Part shown: positions 1 through 64,000 of the stretch, piece by piece
Numbering within the stretch: position 1 is the first letter of the stretch
Layout of the letters: every line of letters starts with the position of its first letter
Origin: Candidatus Latescibacterota bacterium
Lineage (GTDB): Bacteria; Latescibacterota; UBA2968; UBA8231
Length of the DNA: 64,000 nucleotides
Direction: 5' to 3'
Assembly (NCBI GenBank): GCA_965197905.1
Contig: CBDAOB010000004.1
Span: 1,568,001-1,632,000 of the forward strand
The notes under the pieces: model-generated
The model's database searches: none
The model's input: only the letters and a program-made list of their open reading frames with translations
What the model was told of the DNA's origin: nothing
Made by a program: the position numbers and the translations under genes

Positions 1-208
1 TCATATGGTGGCGCTGGTGGGATCTGATCATGTCGGGTTCGGCACCGATTTCCTCGGCCAGGCAGAGAACCGGCCGCCCGGATTCGGAGATATTGGCGAG
101 TGTGGCAACCTCGAAGCGGGCTTGGCGCGGCGGAATCATGATACCGAGACCATAGGAAAGCTCATGGGTTTGAATTTCATGCGGGTTTTTTCCAGTGTTG
201 TCGGATAG
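1..208 (+). CDS. Membrane dipeptidase (M19) family, C-terminal fragment; gene starts upstream of window
   Basis: DHVGFGTDF motif and C-terminal 'IGKLMGLNFMRV' typical of renal-dipeptidase-like amidohydrolases. Confidence 0.75.
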   Translation, partial: HMVALVGSDHVGFGTDFLGQAENRPPGFGDIGECGNLEAGLARRNHDTETIGKLMGLNFMRVFSSVVG

Positions 209-274
209 CATGAGCCGCGAGCTGCTCCTTTCCTCCGTGGCGACGGATTGCACCCTTACTGAAACGAGCTGTCA

Positions 275-1125
275 ATGAATCCGACGATAAAGAAACTGTC
301 GCCGCACATTGCGGCCGAAGTGTTCGGGGTCGACTTGCGCCATCCCATTGGAGCGGAAACCGCTGAGTTGGTGCGGGACGCGCTCTACGAACACGCCGTT
401 CTCCTCTTCCGGGATCAGGAGATTACCGACGATCAGCACGTCGCCTTCAGCGAGATCTTCGGCGCCCTCGAAATGACCTCGCCCACCGATCCGATCGGCG
501 ACGGGGGGCCGGTGGGTGTTATTTCCAACCTGGATCAAAAGGGAGATATCATCCCGTCGGAAGATCCGCGGGTGCTCTACCTCGTTGGCAACAGCTTGTG
601 GCATTCGGACGGATCGTTTAAGAAGGTTCCGCTGCGCGCTTCGCTGCTGCTGGCCAAGGTGAAGGGGGCAATACCGAATTCGCCAGCCTCCGAGCCCCTT
701 ACGAGGCCTTGTCCGTCGAAAAACAAACAACCCTGGAAGATTTGGTGGCGGTGCACAGTCTGGCCTATTCCAGGGAAAAGATCGCTCCCAACCTGGTAAG
801 CGATGAATGGAAGAAGGAGATCCCACCGACCCCTCAGGTGATGGTGCGCACCATCCCTGAAACCGGTAAGAAAGCGCTGCTCGTCGGCTCCTACACTACT
901 CACATCGTCGGCTGGCCCGAAGAGGAAGGCAAAGCACTGCTGAAGGAACTGTATGAGTGGTGTACCGAGCCCCAGTTTGTCTACAACCACCAATGGCGGG
1001 CCCACGATCTGTTGGTGTATGACAATCGTCTCTGCTTGCATCGGGTTCGGCCGTGGGATATGGATCGCTACAAGAGGATTCTCCATCGCACCACGATTCT
1101 TGGCGATGGACCAACGGTGCCATGA
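275..1125 (+). pseudogene. TauD/TfdA-family 2-oxoglutarate/Fe(II) dioxygenase, frameshifted by a small deletion at ~660
   Basis: WHSDGSF (HxD) in ORF 275; after 660 the frame shifts to EGGNTEFASLR...YDNRLCLHR (ORF 709-1125); the usual 'VPP' before EGG is missing. Confidence 0.85.
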
Positions 1126-1177
1126 CATGGCTGGCTTGCCGTAACCCGCTGAACTAACCCTGGAGTGCCCTATCCCT

Positions 1178-1902
1178 ATGAGGACCTATCCGCGTTACAG
1201 AGTGGCAGCAGCCCATATGGCGCCGGTCTTTCTGGACCTTGAGGCGACCGTCGACAAGACTTGCTCGGTGATCCGCGAGGCCGCCGAGAATGGCGCCCAG
1301 CTGGTTGTGTTTCCAGAAACCTAGAAACTGGTGTGGGCTGCGGGAGGTAGGTCGAAAGATGCACCTCTTCGCCCTGCGCTAACATGGTATACCGCGCCAG
1401 CGACATTGTGGACCTTGCCCTCGAAGGAATGGACGCCGGCGCGGAGCAGAATCGCCCGCTCCAGGTCGTCTGGACCGGAGCTGGCGGCCGTCGCCGAGGC
1501 GGCGCGACAGAGCGAGATCTTCGTTTCCCTCCAACGTCCTGATCGATGACCGCGGCGTGATTCGCTGCCATCACCGCAAGATCATGCCTGGATGGCCCAG
1601 CCAAAGAGCGCCTTGCCGTCTGCGGCCCGGAAGCTGAGCGAATACTGGAGAACAGCCCCCGGGGCATCTCGGTGGTCATCGGACCTGACGGCAACCCGGT
1701 GAGTGAGATTCTCAATGACGAGGAGGGGCTGCTTTATGCGGATATCGATCTCGCCCTGGGTGTCGAACCGAAGCAGATCCATGACGTCGTCGGGGGGTAC
1801 AACCGCTTCGACATCTTCGAGCTCAAGGTGAATCGGTCGGCGAATCGACCCATCTCCTTTGATCCGTCGCCGGCTCACGACGATAGACCGGACGGGTCCT
1901 GA
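1178..1902 (+). pseudogene. Nitrilase (carbon-nitrogen hydrolase), scrambled and partly deleted
   Basis: [20 protein letters not shown]...LVVFPET start, HHRKIMP, KLVWAAG, C-terminal EEGLLYADIDL...HDVVGGYNRFDIF; two internal pieces lie on the minus strand. Confidence 0.88.
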
Positions 1903-2033
1903 CGCGATCTTTTCCCGCTCGGGCGGTACCAAGGCCATGGGCCTGACCCGGGCCCGTCAGGAACAGTCGGGCCGATTGCGCGTTGTCATCTATTGAGGTG
2001 GGGGCGTCAAGAATGCATTCCAATGGAGGAACC

Positions 2034-2939
2034 ATGTCGATTCGACCGATCAAACAGGTGATTCAATCGGAACCGGTAGTTGAAGGGGCAGGTGTACGTT
2101 TGCGCCGGGCGTTCGGTTTTGGCAAAACCGACGACTTCGATCCATTCCTGTTGTTCGATGATTTTCGCAACGACAATCCCGACGACTACGTCGCCGGTTT
2201 CCCATGGCATCCCCACCGGGGGATCGAAACTATTACCTACGTTTTAGCCGGCACCGTGGACCATGGCGACAGCCTCGGCAACCGCGGAACCCTGGGTGCC
2301 GGGGATGTGCAGTGGATGACCGCCGGCAGCGGCATCCTGCATCAGGAGATGCCCAAAGGCAACCCCGACGGCCGCATGCATGGATTCCCGTTGTGGGCGA
2401 ACTTGCCATCGGACCTCAAGATGTCCTCACCGCGCTACCAGGACGTGTCGGCGGCGGATATCCCCGAGATCACCGATGACGACGGAACCTCGGTGCGTGT
2501 GGTGTGCGGTGAATTCTGGGGCAGGAAAGGGCCGGTGGATGGAGTCGCTGCGGAACCGCGCTATCTCGATGTTTTCGTTCCTGCGGGACGCCGGAAGACG
2601 CTGCAGGTAGAGACCTCGCGCCACGCCTTCGCTTACGTCTTTGATGGGGCAGGTTCCTTCCGTGACGCCTCCGAACCGCAGACGGTGCTCACGGAGGAGG
2701 TGAAGGCGACGGGACCCACCCTGACCGAGACCGGCAATCGATCGTTGGTACTGTTCGACTCGGGCGACGAGGTAACCGTTCAAGCCGGCGATGCCGGGAT
2801 CCGGTTCTTGCTGGTTTCGGGGCAACCGCTTGAGGAACCGGTGGCATGGCGCGGGCCGATCGTGATGAATACCCACGAGGAGCTGCGACAGGCCTACGAC
2901 GAGCTGCGCGACGGCACCTTCATAAAGAGCCAGCCATGA
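2034..2939 (+). CDS. Pirin family protein
   Basis: DPFLLFD, GFPWHPHRGIETITY, QWMTAGSGILHQE, GPIVMN; GGAGGA RBS before ATG 2034. Confidence 0.93.
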   Translation: MSIRPIKQVIQSEPVVEGAGVRLRRAFGFGKTDDFDPFLLFDDFRNDNPDDYVAGFPWHPHRGIETITYVLAGTVDHGDSLGNRGTLGAGDVQWMTAGSGILHQEMPKGNPDGRMHGFPLWANLPSDLKMSSPRYQDVSAADIPEITDDDGTSVRVVCGEFWGRKGPVDGVAAEPRYLDVFVPAGRRKTLQVETSRHAFAYVFDGAGSFRDASEPQTVLTEEVKATGPTLTETGNRSLVLFDSGDEVTVQAGDAGIRFLLVSGQPLEEPVAWRGPIVMNTHEELRQAYDELRDGTFIKSQP

Positions 2940-3709
2940 TCGCGAGAAACGATTGGGAACTGCTGCTAGAACAGCGGCAAGATCTGAGCATTGCAAGTGG
3001 CAATCTGTCTGACCTGGCCGCGGCCGTGCGCCGGGGCGCCGATCTGAGGTTGTACATGACACACGAGAAGTACGAAGAGACCATGTACTTCCAGCAAACC
3101 TACGCCGGCGAGGGTGATGATTTTGCGGGCCTCATGAGTCATCACCATAGCTACGCCCACCGCGGCGAGAAGATCGACGAGCCGTATATCTGCATCTTCA
3201 AATATGACACTTCCGGTCGTTTCGACCTCATGAAGTGGAAATTTGGTGATGTCATCCTCGACGAAAGTCAGGCCTATCCCTACGGCGTGTATCGCTGGTT
3301 CGTCTGCGATCGCTGGCGCTGCGTCTACGCAAACGACGCTGAAGGCAAGCGCGTCGCCGGTGACCTCGATGAGCTCAAGGAGTGCGTGCGGCAGGGCCGC
3401 TCCGTGCGGTTGGGGGTGCGGCAGCTGTTTGGTCTGGCGGAGGAGCAGACCGATGGTCCAAGCCATACCTCGTTTCTGACGACGATGCAGCCGGTCATCA
3501 AAAACGACCATGTCCAATCCAACTGCGATCTGGTCGCCGTCGGCGCACCCAAATGGCCCTGCGAATGGTCTGATGGGCTGCACCTTGCTGCGATGTTGCC
3601 TTCAACCAGTGGCGAGATACTCTGTTTCCTGGTCGAACCGGGAAAACTGCCGTTCAAACCGACACCACGGCGGCGGGCGATGCAATGGCTGGTAGCTGAC
3701 ATCGCGTGA
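2936..3709 (+). CDS. Hypothetical protein with two internally homologous halves
   Basis: ATGA overlap with the pirin stop; repeated W..L...G.L..L...VR.G...RL motif. Confidence 0.7.
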   Translation: MIARNDWELLLEQRQDLSIASGNLSDLAAAVRRGADLRLYMTHEKYEETMYFQQTYAGEGDDFAGLMSHHHSYAHRGEKIDEPYICIFKYDTSGRFDLMKWKFGDVILDESQAYPYGVYRWFVCDRWRCVYANDAEGKRVAGDLDELKECVRQGRSVRLGVRQLFGLAEEQTDGPSHTSFLTTMQPVIKNDHVQSNCDLVAVGAPKWPCEWSDGLHLAAMLPSTSGEILCFLVEPGKLPFKPTPRRRAMQWLVADIA

Positions 3710-3725
3710 GCAAGCAGATGGCGCC

Positions 3726-4151
3726 GTGTCTGAGCTGAAAACGAAACCGGGGCAGGAGAGCGTGGAGACGTTTTTGGCGAGCGTCGAGGACGGTCCGAAG
3801 CGGCGCGACTGTCTAGATTTGGCGAAAATGATGACGCAGATCACCGGTCGTGATCCGGTGATGTGGGGCGGCCGCATGGTGGGTTTCGGCAGCTACCACT
3901 ACCGGTATGATAGCGGCCGCGAAGGGGACTGGTTCGTGACCGGATTCGCCCCCCGGAAACGGGATCTGACGATCTACATCATGCCTGGATTCGACGAGCA
4001 CGGAGAGCTATTGAAAAAACTCGGCAAACACAAGAGTGGGAAATCCTGTCTGTACGTGAAGAAGCTTGCCGACGTGGATGTGAGTCTGTTGAAAACCCTG
4101 GTGGAGAAATCGGTGCGGCAGATGCACGAGATCTACGGTGACAACGAGTGA
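3726..4151 (+). CDS. DUF1801 (YdhG-like) protein
   Basis: MWG..MVGFGSYHYRYDSGREGDW, GFAPRK, LGKHKSGKSCLYVKKLADVD. Confidence 0.9.
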   Translation: MSELKTKPGQESVETFLASVEDGPKRRDCLDLAKMMTQITGRDPVMWGGRMVGFGSYHYRYDSGREGDWFVTGFAPRKRDLTIYIMPGFDEHGELLKKLGKHKSGKSCLYVKKLADVDVSLLKTLVEKSVRQMHEIYGDNE

Positions 4152-4704
4152 CTCGATGACTCCAGAGATCGAGCACGTTTGGCGGCAATACCACGAGAAA
4201 CTCGGAGCCTTTATCAGGGCCCGGGTTGGGGTTGAGGACGCGGACGATATCCTGCACGACCTGTTCCTGAAGATGCGAGCCAAGTTGCCTCAATTGGAAG
4301 ATCCAGATCACCTGCGGTCTTGGTTGTTCAGGATTGCCAGCAACGCGATCATCGATCACTACCGTTCGAAGCGCCCGACGGAAGAGCTGCCGGAGTGGCT
4401 GGCGGAACCCTTAGCGGACCCCGCGGATCGGACCAAGACCGAACTATCGGAGTGTCTGCGTCCCATGATTGAGGAGCTACCGCCGGACTATCAGGAGGCG
4501 GTCTACCTGGCCGAACTACAGGGTCGTACCCAGCGCGAGGTGGCTGCCGCCCAGGGACTGTCGTTGTCGGGGGCCAAGTCTCGCGTACAGCGGGGCCGCG
4601 CCATGCTGCAGGAGATGCTCGCCGCCTGCTGCGACCTGGAGCTCGACCGGCGTGGTCACATCCTGGATTACGAAAAAAGGAATTCCTCCTGCTCCCGTTG
4701 CTGA
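4138..4704 (+). CDS. sigZ: ECF RNA polymerase sigma factor, SigZ-like, with Cys-rich C-terminus
   Basis: Region 2 'DADDILHDLF...SWLFRIASNAIIDHYR', region 4 'LSLSGAKSRVQRGR', tail ACC...CSRC; start could be ATG 4156. Confidence 0.85.
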   Translation: MTTSDSMTPEIEHVWRQYHEKLGAFIRARVGVEDADDILHDLFLKMRAKLPQLEDPDHLRSWLFRIASNAIIDHYRSKRPTEELPEWLAEPLADPADRTKTELSECLRPMIEELPPDYQEAVYLAELQGRTQREVAAAQGLSLSGAKSRVQRGRAMLQEMLAACCDLELDRRGHILDYEKRNSSCSRC

Positions 4705-4710
4705 TTGAGC

Positions 4711-4759
4711 TGCGTCCTTTTTGAGCTTGCTCCGTCTTAGGGATGAACCCATTCATCCC
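4711..4759 (+). promoter_or_regulatory. Putative ECF promoter (TGCGTCCTTTT...CCGTCT) followed by a perfect 8-bp inverted repeat GGGATGAA-CCCA-TTCATCCC upstream of arsM
   Basis: CGTC-type -10 element typical of ECF promoters, located between the sigZ stop and the arsM RBS; inverted repeat at 4740-4759. Confidence 0.4.
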
Positions 4760-4777
4760 ATCAGAAGGAGGTACCTC

Positions 4778-5563
4778 ATGAATGCAACCAACCACGAAGA
4801 GATCCGCAGCTCCGTGCGCAAGAGCTACGCCGAAGTGGCGGATTCGGCCGAGCAGGGCTGCGGTTCTCCGGCATCGTCCTGCTGTGGCGATCCCATTTCG
4901 ACCACCGTCGCGGAGACGGCGCTTTCCTTAGGTTATTCCGGCGAGGATCTCGCTGTTGCCCCGTCCGCATCGAATTTGGGATTGGGTTGCGGCAACCCGC
5001 AGCTGATCGCCGCCATCAGATCGGGAGAAACGGTGCTTGATCTTGGCAGCGGCGCCGGCTTCGACTGTTTTTTGGCCGCCCGTGCCGTGGGACCCACCGG
5101 CCGCGTGATCGGCGTCGATATGACGGCTGAGATGGTGAGCAAGGCCCGTAGCAATCAGGCCGCATCCGGACTGGCAAATGTAGAGTTTCGTTTGGGTGAG
5201 ATTGAACATCTGCCGGTGCCTGATAATTTTGTGGATCTGATTATCTCCAACTGTGTCATAAACCTGTCGCCGGAGAAGGAACAGGTATTCAAAGATGCCT
5301 TCCGCGTCCTGCGGGCCGGAGGACGGCTAGCCATTTCCGACATGGTCGCTCATGTCGATATTCAAGAGGAGATTCGCCAAGACGCGGCTCTTTACAGCGG
5401 TTGTGTAGCCGGCGCCGTTACGGCCCGGGAGATCGAGCACAGCCTGCGGCGCGTGGGGTTCGAGCAGGTTCAGATCGGCGCCAGAGCGGGGGACGAAGAC
5501 AACGATACTCCGGTCTATGCCGCTCTGATCCAGGCGACCAAACCAAAGCAGACCCCGGTCTAG
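4778..5563 (+). CDS. arsM: Arsenite S-adenosylmethionine methyltransferase
   Basis: SCCG, LGLGCGNP, VLDLGSGAGFD, IISNCVINLSPEK, GCVAGA; AGGAGG RBS. Confidence 0.9.
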   Translation: MNATNHEEIRSSVRKSYAEVADSAEQGCGSPASSCCGDPISTTVAETALSLGYSGEDLAVAPSASNLGLGCGNPQLIAAIRSGETVLDLGSGAGFDCFLAARAVGPTGRVIGVDMTAEMVSKARSNQAASGLANVEFRLGEIEHLPVPDNFVDLIISNCVINLSPEKEQVFKDAFRVLRAGGRLAISDMVAHVDIQEEIRQDAALYSGCVAGAVTAREIEHSLRRVGFEQVQIGARAGDEDNDTPVYAALIQATKPKQTPV

Positions 5564-5633
5564 TTTGTTGCGCCCCCCGGCACACAGCGCACAAGGACGT
5601 CATGGGGCAGAAGCGAGTCGAAGCGAGGTAACC

Positions 5634-6764
5634 GTGGGGGACCCACTTAGAGATATAGACACGCCAGCGGTTTTGCTGGATCTGGAAAAGCTGGAATCGA
5701 ACTTGGCCAACATGCAGCGCCGCGCCGACGATCATGGCGTGACGCTGCGCCCCCATGCCAAGACCCACAAGTCGATCGAGATCGGCCGCCGGCAGTTGGC
5801 CCTCGGGGCCGTCGGCCTGACTGTGGCCACGGTTGACGAAGCGCTGGTGTTCCTGCGGGGGGGTGTCGACTCGATCACCCTGTCGCGGCCGATCGTGTCG
5901 GCCGGCGCCTACAGACGGCTCTTCTCGGAAGAGGGCGCCACGACGGCGAATCTGAGAATCGTCGTAGACTCAGAGGCAGGGGTCGATACCGCTTCGCAGT
6001 GTGCGGTCGATGCTGGCCGTACCCTGGGCGTGTTCATAAAGATCGACGTGGGTCTGCGGCGGTGTGGTGTGGATCCGTCAAGCCCGGCTGCGCTGCAGTT
6101 AGCACGCCTGATCGGCCAACGCCAGGGCCTTGAATTTCGCGGCATTCTTTCCCACGCCGGTCAGGTTTACGCCGTGGACTCGCCAGCGAAAGCGACGGAG
6201 ATCGCCGAAACGGAGCGCGCGCTGATGATGGGGGTGCGCGACACCCTTCTCGACGCGGGCATCGCGGTCCCGGAGGTATCGGTCGGGTCGACGCCAACGG
6301 TATTGGCGGCCGCAAGTCTCAAAGGGGTCACGGAGATCCGGCCGGGCAACTACACCTTCTTGGATCTGCTGCCGGTCAAGGTGGGCGTCGTTGGCGAAAC
6401 GGACGTGGCCTTGACCGTCTTGGCGACGATCATCAGCAAAAACGACGAATTTTTCGTCACCGACGCCGGCTCGAAGACCCTCACATCGGACACCGGCGGC
6501 CACAGCATCGCCAGTGCGGATGGTTTTGGGGCTGCCTACCCATGGGACCGTTTCCTGGACCGGGCCCACCGGCTCACCGTAGCCGGGTTGTCGGAAGAGC
6601 ACGGCAAGCTGGCGCGGTCAGGCTTCGATCTGCCGGTGGGATCGAAGGTTCGGATTATCCCTAACCACTCCTGTCCCGTTGCCAACCTCGGCCGCAGTTA
6701 CACCGTTCTCGACGGCGACCGGGTCGAGGTATGGCCCGTGGACGCTGCGGGTTGTTCCAAATAG
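5634..6764 (+). CDS. PLP fold-type III enzyme (D-threonine aldolase / DSD1 / alanine racemase-like)
   Basis: TPAVLLD, LRPHAKTHK, VGSTPT, EIRPGNY, LSEEHG, IPNHSC. Confidence 0.9.
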   Translation: MGDPLRDIDTPAVLLDLEKLESNLANMQRRADDHGVTLRPHAKTHKSIEIGRRQLALGAVGLTVATVDEALVFLRGGVDSITLSRPIVSAGAYRRLFSEEGATTANLRIVVDSEAGVDTASQCAVDAGRTLGVFIKIDVGLRRCGVDPSSPAALQLARLIGQRQGLEFRGILSHAGQVYAVDSPAKATEIAETERALMMGVRDTLLDAGIAVPEVSVGSTPTVLAAASLKGVTEIRPGNYTFLDLLPVKVGVVGETDVALTVLATIISKNDEFFVTDAGSKTLTSDTGGHSIASADGFGAAYPWDRFLDRAHRLTVAGLSEEHGKLARSGFDLPVGSKVRIIPNHSCPVANLGRSYTVLDGDRVEVWPVDAAGCSK

Positions 6765-6801
6765 CGTCTCGCCACAGATTCGCAAGACCACCGGAACGAC
6801 G

Positions 6802-7554
6802 ATGATTCCCTACGACCAGATCGACACCCTTTTCTTGGACGTTGGCAATACCCTGATTTCCATCGACTTCGAGCGCGTTGCGGGGGAATTGGGGCAGCGC
6901 GGCGTACCCAGCACCGCGGAAGCTATCTATCGAGCCGAGGCGGCGGCGCGCCCTCATCTTTCGGAGATCTTCTCCGAAGGACCCACCACCGAGGGTCTCG
7001 ATCCGTTCGAGACCTTGTTGCTGGGTATTTTTTCTTGGCTCAAAGAGGTGCCGGACGGCGCCCGAGCGGCGCAACTTGCGGCCGAGCTAGGTCCGGTTTT
7101 GCTGACTCCTGGTCGCTCTGATCTGCTTTGGTGCACGGTGATGCCGGGCGTAGTTGAGGCGTTGCAAAGCTTCACGGATTGCAGGTTGAAGCTGGTGGTC
7201 GTCAGCAACTCCGACGGCACCGTCGAACAGAACCTGAAGGATCGCGGACTTGATATCTATTTCTCCCATATCATCGACTCGCACGTGGTTGGGATCGAGA
7301 AACCGGATCCGGGCATCTTCGAATACGCCCTTGAGATTGCGGACGCCGATAGCGCGTCGACTGTGCACGTCGGCGATATGTATTTTGCCGACATTGAAGG
7401 CGCCCGCCGGGCTGGACTCGATGCCATTCTCCTGGATCCGTTTGACGATTGGCACGACACAGATTGTAGGAAATCCCCTGACTTGAACAGCTTGGCGAAA
7501 TCCATTCGCGACGCCAGGTCCAGCGGCGACGCACAAGGCTCGAACGACCGATGA
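6802..7554 (+). CDS. HAD-superfamily hydrolase
   Basis: FLDVGNTL, VVSNSD, EKPDPGIF, HVGDMYFADIEGA. Confidence 0.88.
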   Translation: MIPYDQIDTLFLDVGNTLISIDFERVAGELGQRGVPSTAEAIYRAEAAARPHLSEIFSEGPTTEGLDPFETLLLGIFSWLKEVPDGARAAQLAAELGPVLLTPGRSDLLWCTVMPGVVEALQSFTDCRLKLVVVSNSDGTVEQNLKDRGLDIYFSHIIDSHVVGIEKPDPGIFEYALEIADADSASTVHVGDMYFADIEGARRAGLDAILLDPFDDWHDTDCRKSPDLNSLAKSIRDARSSGDAQGSNDR

Positions 7555-7600
7555 ACCAGAGACGTCAAGCTCCTCGATACCCCTGCATCGGTGTGACCGC

Positions 7601-8305
7601 ATGAGCTGGGAGCAACTCCAATCGCTTCAGCGGGAAGCCAGACATTCCACTTTTTCGAGTGTACTGGTTGCCGCGGTGGCCATTCTTGCCTGCTCCATTT
7701 GCGACTCCCATGGAGCAGGCGGCGCTCCCAAGAAGACGGTCAAGGAACCCACGGCGGAACGGGCCATCGAGGATTACAACAGAGGTCTCAAACACCGGGA
7801 CAAGGCGTGGAAGTACGAAGAAAAGGCGGCAGCGGCCGGGAAGGAAAAGGACCGCTCGAAGAATCTGAAGAAAGCCCGCCGAGAGTATCAGAAAGCAGCC
7901 GGAAAGTTCGAGGCCGCCGTCGACAAGGATGCCCGCTTCCATGAAGCGTTCAGCAGCCTCGGGTATGCCCGACGCAAACTCGGCATGTACCAGGGTGCCC
8001 TGTCGGCCTACGACACCGCGTTGAACCTCGCCCCAGACTATGCCGAAGCCGTTGAGTACCGAGCCGAAGCGTATCTATCTCTGAATCGAATACCGGAAGC
8101 ACAGCGGGCTTACTATAAGCTTGTCGGGCTTGACGACGACGGTGCGGCCAAGCTCCTGTCGGCGTTTTCCGGCTGGGCAGCCGAACGTCGCGCAACGCCG
8201 GTGGCAACGGTGACGGAGGAACAGCTGGAAAGCGTCGAGTATTGGATCGCACAAAAGCGGTCGACCGCTCCCTCCCACGACATCGATTCTCAGAGCGAGT
8301 GGTAG
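7601..8305 (+). CDS. Exported tetratricopeptide repeat protein
   Basis: N-terminal hydrophobic stretch; TPR patterns AFSSLGYARRKLGMYQGALSAYDTAL, AVEYRAEAYLSL; start uncertain. Confidence 0.75.
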   Translation: MSWEQLQSLQREARHSTFSSVLVAAVAILACSICDSHGAGGAPKKTVKEPTAERAIEDYNRGLKHRDKAWKYEEKAAAAGKEKDRSKNLKKARREYQKAAGKFEAAVDKDARFHEAFSSLGYARRKLGMYQGALSAYDTALNLAPDYAEAVEYRAEAYLSLNRIPEAQRAYYKLVGLDDDGAAKLLSAFSGWAAERRATPVATVTEEQLESVEYWIAQKRSTAPSHDIDSQSEW

Positions 8306-8356
8306 CTGCCCGGCCAGCAGCTCACCGGCATTCAACCGATGTGGTGCTTGGGGCTT

Positions 8357-9109
8357 CTAGTCCCAGACGACGATCTCGATTCTGCGGTTCAGCGCTTTGT
8401 TTTCAGGGGTGTCGTTTTCCGTGATCGGGTGCTCCTCACCGTAGCCATTAGCGTCGATCATGCGCTCGGTGATGAAGTCGTAGGTCCCGATGAGGTACTG
8501 GCGCACCATGTTTGCCCGATCCTCCGACAATTGTTTGTTGTAGTTAGCTGGCCCGTCGTTGTCGGTGTGCCCCTCCACCACCAGCTTGCCAGGTGAGAAC
8601 AACCGCACAAACTCCGCAACCTTGGCGAATTCCTCGGCGGCCCCCGCCTTCAGACCCGATTTGCCGGGATCGAAGAGAACGCTGGAATCAATGATCAGTT
8701 TGGGAACCACGATATCCCCCTTCAGTACTGTGCGGTATTTGATGAGGGGGTTTCCCATGGCCTGCGGATGCAGCGTAAAGACCCCGCTGGCCGAACCTGT
8801 CTGCGAAACCTCGATCCTCATCGTCCCTACCTGTACGCGCACGGCCGGTCCCTGGCTGCCCATGGGGTAGACCTCGCGGTACACGTTGAGTTCGTCGCCT
8901 CGATGAATGGAGGCTTCTCGACCCCTATCGATGTAGCAAGAACGTTTGCTGGCAACGTCTTCGGGCAGGTCGCCGGGATTATGTTTGTTCAGCACCAACA
9001 TCACACGGGGTGGGTTAAATTGAGACTGGGCTACGGCTGAAGTCAGCACCACCAGTCCTGCCGCGAGGGCGAACATCTTCGCGGTCAAGCGGCGATGGGT
9101 AGAGGGCAT
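8357..9109 (-). CDS. OmpA-family peptidoglycan-binding protein with an N-terminal FlgT-C-like beta domain
   Basis: VLFDPGKS, VEGHTDNDG..YN.QLSEDRA, GYGEEHPI, NRRIEI; signal peptide. Confidence 0.85.
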   Translation of the reverse strand: MPSTHRRLTAKMFALAAGLVVLTSAVAQSQFNPPRVMLVLNKHNPGDLPEDVASKRSCYIDRGREASIHRGDELNVYREVYPMGSQGPAVRVQVGTMRIEVSQTGSASGVFTLHPQAMGNPLIKYRTVLKGDIVVPKLIIDSSVLFDPGKSGLKAGAAEEFAKVAEFVRLFSPGKLVVEGHTDNDGPANYNKQLSEDRANMVRQYLIGTYDFITERMIDANGYGEEHPITENDTPENKALNRRIEIVVWD

Positions 9110-9372
9110 TTCGACCTGCTTTCGCAAAAAACGTCGGCCGCACAACCCCAAACAGACTCCTTCTGGAAGTGCCGCGGCTCACCCAAGGTGCATCCACCTT
9201 GAGCCTTTTTTTGTGTCCTCGATCACATTCCCAAAAAGGGAACAGGCGACGGGGCCATATGGCCAGGTGTGCGCGGTTCTAGGAATTCGTATATTCCGCC
9301 CGACTTGGGCGCAATCGCCGCACTCCGAAACCCCTTCGCTGTTAAGAATGAAACGTAGCGGATGAACGCAAC

Positions 9373-10443
9373 ATGAAAAAAGCCCGATGTGCCGTCATAG
9401 GAGCGGGTTGGTGGTCCACCGCCGCCCATATCCCCTCATTGCATGAAAACCCCAGGGCGGAGCTGGTTGCCGTGCAGAAGCGCGACCTGAAGATGGCGCA
9501 GAAGGTGGCCAGCGATTTTGAGGTGCCCCATGCCTGCACGACGGTCGAGGAGGTGTTGGACCTGGATCTCGACGCCGTCGTCGTCGGCTCAACCCCTAAT
9601 CAGCACTTTTCACAGGCCAAGGCGGCGCTCGGACGGAGCCTGCATGTGCTGATCGAAAAGCCCATGACGATTACGGCGGCCGAGGCGGAGGAGCTGGTAA
9701 ATCTGGCAGCAAAGAAAGGGGTCGAATGTCTCGTCGGCTGCACCTGGCATTATACCAGCCATGCCGCCGCCGCACTCGAGCTGGTGAATAACGGGGAGCT
9801 GGGTGAGATCAAGATGGTCAACCTTTTGATGATGGACCATCTCCTCGGCCTCTACAAGAAGCAGACGTGGCGACAGTTTGCCGAGGACCACAACGATCCG
9901 GAGGTGGAGGTGGAGCCGTATATGGCTCCCAATCAAGATTCCTACGGCGATCCGGCCGTAGCCGGTGGGGGCCAGATCTATGCCCAGGTTTCACATGCGG
10001 TCGGGTACCTGGCGTATCTAACTCAGGACGAACCGGTGGCCGTGCAGGCCTTCTTCGATCAGGGCGGAACCGATGTTGATGTCTACGATGCCATCAACGT
10101 GAAGATGTCTAAAGGCACCATCGTGTCGATCGGCAGTACCGGCAACATTGGCGCCGCAACCCGCCGCATGGTGGTAAACGCCTACGGCACCGAAGGCGTA
10201 CTGGAAATGGAGTTGTTCTACGGCAAGATGCGGTTCTGGTCGTTTGAAAAGGGAGAGCAGCTATTTCCCGATCTTCCGGAGGAGGAGCTCTATCCGAAGG
10301 AAGCGCCCGCACAAAACCTGGTGGACGTGGCGCTCGGTGACGGCCCCAACCTGTCCCCGGGTAGCATCGGTCTGACCTCCATGCGGATCATCGATGCCGC
10401 CTGCCGATCCGGCCGTGAAGGACGAGTGGTTACTCTGCCCTGA
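9373..10443 (+). CDS. Gfo/Idh/MocA-family oxidoreductase
   Basis: VIGAGWWS, HVLIEKPM. Confidence 0.9.
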   Translation: MKKARCAVIGAGWWSTAAHIPSLHENPRAELVAVQKRDLKMAQKVASDFEVPHACTTVEEVLDLDLDAVVVGSTPNQHFSQAKAALGRSLHVLIEKPMTITAAEAEELVNLAAKKGVECLVGCTWHYTSHAAAALELVNNGELGEIKMVNLLMMDHLLGLYKKQTWRQFAEDHNDPEVEVEPYMAPNQDSYGDPAVAGGGQIYAQVSHAVGYLAYLTQDEPVAVQAFFDQGGTDVDVYDAINVKMSKGTIVSIGSTGNIGAATRRMVVNAYGTEGVLEMELFYGKMRFWSFEKGEQLFPDLPEEELYPKEAPAQNLVDVALGDGPNLSPGSIGLTSMRIIDAACRSGREGRVVTLP

Positions 10444-11455
10444 CACCGGGATCGCTAGTTAGTCGCCCCTGCGCCGCTTTTATCATCTCTATCACCCGAT
10501 CTTCGTTGCGGCTCATCGGGTGTGCCAGTGCTTTTCCCCGCAGCGCCTTGAGCTGCTCGCCCGCTGCCACATGGCCCTCCGTCCATTCCTTGACGAACGC
10601 GCCCTCCATGATGTCGTGGAGAAGGTTGTGGCGGGCCTGCGCTCTCACCTCATCATTAAAGATCGTTTCAGCGCGCGTGAGGGAACCGTACTGACTGGTC
10701 GTGGAATGATAGCTGGCCTGTTTGTGGAATCCGTATTCGGCGCATAACCTGAATATCTCGGCGTTTTCGGTGGAGGCGTAGAGCACCATGATGACCTCCT
10801 CCGGATCGTGTCCGGCTTCCACAGCGGTCTCGTAACAGAGGGTGATCCACGCCGACAGTCCCGCCCAAACCACCTGTTCCGTAAACAGGTTGAGATGGGC
10901 TTCCCCCAGGAGTGAGGTCTCGTAGATCCCGGCACGCGTCAGCCCCATGCCGCGGCACAAGGCGAGGGTGATGTCGCGGGCGTTGCCCGTGGCGTCGTGG
11001 TGAACGGCGAACTGACCAATCACACCGTTGCCTTCTTCAAAGCGCGTGCGCACCACGTTTCCCGGCATGATAGGTGCGATCATGATGATGTTGGCGGTCT
11101 CGGTCGGTTCGAGGACCTCGTATCCGACGTTGTAACCGCTGCCCCAGCAGAGGGTATTTCCCGCGTTGATGCCCGGCGCGATCTGCTCCTCCCAGATAAG
11201 GGGCTGAGACTCGTCGGTCGTCAGGACAAGAATGATGTCTCCGGCGGTTGCGGCGTCCGCGACTGGGAGTGGTTCCCAGCCTTCGCGGATTGCCAGCTCG
11301 CCATACTCGTCATCCCGGTTACCGACGACGACGTTGATACCGCTGTCCCGCAGGTTGAGGGCTTGAGCCCGGCCCTGATTGCCGTATCCCAGGACTGCCA
11401 CTCTTTTTCCCACGAGTGGATCCAGCGAGGTTTCCGACTCCTTAAGCATGTTCAT
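10430..11455 (-). CDS. Ketol-acid reductoisomerase (IlvC)-like protein, divergent paralog
   Basis: VAVLGYGNQGRAQALNLRDSG, LFTEQ, HSTTSQYG; GGAGG RBS upstream of 11455. Confidence 0.8.
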   Translation of the reverse strand: MNMLKESETSLDPLVGKRVAVLGYGNQGRAQALNLRDSGINVVVGNRDDEYGELAIREGWEPLPVADAATAGDIILVLTTDESQPLIWEEQIAPGINAGNTLCWGSGYNVGYEVLEPTETANIIMIAPIMPGNVVRTRFEEGNGVIGQFAVHHDATGNARDITLALCRGMGLTRAGIYETSLLGEAHLNLFTEQVVWAGLSAWITLCYETAVEAGHDPEEVIMVLYASTENAEIFRLCAEYGFHKQASYHSTTSQYGSLTRAETIFNDEVRAQARHNLLHDIMEGAFVKEWTEGHVAAGEQLKALRGKALAHPMSRNEDRVIEMIKAAQGRLTSDPGVRAE

Positions 11456-11714
11456 CGAAAGATTGCCTCCATTTTTTCGGCGTTGCTTGTGGCGCAAAGC
11501 TATGGCTGTAAGCAGGTGCGGGGAAGCACTGATGGTGCAGCAAGCGATGGTTTTGTTGAAGCGACGTTATCGTTTGTTTAATTACATCCAGTCCGCGCCG
11601 TTGAAACCGTCGCCTGTCGACTCCGGCAAACCGGCGGTTTGGATCCACGATCGTGGTCGGCGATCGCCCCATGCTGCCGTTGTCTACCACGGAAGTGTCT
11701 TCGAAGGACATCGT

Positions 11715-13010
11715 TTGAACACGAAAAGAATTGTGCTGCTGCTGTCGGTTACGGTCAGTTGTAGTGGCTCGAGCGTTGGTGCCGACGACTGGCCCGGTTG
11801 GCGCGGGACCGGCGACGGCGTGTGGCGCGAGCAAGGCATCGTGGCTCACCTTCCCGCCGGCCAGATCCCGATCAAGTGGAAAGCCGCAATCTCCAGCGGT
11901 TATAGCGGTCCCACCGTGGCGGAAGGTCGGGTCTTTGTAACCGATCGTATCACCGAACCGCAACAGCGCGAGCGGGTGTTTTGTTTTCGATGGGATACAG
12001 GCGAGCTCTTGTGGACCCATGAGTACGACTGCCCGTACCGGGATGTTTCCTATACGGCGGGTCCACGTGCCAGCGTTACGGTTCACGACGGCCTCGCCTA
12101 CGCCCTCGGCACTATGGGGCACCTCCATTGTCTGGAGGCCGCCACCGGCAAGGTGGTGTGGAAGAAGGATCTCAACGCAATCTATCAGATTCGCATGCCG
12201 ATCTGGGGTATTGCCGGATCGCCGGTGGTCCATGAAGATCTGGTGATCATCCTGGTCGGGGGCGCGGACAACGCCTGTTTGGTTGCATTTGACCGCAGAA
12301 CGGGAAAGGAGCGGTGGCGCTCCCTCGAGGACCGGGCGGGTTACTCCACGCCCATTGTCGTCGAACAAGCCGGCCGCAGAATCCTGATCTGCTGGACCGC
12401 CGACAATGTGGTCGGATTGGATCCCGCTTCAGGCAAACAACTGTGGAGCTATCCTTTCCCGCCGAAGAATATGCCGTTGACGATCGCCGCCCCCGTGGTG
12501 GCGGGGAATCGCTTGTTCGTAACCGGTTTCTACGAAGGCTCCCTTATGTTGCGGCTGTTGGCCGACCGCTACGCTGTTGAGAAGATCTGGCGGCGGCAGG
12601 GAGCCTCGGAACGCGAAACCGAGGCACTGCACGCCCTGATGTCCACCCCGATTATCGACGGCGAGTACATCTACGGCGTCGATAGTCACGGCGAATTGCG
12701 CTGCTTGAAAGCCGCTGACGGCGAGCGGATCTGGGAGAATCTCGAAATCGTCCCGACGGCGCGCTGGAGCACGGCGCATTTGATCCGGAATAATCAGAAC
12801 GTCTGGATATTCAACGAGCGCGGCGAGCTGCTTATTACCTCCATGTCACCACAGGGGGTCGAGATCAAGAGTCGGGCCCAGTTGATCGAACCTACCCGGG
12901 ACCAGCTGAATCAGCGTGGGGGCGTTACGTGGGCCCACCCCGCCTTCGCCTACCGCCACGTTTTCGCGCGCAATGACAGGGAGCTGGTTTGCGCCAGCCT
13001 GGAGCAGTGA
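11715..13010 (+). CDS. PQQ-binding-like beta-propeller repeat protein (BamB-like), exported
   Basis: DWPGWRG, GYSGP, repeated A.TG...W motifs, TWAHPAFA; TTG start after AAGGA; start uncertain. Confidence 0.85.
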   Translation: MNTKRIVLLLSVTVSCSGSSVGADDWPGWRGTGDGVWREQGIVAHLPAGQIPIKWKAAISSGYSGPTVAEGRVFVTDRITEPQQRERVFCFRWDTGELLWTHEYDCPYRDVSYTAGPRASVTVHDGLAYALGTMGHLHCLEAATGKVVWKKDLNAIYQIRMPIWGIAGSPVVHEDLVIILVGGADNACLVAFDRRTGKERWRSLEDRAGYSTPIVVEQAGRRILICWTADNVVGLDPASGKQLWSYPFPPKNMPLTIAAPVVAGNRLFVTGFYEGSLMLRLLADRYAVEKIWRRQGASERETEALHALMSTPIIDGEYIYGVDSHGELRCLKAADGERIWENLEIVPTARWSTAHLIRNNQNVWIFNERGELLITSMSPQGVEIKSRAQLIEPTRDQLNQRGGVTWAHPAFAYRHVFARNDRELVCASLEQ

Positions 13011-13035
13011 TCGTGGACCGACTACAGGAAGCCCG

Positions 13036-13497
13036 ATGATCACCGGTGTTGTTCATGCCAGCTTTACCGTTTCGGACATGGAAACCGCGGAACAGTTTTT
13101 TGTTGAAACCTTGAACATGAAACGGCTTGGCGGCGGCGAGTACGACTTCGACTATCTCAAGGCGGTGGTGGGATACCCCGACGCCGTGTTGAAGATCGCT
13201 TTTTTTGCGCCTCAGGTGAGTCCCCCGGGCGCGGTTCATGTGGAATTGATTGAATACGTAACACCAAAGGGCAAGCACACATGCACCGACACCAATCGGC
13301 CCGGCAACGCGCACCTGTGTCTTGAGGTAGACGACATCGAAGCCGAATGCGAGCGCCTAAAAGCTAGAGGGGTGGTGTTTGGGTCGGCCCCGCAGCAGGT
13401 GACCTTTGGACTCAACAAAGGAGCCAAGGCGGTCTATTTCGACGGACCTGACCAGATAAAGCTGGAGCTCTACCAGCGGGCTCCAACCAGTTCTTGA
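13036..13497 (+). CDS. VOC/glyoxalase family protein
   Basis: HASFTVSDM, VELIEY, HLCLEVDDI, YFDGPD..LEL. Confidence 0.88.
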   Translation: MITGVVHASFTVSDMETAEQFFVETLNMKRLGGGEYDFDYLKAVVGYPDAVLKIAFFAPQVSPPGAVHVELIEYVTPKGKHTCTDTNRPGNAHLCLEVDDIEAECERLKARGVVFGSAPQQVTFGLNKGAKAVYFDGPDQIKLELYQRAPTSS

Positions 13498-13555
13498 TGA
13501 GGTCGCGGCAGTGGCCTAGCCGCCTGCTGTTGCATCGGGACGTCTGGCGACAGGT

Positions 13556-14689
13556 TCAGACGGTCGTCCACGCCCCTTGATTCTTCGAGCTCGCCACCGC
13601 AGCGCGAATAAAAGACATTCCGGCTACCCCGGTTTCCGCATCGGGATGATCGAAGGGCTCCGGCGCCTCCTCTCCACGACGTCGGCGAATCTGGAACTCC
13701 ATGGTTTGATGTAGATTGGCCATAGCCTCGAAGAAGTCTTCGTGGTGACCGGCCGGTACGCGCAGATACGGTTGCACCGATTCCGGGAAAAAACCGAAGT
13801 TTGCCCCGAGCCAGTAGGTCTCATCGAATTCCCCGCGGCGCAGCAGCAGCGCCTCTGCCCGCTCCTGATGCCACTCCAGCGACCCCTCCGTTCCGAAGAT
13901 GCGGAAGCCGTTGTCGTTCTTGTAGCCGATGGCGATCTGGGTGGCGTTGATGATCGCCGTTCCCCCGTTTTCCAACTCCCCGATCGTATTGAAATCGTCG
14001 TCGAGCACCCGACCTTCGCCGAAGATGTTGAGGCGCGCGGAAACCTTGCGCACTCCCAACCCGGTGGTCCAGGTGGCGGCCACGAGAGCGTGGGTGCCAA
14101 TGTCGCCGCCACAGTTGGAGATGCCAGTGCGAGCCGGATCGGTGCGCCACTGGGCTTGCTGCAAGCCTTCCTTTTCCAAGGAGGTAGCCAGCCACCCCTG
14201 GTAATACCACGCTTCCACCTTGCGGACCTCACCGATCTTTCCCTGGCGCACGAACTCCTTTGCCGTCATCATCATCGGGTGTCCCGTGTAGGTGTGGGCG
14301 AGGACGAACGGCACGTCCCGCTGTTTTGCCGTGGCGGCCAGATCCTCGGCTTCCTCAACCGTCATGGTAATCGGTTTTTCGCACACCACGGGGATGTCGG
14401 CTTCGAGAAGGGCTTTGGCCGGGGCATAGTGGGCGTGGTTCGGCGTGACGATGGTGACGTAGTCGAGATCGAGTTTCCCACCGACACGGGCTTCGATAAG
14501 CGCCTCGAAGGTGGGAAACCCCTCGATCCCATACTCCTGAGCCGCCGCCACTGCCTCGTCCGCGTCGCTGCGCAGCGCGCCGGCCACCAATTCGCGCGTG
14601 TGGTCCAGCGAGATTGCACGTTTGTGGACATGCCCGAAGAAGTTTCCGGGGCCCCCGCCCCCAATCAGTCCGACCCTCAGTTTCGACAT
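13556..14689 (-). CDS. Gfo/Idh/MocA-family oxidoreductase
   Basis: GLIGGG..FFG.VH, IVTPNHAH, VCEKP, WRTDP, GDIGTH. Confidence 0.92.
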   Translation of the reverse strand: MSKLRVGLIGGGGPGNFFGHVHKRAISLDHTRELVAGALRSDADEAVAAAQEYGIEGFPTFEALIEARVGGKLDLDYVTIVTPNHAHYAPAKALLEADIPVVCEKPITMTVEEAEDLAATAKQRDVPFVLAHTYTGHPMMMTAKEFVRQGKIGEVRKVEAWYYQGWLATSLEKEGLQQAQWRTDPARTGISNCGGDIGTHALVAATWTTGLGVRKVSARLNIFGEGRVLDDDFNTIGELENGGTAIINATQIAIGYKNDNGFRIFGTEGSLEWHQERAEALLLRRGEFDETYWLGANFGFFPESVQPYLRVPAGHHEDFFEAMANLHQTMEFQIRRRRGEEAPEPFDHPDAETGVAGMSFIRAAVASSKNQGAWTTV

Positions 14690-14783
14690 GTTCGACTCTC
14701 CCTGATCCAGCTCGACCCGGAGCTCTATGGTATGGAGATCGGCAGGAACAAAAAATGATCATTTTGCCGGCGGCGGCAACCGC

Positions 14784-15593
14784 TCAGATCAGACCCGCGG
14801 CCAGGGCGAAGGCCAGCAGGACGAGCATGATACCTACCAGCCGATGAATGGAGTGCATCGTCACCCGGCGCATAAGTCGCTTGCTGATCGAGACGCCGAA
14901 AAAGGCAGCTACCGTCGCGGCCGCCGCCAACTGGATGCCACCCGATTCCGCCAGTTGACCAAACGATTCGGTGTAGAACATCACCCCGTATACAGCCAAG
15001 CGCGACAGATCCACGGCGACGGCGCAGACAACGCCGGTGGCGATAAAGGTTTCCTTCTCGAGCCCACACCGTATCAGCACCGCCGACCGCAGTGCACCCT
15101 GGTGTCCGGAGAGCCCGCCTAGGAAGCCGGAGATGGCGCCACCGACCAGCAGGTGTTGTCTCCCGAAACGAACCATCGCGCTCAGCGCCGGCGCCAATTC
15201 GACAAGCGCGAAAAAGAGGATGAGGGCACCGATGACCAGGCGCGATGGCACGATTGAGTACTGGTGGCTGCCCAGGGAATACTGCGTCAACACGGGCAGA
15301 TCGGCAAGCGCCGTGAGCAGCGAAGCCCCAGCGACGGCAAGCAGAGCCCCCGGCAATGCGAAGCGGATTACGACGCCAACGTCGGCGTACCGCCACAGCA
15401 AAGCAAACTTGAACAGATTGGTCAGTAGGTGAACGATTGCGGTGGCCGCCACGGCCACCTCGACCGGGAAGAAGAGCGCGAAAACGGGCATGAGGAGGGT
15501 GCCCAGTCCGAAGCCGGAATACAGCGTGAGCGCCGATACCAGCAAGGCGGCAGCGCAGACGACGAGGTACGGAAACATCGACTCGGGAACCAT
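14784..15593 (-). CDS. Sulfite exporter TauE/SafE family membrane protein
   Basis: SGFGLGTLLMP, SGFLGGLSGHQGALRS; multiple TM segments; start may be 15578. Confidence 0.85.
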   Translation of the reverse strand: MVPESMFPYLVVCAAALLVSALTLYSGFGLGTLLMPVFALFFPVEVAVAATAIVHLLTNLFKFALLWRYADVGVVIRFALPGALLAVAGASLLTALADLPVLTQYSLGSHQYSIVPSRLVIGALILFFALVELAPALSAMVRFGRQHLLVGGAISGFLGGLSGHQGALRSAVLIRCGLEKETFIATGVVCAVAVDLSRLAVYGVMFYTESFGQLAESGGIQLAAAATVAAFFGVSISKRLMRRVTMHSIHRLVGIMLVLLAFALAAGLI

Positions 15594-15784
15594 GGCAGCT
15601 CGATCATCGCGAATACCGGGTTTGTCGGCAACCCCGAAATGTGTGAAAGGGTATTGCCGTCGCACGTTGACTTAGACGGTCCGATCTGGTAAATAGAGCT
15701 TCGCCTTCCGGTCGGAACCTCGAGTCCGGCGTTTCCAGATGACGCCTGCACTCGTTTCACGAAAAGCTACCACGACGGAATCGC

Positions 15785-17220
15785 ATGTCCCCCACTTCGC
15801 ACCCACTCACCCAACGGGACCTGTTCGCACAGGTGCTACCGCTGGCGCTCAGCGGCATCTTCTTTCCGCTTGGAGCTCCTATCATCAGCGCTGCTCTGGC
15901 CCGCACCAAAGAGCCGGAACTGGCACTGGCGGCCTACTCGGTGGCTTTCAGCATTGCGGCCCTTGTCTCCTCGGCCTTGTGGGGAATTCGCCAAATCTCC
16001 AACACCTTCGGAGGCGATCGCCGGATGCTCCACCTGGTCGGCAGATTGTCCTTGATCCTGTCTTCCATTGCGGTTGGCACCATTCTCTGTTGATCTGTGT
16101 TCCAACTGTGGCCCGAACCGTTCTGGACCGGCTAATGGGCATCCCGCCAGAGATCGCGCGCTTGGTCCCACCAGCCCTTTTGGTCATGGCGCTCAATCCG
16201 TACCTGAGCGTCGGCCGTGGGTTCTATCAGGGCGTTTTGGTGCATTACGGCAAAACGGGCGCTATCGGAGTGGGTGCAGTGGGGTACTTGCTGGCGGTGG
16301 CGGCGGTTATGCTGTGGGGGGTCGTGTGGGCGGATCTACCCGGCGCGCTGTTGGCTGCTCTGGCGATGATGGTGGGACAGGCGGTCTATTTCGCCGTCTG
16401 CTGGTGGCCCTGTCGGAGCATTATGCAAACCCGGATTCCCCCGACGGATCCCGGTATCACGCCCGGGCAGCGTAGCAGCCGCTATCTCTTCTTCTTCTAT
16501 CTACCGCTGGCGCTTTCGATAGTGTTCACAACGGTTTCCGAGCCCATCCTGCAGTCGGGCATGGCCCGCGCCCCTATGTCCGCCGCCTCGTTGGCCGCCT
16601 ACCCTGTATGCATCGCCATCATGTGGCTTGGGGTCACACCGCTATACAACGCCCAACAGGTTGTGATCGCGAAAGTGCGCGACCGCGCGTCATACCTGGC
16701 GGTACGGCGTTTCATCTTTACCATGATCGCTGCGGGCACCGTCGTCATGGCGGTCTTGGCCATCCCTCCTGTCTCCTACTTCGTGCTCGGTACTGTCGTG
16801 GGGCTCAGTGGCGAAGTTAAAGAGCTGGCGGCGAGCAACTTTAAGCTGTTGCCAGCCATACCGTTGGTATTGGGTTCGCGGAGTCTGTTCCACGGCACCC
16901 TCGTTGCCCGTCACCACTCGGGGCCGATCCGCTCAGCGGCGGTGCTGCAATTGTCGGTGTTGGTGGTAATCGTAGTTGCGGGCGTATGGTATGGCCAGTT
17001 CAGCGGTCTGTTCGTGGCCATCTGCGCCAAAGTCGCAGCCACCGGCGCTGAGGTCTCGTACTTGGCCTGGCACACCTCGAAGTTGGCCTGGCGGCAAGAG
17101 GGTTGGCGACCCTCGGCACACCTGAAAACGGTGGGTACTCCCGGTTACATTGCCGTCCCCTCCTCGCAACGTCCACAACCTTTCCGGCAACCTCCTCCGG
17201 CGAACAGGCAACTGGTATGA
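15785..17220 (+). pseudogene. ANKH/MATE-like multi-pass membrane protein, frameshift at ~16085 (possibly a sequencing error)
   Basis: N-part LPLALS..PIISAALAR (ORF 15785-16093) continues in the other frame as LLICVP...; second half repeats LPLALS..PILQSGMAR; extra CT in CATTCTCTGTTG. Confidence 0.75.
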
Positions 17221-17240
17221 TACTTGCCAGGATCGCTACC

Positions 17241-18776
17241 ATGCCCGCAACCATTCTCAGTGCCGCCCTCCGCGGAGTGGACGCGTATCCGGTAGATGTT
17301 GAGGTGGATACCGATCGCCAGCTGCCGTCGTTTACGGTTGTGGGACTGCCCGACAGCACGGTGCGCGAGAGCAAGGAGCGCGTCATGGCGGCCATCCGCA
17401 ACGCCGGCTTCGAATGGCCACGCCGTCGGGTCACGGTGAACCTCGCTCCCGCCCATCTGCGCAAGGAGGGGTCCGCCTTCGACCTCCCCATCGCCGTGGG
17501 TATCCTGGCAGCCTCCGGCCAGATCCGCCTCTGCCGCGCCGGCCGCTTCATTCTCGTCGGTGAGCTCTCTCTGGACGGAACCTTGCGCCCGGCGCGCGGG
17601 GTTCTGTGTATGGCGTCTGCGGCTCGCAATCGCGGCGACTACGGCATCATCGTGCCGGCCGCGAATGCCTCCGAAGCGGCGTTAGCCGATGGACCGATCG
17701 TCTATGCGGTGGGAAACCTGCGCGAAGCGGTGGAGATCATCGAGGGCCATGTCCGGCACCAACCGGTTGAATCGCAGCTGACCGCACAGCTGTGTCAGCC
17801 GCGCGCCACCGGGTACGACTTCAGTGATGTCAGGGGCCAGGAGCAGACCAAACGAGCCCTCGAAGTGGCCGCAGCCGGCGGCCACAACCTGCTCATGATC
17901 GGACCACCGGGGTCGGGCAAGACCATGCTGGCACGCCGCCTTCCGGGCATTCTCCCCGACCTTAGCCTGGAGGAAGCGCTAGCCGCAACGAAAATCCACT
18001 CCGTGGCCGGGTTGCTGGGACCGAAAGAGGCGTTGGTGTTGTCCCGTCCGTTTCGAGCCCCGCACCACACAATCTCTGCTGCCGGTCTAGTCGGAGGCGG
18101 TCCCTATCCGCGGCCGGGTGAGGTATCTCTCGCCCATCACGGGGTTCTCTTTCTGGACGAAATGCCCGAATTCAAGAAACCGGTCATCGAGGCACTCAGG
18201 CAGCCGTTGGAGGATCATCAGGTTACCATCTCCCGGGCCAGCGGGACCCTGTCCTACCCGGCGCGGTTCATGGTCGTTGCCGCTATGAACCCGTGTCCGT
18301 GCGGCTACTTGTCCGATCCGCAACGGTCATGTAGCTGTCTGGCTCCCTTGATTCAGCGGTATCGCGCGCGCATCTCCGGACCCGTTCTCGACCGCATAGA
18401 CCTTCATGTAGAAGTACCCCCCGTGCGCTATCGCGATCTCGCCGATCCGCAGTCGGGCGAGCCCTCCGCCCAGATCCGCGCCAGGGTTAACCGGGCGCGG
18501 CAGCGACAGGCGCAGCGATTCGCCGACGACCGGGGTCTTTTCTGCAATGCGGATATGAACCCCCGCGATGTGCGAGCGCACCTGAAGGTACCCAAGGAAG
18601 CGGAACAGCTTCTAGGTCGGGCGATCACCGAATTGGGGCTGTCCGCCCGTGCCTACGACCGCGTCCGGAAAGTGGCGCTGACCATCGCGGATCTCGACGA
18701 GCACGACTCGATCGAGGCGCGTCACGTTGGCGAAGCCATTCAGTATCGCTCGCTGGATCGCCAGCTCGTGCCCTGA
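17241..18776 (+). CDS. comM: YifB/ComM Mg-chelatase-like AAA+ ATPase
   Basis: VGLPD..VRESKERV, GPPGSGKTMLA, PFRAPHH, GEVSLAHHGVLFLDE, AMNPCPCG, ISGPVLDRID. Confidence 0.93.
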   Translation: MPATILSAALRGVDAYPVDVEVDTDRQLPSFTVVGLPDSTVRESKERVMAAIRNAGFEWPRRRVTVNLAPAHLRKEGSAFDLPIAVGILAASGQIRLCRAGRFILVGELSLDGTLRPARGVLCMASAARNRGDYGIIVPAANASEAALADGPIVYAVGNLREAVEIIEGHVRHQPVESQLTAQLCQPRATGYDFSDVRGQEQTKRALEVAAAGGHNLLMIGPPGSGKTMLARRLPGILPDLSLEEALAATKIHSVAGLLGPKEALVLSRPFRAPHHTISAAGLVGGGPYPRPGEVSLAHHGVLFLDEMPEFKKPVIEALRQPLEDHQVTISRASGTLSYPARFMVVAAMNPCPCGYLSDPQRSCSCLAPLIQRYRARISGPVLDRIDLHVEVPPVRYRDLADPQSGEPSAQIRARVNRARQRQAQRFADDRGLFCNADMNPRDVRAHLKVPKEAEQLLGRAITELGLSARAYDRVRKVALTIADLDEHDSIEARHVGEAIQYRSLDRQLVP

Positions 18777-18911
18777 GTGGTAAACGGTTGAAGGATCAGA
18801 ACTTGGGGGGTCCGGTTCCGTACCTCATCTACCCGTTTTCCCCTTGATATTCACCCCCAATACGCGTAAGTTGTACTCCAGTACAACCCCCAAGAGGAGA
18901 GGTCTCCCCAA

Positions 18912-20100
18912 GTGCCACTCCGAATTAATACAAACCTGTCTGCCCTGAGTGTGGGCCGGCAGCTCGGTCGAAACGTCCAGGCGGTGGACAAGACGCTGGA
19001 GCGGTTGTCCACGGGTCTGCGCATCAACCGCGCTGCGGACGACGTCGCCGGACTGTCCGTACGCGAAGGTCTGCGCGCCGAGCTGTCCGGTTTGCGTGCT
19101 AGTGTCAGCAACGCCACTCAGGCGACCAATCTGGTACAGACCGCCGAGAGCTCACTCTCGGAAGTCAACACCGTGCTCTTGCGCATGCGCGATTTGGCGG
19201 TCCAGTCCTCCTCCAGCACCCTCACCGATTCCGATCGCGGTTCGCTGCAGGCCGAATTCGCGCAGCTGACCTCTGAGATCGACCGCATCGCTGGCGCTAC
19301 CGTATTCAACTCGCAAACACTGCTCACTGGATTCGGCAACTCGGTGGATCCCAGCTCCAGCGCCGTCGCCACCAGTAACTTGACCGGTGTCAACAGGATT
19401 TCGCTGTCGGGGGCGCCCGCTGGCACCTTCACCTTTACCGACAGCGCCGGCGACAACCAGGTCACACTGTCAAACGGTACCCTCTCCCAAACGCTGAGCA
19501 TGGGAACCATCCTCGATGGAGGATCGGTGGCTACAGACCCAGGTCGTAGCCAACTTCGACCGTCTGGGCATTCAGGTAACCCTGGCGGGACCTCAAGTAT
19601 CCAGTGCCACCGGTCAATTCTCGGACGGCGACTTGAACGGCACTGAGATCGTCATTCAGGAAGGCACCGGCGGGACGTTTCAGGTGGGCTCAACCGATGC
19701 GGCGGTCAACCGGCTGGAGGTCCCCATCCCGGATCTCAAGGCGACCGGCACGGAGCTCAATTTAGGCGGGGTCAACGTCTCCAGCTTGTCCACGTCGCAG
19801 TCGGCGATCACGTCCGTGGACAGTGCCATAACTCGAGTTGCCCAGGAACGGGGCAATCTGGGTGCAACCCAGAACCGGCTCAATTTTACTGTCTCCTTTA
19901 CCGAAAACGAGATTGAAAAGATCGCCGCTTCCGAGTCTTCCATCAGCGACGCGGATATCGCGGCGGAGGTTACCGAACTGACCCGGGCTCAATTGCTTGC
20001 CCAGGTAGGCGCGGCCATCCTCGCTCAAGCCAACGTGCAGCCCCAGACGGCCCTAATCCTGCTTGCCAGCCAGGGCATTGGAGCTTTCGCGCGAGGCTAA
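18912..20100 (+). CDS. fliC: Flagellin, frameshift at ~19535 (probable 2-bp loss, possibly a consensus error)
   Basis: RINTN..., ERLSTGLRINRAADD N-domain; C-domain RGNLGATQNRL...ESSISDADIAAE...AILAQAN in the next frame; AGGAGAGG RBS. Confidence 0.85.
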
Positions 20101-20265
20101 GCCACTTCCGTAGGTTCCAGAGATAACATGGGTCACGGTGGCCGGCCGCAGCCGGTTGTCGGGAAACCCGAATCCTTCGCCTCGTCGAGGCGGGTACGCG
20201 GCCGCGATTGGACTGCGTGGCGCTCCCGATAATCGCCGAGTCCTTCTTGTAGGAGAATCTGCCAT

Positions 20266-21318
20266 ATGCCCTGTATCGCCCCCTCGGTGCTGGAGGAATT
20301 CTGTACCCGGATATTCACCGGTGCCGGCCTGGATCCGAATGAAGCGACCGTAGTCTCTCATTCGCTGGTGCTGGCAAACCTGATGGGGCACGATTCTCAC
20401 GGCATCGTTCGGGTGGGATCCTATCTGGAGTACATGAACGAGGGGAAGGTCCTTGCGGGCCGCAGCATCCAGGTGGTGCGGGAAGCCGATGCCTCCGCTG
20501 TCGTTGATGGTCAGTGGGGGTTCGGTCAGACCGTCTGTCACCAGGCCATGGTGCTGGCGATGGAGAAGGCGAGAGCCCGCTCCGTGGGTGTCGTCGAACT
20601 CTTCAACAGCAGCCATATCGGCCGCCTCGGAGAGTACGTGGAGACGGCTGCGGCCGCACAGATGATTGGGCTGATCCTCTGTAACAATCACGGGGGCGGA
20701 GAATTGCTGGCGCCGTATGGCGGGGTTGAACCCCGCATGTCTCCCAACCCGCTCGCCGTCGGCATCCCGTCCGGAAACGCTACCCCGATCGTCGTCGACA
20801 TGACCACGAGCGTCGTTGCTGAAGGCAAGATCCGCGTCAAACGCAACCGCGGTGAACCCTTGCCCGAGGGGTGGGCGTTGGACGCGGACGGCGAACCGAC
20901 GGTGGATCCGCACCGGTTTTACGGTCCGCCGCGGGGAGCTATCCTGCCGCTCGGAGGCAACGCCGCACACAAAGGGTACGCGTTAGCAGTGGTGGTGGAT
21001 ATCTTGGCCGGCGCTCTTGGTGGCGGCGGAACCAGCCGCGGCACCGGGCGCATCGGCGGCAACGGGTTGTTCATCATGGCCATCGATATCGCAGCTTTCA
21101 CGGGCAACGACGAATTCAACGAGCAGGTGGCCAACTTCGTCGAGCACCTCAAGAGCTCGCGACTGATGCCGGGGTTCGATGAAATCCTCGTGCCCGGCGA
21201 ACTTGAGCAGAGAACCCGCGAGCGGCGAGAAAAGGATGGAATTGCGGTAGACGACGAAACCTGGCGGCAGCTGGGCGTGGCGGGTCAGTCGGTAGGTGTG
21301 GAGCTAACGCTCGATTAG
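20266..21318 (+). CDS. Ldh_2-family (malate/L-lactate/L-sulfolactate dehydrogenase-like) oxidoreductase
   Basis: GHDSHG, SSHIGRLG, NPLA, DMTTS..AEGK, HKGYAL, VPGE. Confidence 0.92.
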   Translation: MPCIAPSVLEEFCTRIFTGAGLDPNEATVVSHSLVLANLMGHDSHGIVRVGSYLEYMNEGKVLAGRSIQVVREADASAVVDGQWGFGQTVCHQAMVLAMEKARARSVGVVELFNSSHIGRLGEYVETAAAAQMIGLILCNNHGGGELLAPYGGVEPRMSPNPLAVGIPSGNATPIVVDMTTSVVAEGKIRVKRNRGEPLPEGWALDADGEPTVDPHRFYGPPRGAILPLGGNAAHKGYALAVVVDILAGALGGGGTSRGTGRIGGNGLFIMAIDIAAFTGNDEFNEQVANFVEHLKSSRLMPGFDEILVPGELEQRTRERREKDGIAVDDETWRQLGVAGQSVGVELTLD

Positions 21319-22497
21319 GTTCTTGAGAAGGGTGAGCCCTTCCTCGATCTCGCCGATGTCGATACCTGAGTAGGCCAACCGAATGTGGCGCTGCGACTCG
21401 CCAGGAAAGGGTCGGCCAAAGTGCATGCGGGTACAGAATGAGACGCCGGTCTCTTTCAGCGCCTTGGTGCGAAAAGCGTCGTAGTCATCCCCCGCCGTCC
21501 GCTTCATCGCCTCCGTAACATTCGGATACAGATAAAACGTCGCCTCCGGTCGGTAACAGTGGACGCCATCGATGCTGTTGAGGATCTCCACCGCCTTATC
21601 GCGGCGGCCCCGCAGCGTGTCGATGATGCGCTGGCAGGTGGATTGCTCCCCCATCAACGCCTCGATGGCTCCGTACTGCACGAAGTGATTGGAGCACGAC
21701 TCGTCGTTGACGTTCATCTTGATGACCATCTCGATCAATTCCACCGGACCGATCGATCCACCCAACCGCCATCCGGTCATGGCGAACTTCTTGGAAAAGG
21801 TGTAAAGAATCATGGTCCGTTCCACCATTCCGGGCAGGGAAACGATAGAGCGGGAATCGCCTGAGTAGCGGATGTCGAAGTAGGCCTCGTCGGCGAGTAC
21901 GTAAAGGTCGTGTTTGATCGCGACATCCGCCAGACGCTGCAGCTCATCGACGCTGGCCTCGGCGCTGGACGGATTGTGCAGATCGTTGATGATCAGGATT
22001 TTCGTTTTCGAGGTGATCGATGCCTCGATCTGGTCCACCAGAATCTCGAAGGTGGTCTCCCCTTCCTTAAACCCATACGGCACCGCTTGGCCGCCATGAA
22101 ACTCGATCTGAGATTCGTAGATCGGAAAACCGGGGTTGGGATACAGGACCTCATCGCCCGGGTTCATCAGCGCCAACAGGAACTTGCCGATGCTGGGTTT
22201 TCCACCGGGCTGGATAGCCACGTTCTCCATAGTGTAGCTGGTGTGGCGCGTGGCGTTGATATGCTCCGCCAGGGCCTCCCGCAACGGCGGAATACCCGCG
22301 TTCGGGCAGTACCCCGTTTTGGCATCCAACATGGCTTTGTGGGTCGCTTCGATGATGTTGTCGCCGGTGCGAATGTTGATATCGCCGAGGTGGAAAGGAA
22401 AGATCCGGTTCCCCTTAGCGCCGTGGGCGGCGGCTTCGGCGGAGACGAGGAAAGCCGTCTCCGTACCGAGGCGGTCAATCCGATCTGCGAGTTTCAT
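21304..22497 (-). CDS. Class I/II PLP-dependent aminotransferase (aspartate aminotransferase-like)
   Basis: HNPSS, ADEAY, TFSKKFAMTGWRLG. Confidence 0.92.
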   Translation of the reverse strand: MKLADRIDRLGTETAFLVSAEAAAHGAKGNRIFPFHLGDINIRTGDNIIEATHKAMLDAKTGYCPNAGIPPLREALAEHINATRHTSYTMENVAIQPGGKPSIGKFLLALMNPGDEVLYPNPGFPIYESQIEFHGGQAVPYGFKEGETTFEILVDQIEASITSKTKILIINDLHNPSSAEASVDELQRLADVAIKHDLYVLADEAYFDIRYSGDSRSIVSLPGMVERTMILYTFSKKFAMTGWRLGGSIGPVELIEMVIKMNVNDESCSNHFVQYGAIEALMGEQSTCQRIIDTLRGRRDKAVEILNSIDGVHCYRPEATFYLYPNVTEAMKRTAGDDYDAFRTKALKETGVSFCTRMHFGRPFPGESQRHIRLAYSGIDIGEIEEGLTLLKNLIER

Positions 22498-22588
22498 GTT
22501 TCTTTTGGTTCTCCAGAATATGGAAGGGCGCAAATAATGCTAGCCCGCCCGCCGGGGGGGCGGGCGCGTACAGCGTAGGTAGCGGGGA

Positions 22589-24565
22589 CTAGGAAGGCAT
22601 GGTCATGCCTTCGGAATCACCGGTCTGCAAACAGTGCCCTGCAACCATGCGGTAGTGAGACCCCATGATCGCCAACTCGAACGCCTTGTGCAGGTGCGGT
22701 CCGGGAAAACTAAACTGGTCGCGGCGGGCATCCAGATAGTGAATGGCGCCCTGGAAAACGGACTGGGCGTGATCCAAGACGATATCCCCGCGGCGCAGGG
22801 ATTCGCCAACCCCACTGACGAACTGTCGAATCTCATCGAGCTTCCGGTCGGTGGCGAAACGCACCAGTGATTCCTGCGCGTACTCGAGCATCTTGGAAAA
22901 CTGCTGCACACTGTTGGCGTCGAGTTCGATGCGGTCTTTCGCCGTGGCGGAAAGACCGTTCCAGAATTTGATGAGATTCCTCGCCTCGCGGCGGGCCTGG
23001 CGTGCGAACTTGCGGTCGAACTGGAGGGCATCCTTGATGAACCGGAAGTAGTCGGAATCGGGGGCGCCGTCTCGTCCCCGCAAACCCTGGGTGAAGAGGG
23101 AGCGCATGGCCCCCAGCTTTTCCGCGAAGCCAACGTGTCGTTCGACAAAGATGTGCGCGTGGACGCGATCCAGAACCGTGCGCGCGCGGAGGTATACCTC
23201 CTGACGCGTAAACAGCGAAGACAGAATGTGACTGAATCCTTCGTGCAGGTGCTCAAAACTCATGACCGGCCTGTACTGCAGCGAGTCGTCGACGTTGTTG
23301 CCCGCCTCGCCGTCTTCGATCAGGCGTCCCTGGCTTTTGAGGTCGACATAGAGTGGCGTGTGCGGCATCGGCGTCAGTTTTCCGGTCATGGAAGAGAAGA
23401 TCCCATTCCCTTTCACGAAGTCGACGATGCGGTCAGCGGTCTGCAGGGTGTCGGTATCGGTGCCATAGATAAAACCTGCATAGACCTCGATTCCGTTTTG
23501 TTGCAGCTGGCTCACAGTGTCTTTCGGATCCGTCTTCACGTTCTGAATCTTGTTCATCGCCTTTAAGGCGTCTTGGTCGGGGTTCTCTATGCCCAGAAAC
23601 ACGGCGGTAAAACCGGCCTGCTTCATCCGCGGAATCAGGTAGGCCAATGAGTCTTTGCCGAGATCGACACTGGCCTGCGTAAACAGATGAAACGGGTAGT
23701 TGTTGCGGCGCTGAAAATCGATCATGCCGTCGAGGATGTGTTCCATATCCTCGGGTTCAGACACGAAATTGTCGTCAACGGTAAAGACGCCACCCCTGAA
23801 ACCGGTATCGTAGATCGCCTGCAGCTCCGTCTGTACTGCTTTGTTGTCCTTCGCCCGCGCGAAACCGCCGTTGAACTGTACGATGTCGCAGAAGTTGCAG
23901 CGGAAGCGACACCCGGCGGTGGTCTGCAGCATGAGGGCGCGATAGTGGTTTGGATTGACGAGGTCCCAACGCGGCACCGGAACGTTTTCCAATGGTTTGA
24001 AGATTTCTTTGTCTAGCAGGTATTTGCGCGAACCTGCCGGCTCCGTCTTCACGCGCTCGGGGATGAACAGAAACGGCTGTTCGGCACTGTGTTGCGGTTG
24101 TTTGTCGAGGACGCTGCAGATCTCCTCTATCCACGGGGCGGATTCTCCCCACACGAGATAATCGAGGCCCTCGCACAGAATGCGGTCGCGGTCCCTCAGG
24201 GGTGCCAGAATCGTATCGCGATAGGTGGAAGCCATTGGGCCACCCAAAACCCACGGGGTGTCGGTTCCCCGTGCCGGCCCATCCAGGAGTTGGACGAGCG
24301 AATCCCGCTGAATACTCATGGCGCTCACGAAGACGGCGTCGGCCTCCTGAATCCGGCGGCGCATGTCCGCAGTATTGGGGATCTTGATATTGAGGTCGCA
24401 GAGGTCGAACTCCCAGTCCTCCTGCGGCATTTGCGCGGCGAAGGTGATCAATCCCAGGGGTGGAAAGGCAGTTTTGCGGCCGATGTACTTCATGACGTGC
24501 TTGAAGCTCCAGAAGGATTCGGCTGGAAACGCCGGTGCGATGAGCAACCCTTTTTTCTTCGCCAT
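22589..24565 (-). CDS. B12-binding radical SAM protein (DUF4070/HpnP-like methyltransferase family)
   Basis: SFWSF..PPLGLIT, VSAMSIQ, LGGP, CRFRCNFC, VDDNF, VFLGIENP, PHTPLY. Confidence 0.88.
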   Translation of the reverse strand: MAKKKGLLIAPAFPAESFWSFKHVMKYIGRKTAFPPLGLITFAAQMPQEDWEFDLCDLNIKIPNTADMRRRIQEADAVFVSAMSIQRDSLVQLLDGPARGTDTPWVLGGPMASTYRDTILAPLRDRDRILCEGLDYLVWGESAPWIEEICSVLDKQPQHSAEQPFLFIPERVKTEPAGSRKYLLDKEIFKPLENVPVPRWDLVNPNHYRALMLQTTAGCRFRCNFCDIVQFNGGFARAKDNKAVQTELQAIYDTGFRGGVFTVDDNFVSEPEDMEHILDGMIDFQRRNNYPFHLFTQASVDLGKDSLAYLIPRMKQAGFTAVFLGIENPDQDALKAMNKIQNVKTDPKDTVSQLQQNGIEVYAGFIYGTDTDTLQTADRIVDFVKGNGIFSSMTGKLTPMPHTPLYVDLKSQGRLIEDGEAGNNVDDSLQYRPVMSFEHLHEGFSHILSSLFTRQEVYLRARTVLDRVHAHIFVERHVGFAEKLGAMRSLFTQGLRGRDGAPDSDYFRFIKDALQFDRKFARQARREARNLIKFWNGLSATAKDRIELDANSVQQFSKMLEYAQESLVRFATDRKLDEIRQFVSGVGESLRRGDIVLDHAQSVFQGAIHYLDARRDQFSFPGPHLHKAFELAIMGSHYRMVAGHCLQTGDSEGMTMPS

Positions 24566-24634
24566 ATATGTCCGGGATCCTTTGAGGGGTTGAGCGGGTT
24601 CCGCGTCTGCGAATAGCCCTATATAATATATATT

Positions 24635-25345
24635 GTGTGTTGGAAAAACAAGAATGCGAATGGGCCCGGATGTCGGCGGGGCCTCGCCGTCCTAATTCTT
24701 TTGGGGGCACTGCCATGGGCTTTGGTCAACGCCGCCGAAACCACCGATCTACCGGCGGACTCGACTCGAACCGTCCTTTTCTTCGGCAACAGCCTCACAG
24801 CGGGTTTTGGAGTGCGGCCGGACGAGGCGTTCCCCGCCTTGATCCAGCGCCGCATCGATGCCGAGAGCCTACCGTTCAGGGTGATCAACGCCGGATTGAG
24901 CGGCGAGACCAGCGCCGGAGGCCTGCGACGGATCAATTGGGTGCTAAAGCAGCCAGTTGACCTCCTGGTCATCGAGCTCGGGGCCAACGATGGGTTGCGC
25001 GGCATCTCGCTGACCGCTACCCGCACCAACCTCCAGGGGATAATCGACCGCGCCCGGGCGGCCCACCCAAAGGTGCGCATCGCCCTTGCGGGCATGCAGA
25101 TTCCCCCCAACCTCGGACCGGAGTACACCTCTACGTTCCGCGCGCTCTTTCCGACATTGGCGAAGGAGAACTCGACCTTGCTGATCCCGTTTCTTCTCGA
25201 GGGTGTGGGCGGCGTCGAGGCGCTGAACCTGGCCGATGGCATCCACCCGAGTGCGGATGGCCACCGGCGGGTGGCGCAGAATGTTTGGAAGATCCTGGCT
25301 CCCGCACTTCGCAGCGCCGCCGCGTCCGACCCGCAGCACCCCTGA
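24635..25345 (+). CDS. tesA: Arylesterase / acyl-CoA thioesterase I (SGNH), exported
   Basis: FGNSLTAG, NAGLSGETSAGG, ELGANDG, DGIHP; start uncertain. Confidence 0.9.
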   Translation: MCWKNKNANGPGCRRGLAVLILLGALPWALVNAAETTDLPADSTRTVLFFGNSLTAGFGVRPDEAFPALIQRRIDAESLPFRVINAGLSGETSAGGLRRINWVLKQPVDLLVIELGANDGLRGISLTATRTNLQGIIDRARAAHPKVRIALAGMQIPPNLGPEYTSTFRALFPTLAKENSTLLIPFLLEGVGGVEALNLADGIHPSADGHRRVAQNVWKILAPALRSAAASDPQHP

Positions 25346-25352
25346 AGAGAAG

Positions 25353-27890
25353 CTACCCCTCGGTGCGCAACGCGTGCAGGGGTGGTTGGTCGAGGATGCC
25401 CCGGTTCATGCCGACCCCGAACAGGGCGGTCAGGGCCATGGCCGACCCGAGGGCGACCAGAATCGGCACCATCGCTGGCCGGTAGGAGACTTCGAAGACG
25501 AACTGAGTCAACCCCCAATTGCCGACCAGGGCGAGAACGAGCCCTGTCACTGCGGCGAAGCCGCCCAAAAACAGATACTCGAACAGCATGATGCGCCAGA
25601 TCTGGGCTCGGGTTGCCCCCAACGCCTTGAGCAGGACGCATTCCTTGAGTCGCTGATAACGACTGTTGCTCAGTACCGCCACCAGTACCAGGATCCCGGT
25701 GGCGACACTGAAGGAGGCCACGAACCGGATCACGAGAGCAGCGCGCTCCAGTAGCGAGTTGGCCGCACCGAGGATTAGATCCAGGTCGATGACCGATACG
25801 TTGGGAAAGGATTGTGCCAACCGCCGTTGCAGCGTGGCCCCAAGCTGTGCGGATTCCGAGCGGGTCACCACGACGTGAAACTGGGGCGCCTCTTCGAGAA
25901 CACCGCTGGGGAAAACCACCAGGAAGTTCGGACTAACGCGTTGCCACTCGACCCGCCGCAGGCTGCCCACCTCGACCTCTAGCGGCCGTCCCTGGACATC
26001 GAAGACGATGTTGTCCCCCAGGTCGACTCCCAGGTCGCTTGCCAGCCCCTCTTCCAATGAAACGAGGATCGATGTGGCGCCAGCGGTCCCTACCCACTCT
26101 CCTTTTACCACGGTCTCCGTTTCTGCCAGCTGGCTGCGGTAGGTCGTGCGATACTCCCACCCCAGTGCCCAGTCGGAGCGCCGCCGCGTGCTGTCCTGGC
26201 GAATCGCTTCGACGTCGCGCCCCCTTATCGATTGCAATCGCATGGTCACCAGCGGCACCTCTTGAAGAAGAGGCAGCTGGAGCTGGCGCAGGAGCTCGAT
26301 CACCCCGTCTCGCTGATCGGTCTGAATGTCGAACAGCACCGTGTTGGGCTGGCTGTCTCCGCTGACGGAGCGGATGTGGCGCAGGAGCGACGACTGGGCC
26401 AGGTAGAAGGTGGAGATCAGAAACACCCCTAACCCCAATCCCACCAGCAGCACAATCGTTTGATTCTGCGGTCGAAAGAGGTTCGCCAACCCCTGGCGCC
26501 AGACATAGCTCCAGGTGTGGGGGAAGAAACGTTTCGAGAACCGGGTAATTCCGTACCCCACCAGCGCCAGTGCCCCGAAAGCGACGCCGACCGCACCCGC
26601 CAAGCCAACACCGATCACCGGACGGGTGCTGTTCATCACGGCAAACACCACCATCATCACAGCGATGGCGGCGTAAACCAACCAACGCAGCGGTTCGCGG
26701 ATCGGCGTGTCCTCGTCGACGGCAGCTCGCAGGGCTAGAAGCGGCGAAACTCGACGCAGATTTAATAGCGGCAACAGCGCAAAAATAAGCGCCACCCCAA
26801 GCCCCACTGCCACCCCCTGGGCGATGGAGACGAGCGAAACGCTCAGCTCCAACTCCAGCGGAAGGAGATCCGCCAATACCAGGGGAAAGAGCCACAGAAT
26901 GGCGACGCCTAATGCGGCACCTATCGCCGACCCGACAAAACCCATGGCAGCTGCCTGGCTCAAGTAGACCAATCCTGCCTGCCGTGCCTCGGCACCTAGG
27001 CAACGCAGCACGGCGACCGTCGGAAACTTCTGTTTGACGTAGGCGTGCACCGAGCTGCCTACGCCCACCCCTCCCAGCACCAGTGCGATGAAACTCACCA
27101 GGTTCAAGAAACGGTACAGGTTGCCAAGGGCGCGCCCCATTCGCGCCCGCCTGGTGGCAACGGTTTCGACGGAAACCCGTTGGCGTTCCAAATCCGGTTT
27201 GAATCCGTTCACCAGATTGTCTACAGCGGCGGCATCGAGCGCGAAAAACACGCGGTAGTTCACCTGGCTGCCGCGCTGGATCAGCCCGGTCTCAGGGAGG
27301 TAGGACATGGGAATAAAGACCCGGGGAGCGACCAGGCCGAAAACACCGGCCTCGCCCGGAATACTCTCCAGTCGACCGGCGATGGCAAAGGTGGATAGGC
27401 CCACCTTTATGGAATCCCCCACACCAACACCCATCTGCCTCATCAAGCCGTCGTCTACCAGGGCGCGCCGGCCCAAATGATATTCGGTTGCCGCGTCGCG
27501 CGGACGCGTGAGCAACTCCCCATAGAAGGGAAAGGAACCTTCAGCAGCGCGTACCTGGGTCAGCCGCGTGCCCTCTGTTTTGGGGAAATACACCATGGAC
27601 GAAAACCGGGTTTGTCGTGCCCGTTCGCCGCCGGCGGCGGCGATGATCCGCTCTACCTCATCGCTGAACGGCCGCCGGGAGGAGAAGGCCACGTCGGCGC
27701 CCAGCAGCGTGCGCGCCTGGTCATCCACGGCCTGCGCCATGCTCGCCCCGAGGTTGGTGATGGCGACCAGGGCGCCAGTACCCACCACGATGGACGACAT
27801 GTAGAGCAGCAGCCGCTTGCGGTAGCTGCGACTATCGCGCCACGCCATGCGCGCGATCCAAGGGAGGTTGAGTCGAGGACGCTCGTTCAT
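25353..27890 (-). CDS. ybbP: ABC transporter permease, YbbP/FtsX-like
   Basis: AWRD.R, LLGAD, FPFYG, LRCLGA, LFDIQ, LKALGA; two FtsX-like halves. Confidence 0.9.
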   Translation of the reverse strand: MNERPRLNLPWIARMAWRDSRSYRKRLLLYMSSIVVGTGALVAITNLGASMAQAVDDQARTLLGADVAFSSRRPFSDEVERIIAAAGGERARQTRFSSMVYFPKTEGTRLTQVRAAEGSFPFYGELLTRPRDAATEYHLGRRALVDDGLMRQMGVGVGDSIKVGLSTFAIAGRLESIPGEAGVFGLVAPRVFIPMSYLPETGLIQRGSQVNYRVFFALDAAAVDNLVNGFKPDLERQRVSVETVATRRARMGRALGNLYRFLNLVSFIALVLGGVGVGSSVHAYVKQKFPTVAVLRCLGAEARQAGLVYLSQAAAMGFVGSAIGAALGVAILWLFPLVLADLLPLELELSVSLVSIAQGVAVGLGVALIFALLPLLNLRRVSPLLALRAAVDEDTPIREPLRWLVYAAIAVMMVVFAVMNSTRPVIGVGLAGAVGVAFGALALVGYGITRFSKRFFPHTWSYVWRQGLANLFRPQNQTIVLLVGLGLGVFLISTFYLAQSSLLRHIRSVSGDSQPNTVLFDIQTDQRDGVIELLRQLQLPLLQEVPLVTMRLQSIRGRDVEAIRQDSTRRRSDWALGWEYRTTYRSQLAETETVVKGEWVGTAGATSILVSLEEGLASDLGVDLGDNIVFDVQGRPLEVEVGSLRRVEWQRVSPNFLVVFPSGVLEEAPQFHVVVTRSESAQLGATLQRRLAQSFPNVSVIDLDLILGAANSLLERAALVIRFVASFSVATGILVLVAVLSNSRYQRLKECVLLKALGATRAQIWRIMLFEYLFLGGFAAVTGLVLALVGNWGLTQFVFEVSYRPAMVPILVALGSAMALTALFGVGMNRGILDQPPLHALRTEG

Positions 27891-27896
27891 CGGCGC

Positions 27897-28595
27897 TCAG
27901 TGGCCTGGGGGTGTGCGGGAGTCGTCGACTATTCGACCGCCGGAAAGGCGAACGACTCGCTGCGTGTGGTGGGCCAGGTCTAGGTCGTGGGTTACGAGAA
28001 TCAAGGTGGTCCCCATCTCCCGATTGAGTTCGAAGAGCAGATCCTCGACGGTGGCGCTGGTTTCGGTATCCAGATTGCCGGTAGGTTCATCGACGAAGAG
28101 TATGGCTGGGCGGTTGATGAAGGCGCGGGCCAAGGCCACCCGCTGTTGTTCGCCGCCGGATAACTGCACCGGATAGTGCTCGAGGCGATCCCCCAAGCCG
28201 ACGCGGTCCAACAGCGCCGCCGCCGCCTTGTGAGGGTTACCGGCGGCCCGCAGTTCCAACGGCACCATCACGTTCTCTACCGCGCTGAGGGTCGGAATCA
28301 ACTGAAAATTCTGGAACACGAAACCGACCCATCGATTCCGCAGGCGGGCACGTTCGTCTTCACTGAGGGTCTCCAGCGCAATCTCATTGAGCCGCACCGA
28401 TCCAGAGGAGGGTTCGTCCAACCCCGCGCACAGACCCAGCAGGGTGCTCTTGCCGCTTCCGGAGGGACCGACAATAGCGCTGGTGGTGCCGCGCTCCACC
28501 GCCAGGTCCACGGCATCGAGAACAGTCAGCGCGCGCGCCCCGCTCCGGTAGACCTTGGTGAGCTGGCACACCTCGAGGATCGGTTGGTTACTCAT
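27897..28595 (-). CDS. ybbA: ABC transporter ATP-binding protein, YbbA/LolD-like
   Basis: GPSGSGKST, LSGGEQQRV, DEPTGNLD, VTHD. Confidence 0.92.
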   Translation of the reverse strand: MSNQPILEVCQLTKVYRSGARALTVLDAVDLAVERGTTSAIVGPSGSGKSTLLGLCAGLDEPSSGSVRLNEIALETLSEDERARLRNRWVGFVFQNFQLIPTLSAVENVMVPLELRAAGNPHKAAAALLDRVGLGDRLEHYPVQLSGGEQQRVALARAFINRPAILFVDEPTGNLDTETSATVEDLLFELNREMGTTLILVTHDLDLAHHTQRVVRLSGGRIVDDSRTPPGH

Positions 28596-29556
28596 TCAGC
28601 TCGAGGCGACCGAGGAAACGCAGCAGGCGATCGGGGTAGTCGGTGATGATACCGTCGACCCCGAGCGTCACGAGGCGTTCCATGTCAGCCGGATCGTTCA
28701 CCGTCCAGACATGCGCGGAAAGGCCCCGCGTATGCACCGCCGCCAGAAATCCCGGGTCGACGACTCGGAGTTTTGCCCAACGCTCCGGCACCTGGAACGA
28801 ACCGCATGGGGGGGCGTAGAAATTACTCAAAAACAGCTGTTCCAGCGCCCAAAACAGGGTGGCTTCTCCGGCCGTGACGGAGGTCGCAACTTCGGGACAG
28901 GTGGTCCGAAACGCCTTGACCAGATCGCTTTTGAACGAGCTTACCAACACCTTGGGACCGTGCCCGGCGTTCCTCAACGCGGCGCAGAAAGGGGCAACGA
29001 TGGAGGGGCTCGCCTGCTTGATCTCAATGCTCATGGGCACCTCCCGGAACTGCGTCAACACCTCCTTCAGGCGCGGGATGCGAATCTCCCGGTCCCGATA
29101 CGGGTAGGTCTCACCGGCGTCAGTGGTCCATTTGTACCCCGCATCGAGTTCCCTGAGTTCCGCCCACGACAGGTCCTGGACGCGACCCTGTCCATTGGTC
29201 GTGCGGTCTACCCGTTCATCGTGGAGAATCACCACTTCCCCGTCGGCAGAGCTGCGCACATCGAGCTCTAACGCGTCCACACCTAGGTCCACCGCGTGCT
29301 GAAAGGCGAAGACAGTGTTCTCCGGCCATAGTCCACGTCCACCGCGATGGGCGATGACCGTCGGGGATTCTCCTGGTAACAGCAGCGGATCTCGTGGAAG
29401 ATTCGTTGACCGGTTAGATAGGTAGAAAGCCATGACGGCGACGACAAGCGCGAACCCCGCTAGCCCCTTGAGTTGTGTTCTGGTCCCGAACGGCCGACGA
29501 GAACGTGGAGGAAAAGAAGGCGGGTGTCCCCCGGCGCGAATGACGGGTCCGAACAA
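28588..29556 (-). CDS. Glycerophosphodiester phosphodiesterase, membrane-anchored
   Basis: IAHRGG..PENT, LELDV, HD..VDRTTNG, WTVND, GIITDYPD; true start probably downstream of 29556. Confidence 0.88.
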   Translation of the reverse strand: MFGPVIRAGGHPPSFPPRSRRPFGTRTQLKGLAGFALVVAVMAFYLSNRSTNLPRDPLLLPGESPTVIAHRGGRGLWPENTVFAFQHAVDLGVDALELDVRSSADGEVVILHDERVDRTTNGQGRVQDLSWAELRELDAGYKWTTDAGETYPYRDREIRIPRLKEVLTQFREVPMSIEIKQASPSIVAPFCAALRNAGHGPKVLVSSFKSDLVKAFRTTCPEVATSVTAGEATLFWALEQLFLSNFYAPPCGSFQVPERWAKLRVVDPGFLAAVHTRGLSAHVWTVNDPADMERLVTLGVDGIITDYPDRLLRFLGRLELNE

Positions 29557-29594
29557 GGCGGATCCGGGGTGCGAACCAGGAAGGCGGGTTCGAG

Positions 29595-30944
29595 TTACGC
29601 CGCGGTACAGCGATCAACGACGTCCATGATCTCGTCGACCATGTTCTCGCTGAGATCCTCACGCAACTGGTTCAACCTGTCGTGGTCGATATTGAGGGCC
29701 CGGAGTACGGAGTCGCTGTAGTCGCCCCGTTCGCCATGAGTGTATCCCAAACCCAGGTCCTTGCAGATCTGGTCACCTAGGTGGACCAGACTCACCAGCG
29801 GTCGTGGAAGGGGATCGGGATCGGAGTGGTTGGCCACGGCGCTCACCAGCTCCTGCGCCATGTTGGTCCGAATGAGCAGCAATTCGCCCACCTGTTCGTG
29901 GGTAGCGGTGTCGCCCATGCGGGTCTCGGCATCGCGGAAGGAGCCGGAGGACCCGTCCATTTGACCGAGCACCTTCTCGAAATAGTTCCAGAAGAAGAAT
30001 CCAAGTATGAGTTTGCCGATGTCGTGCAGAAGGGCGGCGATCCAGTAGTTGTCGCACTCCTCCCAATTGTCCACGTCAACCATCTGTTCCGCATAGATCC
30101 TGTCCACCAGCATCGCCGTACCCACCGAGTGCATCCAGAACCGTCGCAGGTCGAACTTGCTGTCTTCTGGTTTGACTAGGGTGTTGATGAGTTTAATCTG
30201 CAGGGCCATGCTGGCGATCTTCTTGCGTCCCAGCCGGACGATCGCCTCCCCCAACGTCCAGTCTCCTTTGTGCCCGGCACCGGCGAAAATCGGCGTGTTG
30301 ACGATCTGAATCAGCTTGTGAACGATGGATGAGTCGCTGAGCAGAACCTCCTCCAGCTCTTCGGCGGTAGACTCGGGATCGTTGAGCAGCTTCATGATGC
30401 GCAGAATGATTTCCGGCAGGGTTGGCAGGGTGTTCAGGTTTTTCAGCCGCCGCTGAACCCGCTGCTGCAAAACCCGGAAGGAGAGGTGCCGGGCCCCGTC
30501 GAACAATCCGGCGATGCCATTGCGCTCAAAGACTTCATCCACCATCTCCCGGAGGGAGTGTTCCCGCCCAGAGACGTGCTCCCAGGCAAAGACGAAGACG
30601 TTCTTGGCTTCTTTCGATAGGTCCTGGTGATGTCCCAGCAAGGCTTCGGGAACGAGGAGAAATACCGGAATCGAACCGCGAAGAGAGAGCGCCACCAGGC
30701 TGGTGGGTTTGCTGATCTTGTCATCCTGCACCACGAATACGCAGCGCACCTGCTTGGCGCGCTTCATCAGCACCGCACTGGCGTCGCCAATGCTGTCCAC
30801 CGTAGTGATGTTGAACCCGTAGAGATAACTCAACATCAGATTGAGGAATTTGAACACGGCCTCCTGCTGGTCGCCGGGCTGTTTGACGACCAGTGCGATC
30901 TCGTCGGAGGCAAGTTCTTTGCTCGTAACTTCCATCATAGCCAT
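29595..30944 (-). CDS. HDOD-domain signalling protein with an N-terminal degenerate receiver-like region
   Basis: LPTLPEI, KLIQIVN, AIVRLG, FWMHS, LLHDIGKL, HEQVG. Confidence 0.85.
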   Translation of the reverse strand: MAMMEVTSKELASDEIALVVKQPGDQQEAVFKFLNLMLSYLYGFNITTVDSIGDASAVLMKRAKQVRCVFVVQDDKISKPTSLVALSLRGSIPVFLLVPEALLGHHQDLSKEAKNVFVFAWEHVSGREHSLREMVDEVFERNGIAGLFDGARHLSFRVLQQRVQRRLKNLNTLPTLPEIILRIMKLLNDPESTAEELEEVLLSDSSIVHKLIQIVNTPIFAGAGHKGDWTLGEAIVRLGRKKIASMALQIKLINTLVKPEDSKFDLRRFWMHSVGTAMLVDRIYAEQMVDVDNWEECDNYWIAALLHDIGKLILGFFFWNYFEKVLGQMDGSSGSFRDAETRMGDTATHEQVGELLLIRTNMAQELVSAVANHSDPDPLPRPLVSLVHLGDQICKDLGLGYTHGERGDYSDSVLRALNIDHDRLNQLREDLSENMVDEIMDVVDRCTAA

Positions 30945-31056
30945 TACGTATTTATACTAGGTACAGTGAACCAATTATAGGTAAAAAACTGAACCAGACC
31001 AAAGAGTGGTCGGGGTGACGGGGCTCACATTGCGTTTCGCGTCCGGACGCGCCGGC

Positions 31057-32226
31057 CTAGAAGTTGGATGCCAGCTGACTCCCGAGCAGGTGCGCCGTCT
31101 TCGCCCCTTTGGGTCCTTGGCGGAAATTGAGCTGTAGAGTCGCTTTTAGCCTGAGGTTTCTGTTGAGGTAATAACCGAGTCCTGTTTCGAGACGTTGAAT
31201 GTCGTAGTCCCACGCGGCTTCGCTGCCGCTCCCATCATCGATCGAATCGTAGTCGATGCGTCCGTAGCGCAGGGCGGCGAAGATTCCCGGGCCCAGGGCA
31301 TATTTAGTTTCCACGTAACCACCCGTGCTTCCCAGACCCTCTTCCTCGAGGTTGGGCAGCTCCCAATAGTTGCGCGCCCATTCGGAATAGAATTCGAAGT
31401 GGCCTGCAGTGAATTCCACGTCGAAGCCGACAATGCGCTGGTTGTAGTCTTCCACGGTCCGACCGGCGGGGAAGTGGGCCCGGTGTTCGGCGCCCTTTTC
31501 GAGGTAGGGTCCATAGGCGCCCGAAAAACCCAGACGGAGTTCCATACTCGGTTGCCAACCTAGGCGCCCCACCAGCTGTCCCCCGTCGTTATCCTGCGCA
31601 TCGGGATTGGACAGAGCGCCCTTGGTGAGCGCCAGGGCGTAGCTGAAATGGGACAAGGAACCAAAGATCTGAACCCCGGTGTTCCAGCAGGCGTCGTAGA
31701 TCGTTGGTAGGCCTCTGCTGCGGTAGTTCGCGACGTCTCGCCGCGCCAGCTGGTCGGCGTTGTCGGCAGGTACGTCCCAGCCGCGGACGGCCGAGAAGTA
31801 CTGGTAGAGCGCTGGCACCCCGATGAGCGGATTTATCTCGGCAAAGGAACGCGTCGCGAAGGAACCGAACGCCGAGGGCATCTTGCCGACCAGGACATTG
31901 AGCTTTGCGGAATCCCGCACCTCGTTGATGACTACGTACGCCCCTTCCATCTCGAAGTGGCTCAAACCCTCGTCGAACAGGAATGTGGTAAAGACCTCGA
32001 CCCCTTCGGCGACCTCGGCGTCGGCGAAGATGCGCGCCCGCACCAGGCTATACGGACTTTGCCCCTTGATACTGGTGTTGATTTCGCTGCTGGGTTCACG
32101 CCGCTTTTTACCGAGTTCGATCTCGTGGGCGATGTCGAGGCTCCCGGAGAGGCTGATCTGCGGGCTCGCGGTCTGCGGACGGAGACCCACCACGGCCAGC
32201 GCCAGAACCAACCGTGCCCACGTCAT
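31057..32226 (-). CDS. Putative outer-membrane beta-barrel/porin
   Basis: Signal peptide, amphipathic aromatic beta strands, C-terminal Phe; ATGA overlap with the cyclase stop. Confidence 0.7.
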   Translation of the reverse strand: MTWARLVLALAVVGLRPQTASPQISLSGSLDIAHEIELGKKRREPSSEINTSIKGQSPYSLVRARIFADAEVAEGVEVFTTFLFDEGLSHFEMEGAYVVINEVRDSAKLNVLVGKMPSAFGSFATRSFAEINPLIGVPALYQYFSAVRGWDVPADNADQLARRDVANYRSRGLPTIYDACWNTGVQIFGSLSHFSYALALTKGALSNPDAQDNDGGQLVGRLGWQPSMELRLGFSGAYGPYLEKGAEHRAHFPAGRTVEDYNQRIVGFDVEFTAGHFEFYSEWARNYWELPNLEEEGLGSTGGYVETKYALGPGIFAALRYGRIDYDSIDDGSGSEAAWDYDIQRLETGLGYYLNRNLRLKATLQLNFRQGPKGAKTAHLLGSQLASNF

Positions 32227-33911
32227 GGGGCGTCTCCGGCCAGTGCGGCGATCTCCAACTCTTGCGAAACCCCCTTGAACGACATCTTCTTCACCGCGGC
32301 GACGTTGAACGGCACATCGGACCCTTCGATCAGCTCCTTGCGGATGAGGATCTCTCCTCCCGCGGCGGCGGCGCAGAGTCGTGCGCCCAGGTTCACCTCC
32401 GAACCGATCACCGTGTAGTCGAGACGGTTCTCCGCCCCCATATTGCCGAGGATCACCGGACCGTAGTTGATGCCGATGCCGATGTCGATGGGAGTGGGAT
32501 CGGTCTTGTGTTCTTGCTTCACTCGTCGTTGTATTTCCATGGAACAGCGAATTGCCCGCTCCACCGCCTGATCGCCGAAGAACAGCGCCACCATCTCGTC
32601 GCCGACGAACTTGTCGATAGAGCCCTCGAAATCGGGGACAATCTCAGCTTGGAAGCCCAGGTAACGATTCACTTTGTCGATAACCTCCTCCGGCGTCCGC
32701 TTTTCACTGAACGCGGTAAATCCGCGAATGTCGGTGAACAGCACCGCCAGCTCCTGGCGAGACCCACCCAGGGAGACCGGGGAACCCGAGGCTTTGCTGA
32801 TCATGTCGCGGGTGTGGGAACCGACGTACTTCATGAGTTGGAGGCGTTCGCGCAACCCCACGAGCATCTGATTGAAAGCATCCGTCAGGAGCCCAACCTC
32901 GTCGCGGGTGGTGGCTTCCACCTGAACCGAAAGATCCCCACCCCGGACCACGTTCATGCCCTCGACCAGACGCAGAATGGGTCGCGAAAGGGTGCGTCCC
33001 AATACCAGCGCCAACAGCACGGTGATGGCCAGACTGATGGCAGCGGTGAGATAGATATTGCGCTGCAACAGGTGCAGGACATTGAGCTCATAGTCCTTGG
33101 GAACGCTGGCGACGAAAAAAGCGGCTTCGCCGATGCCTAGCGGACTGATGAAAGCAAAGACCGTGCGACCTGCCAGCTCGGTTTCAAACGGATCGCTGGA
33201 GGTCAGTTCGCTGAGCACCGCGCTGACACCCGCGGGGTGTTTTTCCATGAAGTCTTCGATATCGTCCTGGGTCAGAGTGTCGATACTGGAGCCGATGAGT
33301 CGGCGGCCGCTGACGAAGCTCAGGTCGATCGAAGCGCTCCCCTTCAGCTGTTGGGCTTCGTAGTCCGCCATCATGGATCCGGCGGTGATGGTGCCGATGA
33401 TGGTGTCGGCCAAGTAGATCGGGACGGTTGCCACCTGGTAGAGTTCGTCGTCTACCGCCCACAGCTCTGGCATCTCCTCCACCTCGTCCCGAAACTCGCC
33501 GCGCAGTGCCCGCTGTACGCTGGGACGGTGGGTGAGGTCGTCTCCGTACATGTCCGGGTCTCCCAGGCGTGCTAGAACCCGGCCGCGACCGTCGGTTACG
33601 ATAAAGAGATCGAACTTGGCAAACTCTGAAAACTCCTCGACGATGTGGTTCACTGTGCCGGGATCGTTGACCTGTACGTTCCCCTTGAAAGTGCTATTCT
33701 CACCAATGAGGGTGGCGGACTCGATCAATCGATCGTAGCGCAGCGTCTGCTCCTTGGCAAAATTGCGCTGTGTCTGGCGCGAATCGCTGGCCACCTTCTT
33801 GAGGATCTCCGCTTCGAGCTTCTGGCTTATGGAGTAGAGAACCCCGAGAAGAACGGCGGTGCTGAGCCCGGCGAGCAGGATGAACAGTTTCTGCTGAATG
33901 CTAAAACGCAT
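32223..33911 (-). CDS. Membrane class III adenylate cyclase (TM, Cache-like periplasmic domain, TM, HAMP, cyclase)
   Basis: DEVGLLTDAFNQM (HAMP), FTDIRGFT, IDKFVGD, GIGINYG, LDYTVIG.EVNLGARL. Confidence 0.92.
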   Translation of the reverse strand: MRFSIQQKLFILLAGLSTAVLLGVLYSISQKLEAEILKKVASDSRQTQRNFAKEQTLRYDRLIESATLIGENSTFKGNVQVNDPGTVNHIVEEFSEFAKFDLFIVTDGRGRVLARLGDPDMYGDDLTHRPSVQRALRGEFRDEVEEMPELWAVDDELYQVATVPIYLADTIIGTITAGSMMADYEAQQLKGSASIDLSFVSGRRLIGSSIDTLTQDDIEDFMEKHPAGVSAVLSELTSSDPFETELAGRTVFAFISPLGIGEAAFFVASVPKDYELNVLHLLQRNIYLTAAISLAITVLLALVLGRTLSRPILRLVEGMNVVRGGDLSVQVEATTRDEVGLLTDAFNQMLVGLRERLQLMKYVGSHTRDMISKASGSPVSLGGSRQELAVLFTDIRGFTAFSEKRTPEEVIDKVNRYLGFQAEIVPDFEGSIDKFVGDEMVALFFGDQAVERAIRCSMEIQRRVKQEHKTDPTPIDIGIGINYGPVILGNMGAENRLDYTVIGSEVNLGARLCAAAAGGEILIRKELIEGSDVPFNVAAVKKMSFKGVSQELEIAALAGDAP

Positions 33912-33919
33912 CGGCTTCG

Positions 33920-34612
33920 TTAGTTGCCCAAAGAGAAATCTACGACCGTGCTGTCGCCCGCTGTCAGCTCGACGGCGCGGAGGGCCCCTTTGAGATCGGG
34001 GTGATACACCCGGATCTCATAACGCCCCGCGGGCAACTGCGGCATCGCAAAACGGCCGCCTGGATCGACCGCTACAAAATAAGGGGTGTCGAGGCTGAGG
34101 ATGGTGGCGTTCATCTGTGGGTGGATATCGCAGAACAGATCGATCTCTCCGGCGACCTCGATGGTCTCCTCCACGACGACGCCGGTCTTGCGGCGCCCGA
34201 TGTCAAATTTCGCCCCCTCCGTAAGGGTGAACACGTTGTGGAAAATCTTGTCGCGATTGATAAACTGGACCGCCGAGCCTTTGGTGATGGCGATGACCCG
34301 CGGTTTGAACGCCACGTCCTGCTGCTCCATCTGACCGGGATCCGCCAGCGGATGCACCGTCGCGGCGAAGAAAAGAGGATGGGCGGAAACAACCACGTCG
34401 GCAAAGGGCGAGACGGTCGCGGTCGCGGCGCTCGCCTTAGCGTCGGTCATGGAGGAACGCTGGCGGTAGCGGCTACCCCGGGAGATCCGCTTTTTCTTCG
34501 GGGCGGTTGGCGCCACTAGGATAACCGAACCGCTCAAGTGCGCCGGTTCTTTCGCAGCGACGAGGGACGGGCCCAGAAGGACGGTCAATAGGCAGAGGGT
34601 GGAAGGTCTCAT
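33920..34612 (-). CDS. Exported cupredoxin-like protein with a carboxypeptidase-regulatory-like C-terminal domain
   Basis: Signal peptide; F.P......G..V.F.N.D..FHNVF and FCDIHPQM (H, C, H, M ligands). Confidence 0.8.
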   Translation of the reverse strand: MRPSTLCLLTVLLGPSLVAAKEPAHLSGSVILVAPTAPKKKRISRGSRYRQRSSMTDAKASAATATVSPFADVVVSAHPLFFAATVHPLADPGQMEQQDVAFKPRVIAITKGSAVQFINRDKIFHNVFTLTEGAKFDIGRRKTGVVVEETIEVAGEIDLFCDIHPQMNATILSLDTPYFVAVDPGGRFAMPQLPAGRYEIRVYHPDLKGALRAVELTAGDSTVVDFSLGN

Positions 34613-34781
34613 GTCATCTTGATGGTGAGAATAGAATTGTATGCCGCGTGCTTCGGCTATGCAACCGGGCCGGGGTCGGGTTGAATTCCATACACCGCAG
34701 ATTGCACGCTGCATCTTCTTCTTTATATCTTTATAATTCACCCACCATTCCGTTCCCCGGTTCCCCGGTAGATAGATCTTA

Positions 34782-36959
34782 ATGGCAAGAATCCTGGTTG
34801 TCGAAGACGAGAGTATCGTGGCTCTGGATATACAGCATCGGCTTCACAAGCTGGGATACGAAGTGCCGACCCTGGTCGCGTCTGGGGAAGAAGCGCTCAC
34901 AGAGGTGACGGCGTCACCTCCGGACCTGGTCCTGATGGATGTGATGCTGGCTGGATCCCTGGACGGCGTCGAGACCGCTGAAATCATCCGCAACCAGTAC
35001 AACGTTCCCGTCGTATTTCTCACCGCCTATTCGGACGACAGTACTCTGCAGCGCGCCAAGGTTTCCGGTCCCCTTGGTTACATCCTCAAGCCGTTTAAGG
35101 AAAAGGAGTTACACTCCACCATCGAGGTCGTGCTCTACCGCCACGAGATCGAAGAGACACTCAAGAAGGCGCACGATGAGCTCGAACTAAGAGTACGCGA
35201 ACGGACCGCTGAGCTGGCGACGGTAAACGAGGAGCTGAAACGCGAGGTTCAAGAGCGCGAGCGTGCGGAACTGGCGCTGCAGCGCCGCTTCGCCCAGCTG
35301 CAGACCCTTTTTGAGCTGAGTAACTCCATCTCGCGGGCCAGTGGCGTGGAGGAAGTGTGCAGCGAGGTCCTGAACGCCCTGACCAGCAAACACCAGGGGA
35401 ACCGGGCAGCCGTCCGCCTGGTGGACGATGCCGGCATGATGCGCTTTCGCGCCTCGTCGAACCTGTCGGACTTCTACCAACAAGGGGTGGAGCAACGCAC
35501 CCCGTGGCCGTACGAGGCCAAAGACCCACAACCAGTCCTGCTAACCGAATCGGGCACCGGATCCTCGTCCCATCCGCTGCGCCAGGTGGACCTCGACGAA
35601 GGCATCCACTGTATCGCCTGCATCCCCTTGGTATACAGCGACCAACTGCTGGGAGAGCTCACCATCTATTACGACCAGGCTCACGAATTCGAGACCGAGG
35701 AGGTGCGTCTCTTCCAAACCATGGGCCGTCATATCGCCTTCGTGCTGGAGCGCAAGCGGGCCGAAGAGGAGAATGTGGAGCTGGAAACCCAGCTGCGCCG
35801 CTCGCAAAAGATGGAAGCACTCGGTCTCCTGGCCGGTGGCGTCGCTCACGATTTTAACAATATGCTCACCATCATCACCGGGTACAGCGAACTGGTGCTG
35901 AATTGTCTGGGTCCCGATGATCCGTTGTCGCGCGACATCAAATCCATTAAAGAAGCAGGCGAGCGCGCCGCCACGCTCACCAGTCACCTGCTCGCTTTCA
36001 GTCGCCGTCAGGTCCTGCAGTTCAAGGTGCTCGACCTCAACCGTGTCGTGCAGCGCACCGACCAGATGCTGCGCCGCATCATCGGCGAGGATGTGGAGTT
36101 GCGCTGTCAGCTCGACAGCGATCTTCGTTACGTAAAAGCCGACCCGGCACAGGTCGAGCAGGTGCTGTTGAATCTGGTCATCAACGCCCGTGATGCCATG
36201 CCCCGAGGTGGCAAGCTCACCATCGAAACCTCCAACGCCGAGCTCGACGAAGCATACGTCCGGATCCACGTCAACGTCACCCCGGGACGGTATGTCAGAC
36301 TGCGGGTGAGCGACACCGGTGAAGGCATGAGCGAAGACATTCTGTCGCGCATCTTCGAACCTTTTTTCACCACCAAACCAACCGGCAAGGGCACGGGTCT
36401 GGGGCTGTCAACGGTCTACGGGATTGTGCAGCAAACCAGCGGTCATGTCGACGTCTTCAGCCGCCCACGGGAAGGCACGAGGTTCGACATCTTTCTACCC
36501 CAGGCCGAAGGTACCCCCGAACCCGAAGGCGAGGTTCTGATCACGGAGGAAGCCTTGCGCGGGTCGGAGATCATTCTTCTGGTCGAGGACGAATCGGTCG
36601 TGCGCAAGCTGGCTTACCGCGTGCTGCGGGATCACGGGTACACCGTCTTGGAAGCTCGCAAAGGGGACGAAGCGTTGGTGTTGTCCGAACTCCACGAGGG
36701 GCCGATTCACCTGCTGCTGACCGACGTCGTAATGCCGGAGATGAGTGGACGGGAGGTGGCGCAGCAGCTGCTGCCGCTGCGGCCCGAAATCAAGGTGTTG
36801 TACATGTCGGGCTACACCGATGACACGGTCTTGAGGCACGGCGTCGAAGAGTCGGAGGTGCCGTTTTTGCAGAAGCCGTTTACTCCGGAGGTGCTGATGG
36901 CCAAGGTTCGCGAAGTGCTGAACCAGCACGCCAGTGACCGGGAACCGCACTCTTCCTGA
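34782..36959 (+). CDS. Hybrid sensor kinase REC-GAF-HisKA-HATPase-REC
   Basis: ILVVEDE/LMD, QKMEALG.LAGGVAHDFNN, NARDAM, DTGEG, EPFFTTK..GKGTGLGL, LLTDVVMP. Confidence 0.93.
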   Translation: MARILVVEDESIVALDIQHRLHKLGYEVPTLVASGEEALTEVTASPPDLVLMDVMLAGSLDGVETAEIIRNQYNVPVVFLTAYSDDSTLQRAKVSGPLGYILKPFKEKELHSTIEVVLYRHEIEETLKKAHDELELRVRERTAELATVNEELKREVQERERAELALQRRFAQLQTLFELSNSISRASGVEEVCSEVLNALTSKHQGNRAAVRLVDDAGMMRFRASSNLSDFYQQGVEQRTPWPYEAKDPQPVLLTESGTGSSSHPLRQVDLDEGIHCIACIPLVYSDQLLGELTIYYDQAHEFETEEVRLFQTMGRHIAFVLERKRAEEENVELETQLRRSQKMEALGLLAGGVAHDFNNMLTIITGYSELVLNCLGPDDPLSRDIKSIKEAGERAATLTSHLLAFSRRQVLQFKVLDLNRVVQRTDQMLRRIIGEDVELRCQLDSDLRYVKADPAQVEQVLLNLVINARDAMPRGGKLTIETSNAELDEAYVRIHVNVTPGRYVRLRVSDTGEGMSEDILSRIFEPFFTTKPTGKGTGLGLSTVYGIVQQTSGHVDVFSRPREGTRFDIFLPQAEGTPEPEGEVLITEEALRGSEIILLVEDESVVRKLAYRVLRDHGYTVLEARKGDEALVLSELHEGPIHLLLTDVVMPEMSGREVAQQLLPLRPEIKVLYMSGYTDDTVLRHGVEESEVPFLQKPFTPEVLMAKVREVLNQHASDREPHSS

Positions 36960-36974
36960 CGGCATTGACGACGC

Positions 36975-38912
36975 GTGGACGTAGACCAGTTCCTAAAGGA
37001 CGTAGACATCGCGGAGTTGCTGGCATCCTACGACGAAGCCGCGCGGGAGCTATTAAACGTGGCGGCGTTGGATGGGCACTTTGATGGGTGGTCGCCAAAC
37101 GACCTGGTGTGGCCGCAAAGCACCGGAATCGATGTCGGCGGCCTCGAGCGCCGCCGCACTCTGATTTCGCACATCTACGACGGCATACCGAGCCGTCGCG
37201 ATCACCGCCTTCACGAATCCTACCTCAGGTTCGCCGCTCTCGTCGAACCTTACCACGAAGCCAACCGCAACTATCTGGATGTCCTCGAACAGTTCGAGCA
37301 ACAGGGCGCCGGTTCCGCCGCCGAGTTCCTGCAGCTCTACCAGGTGGTCTACCTGGAAGCGTTGGGCCGTGACGAGCCCTACTGCCTGGACGCGGGCGAG
37401 GCGGCCCTGGTCAACCTCAAGGTTGCGCGGGTGCCGCTGTCTCACGCCCAGGGGGTGGCAGGCAAGCTGAAGGAATCCACGGAGACCACTGACCCTCGTT
37501 GGGAAGGGGAGTACTGTCACCTCGTCGACGGCCAGAAAGTGGATGCCTCGCTCCGGAGTATCCTCTCACAAATTGCCGACCGAGTGGTCGATTTCATGGC
37601 GGCGGGTGAGCATCTGGCCATTCGCTACAACACCTTCAGCAACTTCATCTGGTTCGGCATATCCATTTGGAAGTCGGTTTCTGAAATCGAATACCTGACG
37701 GCGCGCCTGGAGGGGCACCTAAGACCCCAGTGGCACGAGAAGATGGTGAAGTACGTGCGGCTGGCGCAGGGCCTGTTGTTGAAGTTCCTGCAAGCGCACT
37801 CGGAGGATCCCGCGCAGATAAGACCCAAGGACTACTGGTACGGTCAGGAGTACAGTTACCTGACGCGGGACATGATCGACCTGACGCTAAAGCTGATCGA
37901 GGGCGCTAACGCGTTGCGAAGAAGGGCGCGAGGATCGAACCTCGAACTCGACGAGATCGAAGTGCCGGTGTTATTGCGCAACCAGTTCTCCGGTCGCTTC
38001 GTCGAGTACCGCCACGTCGGCCGACAGCGCAGCATCGGGTCGTGGCGGCGCCGCGGCCGCCTGCTGCGCTGGGCCGCATTGACCCGACGAAATGCCCGGG
38101 GGTCCCTGGGGCTGGAGGCGGCCAACCTGGCGGAGCCGGAACGGCTTCAGGCTGCCTGGAAGATGAGTCTGGAGTGGGGACGCAAGACCCTTGAACTTTT
38201 CGAGATCGAAGTCGACGTGTCGGTGGACCCTCGTTTCGAGGCGCTGGCGAAAGCGCTGCATCTGGGTCGGGACCACCGCAAGGTCGTCTTCTTTCCGACC
38301 CATCAGAGCGTTCTGGACCACCCCGTCATGTATTCGGTGATGCAGTCGTCCCAGTTGCTCAAGGCCATGGGCTGGGAGCAACCGCGGCCGTGCGCACTGT
38401 TGGCGCGGGCCGGTCTAACCTCCCCTGCCACCCTCCTTCGCGTGGGGTCGAAGGAGCTCTCGCTCCTAGGAATCGGGGCCGATACGGCCGATCATCTGCT
38501 TGAGCAGGTTCACGGGTACGTGATCCTGCGGCGCAACGGAGACACCGGCAATCCGACGCGGGAGTTCGCCAAACTCCTGGAAAAACGCCCCGGGGTGGTG
38601 TACGGGGCCGGCACGACCTCCGCCTTCGAGCTCCAGTGCCTGCCCATTCAGCATGCTCTCTTTGCGCAGCTGCCTTCCGACACCCTGTTCATCCCGGTGA
38701 TCTTTCGCGGCATACACGGCCTGTGGCCCAAATGTCCTGCCGGCAATCTGAATATTTCTCCCGGCAAGGTGGAGGTAATCGTCTGTCCGCCCATGCTGGG
38801 CGAAACAACCCTCTTGCCGCGAAAACGTTCCCTGCGCACGCAGCTCGAGCCGGCTACCCTCTTTCAAGCGGTCCATATCGCCAACCTGCTCAACCCCGAC
38901 CTGCCGGAATAG
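36975..38912 (+). CDS. Unknown N-terminal domain fused to a PlsC-like lysophospholipid acyltransferase domain
   Basis: FFPTHQSVLD (HX4D), FIPV...G...WPK..PGKVEV in the C-terminal third. Confidence 0.65.
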   Translation: MDVDQFLKDVDIAELLASYDEAARELLNVAALDGHFDGWSPNDLVWPQSTGIDVGGLERRRTLISHIYDGIPSRRDHRLHESYLRFAALVEPYHEANRNYLDVLEQFEQQGAGSAAEFLQLYQVVYLEALGRDEPYCLDAGEAALVNLKVARVPLSHAQGVAGKLKESTETTDPRWEGEYCHLVDGQKVDASLRSILSQIADRVVDFMAAGEHLAIRYNTFSNFIWFGISIWKSVSEIEYLTARLEGHLRPQWHEKMVKYVRLAQGLLLKFLQAHSEDPAQIRPKDYWYGQEYSYLTRDMIDLTLKLIEGANALRRRARGSNLELDEIEVPVLLRNQFSGRFVEYRHVGRQRSIGSWRRRGRLLRWAALTRRNARGSLGLEAANLAEPERLQAAWKMSLEWGRKTLELFEIEVDVSVDPRFEALAKALHLGRDHRKVVFFPTHQSVLDHPVMYSVMQSSQLLKAMGWEQPRPCALLARAGLTSPATLLRVGSKELSLLGIGADTADHLLEQVHGYVILRRNGDTGNPTREFAKLLEKRPGVVYGAGTTSAFELQCLPIQHALFAQLPSDTLFIPVIFRGIHGLWPKCPAGNLNISPGKVEVIVCPPMLGETTLLPRKRSLRTQLEPATLFQAVHIANLLNPDLPE

Positions 38913-39074
38913 ACATCTCGCCGCTCTGGCAGGTTTGTGAACGAAATTTCGTCAATTGTGGCACTAAATGCTGTCGTCATGGCAAAATAGGAGAGCGGGA
39001 CCCGCTGATGTTGACCGGCGGTAACTCCTTGTCCAGACGTGACTACCAATCGTTTCGGCCGATTTTAACTGTTG

Positions 39075-39090
39075 TTGGCACGGAATTTGT
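39075..39090 (+). promoter_or_regulatory. Putative sigma54 (-24/-12) promoter
   Basis: TTGGCACGGAATTTGT versus consensus TGGCACG-N4-TTGC (one mismatch at the conserved C), ~40 nt upstream of ATG 39129. Confidence 0.4.
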
Positions 39091-39128
39091 CGTAATGTGG
39101 GCAACACTCAGACAGCATAGGTGGTCAC

Positions 39129-39356
39129 ATGGAACAATTTCTGCAGCACGAGACGGCTGTTGTGCCGACCGACATCACCGTTATCGAAGACGCGGCGATG
39201 ATAACTCAGGACGAGAATGGAAACACCCTGGCGAGTTACAAGTTCGTCGACCGCTACACCATACGCGCCCATCCCCTGATCGTCGATGCCCTGCTCGAAG
39301 ACGAAGAGACCGAGCAGGTTTGGACCATGAATCAGATCTTGAGTAGCCTCGAGTAG
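39129..39356 (+). CDS. Small acidic hypothetical protein
   Basis: 75 aa ORF with AGGTGG RBS, coding-like codon use, fills the intergenic gap. Confidence 0.6.
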   Translation: MEQFLQHETAVVPTDITVIEDAAMITQDENGNTLASYKFVDRYTIRAHPLIVDALLEDEETEQVWTMNQILSSLE

Positions 39357-39374
39357 ATTCCCGCCAACTCCATA

Positions 39375-40355
39375 TTATCCCCAGAGCTCCGGTCGCGGTG
39401 GATACACCCTGCCGTTTTCGAAGCTGAGTCCCGCCGGGCGGTCCTGCGCCAGGAGAAGGGGGCCGTCCAAATCGACGAATCGGGCATTTTGAGCCAGCAT
39501 CATCCCCGGGGCCATCGCCAACGATGTTCCCACCATACACCCAACCATCACCTCCAACCCCACAGCTTCCGCCGCCGTCAGCAACTCCAACGCCGCCGTT
39601 AAACCGCCAGTTTTGTCCAGCTTGATGTTCACCGCATCGTACCTGTTAACGATGGCTTCCAGGTCGGGTGTGGTATGACACGATTCATCGGCACAGATGG
39701 GTACCGGTCGTTCAATCTCTTCCAGCAGCGAATCCGCGCCGGCTGGCAAGGGCTGTTCGATCAGCGCCACATTCGCCTCGAGCAGCCCCCTCGATAGGGG
39801 TTCCACGGATTCGAAGGACCACGACTCGTTGGCATCCACGATGATGGTTGCCGCCGGTGCATTCTCCCGCACCGCTTGCACGCGTTCCAGGTCTTCGCCC
39901 CCTCCTAACTTTAGTTTGAGCAGCGGTTGCTCGGCATGCTGGCGCGCGGCTTCGGCCATCTCTTCCGGGCTGCCGAGACTGAGGGTGTAGGCAGTAATAA
40001 CCGGCCGCAGCACGTCGAACCCAACCATTGCGCCCACCGAGGTACCGGTCGTCTTGGCCTCCAAATCCCATAGTGCGCAGTCCAGCGCATTGCGAGCCGC
40101 CCCGGCGCCCATGGTGCGCTGCAGCTCGGCGCGATCCAACCCTCCGGCGACCGCCTCGCCCATAGCCGCGATGGCGCTTTCGACACCGGCCACCGTTTCC
40201 CCGTAGTGCGGATACGGAACACACTCGCCGCGGCCACGAACCCCGTCTCGCTCGATCTCGACTACGACCACATCGGCGCTATTTTTGCTGCCGCGGGCGA
40301 TGGTAAACGTGGAAGCCAGGGGCCACTGCTCTGCGGAAACCCGAAGCTGGGTCAT
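39375..40355 (-). CDS. dgcA: N-acetyl-D-Glu racemase / L-Ala-D/L-Glu epimerase (enolase superfamily)
   Basis: FTIARGSK, GAARNALDCALWD, KLKLG, VDANE, IEQP, CADES, NIKLDKTGGL, DLDGPL; downstream of dgcN. Confidence 0.88.
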   Translation of the reverse strand: MTQLRVSAEQWPLASTFTIARGSKNSADVVVVEIERDGVRGRGECVPYPHYGETVAGVESAIAAMGEAVAGGLDRAELQRTMGAGAARNALDCALWDLEAKTTGTSVGAMVGFDVLRPVITAYTLSLGSPEEMAEAARQHAEQPLLKLKLGGGEDLERVQAVRENAPAATIIVDANESWSFESVEPLSRGLLEANVALIEQPLPAGADSLLEEIERPVPICADESCHTTPDLEAIVNRYDAVNIKLDKTGGLTAALELLTAAEAVGLEVMVGCMVGTSLAMAPGMMLAQNARFVDLDGPLLLAQDRPAGLSFENGRVYPPRPELWG

Positions 40356-40376
40356 GAGCGAACAGCTCCCTTTGTA

Positions 40377-41375
40377 TTATATCGCGTCCACCAGACGCGC
40401 CGCGCCATGGCGCACCGCATCCACGGTGGGCAATCCGGTACTGCGTTCGATTGCTTGCAGTACTCGATCGGCCTCGGTCTCGCCATGCGCCGAGGTGTTG
40501 ATCGAGATGCCGATGGTACGGGACCGGGGGTTGGTCAACCGCCCTGCCGTGACGGTCTGTTCGATGCAATGCGCCAAGTCGGGCAAAGCTTGATCGGGGA
40601 TACCTCGCATGTGGGGTCGCCACGGATCGTGACACATCACCAGGCAATCTGCCTGGGACCCATGCAGGAGCCCTAGCGAAACGCCGGCGTAAGAAGGGTG
40701 AAACAGGGAACCCTGGCCTTCGATGATGTCCCAGTGTTCGGGGCGGTTGTCCGGTGTCAGCGCTTCGGTGGCGCCGGAGATAAAATCGGCTACCACGGCA
40801 TCGACGCAGACTCCGGCACCGGCGATAAAGATGCCGGTCTGGCCGGTGGCGCGAAACTCTGCGTCCATGCCCCTCGCCTTCATCTCTTTCTCGATCGCCA
40901 ACGCGGTGAACATCTTGCCCAACGAGCAGTCGGTTCCCACGGTGAGCAGGCGCTGCCCGGTGCGTTTCTTGCCGTTGCCGATGACGGCGTTGCCCTGGGG
41001 TTGCCGAACGTCGATCAGCTTCATCCCGTGTTGGGCAGCGCGTTCCGCCAGGCGGGGAGACGAACTCAGCTGCATATGTAGTCCGCTGGCCAGATGGTAT
41101 CCCCTGTCGAGCGCGCTTTCGAGGACCTCGAGCCAGGTGTCGGCGAGGATGCCCCCTCGGTTGGCCACCCCAACGATGAGGGTCTTGGCGCCCAGGCGAC
41201 TTCCTTCCTCCAGCGACACCTCCGGAATACCCAAGTCCGCGTTGCAGTCGGGCAAGCGGAGCTGCCCGACGCACCACTCCCGGCGCCACGTGGCGATGCC
41301 GTGGGCGGTCTTTGCCGCCAGCTGGTCGGCGGCATCGCCGATGAACAGCAGGTAAGGATGTTCGATTTCGATCAT
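40377..41375 (-). CDS. dgcN: D-glutamate N-acetyltransferase (DUF1611)
   Basis: PYLLF.GDA.D.LAAKTA, VGTDCSLGKM, ATGQTG, EGQGSLFHPSYAGVS. Confidence 0.9.
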   Translation of the reverse strand: MIEIEHPYLLFIGDAADQLAAKTAHGIATWRREWCVGQLRLPDCNADLGIPEVSLEEGSRLGAKTLIVGVANRGGILADTWLEVLESALDRGYHLASGLHMQLSSSPRLAERAAQHGMKLIDVRQPQGNAVIGNGKKRTGQRLLTVGTDCSLGKMFTALAIEKEMKARGMDAEFRATGQTGIFIAGAGVCVDAVVADFISGATEALTPDNRPEHWDIIEGQGSLFHPSYAGVSLGLLHGSQADCLVMCHDPWRPHMRGIPDQALPDLAHCIEQTVTAGRLTNPRSRTIGISINTSAHGETEADRVLQAIERSTGLPTVDAVRHGAARLVDAI

Positions 41376-41395
41376 GCTCTTGGGGTTTGACGCGC

Positions 41396-42610
41396 TCAGG
41401 GCCTAATGATGGTGCCATCCGCGCGGCGCGGGGGGTTGGTGTAACCCGGAGCCATCTCGTCCGGATCGAGCAGGGCTGCCGCTCTCTCTTCGTCGATATC
41501 TACGCCGAGCCCGGGCCGGTCGTTGGCATACAAGTACCCCCCTTCGAGGACCGGCGTCCCAGGAAACGCCTCCCGCTCTTCTGGTGTGAAATGGTTTTCC
41601 TCCTGGATGCCGAAGCTGTAGTTCACCAGATCAAGGTGCACCGCCGCCGCCTGGTTTACCGGATCGTTGTCGCCGCCTTGCTGCCAGGCCGTCTGCACGC
41701 CGTACCATTCGCATAGGGTGGCGATCTTGCGACACGGAGTGATGCCGCCGGTCTTGGAGACGCGGTTGCGCACGTAGTCGATGAGGCGCTCGGTGATAAG
41801 CGGCAAGTACTCGTGTGGGTTGACGAAATTCTCTCCCATAGCTTGGGGCGTCGTGCACTGCTCGCGGATGAGCCGGTACCAATGGACCTGCTCGGGCGCC
41901 AAGGCATCTTCCAAGAAGAACAATCGAAACGGTTCCAGTCTCTTCGCCAGAGCGACTGCGTTTTGTGGCCGCAGATGCTCGTGCACATCGTGGCAAAGCT
42001 TTGGCCCGAATCCGAGATTCTGGCGCAGGAATTCGAACAGATCCGTGATGGTTTCCAAATAGACCTCGTCGTCGAAGGCATCGCCTTCTACCCACGAATT
42101 CTTTGGACCGTGTGTTTTAGCCGGCACGTACCCACCTCCCCCGTAGCCGTCGCCGATTTGGCAACGGATGACCGGGAAACCCTCTTCGAGGTATTTCTCG
42201 GTCTCTTCTAGCAACGAGCCAAAGTCGTGACCTTCGGCATGGGCGTAGCAGGGGACCGCGCTGCGGCAAGCCCCTCCCAACAGCCTGTAGAGCGGCAGGC
42301 CGGCCTCCTTGCCCTTGATGTCCCACAGCGCCATATCCATTCCAGACATGACCGTGTTCATGAGGGCACCGTTGCGCCATCCGGCCGCGGTATAGGTGGT
42401 CTGCCAGATGTCTTCGATGCGACTGGCATCTCGCCCTACAAGGAGCGGCGCTAGCCATTCATCTATGGCCGCTTTGACGATCGGGGTCTGGTAATAATCG
42501 CTGGCCGAACCGATTCCGTAGAGGCCGGGTTGGTCGGTGATGATCTTGACGATCAACCAATGACCGCAGCTTCGTGTGCGGATCGCCCGAACCTCTTTTA
42601 TCTCCGCCAT
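41396..42610 (-). CDS. Mannonate dehydratase/RspA-like enolase-superfamily enzyme
   Basis: WRNG, DMALWDIKGK, HDVHE, FFLED, MGE, GGIT, FGIQE, PGLGVD, DGT. Confidence 0.88.
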   Translation of the reverse strand: MAEIKEVRAIRTRSCGHWLIVKIITDQPGLYGIGSASDYYQTPIVKAAIDEWLAPLLVGRDASRIEDIWQTTYTAAGWRNGALMNTVMSGMDMALWDIKGKEAGLPLYRLLGGACRSAVPCYAHAEGHDFGSLLEETEKYLEEGFPVIRCQIGDGYGGGGYVPAKTHGPKNSWVEGDAFDDEVYLETITDLFEFLRQNLGFGPKLCHDVHEHLRPQNAVALAKRLEPFRLFFLEDALAPEQVHWYRLIREQCTTPQAMGENFVNPHEYLPLITERLIDYVRNRVSKTGGITPCRKIATLCEWYGVQTAWQQGGDNDPVNQAAAVHLDLVNYSFGIQEENHFTPEEREAFPGTPVLEGGYLYANDRPGLGVDIDEERAAALLDPDEMAPGYTNPPRRADGTIIRP

Positions 42611-42788
42611 TCCACCTCTCTCCTTGGTGCTTGGCACCGTGCGGACGAGAGTATAGCGCTCCGTCAGGCGGCACACAATACAGAGAGAGCAGAAGGACTA
42701 GTTGGGTGTAACGGAGATCAGGTCGCGTCGGAACGCGGTGGAAGAACGCAGTCAGGGTGTGGCGAGAGCGCGCCGTCGGGCGAAGGTC

Positions 42789-43058
42789 TCAACCAGCCGC
42801 TTCGGCCAGATGCAGTTCGGCTTCGACGCCCGTGGCCTCTTCGTCCATGAGGCGCTTGAGCTCCCGCTGATACATGCGGAAGTGTAAATCACAGATACTG
42901 TGGGTGTAGTTGGCATACTCGTGCCGCTTGTCGTGTTCGATCCAACGGTCGTCTTCCCAATAGTAGAGGCGGTGCATCCTACAGTTGGGCTCCCAGCAGA
43001 CCGTAATCATGTCGCCAGTGGAGTAGGCTTCATCGAGTTCTATGCGAGGAGAGCGCAT
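42789..43058 (-). CDS. Small Cys/His-motif hypothetical protein
   Basis: ITVCWEPNC...W...YTHSICDLH; GAAAGGTG upstream. Confidence 0.6.
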   Translation of the reverse strand: MRSPRIELDEAYSTGDMITVCWEPNCRMHRLYYWEDDRWIEHDKRHEYANYTHSICDLHFRMYQRELKRLMDEEATGVEAELHLAEAAG

Positions 43059-43232
43059 GATCCGACACCTTTCCTATGGGCACTGCGTATTACGTACCAC
43101 CAACCGTTCTGCAGTCTTTATCGGTATATCCGCAAATTTCTTTAGTCGCGAGATTCCAGGCAGTGCGGACGGGAAGAGCCCCTGGTTGGCGGAGGTTATT
43201 CGGGCGCATCGGGAGACCGAGCCCTGTGAAAC

Positions 43233-43262
43233 AAAAAACCCACGAGCTTGGGGGCTCGTGGG
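43233..43262 (-). terminator. Rho-independent terminator of the MORN-lipoprotein pair
   Basis: 9-bp stem CCCACGAGC/GCTCGTGGG followed by T6 on the minus strand, ~35 nt past stop 43298. Confidence 0.8.
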
Positions 43263-43297
43263 CGTGAACAAAGATTGGGCGGGGCTATGGAGCGGCG

Positions 43298-44080
43298 TTA
43301 TCCGGGTGAGCAGGCTGTGGGATTCTGGACACAGTCGGCCTCCTCGATGCGGCGTCCATCCTGCCAGATCTCTTGCCGCGTTTTATGGCCATGCTCATCC
43401 CACCAACTCCACACTCCGCGTTCGATGCCGTTCCAGTAGGTGCGTTCATACTGCATGGTGCCATCCTCACGATACCACGCCCAGGCTCCGTCCCATTTGC
43501 CCTTGCGGAAGTTGCCCTCTTCTTTTTTTTGCCCGTTTTCGTAGTACCAGATCCACAGCCCAACCTCGAGGCCCTCCCTGTAGGCCCCTTCCCGCTCCTT
43601 GTTACCGTTTTCGAAATAATAGATGGAGAAATCACCAGCGGTGGCGAAGTGGGTCTCGCTGCGCATGGTGCCGTCAGCATAGTAGGTATTCTGCTGCAGC
43701 ATCGCCCCGGATTCCCAGACCTCGAAACTTATCATAAGATCGCCGGTTTCGTCGTAGTACCTCCAATCGCCGGTCTTCTGGTTGCGGAGAAACGCACCCG
43801 CTTCGCGCTGGTTGCCGTCGGCCCAGAAACTGCGATAGAACCCGTGCATGATGCGCCGGGATCCATCGAGGTAGTACTGGTACTCCTCGACCACGATGCC
43901 ATCGTCGTTTGACCGTGCGAACAGTTCGATCGGTCCAGCGGGCTGTTCGGGCCGGGCCCCCTCGGGCACGCTGACGCCGCCATCCTCGATCCCGCTGCTC
44001 GGTCCCAGAGGGGTGGTTCCTTCCTCTGACCCGCATGCAATAAGAACTAATCCGCAGAAAAGAACACAGGTCCATTTCAT
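43298..44080 (-). CDS. MORN-variant (YwqK-like) repeat lipoprotein, copy 2
   Basis: Lipobox LIAC; repeated YY.NG.K..EG...G...G.W units. Confidence 0.85.
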   Translation of the reverse strand: MKWTCVLFCGLVLIACGSEEGTTPLGPSSGIEDGGVSVPEGARPEQPAGPIELFARSNDDGIVVEEYQYYLDGSRRIMHGFYRSFWADGNQREAGAFLRNQKTGDWRYYDETGDLMISFEVWESGAMLQQNTYYADGTMRSETHFATAGDFSIYYFENGNKEREGAYREGLEVGLWIWYYENGQKKEEGNFRKGKWDGAWAWYREDGTMQYERTYWNGIERGVWSWWDEHGHKTRQEIWQDGRRIEEADCVQNPTACSPG

Positions 44081-44106
44081 GATCCGAACCTCCGCTGGGA
44101 ACATTT

Positions 44107-44922
44107 TCATCCGTGGATTCCGGTAAACTCGCGGTACTTTTCGACCTCGCTACAGGCCTCGGGATAATGGGCACATTCGAACTGCTCGATGCGGCGGCCG
44201 TTCTCCCAAACCTCTTGCTTGACCTTGTTCCCCTCTTCGTCCCACCAACTCCACACTCCACGCTCAATGCCGTTTGCGTACACCCTCTGATACTGCATGG
44301 TGCCGTTCTCTCGATACCATGCCCAGACACCGTCCCACTTCCCGTCGACGAAGGTCCCTTCCTCTTTGATGTTTCCGTTTTCGTAGTACCAGGTCCACAA
44401 GCCGATTTCGAATCCGTTCTTGTAAGCGCCTTCACGTTCTTTGTTGCCGTTCTCGTAGAAGTAGGTGGTCACATCACCGAGCTCGGTGAAGGCGGTCTCG
44501 CTGCGCATGTTGCCGTTGGGATAGTAGGTCATTTGCTCCTGGAGAGCGCCTCCGTCCCAAACCTCGGCGCTGATCACACCTTCGCCGGTTTCGTCGTAGT
44601 AGGTCCACATATGTGTCTTGGCGCCGTGGGTAAATGCGCCCGTCTCGCGGCGGTTGCCATCGTCCCAGTAGCGGCGATAATCCCCGTGCATTATGCGCTC
44701 GGCGCCGGACAGGTAGTATTGGTACTGCTCCACCACCAATCCCGCGGCATTCGACCGGCTAAACTGTTCGATGGGGCCTGCAGGCTGTTCGGGTTGGGCG
44801 CTTTCAGGTATTGCGACATCCCCGGCTTCGACACCGCTGCCCGGTCCCAGAGGAGAGCCGTCTTCAGACGAACTGCAGCCAAACAGAATCAGACTCGAAA
44901 GTAGGTAGTTGCGTATTCTCAT
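44107..44922 (-). CDS. MORN-variant (YwqK-like) repeat lipoprotein, copy 1
   Basis: Lipobox LFGC; same repeats; GAGGTG RBS. Confidence 0.85.
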   Translation of the reverse strand: MRIRNYLLSSLILFGCSSSEDGSPLGPGSGVEAGDVAIPESAQPEQPAGPIEQFSRSNAAGLVVEQYQYYLSGAERIMHGDYRRYWDDGNRRETGAFTHGAKTHMWTYYDETGEGVISAEVWDGGALQEQMTYYPNGNMRSETAFTELGDVTTYFYENGNKEREGAYKNGFEIGLWTWYYENGNIKEEGTFVDGKWDGVWAWYRENGTMQYQRVYANGIERGVWSWWDEEGNKVKQEVWENGRRIEQFECAHYPEACSEVEKYREFTGIHG

Positions 44923-45032
44923 AACCCCACCTCGTGAAAGGAGATAACCCGAATCCTAGAAAGGTGAAAAGCCGGAGGCAGATAGTCAAGAAAAAACTGC
45001 GTGCGCATACCTGGTCGGGGATCGGGGTCCGC

Positions 45033-45843
45033 TTAAGGCATCCGTGAATTCAGGCGTTTGATAGCACTTATTTTCGGATCGGCGAAGCCGTAGTCCAGCA
45101 GCAGCGGATGGGGCCATAGGCTTGACCCGAGATAGCTCGATAAATCAAAAGTCCGGTCGTAGATCAGAATCACCAACGGAGCGGTGACCATGACCTCTTT
45201 GCTCGCGTGTGGCTCCCGGGCACGCTCGGGGTCTGGCGTTGGCCGCCGCCGCCATTCAACAGCGAGACGATCAACTACGTGGCTCAGCTGGGTCTGATTC
45301 AACGCGTAGGTGTAGGCAGTCACCCCATGGCCGAATCCGACCGTATCTCCGTGCGCATCAACGGTTAGCAGCCCAATCAGGAGGAGCCAGGAGGAAAACA
45401 GACCGACATAAAGTACCCTATGTCGCGTGATGGCCTCCACGGAACAGTAGAGCGTCAACAGGTAGAAAAGACTCATCACCGATTCGGTCGCCGCTTCGAT
45501 GCCCCATTTTCAGAACGCGTTGCGGTTGAACCCCAACTACACCGATGCCAGTGAAACTGGCGAGAAGGTGGACGCCGATGTTGGCGAGACGAAATCCCGC
45601 CGGGTCGGGACCACCCAAAGCGTAGTTGAGCGCCAGACTGAGCCGAATCAGAGGGCGACTGCTGAGCGGGAGTTCGGGGCCGAGGGTCCACCCGCTCGGA
45701 GGCCAAAGCTGACGTAGAGACAGGTTGTCGAGGATCAGGATTTGATCGTCGAACACAAACGGATTGTGGACGCTGTTGGCGTACACCAGGGCGCACAGCA
45801 GGGTCAGCCAGAGGGCGTCGGCCCGCAGGAGAACGGAGAGCAT
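45033..45843 (-). pseudogene. TMTC/DUF1736-like GT-C membrane + TPR protein, scrambled and mostly deleted
   Basis: YANS..PFVFDD, RPL...SLALNY, TESVMSLFYLL, SKEVMVTAP..YD, WPHPL.LDY on the minus strand in non-canonical order; NSETINYVAQ and a TPR piece on the plus strand. Confidence 0.8.
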
Positions 45844-45858
45844 TGCCCGCGATCGGCG

Positions 45859-46468
45859 CTACCCGCCGAACGATCCTATAGAGCGCAGCCAGTGCGCGCT
45901 GCTCCGCGCCGCCTCGTCGGGTCCGCGCAGCCCGAGATCGAGATTCGCGGGCTCGTAGATGATGCCGAAGTTGGGACGCCCCACGCGGGTCAGCACGTCC
46001 AGGGAATGGGACGCCCCACGCGTCGACGCGCTCGAACAGACTGGCCGTGTGGCACTGATGGGCAAGCCGAATACCGCGCTCGTTGGCTTCGTCTGCTGCT
46101 CGTTGCGCCCACTGTATGTCCTCCTCGGTTTTCATGGCGATCCGCATGAGGTCGCAGTGCAGCGCGGCCGCCAGATCCAGGTAAGGGGCGATATTGCGCA
46201 GCGCTTGAGGGCCGTCGTCGGTGTTCTCCGGGATCGGAAAATCGCCGGTGACCATCGAAACCTCCAGTCCGCGCTGCACCAGGAGCTGGTACTGCTCATG
46301 AACCTGATCGATGGGCGTTTGGGTGCCCAGCTGCGAAGCGCGCATGTACAGGGCGGAGTACCCCGCGGATGCGGCGAGATCGGCGAGCTCCACCAGACCC
46401 AGGTCTGCTTGGCGTTTGTCGCGGAACTTCTCCACGATACGAGCGGAAACGGAGAGTTTCATAGACAT
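45859..46468 (-). pseudogene. Sugar phosphate isomerase/epimerase (TIM barrel), disrupted
   Basis: MRASQ, LAHQCH..SLFE, RPNFGIIYEPANL; frameshifting duplication at 46007-46022 and the C-terminal third missing. Confidence 0.8.
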
Positions 46469-46472
46469 CTGC

Positions 46473-47498
46473 TTATTCCTCTTGCTGTAACCAGTTGATG
46501 ATCGCCTCTCTTTCGGCGATCCCCTTGTACCGAAGCGATTCGACCGACATGCTGCGCAGCGCGGCACAGAGCTTTTCGCGGCGCCACCGATCCCGTCGCA
46601 TCGGCCCGACGTCCGAAAGGTAGGTGCGTATGGCGAACAGCGCGGCGTGGTCTTGTGGAACCCCCCAGATCACCTGCCGCTCTACCCGCAGGAACAGACG
46701 CGGGTCAGCGGGATCGAAGCGGCGGCTTTGCCAGGCCGCCCGCTCACCGGAAGGCAGGGAATCTGGCGGTTCGGGGTGATGGTTGAGGCGGCTGTCGGTG
46801 CTCAACCCCCAGACGAAACGCACATACGGACTATGGTCGATCATCGCGTCGACGATTTCGTGCGCGTTGCGGTTGGTTCGTTCCATGCCCGGCACCGGTC
46901 GGTGCACGGTGGCGAAGTCCCTGCCGATCTTCGCTTCGGCGGCCCAATGGCCGGGAAAGCACAGGTGCAACGCGGCCAGCCAGTTTTCGCCGGCCAAGCG
47001 GCAGACTACGGCGAGATCTTCCTGCAGTTGGCAGGCCAGCGCATCCAGGGCCGAGACATACGCAGGACCCCGCTCGGGCCGAGTCGACTCGCCCGTCAGT
47101 TGCCACTCGTCATCGAACCGTAGCCGTTCGCCGCTGAGACGACAGTGCAACATATGCCCGTCGCCCGCCGTATTCAAGACAAACACTTGCGGATGTTCCG
47201 TTGCCAGTCGCGCGGCGATAAATGCCGCCAGCGTCCGTGCCAGCAAACTGGAATAACGATCGACCTGGTAGTATTTGCCGAGGCGCTCCTCCCGCGCAAT
47301 CAGCTTGGCTTTTCGGTAGGAGGCGTAATAGTCATCGATTTGAAACAGCTGTCGGTCGGCAGCACCGTTTCCGAGGTCGGTGCCAAAGGCGATCAGTCCC
47401 GGCTTGACGTCGTAGACGCCTTTGGATAGCGGGAAATACTGCGCCTGATCCCGACCGGCGGAAGGTTGGAGTTCCTCAACCAATTGTTCTGTGCCCAT
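46473..47498 (-). CDS. Heme-dependent oxidative N-demethylase alpha subunit-like (DUF3445)
   Basis: QEDLAV, LCFPGHW...KIG..F..VH.PVPG, RFVWG, LRVERQ, FAIRTY. Confidence 0.85.
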   Translation of the reverse strand: MGTEQLVEELQPSAGRDQAQYFPLSKGVYDVKPGLIAFGTDLGNGAADRQLFQIDDYYASYRKAKLIAREERLGKYYQVDRYSSLLARTLAAFIAARLATEHPQVFVLNTAGDGHMLHCRLSGERLRFDDEWQLTGESTRPERGPAYVSALDALACQLQEDLAVVCRLAGENWLAALHLCFPGHWAAEAKIGRDFATVHRPVPGMERTNRNAHEIVDAMIDHSPYVRFVWGLSTDSRLNHHPEPPDSLPSGERAAWQSRRFDPADPRLFLRVERQVIWGVPQDHAALFAIRTYLSDVGPMRRDRWRREKLCAALRSMSVESLRYKGIAEREAIINWLQQEE

Positions 47499-47529
47499 CG
47501 TCGCAAAGATAATCGACGGGAGTACCGTC

Positions 47530-48591
47530 TCAACAATCCGCGGGCATATCCAGGGGTCGGTAGACGAGCTCGTAGTGGTTGCCGCCAAGACGACAGATCG
47601 ACATCAATTCGTCAAAACAGATCTCTTGCTCCTGCCGAGTGACCACCGGAAAGCCGTACTGTTTGCAGGTGTATTTGCGGGCCTCATCGGGCCATCTGCG
47701 CGTTGACACGAACGTCCGATGGCGCTCGAGCCGCTCGTGAAGATGTCGATTGGCGTACTCCACCACAGACTCGGTCATCGCCTTGATCTGCGCGGCCAGA
47801 CCCTCGTCGACCTCGAAACCTATACTGTTTCTGCCGGAGGCCATGGCCGCGGCGGTCGTTGTTCCGGTTCCGAGGAACGGATCGAGGATCCAGTCTCCGC
47901 GCACCGAAAACATGTTAACCAACCGGTAAGCCAGCTCGAACGGATAGGCGGCACTGCGGGTTCGCGACCTCGATTCACCAAGCTCTTGGCCGATCCCCTT
48001 GACGTCCATCCACACGTCGGAAAACCAGATATTGCGTTCCTCCCAGAATAGGGCACTCTGCCGCCGGATCTGCCTCTGCTCTTCATTGAGAAATTCTCGC
48101 TTCGAACCCTTTCTAAACACCAGAATGAATTCGTGCTCGAGAGTCACGTAAGCACCTGCCGGCAGCATGCCCGAACCCATGAACTTGGTCGGTGCGTTAG
48201 TCTGCTTGCGCCACAGGATCTCGGGAAGGGCGTTGAATCCAACCGCTCCCATTTGCTGCATGATGCGCGCGTGGTTTGGGTACAAACAGAAATCCCGCGC
48301 CAGGGTACGGGTGGCATCTCCCACATTGATACATGCGATGCCGCCGGGCTTGAGAATCCGGTGAAGCTGTTTCCAGACCTTGTCGAGCTCCGCGTGCATG
48401 AGCTCGAATGCGCGCGTTCCATCCGCCCGCTCGAGCGCGCTCGAAATCTCGGGATTGAGGCCGGCGAAGAGCGCGTCCCACATCTCGATCATCGGATACG
48501 GAGGCGATGTGACCACCAGGTCGATGCATTCCGGCTCCAGATCTACGAGGCCGGCTGCAGCGGTGAACCGTATAGTATGTTGGGTCTTCAC
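47530..48591 (-). CDS. Orphan beta-class amino-DNA methyltransferase (N4-C/N6-A)
   Basis: VTSPPY near the N-terminus, DPFLGTGTT near the C-terminus. Confidence 0.92.
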   Translation of the reverse strand: MKTQHTIRFTAAAGLVDLEPECIDLVVTSPPYPMIEMWDALFAGLNPEISSALERADGTRAFELMHAELDKVWKQLHRILKPGGIACINVGDATRTLARDFCLYPNHARIMQQMGAVGFNALPEILWRKQTNAPTKFMGSGMLPAGAYVTLEHEFILVFRKGSKREFLNEEQRQIRRQSALFWEERNIWFSDVWMDVKGIGQELGESRSRTRSAAYPFELAYRLVNMFSVRGDWILDPFLGTGTTTAAAMASGRNSIGFEVDEGLAAQIKAMTESVVEYANRHLHERLERHRTFVSTRRWPDEARKYTCKQYGFPVVTRQEQEICFDELMSICRLGGNHYELVYRPLDMPADC

Positions 48592-48603
48592 CTTGGGTAC
48601 GAC

Positions 48604-49497
48604 TCAGATGCGCCGATTGACCACCACCGCGCCCGTCGCGACCATGGCCACACTGGCGAGGATCTTCCAGGAAATCTCTTCCCCGAGAATCAAGTTGCTC
48701 AGCAGCACTCCCGACAACGGCGTGATGAAGCCGAAGACCCCTACCCGACTGGCGCTGTGTCGCTGCAACAGGAAGATCCACAGGATAAAACAAACCCCCG
48801 CAACGATGAATCCTTGGTACAGCACGGCAGCCACCGCATTGGTGGTCAGCGCGAATCGCGCCTCCCGTTCAACCGCGAAGCTGAGGACCGCGAACACCGG
48901 CAGGCTCATGGTTGCCTGCCAGAACAAGACCTGGTACGGATGCAGATCGTGCACGAGCCGCTTGAGGATAATGGTTCGCACCCCCAGCAGAACGGCGCTC
49001 AGCAGTACCAAGAGATCCCCGAACAAGGTGGCGGTACCCTGAAGATCGAGATCGTCGAAAAATAGAAGCACCACTCCGCCGAACGCCATGGTCAGACCTA
49101 GCGCCGTAGACAGCGTGAGCAGATCGCGAACGAACAAGTGGGCGAAAACGGCCGTGAACAGGGGATACGAGTTCATGAGCACCGTCGAGCGACTCGCGGT
49201 GGTATAATCGGTGCCGTAATTCAATAGCAGAATCTGCGCTACAAAGATAACAAGCAGTCCGCACAACCCTTTCCATTCCGAGCGTGGCACCCGGGGCGAA
49301 ACGCCACTCACCCACAACGCCACCAGAACCACCAGCGCGCCAATGACGAAGCGGGCGCCGGCCATAGCCACGGGTGGCATGTCCTGCAGGCCGAGTTTGA
49401 TGAAAACGGAATTGCCGCCCCAAAGAAAGGTGGCCAGGGTGGCCAGGGCGGCGGCTTTGAGCTCGATGCGCTCGTTGCTGAGTTCGACAGCGGGCAA
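48604..49497 (-). CDS. EamA/DMT transporter
   Basis: LWGGN, RF, PLF, GDLL; about 10 TM segments. Confidence 0.88.
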   Translation of the reverse strand: MPAVELSNERIELKAAALATLATFLWGGNSVFIKLGLQDMPPVAMAGARFVIGALVVLVALWVSGVSPRVPRSEWKGLCGLLVIFVAQILLLNYGTDYTTASRSTVLMNSYPLFTAVFAHLFVRDLLTLSTALGLTMAFGGVVLLFFDDLDLQGTATLFGDLLVLLSAVLLGVRTIILKRLVHDLHPYQVLFWQATMSLPVFAVLSFAVEREARFALTTNAVAAVLYQGFIVAGVCFILWIFLLQRHSASRVGVFGFITPLSGVLLSNLILGEEISWKILASVAMVATGAVVVNRRI

Positions 49498-49507
49498 GGT
49501 CGGCTGT

Positions 49508-50038
49508 CTACCGAATTACCCGCGCGCTCACTATGTAGTCTAGATCGGGGAACTCTTCGTGCAGGTAAGCATTGCCTTGAAACTGGATGCGACCCTGGTC
49601 GGGCTTCTGTTCATGTTTGCTGTTGATGCCGTCCACCACCTCCATCCCTTTGGTGATTTCGCCGAACGTGGCGAATCCCATGCCGTCGAGGTGGACGTTG
49701 TCGTTGAAATTGATGAACACCTGGGTGGTGCGACTATGAGGCTGATTGGACTTGGCGAAGGCGATCGTGCCGCGCTTGTTGGTCGCTTTGACCGGGTCGT
49801 CCTTAATGTTCGCGTCGCGCCACTTGGCGGAGATCTCCGGGTCGCCGTGAATCCCGAACTGCACCACGAAGCGGGGTACCACACGAAAGAAACGTTGCTC
49901 ATCAAAGAATCCGTTCATCACCAGGTTATAGAAGCGGTCGACGCCGATGGGCGCATCGCCGCGGGTGACCGACAGGCTGAACTCGCCGGCGCTGGTGGCG
50001 AATTTGACGGCAAACTCATCCGGAGCTTGCTGATTCAT
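49508..50038 (-). CDS. Cyclophilin-type peptidyl-prolyl isomerase
   Basis: FFRVVPRFVVQFG, RGTIAFA, RTTQVFIN, FGEITKGMEVVD. Confidence 0.92.
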   Translation of the reverse strand: MNQQAPDEFAVKFATSAGEFSLSVTRGDAPIGVDRFYNLVMNGFFDEQRFFRVVPRFVVQFGIHGDPEISAKWRDANIKDDPVKATNKRGTIAFAKSNQPHSRTTQVFINFNDNVHLDGMGFATFGEITKGMEVVDGINSKHEQKPDQGRIQFQGNAYLHEEFPDLDYIVSARVIR

Positions 50039-50180
50039 TTCGCTGTTTTTTGGGTGTCAATAGGCCTTCCCGGTTGAACCCTCCCCTTTCCCGTTCACCA
50101 CACCCGGAAAGAAACGGCAGTGCGCACACTAAGAGCGCGCAGAGTGTCGTCATGCGGAATTCTTGCTCCTTTAGTGATGT

Positions 50181-52448
50181 TCAGAGTCCCTGAAGGGTGG
50201 TACGAATTGCGGCGGCAGTGATACCGAAGTGAGCCCAGGTTTCCATATGTCCCTCCGACGGGGCGGTGCCCGGATCGGAGATACCCACATGTCGGCACGG
50301 AATACCCAGCGCGGCGGCCGCCGTAGCTACCAGACCGGCGAACCCCCGCGCGCCCGATTCCACGGTGCCGATCAATCCGTCCTCGACGGTGACCACTCCC
50401 TCGGTATAAGGGGCGACCAGCGCGGTGAGTTGGCCGGGTTGTAGCGGCAGTCCGTTGACTACAAACACGTCTGTTGCCATGCCTTCGGAGATGATCTGAT
50501 CGGCCGCTTCCGCCGCCAGGAAGGCGGGGGCGCCAAAGGCGAGAACCCCCCGGCGGGCGTGATCGTAGCGCCGCAGAGCCGTGATTTCCTCCCACGCATC
50601 ATCGAGGCTCCATAGCGGTTCGGCGCTGTCCTGCTTGGCAAGAATCGGCAGATCGTCGCGCGGTATGCCGATGATGTGACCTCCATAGTGAGCCGCAAGA
50701 TCGAGCACGGCCAAAAAAGCGGCGCGGGCATCCGCCGGGGCATAGAAACGGTGCAGGTACGGAAGGTAGGTGAGCCCGACGTTGATCCAATCGAGCCCCC
50801 ATCCCGAGAAGTGGTCGCGACCGGTGCAGGCACCGACGTGGGACAGGTGAAAGGTGACGTTGAGGCCCTCGTTGACCCCGTTGAGGTTGCGCTGATAACG
50901 CCACAGGTCAAACCCTTCGCGGGCGATACCTTCGTAAAAAGCGGCAAAGGTGGATACGACATTCAGCTGGGGGCCTGAGCCGGTCATGGACAAGCCATCG
51001 GCTACCAGGGTAGCCGCCTGTTCCTCGATGCTCATCTCGAACTGGTGATCGGCGGCGAGGAAAGATCGGGCTTTGGCTAATTTTGTGGACGGATCCAGGT
51101 CGCAGCTGACGACGAAGACATCCTCCGGAAACGCCTTGGCCACGGCGGCGTAACCGGCCTCCGAACCGCTGCGGGGAGATTCGCTGGTTCCAGGGTGTGG
51201 CAGCTCAATCTCTACCAACGCGTTTGCGGGCAGTACCAGATTCCTGCTTCCAGGGGCTGGCCGCGCCGCGGTTATCACCGTGCGTTGCGGTTGTGCGCGC
51301 AAGTTTTCCAGGGTCTGTTTCTGTGCAGGCGTAGAGGTAAGCATCGCGCTCGCCAGCACGGCATCGCAATCGCGACCTTTCATGTGTCCGTCGTGGTGTC
51401 CTTTGCCGCCGGGCAGCTGGTTTACCAGAAACAGACACTCCAGCATCGCTTCCACGTCTCGAAAACTCATGAGCGAACCCGGTACCCATACCTCAGTATC
51501 AAGAGCGACCTTGTTGGCGGCGGCAAAAGCGTCCATTTCGACGCCGATCCCGTAGCCGACGCCGAAACTCTTCAGGGTGGACACCTGGCCGTTGTCCGAT
51601 CGATATCCGACCGGATAGACCATGGAGGGCCGGCCGGTCTGGGCTAGCTCGAAACCCTGGCGATACGCTGCGTAGAGGCTCTCCGTATCGTGCAGACTGG
51701 GTATCTCCAACACCTCCACACCCAGGGACTCGATGACGCGGCGTGGGTCCTTGTCCATGATCGATTGAGTGCTTCCCGAAAGCTGGATCCCATTTCGATG
51801 CATAACGAAAGTGATGGGCGCGCCATGCACGTCGGCGGCGTTAAAACCGTTGAGCGCCTGGCCCGAGATCCAACCCGCGTCGCCGCAATGGGTGACGACC
51901 CAAACACCGTCACCGAACTTGGCACGCTTGCCCAGAGCCTGACCGACCGCCACCGGAATCATGACTCCGAGGCGCCCACCGTTTAGCTGGGTACCGCCGG
52001 GCAACCACGATACGTGACCGGGAATGTCCAGGCCGCGGCGGAATCCATCGATCACCACCTCCTCATCGAGGTACCCAAAGGCGGCCAGCGCCGCGTAATA
52101 ACCGACACTCGTGTGGGCGTGCTCGATGGTGTATTCAATCTTTTCGAAATCGGCAACCGCCATGGTCAGTAAGAGCGGCGGGATGAGCTCCAGTCCACCG
52201 CCGAGGTGGTCGACCTCGTTCAATTTCGCCAAGGAGCTCAGCGTGCGTATCGACACGGTTGCCGCTTCGATCTGCAGCCCTTCCAATGCCAACAGTTGGT
52301 CCTTTTCGAGCCGCGCCTGGGAGCGCACATCCAGATGCAGCGGCAAGACGGTGGAGCGCACTACGGGTCCGAGGTATCGGGTGGCGGACAAGAGCGCCGC
52401 ATTGCGGTGATCCTGCGTCTCTACTCGATCAGACACCGCTGAACTCAT
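50181..52448 (-). CDS. Single-chain transketolase-like ThDP enzyme, divergent
   Basis: HLGGGL, EHAH, PGH, GDA-x-RN ThDP motif, DLDPST, MSIEEQ, DHFSG, TVED. Confidence 0.8.
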   Translation of the reverse strand: MSSAVSDRVETQDHRNAALLSATRYLGPVVRSTVLPLHLDVRSQARLEKDQLLALEGLQIEAATVSIRTLSSLAKLNEVDHLGGGLELIPPLLLTMAVADFEKIEYTIEHAHTSVGYYAALAAFGYLDEEVVIDGFRRGLDIPGHVSWLPGGTQLNGGRLGVMIPVAVGQALGKRAKFGDGVWVVTHCGDAGWISGQALNGFNAADVHGAPITFVMHRNGIQLSGSTQSIMDKDPRRVIESLGVEVLEIPSLHDTESLYAAYRQGFELAQTGRPSMVYPVGYRSDNGQVSTLKSFGVGYGIGVEMDAFAAANKVALDTEVWVPGSLMSFRDVEAMLECLFLVNQLPGGKGHHDGHMKGRDCDAVLASAMLTSTPAQKQTLENLRAQPQRTVITAARPAPGSRNLVLPANALVEIELPHPGTSESPRSGSEAGYAAVAKAFPEDVFVVSCDLDPSTKLAKARSFLAADHQFEMSIEEQAATLVADGLSMTGSGPQLNVVSTFAAFYEGIAREGFDLWRYQRNLNGVNEGLNVTFHLSHVGACTGRDHFSGWGLDWINVGLTYLPYLHRFYAPADARAAFLAVLDLAAHYGGHIIGIPRDDLPILAKQDSAEPLWSLDDAWEEITALRRYDHARRGVLAFGAPAFLAAEAADQIISEGMATDVFVVNGLPLQPGQLTALVAPYTEGVVTVEDGLIGTVESGARGFAGLVATAAAALGIPCRHVGISDPGTAPSEGHMETWAHFGITAAAIRTTLQGL

Positions 52449-52540
52449 CTTTCAGCTCCTTTGGCGTTTGGGTTTGGTTATGATATCACACCCCCATCTC
52501 TTCCGCAAGAAATTGAGGTCGATGTTATTCGCTGTTGCAC

Positions 52541-54329
52541 CTACTCTCGAGCCAGTTCGTACTCAACGCCGAGCTCGGTGCGGACTCCAGATTCGAGGGT
52601 GTGCAGGAAGGTGTAGAGGTGGCTGGTCAGGTAGAGTGGTTTGTTGGTATGCGCGGAATAGACCCAGACGGTCTGGGGGTCGGGAGTGAATGTAGTCGTG
52701 AGTCTGTAGGTGCTGGTGCCGTGACGAAGTTTGACGGTTCCCTTCAGAGAACCGCTGTTGGCAGCCGCCGGATCGACATCGTGGCGCAAGAGGAGGATCT
52801 CAGGCCCGGATTGGTGGGTTGCTTCCTGCTGAAAACTGGTGTGGGGGGGATTCACCGGCCGCGTGGCGACAGCGTCGCCCACCTCTTCGATGAATCCCTG
52901 GTTCGAGAAGCCGGGGAATCCAACCATGATGTATGGTTCCTCAAGCCGTCTCTGGGTGCGGTTGACGACGGTGTAGTCGATCCCGAACCGGGACCCGACC
53001 AGGGGCAAGCGGTAGGTGACCGAAAGATCGGCCCCCTCTTCGGTGGTATTCCTCCGTTCGTAGCGCAGCAGGATTCGATCGGACTCCTCGACAATCTCCG
53101 GTTCCCCCCAGTCCTCCTGCAGGAGTTTGGCCGCCAGCCACTGATCCTCGGTGCCTGCCTGGCGGTACCAGAACCATTCCCAGTCGCCCAACGGCAGCTC
53201 CGGGTGCGCGAAGTCCGGCGTCTGACCGTTCAGCTTTAACGAGACGATGCCGAAAGGCGATGCGCCTTGAATGGCGATGGTGTATGACGGCATAAAGATC
53301 CGGATCCGAGGACCGTCTCGAACGATGTGGTATTGGGGCGGGAGAATCTCTTCGGCCACCTCTTTCATCGCTTCCACCGGGACCGTCTCTTCTACCGCTT
53401 CCGGCTCTTCTACTGCTACCATCTCTCCCACCGCTTCCGGCTCTTCTACCGCTTCCGGCTCTTCTACCGCTTCCGGCTCTTCCACCGCTTCCAGCTCTGC
53501 TACTGCTTCCGGCTCTTCTACTGCTTCCGGCTCTTCCGCCGCTTCCGGCTCTTCTACTACCGCTTCCGGCTACCGCTTCCGGCTCTGCTACCGCTTCCGG
53601 CTCTGCTACCGCTCTGCTACCGCTTCCTACCGCTTCCGGCTCTGCTACCGCTTCCGGCTCTGCTACCGCTTCCGGCTCTGCTACCGCTTCCGGCTCTGCT
53701 ACCGCTTCCGGCTCTGCTACCGCTTCCGGCTCTGCTACCGCTTCCGGCTCTGCTACCGCTTCCGGCTCTGCTACCGCTTCCGGCTCTGCTACCGCTTCCG
53801 GCTCTGCTACCGCTTCCGGCTCTGCTACCGCTTCCGGCTCTGCTACCGCTTCCGGCTCTGCTACCGCTTCCGGCTCTGCTACCGCTTCCGGCTCTGCTAC
53901 CGCTTCCGGCTCTGCTACCGCTTCCGGCTCTGCTACCGCTTCCGGCTCTGCTACCGCTTCCACTGCCGAGCTGTCGCTCGTGGCCGTGGTATCGCCCTTC
54001 GCCACCGAAAGCACCCGCTGCAGCATCGAGTCCAGCCGTGCGGCGAGCACCGGGTCGTGGCGCGCGCGCTCCAGGGCCGTGCCCTCGCCGAATCGATCGG
54101 CGAACAGAAAGAGATCCTCGAAATCAACCCGCCCGCTGCCGTTCAGATCGAAGCGCGGATCGGCGCTTCCAAAGGCTTCCATGAAAAGGGTCAAATCGAT
54201 GAAGTCTACGCCGCCGTTGTCATTGAAATCACCTTCAAGCTCGTCTCCCCCTGCCGAGACAAACGTCACCCAGAGAGCGAGCATCAGGAGAGCGGGGAAA
54301 GGAGTTCGCAAGGACGCGGGATCCGCCAC
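52541..54329 (-). CDS. Exported protein: dockerin/EF-hand-like domain + (AVAEPE)n linker + unknown C-terminal domain; frameshifted inside the repeat
   Basis: Signal peptide, GDFNDNGGVDFID...FDLNGSGRVDFEDLF; ORF 54329 frame joins ORF 53485-52541 across irregular units at ~53550-53626. Confidence 0.75.
53387..53961. repeat. 18-bp coding minisatellite CTACCGCTTCCGGCTCTG
   Basis: 18 perfect copies at 53627-53950 plus degenerate/truncated copies (AVEEPE variants) back to ~53387. Confidence 0.95.
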
Positions 54330-54497
54330 CTAGGAAACCTCTGACGATGGACTGCCTGCGGACTGTTTTGCCACTGATTTGCCGGCCTTCGGGTGTGTTG
54401 ACATCAAAAGAAAACCGGCCTAGATATAGGCCGGTCCGCTACACTCTTCGTTCAACCATACACCAACAATCCTCCACTCGCCAGACGGAGCCGTTGG

Positions 54498-55061
54498 ATG
54501 GAACAAGATCCCTCACGGGACGCGGCGCTGGCCTTGTTGCGGCGCTACAACAGCAATCCATCCCTTATCAATCACGCTAGATCGGTCGAGGCCGCCATGC
54601 GTTTTATGGCGCGCAAGACTGGGGCCGACGAAGATCGGTGGGGCCTCGTGGGTCTGATTCACGATTTAGATTACGAGCAGTTTTCCGATCGCCATTGCCA
54701 CAAGACCGCAGAGCTGTTGCGGGCCGAGAGCTGGCCCGAGGAGATCGTGCGGGCGGTTCTTTCTCATGGGTGGCAGATATGCACCGAGGTCGAACCCGAA
54801 ACCGACCTCGAACGGACCCTGTATGCCGTCGACGAGCTCGCCGGGCTGGTGACGGCGTGCGCTCTGGTGCGACCGTCCAAGAGCGTAAGCGACCTCTCGG
54901 TGAAATCGGTGAAGAAGAAGTGGAAGCAGAAGAGTTTCGCCGCCGGAGCCGACCGCGAGGTCATTCTCCGCGGCACCGGGATGATGGGGGTGGGTCTGGA
55001 CGAACTGATCGGCGACGTGATCGCGGCCCTGCAAGAAGTGGCGGACGAGATCGGGCTCTAG
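54498..55061 (+). CDS. HD-domain (HDIG) metal-dependent phosphohydrolase
   Basis: H...VEA.M, GLIHDLDYE, LSH, DELAG, RPSKS, FAAG..R. Confidence 0.9.
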   Translation: MEQDPSRDAALALLRRYNSNPSLINHARSVEAAMRFMARKTGADEDRWGLVGLIHDLDYEQFSDRHCHKTAELLRAESWPEEIVRAVLSHGWQICTEVEPETDLERTLYAVDELAGLVTACALVRPSKSVSDLSVKSVKKKWKQKSFAAGADREVILRGTGMMGVGLDELIGDVIAALQEVADEIGL

Positions 55062-55070
55062 CCGCCCTTT

Positions 55071-55955
55071 ATGGAACTCTCCGTTTCGCGTGGCGAGGCC
55101 TACGCCCTGGCCTGCGGTTTCCTGTGGGCGGTGAACAGCTTGATCCTGCGGACCCAGGCGCTCAAGCTGCAACCCAGACTAGTAAACATGATTCGGTGCG
55201 GGGCCGGGGGGTTGCTGTTGTGTCTGGCGCTTCCGCTGGGCGGACCGCTGGCGAGCCTATTGCAGGTAACGCCTTTGGAATGGTGCCTGCTTTTCGGCTC
55301 GCTGCTGTTCGGCGTTGTCCTGGGCGATACCGGCTACATCGCCGCGCTCAGAGAGGTCGGCGTTTCCCGCACCATGGCCGATCGCCGGCACCTACCCGTT
55401 GGCCACCCTACTGTTCGAGTGGGTGTTGTTCGACCATGCCGCCGGACTGGGTTTGTTGGCGGGATCCTGCCTCGTAGTGGCAGGGGTGGTATTTATGACC
55501 AGCCGTCCCACGGCCGCCGCCGAACCTACAACGAAGGCCAAGGTCGGTGTCGCGCTGGCGCTTGGAGCCGCGCTGTGCTGGGGCCTGAGCTGCGCTCTGC
55601 TGAAGCCGGCCAGCCCCACATGAGTGGCATCCACGCCAACGCGGTGCGTATGCCGCTGGTGGTCCTGATTCTCTTTTTCAGTATTGCGCTGCCCAGCGGT
55701 CTCGGAACTATGCGGAACCTGAAGACGAAAAGCGTGTTGATCGTGGCCGCAAGCGGTGCGGTCAGCATGGGGCTGGTGGGCATCCTCTTCGTCGATGCCC
55801 TCAAGGACGGCAGCGCCACCAAGATTGTCACCCTGACCTCCACGTCACCTCTGTTCGCATTGATTCTGGCGGTTGTCTTCCTCAAGGAGAAGCTCAACGC
55901 CCGGGTACTGGTCGGGTCCGGCTGCTGCCTCTCCGGAGTATTTCTGGTTCTGTGA
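55071..55955 (+). CDS. EamA/DMT transporter with two compensating frameshifts (~55377 and ~55615)
   Basis: GDTGY..AL..VGVSRTM then the hydrophobic frame PIAGTYPL...ALCWG (ORF 55315), returning to AVRMP...SPLFALILAVVFLKEKL. Confidence 0.8.
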   Translation: MELSVSRGEAYALACGFLWAVNSLILRTQALKLQPRLVNMIRCGAGGLLLCLALPLGGPLASLLQVTPLEWCLLFGSLLFGVVLGDTGYIAALREVGVSRTMADRRHLPVGHPTVRVGVVRPCRRTGFVGGILPRSGRGGIYDQPSHGRRRTYNEGQGRCRAGAWSRAVLGPELRSAEAGQPHMSGIHANAVRMPLVVLILFFSIALPSGLGTMRNLKTKSVLIVAASGAVSMGLVGILFVDALKDGSATKIVTLTSTSPLFALILAVVFLKEKLNARVLVGSGCCLSGVFLVL

Positions 55956-55971
55956 CCTCGTAGGGCTCCCG

Positions 55972-56838
55972 ATGCGATTTGCCATTGTCTGCAACCCTGC
56001 CGCCGGGGACACCAGCGCCGCGGACAAAGCCCGGCTGCTCGCGGCACCGGCTCGAGTCTTGGGCGCCCAGGTGTATGGCCTCGACACCTTGAGTAAGGAC
56101 GAATTGGCGGCTTGTGCGCGGGATCTGGCGCAACGGCACGACGTGGTGGTGGTGGCCGGGGGTGACGGCACCTTCTCCGACGTGATGAATGCACTCGCCG
56201 ACGCCGCTCCGACCTTAGCGTACTTGCCTCTGGGCTCCGGCAATGCTCTACGGCGAGCGTTGGGCATGGGCGGCAATCTGGTCCGCGGCGCCCAGCGTAT
56301 CGCCGATGGCAGTAGCCGCGCCGTGGATCTGATCCGCTGCGACGAAAAGCGTCTGGCTTTTGTGGCTTCGGTGGGTCTGGACGCAACGGTCCTGCGTCTG
56401 ATGAGCGCGAGGTCCCACGCCGGCCACCGGGGGTTCGGCGACTATGCGGCAGCCGCCGTTCGCGCCTACTTCAAGGAGCATCGGCGGTCTTCTGTATCGT
56501 TCACCGTGGACGAGACGCGTGCCTCCGCAACCCGTCTTTTGAACCTTGCGGTGGTCAAACAGCCATATTATGGCTTCGGGTTGAAGATGGTACCGCGCGC
56601 GCGTTTCGACGACGGACAACTGCACCTGTGGTGTCTCGAGTCGGGATTGCTCGGAGCGGTGGCCGGAGTGATTACGGCGTTAAGTACCGGTAATCGGATG
56701 GGCAGATTCTACTCCGGCGTCCAGGCGAGTGTGGAATTCGAAACGCCGCAAGAGTTTCAAAGCGACGGGGATTGGCGCGGGAAAGCTAAGCGGTTCCGTT
56801 TTGAAATCGCGCCGCACGCACTGAACGTCCGCTGCTGA
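55972..56838 (+). CDS. Diacylglycerol/lipid kinase family (YegS/BmrU)
   Basis: NPAAG, AGGDGT, PLGSGN, YYGFG, DDG, SDGD. Confidence 0.9.
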   Translation: MRFAIVCNPAAGDTSAADKARLLAAPARVLGAQVYGLDTLSKDELAACARDLAQRHDVVVVAGGDGTFSDVMNALADAAPTLAYLPLGSGNALRRALGMGGNLVRGAQRIADGSSRAVDLIRCDEKRLAFVASVGLDATVLRLMSARSHAGHRGFGDYAAAAVRAYFKEHRRSSVSFTVDETRASATRLLNLAVVKQPYYGFGLKMVPRARFDDGQLHLWCLESGLLGAVAGVITALSTGNRMGRFYSGVQASVEFETPQEFQSDGDWRGKAKRFRFEIAPHALNVRC

Positions 56839-56851
56839 CGCCGACCTACCC

Positions 56852-58057
56852 TCAACCGGCGAGCTGCCCGAACCGCGTTGACGGCACCCCCTCGCGCCGG
56901 TAGCGATAGCGGTAGATGCCAAGGGCGGTTGCCGCGGCCAGTGGAAGCACCGCCACCACCCACAACATCGACTCGAACTCCACTACCGCCAGCAACACAC
57001 CGCCCACAATCGGCCCAGCCACTTTCCCCGCATTGCGCATCGTGCCCACTGCCCCCATGCCGGCCCCAACGTGATGCTGGTCCATCTGCTCCGACACCAA
57101 CGCCAGGGTGTTTGGAAAGATCAACGCTTGAGCGGCGCCCACCAGGATCGCCACCGCCATCAGCGACGGCGGATTGTCAGCGACCCCCAACAGGGGTAGG
57201 CAGATGCCCATGAGACCCATGCCCAGGGCGATGCCGAGAAGGTGTCCCATGCGGTCGCCTAGGCGTCCGCCCAGCGGTTTCAAGGACAGGTGGGCGATCT
57301 CCTGGACCGAAAAGAAAAGTCCCACCAGCAGGACGCTAATCCCCTGGGAAAGAGCGAAGAGCGGTAGAAACGCCTTGGCCGCGTAAAGGGCGAGAAAAAC
57401 CCCCAACTCCAGAACACCGGCCAGCCAGACGCCGGCCGCCTTGCTGCCGCTCCGCATCGCCGCGGTCATCTGCTGGCGCACCGATGCCCGTGTCGTCCAG
57501 TCGCGCGACGTCGACTCGTTTAGGAACAAGGTCGGAATCAAAGCGATACAGCTCAGCAAGCCGATGACCGTAAAGATGAACCCTGGGTCCATGGTCAACA
57601 ACAGCCATCCCCCCAGCGCCGGCCCGAGAATGTACCCGCCGCTGCGAGCGATTCCAAACCAGCCCAGTCGTTCCGCACGCCGGATGGTGCCCTGTTCGGC
57701 GACGAAGGCCAGCGAAACCGGTCCGAATATGGCGGTTGCCAATCCGTGCACCAGCCGTAACGCCAGTAGCTCCTCCTGGGAGTGCACAAAACGGTACAGG
57801 AATGGAGTAACCGCAAAGAAGGCGATTCCCACCACGAGCCATCCCCGCCGACCCCACCGATCGGACAGCACCCCAAAGGTTGGTTTCAGCACCATGCCGG
57901 TGAGCGTGGATACGGAAACAATCAAACCCAAGAATACTGCCTCCGCGCCGAGGCTGGCGGCGAAAAGGGGTAAGAGGGGGGTCTTAGCCATCTGATAACC
58001 CGTGCGCACGACGAAATCGGCGGTGGTGATCCTGGCGAGGTCTAGTCGGCGGTGCAT
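56852..58057 (-). CDS. MFS transporter
   Basis: G.LSDRWGRR, RLVHG, GPALGG, GRLGDRMG; about 12 TM segments. Confidence 0.9.
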   Translation of the reverse strand: MHRRLDLARITTADFVVRTGYQMAKTPLLPLFAASLGAEAVFLGLIVSVSTLTGMVLKPTFGVLSDRWGRRGWLVVGIAFFAVTPFLYRFVHSQEELLALRLVHGLATAIFGPVSLAFVAEQGTIRRAERLGWFGIARSGGYILGPALGGWLLLTMDPGFIFTVIGLLSCIALIPTLFLNESTSRDWTTRASVRQQMTAAMRSGSKAAGVWLAGVLELGVFLALYAAKAFLPLFALSQGISVLLVGLFFSVQEIAHLSLKPLGGRLGDRMGHLLGIALGMGLMGICLPLLGVADNPPSLMAVAILVGAAQALIFPNTLALVSEQMDQHHVGAGMGAVGTMRNAGKVAGPIVGGVLLAVVEFESMLWVVAVLPLAAATALGIYRYRYRREGVPSTRFGQLAG

Positions 58058-58070
58058 CTGATCTGTTCGG

Positions 58071-59469
58071 TTAGGAGTCGACGGAAACGGGGGGCAGCTC
58101 GGCGAGTTTTCAGATCGTAGCGCTGCAGCGCCCCGCCGCCGCCGGGAGAGCTGCCGACGGCGCCGATGTAGGCGATGTCTGGATCGGTCGGATGCACCGC
58201 CATGTAACCGCTTTCACCGCTGCCCACGGGGTAACAGTCACTCATCGGGATGGCGTCGAACTCGGTGGCACTGGGCACGCAGATACTCGAGTTGTCCTGC
58301 TGCGTGGCGTAAACGCGGTACGGGAAGCGGGTGTCTACGTCCAAGCGGTAGAATTGGGCGGTGAGCTGGTTGTAGATCGTCGACCAGCTGCGCCCTCCGT
58401 TGAACGAGACGCACGCGCCCCCATCGCTGCCTTGAATCATCCGTTGGGAATCGGCGGGGTCGATCCACATGTCGTGGTTGTCGGCGTGAGGGGTCGTGGC
58501 GATGTCGAAGGTGGCGCCGCCGTCGATCGATTTCCACAAGCGAATGTTGGGGACCCAGACGGTATTCTCATCGTTCGGGTCGGGACACAGATGGCAGTAA
58601 TACCAGGGCCGTCCCATCAAGTCGGCGTGATCCGAAACCAGCTCCCATTCTTCGCCGCTGTCATCCGAGCGGTAGAGACCGCCCTTTTCTGCTTCCACCA
58701 GCGCGAAGATCCGCTCAGAGTTGGCCGGGGATACGGCAACTCCGATCTTGCCCTTGATCCCCTGCGGCATGCCTTTGTTGTTTGAGAGCTCCTTCCAGGT
58801 GTCGCCCCCGTCCACCGATTTGAAGAGGCCGCTGTCCGGGCCCCCGCTGGACAACTTCCAGAAATTGCGGTAGACCTCCCAGACGCTGGCGAACAGAATG
58901 CAGGGGTTGTTCGGATCCATCGACAGGTCCACGGCGCCGGCTTTTTCGCTGCGATAGAGCACCTGTTCCCAGTGTGCGCCACCGTCTCTGGAGCGATAGA
59001 CCCCGCGCTCGCTGTTGGGTCCGAATGCGTGGCCCATGGCGGCGACGTACAGCAGGTCTGGATCGGTCGGGTGGATGCGAATTTTGCCGATGTGACGGGT
59101 TTCCTTCAATCCCACGTGGCGCCAGGTTTTGCCCGCGTCGGTGGAACGATACACCCCGTCCCCGTAAGAGACATCACCGCGGATGGTGGTTTCGCCGGTG
59201 CCGGCGTACACGACGTTGGGGTCAGCATCGGCGACGGCGATAGCGCCGATGGCGGCGGAGTTGAAATGACCATCGGAGACGTTGCGCCAGTAGGTCCCTC
59301 CGTCGTCGGTTTTCCACACCCCTCCGGCGCAGGCGCCGAAATAGAATTCCATCGGCGCGCTGGGGTGTCCGGCGACGGCAACGACACGCCCACCTCGGGG
59401 CGGCCCGATGCAGCGCCAACGCAATCCACCCAGAAAATTGGAATCGAGCGCGTACTCTGGATTCACCAT
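58071..59469 (-). pseudogene. BNR/VPS10-repeat glycosyl-hydrolase-like protein with a large internal deletion
   Basis: WRCIGPPRGGR, repeated S.D.G.TW Asp-boxes, PTAQFY-like 'LTAQFY', TQQDNS; frame breaks after LQRYDLKT; a likely native C-terminus AELPPVSVDS* follows in another frame. Confidence 0.75.
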
Positions 59470-59491
59470 CTGCGATCCTTCTGTTGGAGTG

Positions 59492-60262
59492 TTATTCGGC
59501 CAGATGGCTGGTTCCCATGTAATGCGCCAGAACGGTGTCCGTTGCCATCCGTTGAGCAGTTACGCGTTGGGCCAGCGGCCAGGAAGTTGGCGTCTCGAAG
59601 ATCATGACGTGATCTGCGTGACGTTCCAACAGGAAGGAGGCCAGGCCACGTCCGCCCCAGGCCGGATCCACCTGCAATAGTCCCGGGGAGAGCGGAATAT
59701 CGCTCTCATCGGTTTCGGTGTCTATCGGTCCTATCTCAGACACCTTGTCCAGAACCGTTGGCCCGAGCCATTGCCCACTGGCACTGCCTTCGTAGATATA
59801 GAACCCTTCCGCTTCCCAATCTTCGTGCAGGTCGAGGCACAGGTCGAAACGGCGCCCTTCAAGCGTCCGCGCAACAACCTCCATCTCGGTGCCGACGGGG
59901 TTTAGCAGTACCCGGTTCAGGTCGTGCCCGTCGCCGTTTTCTCGCTGATCGTGAACGAAGCCATACGGATTGAGGCATGGCCAAATGAGATAATTGGCCG
60001 GTTGTGGAAACGCCGCCGCCTCCAGCATGCCGAGCACCATTTCGACGCCGGCAGGTTCGTCACCGTGCACGCCTGAGGTTATGAGTAGGTCTGGACCGGG
60101 CTCAATGGCGGGTACGGATTCGACCTGAATAATCGGATAGCCGTTTACCGCGCCAGCGGTGTGACATCTCCAACAGGCCGGATCGAGGTTCTCCAGCGTG
60201 GCTGGTAGCGTGGCGAAATCGCGGCGGCCGTCGGATCCGCCGGCGGGGGGCTCCCGCTGCAT
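59492..60262 (-). CDS. M14-family metallocarboxypeptidase (AstE/AspA-like)
   Basis: SGVHGDEPAG, PCLNPYG, RENGDGHDLNR, LDLHED, FETP. Confidence 0.88.
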   Translation of the reverse strand: MQREPPAGGSDGRRDFATLPATLENLDPACWRCHTAGAVNGYPIIQVESVPAIEPGPDLLITSGVHGDEPAGVEMVLGMLEAAAFPQPANYLIWPCLNPYGFVHDQRENGDGHDLNRVLLNPVGTEMEVVARTLEGRRFDLCLDLHEDWEAEGFYIYEGSASGQWLGPTVLDKVSEIGPIDTETDESDIPLSPGLLQVDPAWGGRGLASFLLERHADHVMIFETPTSWPLAQRVTAQRMATDTVLAHYMGTSHLAE

Positions 60263-60267
60263 GTTTT

Positions 60268-60912
60268 TCAGATTCCCGCCAAACCCCGCACCACTGCGGG
60301 AACCTCGCGCACCGAGTCCAGCACGGTGTACGCTCCTTCGAACGTAGCCCCTCGAGTCAGCTCGTTCGGTATGACAATACAACGCAGACCGGCGGCGACC
60401 GCCGCTGCGGCTCCGCGGGCGGAGTCCTCGACTACCACGCATTCTTCTGCCGTTGCCTGGCTGTGAGTCAGCGCCGCCCGGTACGCATCGGGATACGGTT
60501 TTCCGCGCCTGTAGTCTTCTCGAGTGAGCACGAACCGGAAGAATTCCATCAGGCCGCTGGATTGGTGAATGATATCGAAATGGTCGCGTCGAGAACCGGT
60601 AACCACACCCATTTCAACCTCGCCGTGCAGTTCCTTTAACGTTTCCCAAACCCCGGGCAACACCGTATCGCGGTCCCGCAGCAGGTGAGCGTAACGCTGA
60701 TCCCGCTTCCGACGCAGCTGTTCCCGCTCGAGCTTGGCGAGAGCCGCGGCGAGGTCGAATACGCTTTCTCCGCGGACCAGGGATTGCTCCATAAAGAATT
60801 CGCGGGTCAGCGTAAGGCCGACGGTCGCCAAAACCTCCTGGCTGGACTGGAAATAGAGGGCCTCGGTGTCCACCAAGACACCGTCATTGTCCCAAAAAAC
60901 GGTGAAAGACAT
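60268..60912 (-). CDS. HAD-family phosphatase (beta-PGM/CbbY-like)
   Basis: WDNDGVLVDTE, GKPYPD, VEDS..G. Confidence 0.9.
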   Translation of the reverse strand: MSFTVFWDNDGVLVDTEALYFQSSQEVLATVGLTLTREFFMEQSLVRGESVFDLAAALAKLEREQLRRKRDQRYAHLLRDRDTVLPGVWETLKELHGEVEMGVVTGSRRDHFDIIHQSSGLMEFFRFVLTREDYRRGKPYPDAYRAALTHSQATAEECVVVEDSARGAAAAVAAGLRCIVIPNELTRGATFEGAYTVLDSVREVPAVVRGLAGI

Positions 60913-61059
60913 CTCGTCGACGGGGGTTCAGGGGGCGGGACGCGGCCCCCAAAATAGGCTAATTTCACCCACCGGCAAAAGGTGTATCTAGGATCGAGCG
61001 CTCGTAGCGGCAGCCGCGAGCGGGTACTGAAATCGTCATCGGGAAGGGAGTGCAACACG

Positions 61060-61581
61060 ATGTTGTACAATATCGAAGAAAGAGAACCTCGGCTGGTGGA
61101 CAACTCGGTTTTCGTGGCCCCCAACGCTACAATTATCGGATCGGTGATCCTAGAAGTCGGTTCCAGTGTCTGGTTCAACGCCGTGATAAGGGGGGATAAC
61201 GATCAGATCACCATTCAATCCGAAAGCAACGTCCAGGACGGCGCCATCCTCCACACCGACCCCGGGCTGCCGCTTCACGTTGGACGGCGGGTCACCATCG
61301 GTCACGCGGCCGTGCTTCACGGCTGTTGGGTCGGCGAAGGCTCCCTAATAGGAATCCAGGCCACGGTGCTCAACCGGGCCAAGATCGGGTCCCATTGTAT
61401 CGTTGGCGCCGGGGCGTTGATAGCGGAAGGCAAGGAGATTCCGCCCGAGAGTCTGGTGCTGGGGGTGCCTGCGCGGGTGAAACGCACCCTGACTCAGGAG
61501 GAACTCGAACATTTGGATGGATTCGCCCAGCACTACGTCGAAAAAGCCAGGCATTACGCGACCTCGTTCAAACCCAGCTGA
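61060..61581 (+). CDS. Gamma carbonic anhydrase family protein (YrdA-like)
   Basis: SVWFNAVIRGDN, NVQDG..LH, VTIGH..VLHGC hexapeptide repeats. Confidence 0.92.
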   Translation: MLYNIEEREPRLVDNSVFVAPNATIIGSVILEVGSSVWFNAVIRGDNDQITIQSESNVQDGAILHTDPGLPLHVGRRVTIGHAAVLHGCWVGEGSLIGIQATVLNRAKIGSHCIVGAGALIAEGKEIPPESLVLGVPARVKRTLTQEELEHLDGFAQHYVEKARHYATSFKPS

Positions 61582-61599
61582 ACCGGTTCCAGGAATTAC

Positions 61600-61899
61600 T
61601 CAGCGGCTGGCTTTGCGGGGTAGGGTAATCTGATTGGCGCCTTTGGCGCCTCCCGGTTTGTGTATCCCCCGTGCTCCGTCCGCCTTGCTCGGTTTGCCCG
61701 CGGGGCGCTTTTCGGGGTCGCCCGACTCTTCTTGGGACGCATGTTCGCGCGCTTCTTCTTGCGCTTTGAGCAACACCTCATGTTCCTGCGCTTGGTCCTC
61801 GGACAAATGGCACTTCTTGTACTTCCTTCCCGAACCACACGGACACGGATCGTTGCGACCCGTATTTTTTAGACGTTCGACACCTGTATCTTCGGCCAT
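61600..61899 (-). CDS. SEC-C motif protein
   Basis: [26 protein letters not shown]. Confidence 0.88.
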
Positions 61900-61999
61900 A
61901 TCTAACCTCCACAAACGACCCGCGATTTACTTCTGAGAAAATCTTACGGTAAGGCGTCGGGGATGGCAATGCCGACCGGCGACCCCTGCGGCAACCAGA

Positions 62000-63220
62000 T
62001 CAAGCTTTGCTCTGGCTGGCCGCGGCACGACCGGATTCACCGATGCCCCGGTCGAAGCTGGGGTCGAGCCACAGCTGAACGCACTCGCTTTCGTAGCCAC
62101 CATCGAGCTCACTTTGAGTAGCCAACTGTTGGATCTCGTCGGCACCGCACCACCGGGTTCGGCCGTCATCGGGCAGGGTCAGATCGAGTGGTCCGCTGCT
62201 TTGGTGGGCGTAGACCCGACAGAGTCCCTCCGGCGCTGAAAAATCGCCGATGTAGCTCATCCAGGGGACCTCGACTCCGATCTGCGAGCAGCATTCTTCT
62301 TGCAGCACACCGATACAATTCGACAGCGGACTGCCGTTGCCATCGCTCGCAAAAGCGCCCCCCGGAAACCCCCACCCGTGTCCGCGATCGAGGAGCAAGA
62401 AACGGTCGCTCTGTTCCAGCAACAAGCGGCCGCTGTGTAATCCTTCACCGTAGTGGGGCAACAGCGAGCGCCCGTCGTAGGTAACGTTGCGGTGTGCCGC
62501 CTCGCTGTAGAGCTCGGGGCCGGAGGCGGTGGGAGCATTTAGCGCGCGGTATTTGAAATAGACCCCGTAGCGATCCCGGTCGGTGCGGTTGGGACCCGCG
62601 TGGTGCCAAGTGAACATGCTCATGAACAACAGATCGCCGCGACGCAGCTTGGCGTCTTGCATGGGAGCGATCTCGTCTGCCCTGGAACGCTCCACCCGCC
62701 ACACCCGACCCTCCCGTCGCTTGCTGGTGAACCTGAACGAAGCAGGCGAAACGGATAGCGCGCCGATCTCCTCCACCAGATCCACCATCGGGGCTATGGC
62801 GAACAGCCAATTGATCGAGGAACCGGCCTGTTGGTAGGTCTTGTAATCCTGATGCGCCGTGGGATGGCTGCCCTCATAGTCTGGGCTCGTCCCCCTGGCG
62901 CCCGGCGTCTTCAGGTACGCCACGCTGGCGGACAGGGCCACCGGTCCGCCGAGCAATGCTTCCGCCCCACCGACCATCTTTGGATGGGTGGCGATGTAAG
63001 AAAGGCCGGGTTCGAGGATGTAACGGCCATCGACGTGAAAGGTGGTGGTCGGCGCCGGATATGGTTTTTTCCGGGTCTCTAGATCGGTGGGTTCCACCGA
63101 GTTCCGTATCCCGGCACCGATCGACTCGGTTTCTTCGTGGGTTAATACCTGCCGAAGAATGAGAAAGCCCTGCTCGCGGTACTGGGCAACCTGATCGTCA
63201 GTGAGCTCTGAGCTTTTCAC
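62000..63220 (-). CDS. Phytanoyl-CoA dioxygenase (PhyH)-family protein with a C-terminal NUDIX-like domain
   Basis: Y.EQGF, AHQDY, GDLLF...WHHAGPN..R; C-terminal LLL...WGFPGG...QEECCSQIG. Confidence 0.8.
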   Translation of the reverse strand: MKSSELTDDQVAQYREQGFLILRQVLTHEETESIGAGIRNSVEPTDLETRKKPYPAPTTTFHVDGRYILEPGLSYIATHPKMVGGAEALLGGPVALSASVAYLKTPGARGTSPDYEGSHPTAHQDYKTYQQAGSSINWLFAIAPMVDLVEEIGALSVSPASFRFTSKRREGRVWRVERSRADEIAPMQDAKLRRGDLLFMSMFTWHHAGPNRTDRDRYGVYFKYRALNAPTASGPELYSEAAHRNVTYDGRSLLPHYGEGLHSGRLLLEQSDRFLLLDRGHGWGFPGGAFASDGNGSPLSNCIGVLQEECCSQIGVEVPWMSYIGDFSAPEGLCRVYAHQSSGPLDLTLPDDGRTRWCGADEIQQLATQSELDGGYESECVQLWLDPSFDRGIGESGRAAASQSKA

Positions 63221-63240
63221 GGGTTTCTTGTATACCGGTG

Positions 63241-63921
63241 TCAGCTGCCCAGCATCCCGCGCACGACGGCGGCGGTTGCGTCTACCGCGGCGTTGGCCAG
63301 CAGAACTCCCTGTTTGGCGCTAGCGTCGAGGGGCGAGCGGTCTTCCTGATCCTGCATCGCCGCCGAGCGAACGTTCTCGGGAAACAACGCCAGTGCAAAT
63401 GCCGTCTCATACTCCTTGGCGTGACCGGGCACCCCACCTTTACACTGTTTTTCCGCCGTCTCCCGACTCAGGTCCCAGTAACTGTGAAACTGGATGTCGA
63501 TGTCGGGGTCCAGCGAGCCGAAGTAGAGATCCCACTGGGGCAGGATCCCCTCCATTGGGCGCGAGTTGCCGCCATGCCCGTTGAGGATCAGAATCTTCTT
63601 GATTCCGTGGCGCGCCAAGCTCTCCACCGCATCGAAAAACACCGACAGCCAGGGTCCGGGCTTCGCCGAGATCGTTCCCTTGTGTTCCATGTGGTGCTCG
63701 GAGATGCCGATCGCCATCGGCACGCTCACCACGGCGTCGGGGTACAGTTTTTTTGCCGCCTCGGAGGCGACGTAGCTGGCACTTACGATATCGTGCTCCA
63801 TCGCCAGGTGTTCGAGATGCTGCTCGTTGCTGCCGGTGGGCACGATCGCGGCGCGAAATTTTCCCTCCTCGAGGGCTTGCCTAAACTCGCGTCGGGTGAA
63901 TTTCGCCAATCGAACTTCCAT
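63241..63921 (-). CDS. Creatininase family protein
   Basis: PTGSNEQH, D, SEHH, NGHGGN, GHA.EYET. Confidence 0.9.
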   Translation of the reverse strand: MEVRLAKFTRREFRQALEEGKFRAAIVPTGSNEQHLEHLAMEHDIVSASYVASEAAKKLYPDAVVSVPMAIGISEHHMEHKGTISAKPGPWLSVFFDAVESLARHGIKKILILNGHGGNSRPMEGILPQWDLYFGSLDPDIDIQFHSYWDLSRETAEKQCKGGVPGHAKEYETAFALALFPENVRSAAMQDQEDRSPLDASAKQGVLLANAAVDATAAVVRGMLGS

Positions 63922-64000
63922 ATCACCGTACCGTTGTATTGAGGTAACTCACTCTTTAGTGGGCGAGAATATAGCGCCGCTGTGGGAGGACGCCAGGCGT

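Follow-up and report, generated by a model that had tools for sequence, protein, structure and literature searches.

The window analysed here is a stretch of 64,000 nucleotides, positions 1,568,001–1,632,000 of contig C4 of genome G000, whose 6.69-Mb assembly consists of five contigs and is 91% complete. Its nitrilase locus belongs to a gene order (dipeptidase, TauD, nitrilase, pirin) that is common to G000 and two genomes of the same genus, G001 and G002. In these two relatives the nitrilase orthologues are intact (337–342 amino acids), and intact orthologues (336–342 amino acids) clear the Pfam cut-off for CN_hydrolase (PF00795). Upstream of the nitrilase, the TauD-family dioxygenase gene is a pseudogene (275–1125, plus strand) with a 10-bp frameshifting deletion near position 661.

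The nitrilase remnant was mapped by tblastn and blastn of the intact G001 and G002 orthologues against the window, with the nucleotides of the reference gene as coordinates. The map bears out the original prediction of seven fragments in the order A-D-E-F-B-C-G, with E and F inverted and each piece occurring once; boundaries agree within 1–3 bp. Piece A (1178–1323, plus strand) holds reference nucleotides 1–146, that is codons 1–48 with the catalytic Glu motif FPE, and its junction with D makes a TAG stop at 1322–1324. It is 100% identical to the first 48 residues of the nitrilase P0001, which then runs collinearly into the lost segment. Piece D (1323–1346, plus; 24 bp, nucleotides 416–439, codons about 139–146) has moved upstream. 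Piece E (about 1346 to 1400 or 1402, minus; about 56 bp, nucleotides about 516–571, codons 173–191) is inverted, and piece F (1401–1469, minus; 69 bp, nucleotides 614–682, codons about 205–228) is inverted separately from it. Base 1470 belongs to neither F nor B; it was added without a template, as 1 nt or, should the parental Asp codon have ended in C, as one of 2 nt. Piece B (1471–1531, plus; about 61 bp, nucleotides about 240–300, codons about 80–100) has moved downstream and is joined across a 46-bp loss to piece C (1531–1588, plus; 58 bp, nucleotides 347–404, codons about 116–135), which carries the catalytic Lys motif HRK. Piece G (1587–1902, plus) extends from nucleotide 696 to the end, codons about 232 to stop. 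The minus-strand peptides do align to nitrilases, as had been anticipated, with 90% in the alignment of E to an orthologue (E-value 4e-13) and 65–86% in the alignments of F (3e-13 to G001).

Between A and G, 549 bp were replaced by 263 bp, and the 286 bp lost fall into segments of about 95, 46, 11, 77, 38 and 13 bp that alternate with the five retained ones. The six junctions lie within 266 bp, no piece is duplicated, and the derivative can be walked along one unbroken path from A to G. The 77-bp loss takes out the catalytic-Cys motif (LICGE segment), whose absence had been predicted. Lost segments had no significant match across the assembly (four of four tested, best E-value 0.12), the Cys segment included, whereas retained pieces of like size used as a control scored 1e-11 to 1e-13. 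The Glu-Lys-Cys triad, intact in the orthologues, is thus absent from any single frame: the Glu and Lys motifs of the CN_hydrolase family survive in the separate pieces A and C. With the Cys segment gone and a frame that stops at codon 48, this locus cannot yield an enzyme. It is a dead accessory nitrilase gene without function and, on the favoured reading, a scar left by repair and no functioning element.

Point mutation, simple deletion and insertion elements are generally regarded as the sources of bacterial pseudogenes. Here, E and F are inverted yet keep their order; a single inversion would have placed F before E, and therefore no single inversion accounts for both. At least four reversals are needed, together with a loss at each of the six junctions, which rules out ordinary point-mutation decay in agreement with the original prediction. 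If orientation is ignored, the order D-E-F-B-C is a rotation of the original one, an outcome of 5 of 120 orders by random shuffle. Programmed gene scrambling of the ciliate type keeps every piece, together with pointer repeats that allow the gene to be reassembled. We rejected this explanation because the lost 286 bp are not elsewhere in the 91% complete assembly and the junctions carry no repeats.

By sequence comparison the nitrilase gene is dispensable, because relatives lose it in other ways, the neighbouring tauD is frameshifted, and of 75 other genomes in the family no more than 4 gave close orthologues, all with open frames. The relative P0012 is without about 130 internal codons; it starts in another frame of the 5' end of the gene and picks up again near codon 148, a pattern that implies a simple deletion within the gene. 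The nitrilase of P0001 is frameshifted after its collinear stretch, which could be a sequencing error in that record. Genome-wide, G000 has 23 matches to PF00795, an unusually large nitrilase-superfamily set that may explain why the shattered copy could be spared; no second intact copy of this nitrilase was found in the assembly. We obtained no near-identical intact DNA allele, the best metagenome match having 69% and the best genome-collection match 68% protein identity. Of the 163 conserved residues in the pieces, just 5 depart from those of four relatives, and the pseudogene is therefore young. The shuffled pieces show no excess of substitutions, with changes at 2 of their 64 conserved residues and at 3 of 99 in the flanks.

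Junctions and independent sequence data

Perfect overlaps at the nitrilase junctions are short: 1 bp at A|D and at D|E, 0–2 bp at E|F, 1–2 bp at B|C and 2 bp at C|G, with the 1–2 nt insertion at F|B. These lengths rest on relatives at 75–93% identity, except where contigs from public sequencing runs fix the end of C at 1588 (run X1), the start of G at 1587 (run X3) and the start of F (a loose end in X3). Random joins would be expected to overlap by 0 bp in 55%, by 1 bp in 29% and by 2 bp in 11% of cases (0–2 bp in 94%). The nitrilase overlaps are thus short but slightly richer in 1–2 bp than chance, five of the six junctions having a possible 1–2 bp against an expected 55% blunt. The CGGG microhomology originally proposed for D|E is not supported. 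It would require a parental Tyr-Leu-Pro, whereas P0012, the closest relative with the E segment (93% identical over G), has Tyr-Pro-Pro; like G002 and P0002 it reads STYPP, so that E stops at base one of the first of these Pro codons, which leaves a perfect overlap of 1 bp. No repeats were found at the junctions, and inspection of the cuts by eye for a shared restriction-like motif gave CCWGG at two cut ends only.

Six public runs contain the stretch, four of them (X1–X4) with 87–97% of the sampled words and two (X5 and X6) with a share of 0.21. Contigs, not raw reads, of X1–X4, which represent two samples and two studies, were compared with the window over the nitrilase locus and the upstream tauD. 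Among the records listed they show no differences from the nitrilase locus. In X1, records covering 942–1402 (depth 14.5) and 1373–1781 (depth 14.3) match it without differences, at a flanking depth of 13–15. At A|D, D|E, F|B, B|C and C|G these records reach at least 31 letters to either side, and at E|F 28 letters to the left, just under the 31-letter rule, so that X1 covers all six junctions. A|D is also bridged by X2, X3 and X4, and B|C and C|G by X2 and X3; at D|E and F|B the overlaps in X2–X4 amount to 29–30 letters. The 10-bp tauD deletion is spanned without gaps in X1, X2 and X4, on alleles that carry different SNPs.

Traces of an intact order are also present in the runs at low depth. 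X1 contains a C-to-D join with 11 letters between (depth 2.7), and X3 contains an F-to-G joint between opposite strands (depth 2.9), which we read as an intact join. A loose end of X3 behind 1469 continues into the intact reading before F, and its translation matches P0012. These pieces probably come from a sister strain, because minor contigs with up to 8% differences lie near the locus.

An artefact of assembly, polishing or whole-genome amplification would have to be present in both samples, one of which may be the source of the window while the other comes from another study; the evidence here consists of contigs at the nitrilase locus. The junctions are identical in the runs of both samples and both studies, at flank depth in X1, and a chimera from assembly or amplification at this locus is therefore very unlikely. 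The original prediction had allowed for such a chimera, and the arrangement came through this check unchanged. For the second scrambled gene of the window, a TPR gene described below, a chimeric frame (45421–45843) that spans three junctions is also recorded on another contig, 275,379 bp long. A further four frames bearing junctions or frameshifts (a second TPR frame and the IS1, piece-A and tauD frames) occur on two contigs apiece, compared with one for the EF-Tu control, although the second assembly behind these extra contigs may derive from the same sample. We consider an artefactual origin to have a minimal probability.

Scrambled loci elsewhere in the genome and in a congener

A cross-genome scan covered 2.8 Mb (42%) of G002 with 2,361 frames, of which 1,996 matched G000. 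Among the genes compared, 1,957 were collinear, 33 lacked a refined match and six were flagged. Four of the six flags correspond to three multi-piece loci, 3 among the 1,996 genes compared. These are the nitrilase, a PMT_2/TPR gene and an IS1-family transposase. The original prediction had missed this recurrence of the pattern, including a case 44 kb further along the same window.

This second case is the TPR gene at 45033–45850, in which 2,160 bp have been reduced to about 820 bp in eight pieces, two of them inverted and one from 1 kb downstream. Its 5' piece (45550–45850, minus strand) holds reference nucleotides 3–303 of the gene, which encodes a PMT_2/TPR protein of 719 amino acids in G002. 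Piece f (45488–45549, plus; 62 bp, nucleotides 1307–1368) is inverted and has moved about 1 kb. It is followed by b and d (45288–45487, minus; 50 bp, nucleotides 452–501, and 151 bp, nucleotides 645–795) and by the inverted piece a (45213–45288, plus; nucleotides 356–448 with an internal 17-bp loss). Pieces c and e and the 3' end occupy 45033–45206 on the minus strand (c 61 bp, nucleotides 568–628; e about 70 bp, nucleotides about 796–865; 3' end from nucleotide 2126 to stop). Junction overlaps are about 0–1 bp, and a|c holds about six unassigned bases. At least five reversals are required, and the order is not a rotation of the original. Directly downstream (43298–44922) lie two tandem paralogous lipoprotein-like genes with repeated short motifs that look MORN-like by eye.

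The IS1-family transposase (G000 C5:1,726,156–1,726,899) has three inverted pieces, of which two adjacent ones are inverted separately, like E and F. Three of its junctions have possible overlaps of 2–6 bp, judged by eye as there is no close intact copy. A paralogue-based scan of G000 (1,279 frame-poor regions, 1.58 Mb, 810 refined) revealed a fourth scrambled remnant at C5:445,921–446,314, with four pieces, two of them inverted, an internal stop and several intact paralogues in the genome. Two of the four G000 loci are 44 kb apart, which may reflect chance or one damage episode. Across 21 pieces the median size is 66 bp, with 14 at 44–82 bp; this mode is partly a detection limit, because pieces below about 45 bp are hard to align.

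The congener carries comparable scars. The paralogue-based scan of G002 (558 regions, 533 refined) yielded one multi-piece locus near 4.128 Mb (C1:4,127,006–4,128,416) and three loci with one inverted piece (4,471,597–4,472,012, 5,064,060–5,064,367 and 5,377,170–5,378,931), the inverted piece being 74–125 bp long; the overlap is 1 bp where readable, in two of these scars. All scar counts are lower bounds, as genes without a relative of at least 50% identity and pieces shorter than about 45 bp are invisible to the scans. When 115 gaps between syntenic anchors were scanned at the DNA level, the nitrilase, the TPR gene and a single inversion came up. In the opposite direction, 2,325 G000 frames searched against 2.8 Mb of G002 gave five flags, none of them a new multi-piece locus. 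Other nitrilases showed no scrambling at any of 97 loci (94 collinear and three uninformative), in a protein-pattern search that is biased to intact genes and in which many loci are cut by contig ends. Several scan flags were rejected: one at C3:1.186 Mb represents adjacent copies of a repeated element, others are tandem paralogues and repeat proteins, and for an IS1595 flag on C3 the scar proved to be in G002, not in G000.

Self-comparison of G000 gave 67 clusters, mostly dispersed repeats, and at least two scars in which a deletion is accompanied by an inverted end. The latter affect repeated elements at C5:1,092,141–1,092,377 (1 nt between the pieces) and C4:518,013–518,240 (3-bp overlap), and are possibly the simplest form of the same scar. 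Many related repeats of 60–100 bp recur every approximately 0.7–1.5 kb at C2:5,000–36,000, C3:299,000–363,000 and C1:188,000–190,000, and between them lie at least ten near-identical copies of an element of approximately 750 bp. These spaced repeats may resemble the attC sites of a large integron cassette array.

Gradual decay, in which several independent small inversions and deletions piled up in a pseudogene over time, would fit the scars with a single inverted piece in both G000 and G002, the relaxed selection on the nitrilase gene and the internal stop of the fourth locus. Against it, the nitrilase would need at least four nested inversions within 550 bp and the TPR gene five; the flanks are unrearranged and few conserved residues have changed; the pattern is confined to the three loci among the 1,996 compared genes; and no partial intermediate is seen among the contigs listed from the four runs. 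We therefore give gradual decay a slim chance of being right.

Breakage, copying and end-joining

The original prediction had offered local fragmentation with end-joining or serial template switching, and the two make different predictions. Copying would lead to overlaps and unrelated landing sites, whereas breakage would use each base once and allow both sides of a cut to be recovered. In the nitrilase, TPR and IS1 loci no base is used twice beyond the junction overlaps, for which the chance under independent copying is 0.075 (nitrilase), 0.22 and 0.005. Near-reciprocal cut ends are seen in the TPR gene, where about 0–4 bp are lost at d|e, 2–3 bp at a|b and 16 bp at c|d, and in the nitrilase, where C|D lost 11 bp and F|G 13 bp. 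Of the seven TPR gaps, three do not exceed 16 bp (P = 0.01 given no overlap); the same test is not significant for the nitrilase (0.46) or the IS1 locus (0.13). The copying simulations assume uniform independent placement, and piece sizes were read by hand. For the nitrilase taken alone, both statistics against copying (0.075 and 0.46) are weak. The 23 joins of the four loci, tallied by hand, comprise 8 of deletion type, 2 of duplication type, 6 tail-tail and 7 head-head; with so few joins, equal frequencies are not rejected (P = 0.31).

In serial template switching of the FoSTeS/MMBIR type, a fork that had stalled or broken would take short copies, of about 60 nt each, from templates close by on one strand or the other before resuming at G. 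The tracts are indeed short and local, most nitrilase junctions allow 1–2 bp of pairing, and at D|E an imperfect match of 4–5 of 6 is possible, depending on the parental Pro codon. The untemplated base at F|B, the missing duplications and the reciprocal TPR ends speak against it. In addition, template switches in E. coli show microhomologies of 4–15 bp (PMC4888836), whereas no nitrilase or TPR overlap exceeds 2 bp and there is no gain of sequence. The possible 2–6 bp overlaps at the IS1 locus constitute the main result against end-joining and may fit microhomology-driven repair better. On balance, we regard template switching as rather unlikely for these loci, and of the two mechanisms first offered, fragmentation followed by end-joining is the better supported.

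G000 possesses the corresponding machinery. On contig C5 a Ku gene (307-residue frame, PF02735 E-value 4e-45) adjoins a LigD gene (771-residue frame, TIGR02778 over the cut-off) with four Pfam domains that include polymerase, phosphoesterase and ligase domains; both frames are open. Ku was found in 7 of 25 genomes searched, among them G002. Joining without Ku, or short-patch double illegitimate recombination of the kind termed SPDIR, would agree with the slight excess of 1–2 bp overlaps, with the 3 to about 100 bp size of SPDIR microindels (10.1101/2023.11.22.568220) and with the absence of a Ku match in G001, which is 89% complete; the scar scans covered G000 and G002. The open Ku and LigD frames count against it, and SPDIR as far as described there integrates one strand at extended microhomologies, whereas here five pieces are chained, all from the deleted interval. 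We hold this alternative to be quite improbable.

The lack of overlaps in three loci, the reciprocal TPR ends, the join types and the Ku-LigD genes therefore favour re-ligation through non-homologous end-joining (NHEJ) over its rivals, and local multiple breakage followed by Ku-LigD end-joining is in our assessment the probable origin of these scars, killing dispensable genes. That there was a single event, that DNA was physically broken and that Ku-LigD did the joining are all inferred, and the involvement of Ku-LigD is a correlation. In the proposed mechanism, one event would break about 550 bp of the nitrilase at six or more places. About half of the DNA would be lost as whole pieces of roughly 40–95 bp, with a few bases of end trimming, and the five surviving duplex pieces of 24–69 bp would be ligated back into the gap in arbitrary order and orientation. 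Ku would hold the ends while LigD trims, fills and seals them. The cell would survive because the gene is dispensable, and the allele would be inherited; the same process would have struck at least three other dispensable genes in G000.

As the breaking agent, we would consider, in order of preference, a nuclease working outward from a single double-strand break whose products are then recaptured, clustered damage by chemicals or radiation, and a shredding defence nuclease such as Cas3. G000 contains four PD-(D/E)XK_1 matches and a Cas3, none of them tied to the scars. It has no match to PF00808, looked for as a histone-fold protein that could explain the 60-bp size, no Argonaute match (PF02171) and no match to a canonical RecB over the cut-off. 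The GC skew is too weak to place the replication terminus.

Relation to known systems

The closest counterparts are bacterial NHEJ scars. In a study on Streptomyces ambofaciens (PMC5869714), microhomology of 1–6 nt is described for half of the cases, along with single bases added without a template and the capture of fragments of 42 and 83 bp of local origin; three scars have one captured fragment each, of 30–83 bp, and two of the three come from near the break. For Sinorhizobium meliloti, a supplied cassette was captured by NHEJ at an engineered break, and the same 2018 study states that NHEJ-driven rearrangement in prokaryotes had previously been suggested but not demonstrated (PMC6379672). 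The scars of these two studies share with ours a deletion at the break, microhomology of zero to a few bp, untemplated single bases, capture of short fragments in either orientation, and Ku plus LigD. They differ in that single fragments (two tandem cassettes in two S. meliloti clones) were captured at engineered I-SceI breaks, whereas here five to seven pieces of the broken gene itself form a shuffled chain at several loci of natural genomes. A full-text literature search, with most subscription papers outside its coverage, returned only single-fragment capture; none of the results reported that bacterial genomes undergo natural scrambling into several pieces below the kilobase scale. Multi-piece scars could be present in the junction figures in the supplements of PMC5869714 and PMC6379672.

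Measured against the criteria of Korbel and Campbell for chromothripsis, as given in PMC6503150, the loci show clustered breakpoints, alternation of retained and lost segments (haploid states 1 and 0), no duplications, four join types, a walkable derivative and little or no microhomology. The criteria on heterozygosity and haplotype do not apply to a haploid bacterium. In contrast to chromothripsis, the loci span 0.5–2 kb rather than a chromosome, with pieces of tens of bases, 6–8 breakpoints per locus and neither micronucleus nor mitosis. FoSTeS/MMBIR has in common with the loci several short local tracts of mixed orientation in one event, but the duplications and longer microhomology expected in E. 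coli (PMC4888836) are features that neither the nitrilase nor the TPR locus displays. SPDIR, described for Acinetobacter baylyi, likewise places short intragenomic segments of up to about 100 bp without long homology, but as one ectopic strand per event and not as a chain of pieces from a deleted interval (10.1101/2023.11.22.568220). On this comparison the nitrilase locus would work like chromothripsis at one-thousandth of its scale without being a member of that class, and would best be filed as a multi-piece variant of bacterial NHEJ scarring.

The loci look like natural, inherited multi-piece NHEJ products that recur within a genome and a genus, with the check in an independent sample made for the nitrilase. 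More tentatively, and a little short of what we would call probable, bacteria with Ku-LigD may have a recurrent process that breaks DNA into 60–70 bp pieces over 0.5–2 kb and re-ligates several of them, shuffled, in one step, its scars accumulating unnoticed among pseudogenes (at least four in 6.7 Mb). Such scrambled loci can be real and are not to be discarded as chimeras. Their signature is easily searched, which makes the mark of NHEJ on natural bacterial genome evolution testable across public genomes; the same search addresses whether chromothripsis-like repair needs eukaryotic cell biology. If a recurrent Ku-LigD process is at work, it would amount to chromothripsis in bacteria on the kilobase scale, with a nuclease or protein-protected DNA setting a characteristic piece size, and its scars could be used as a genomic archive of earlier break repair in uncultured microbes. 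It would also be a one-step source of new chimeric reading frames; G000 contains junction-crossing frames of 141, 147 and 107 codons.
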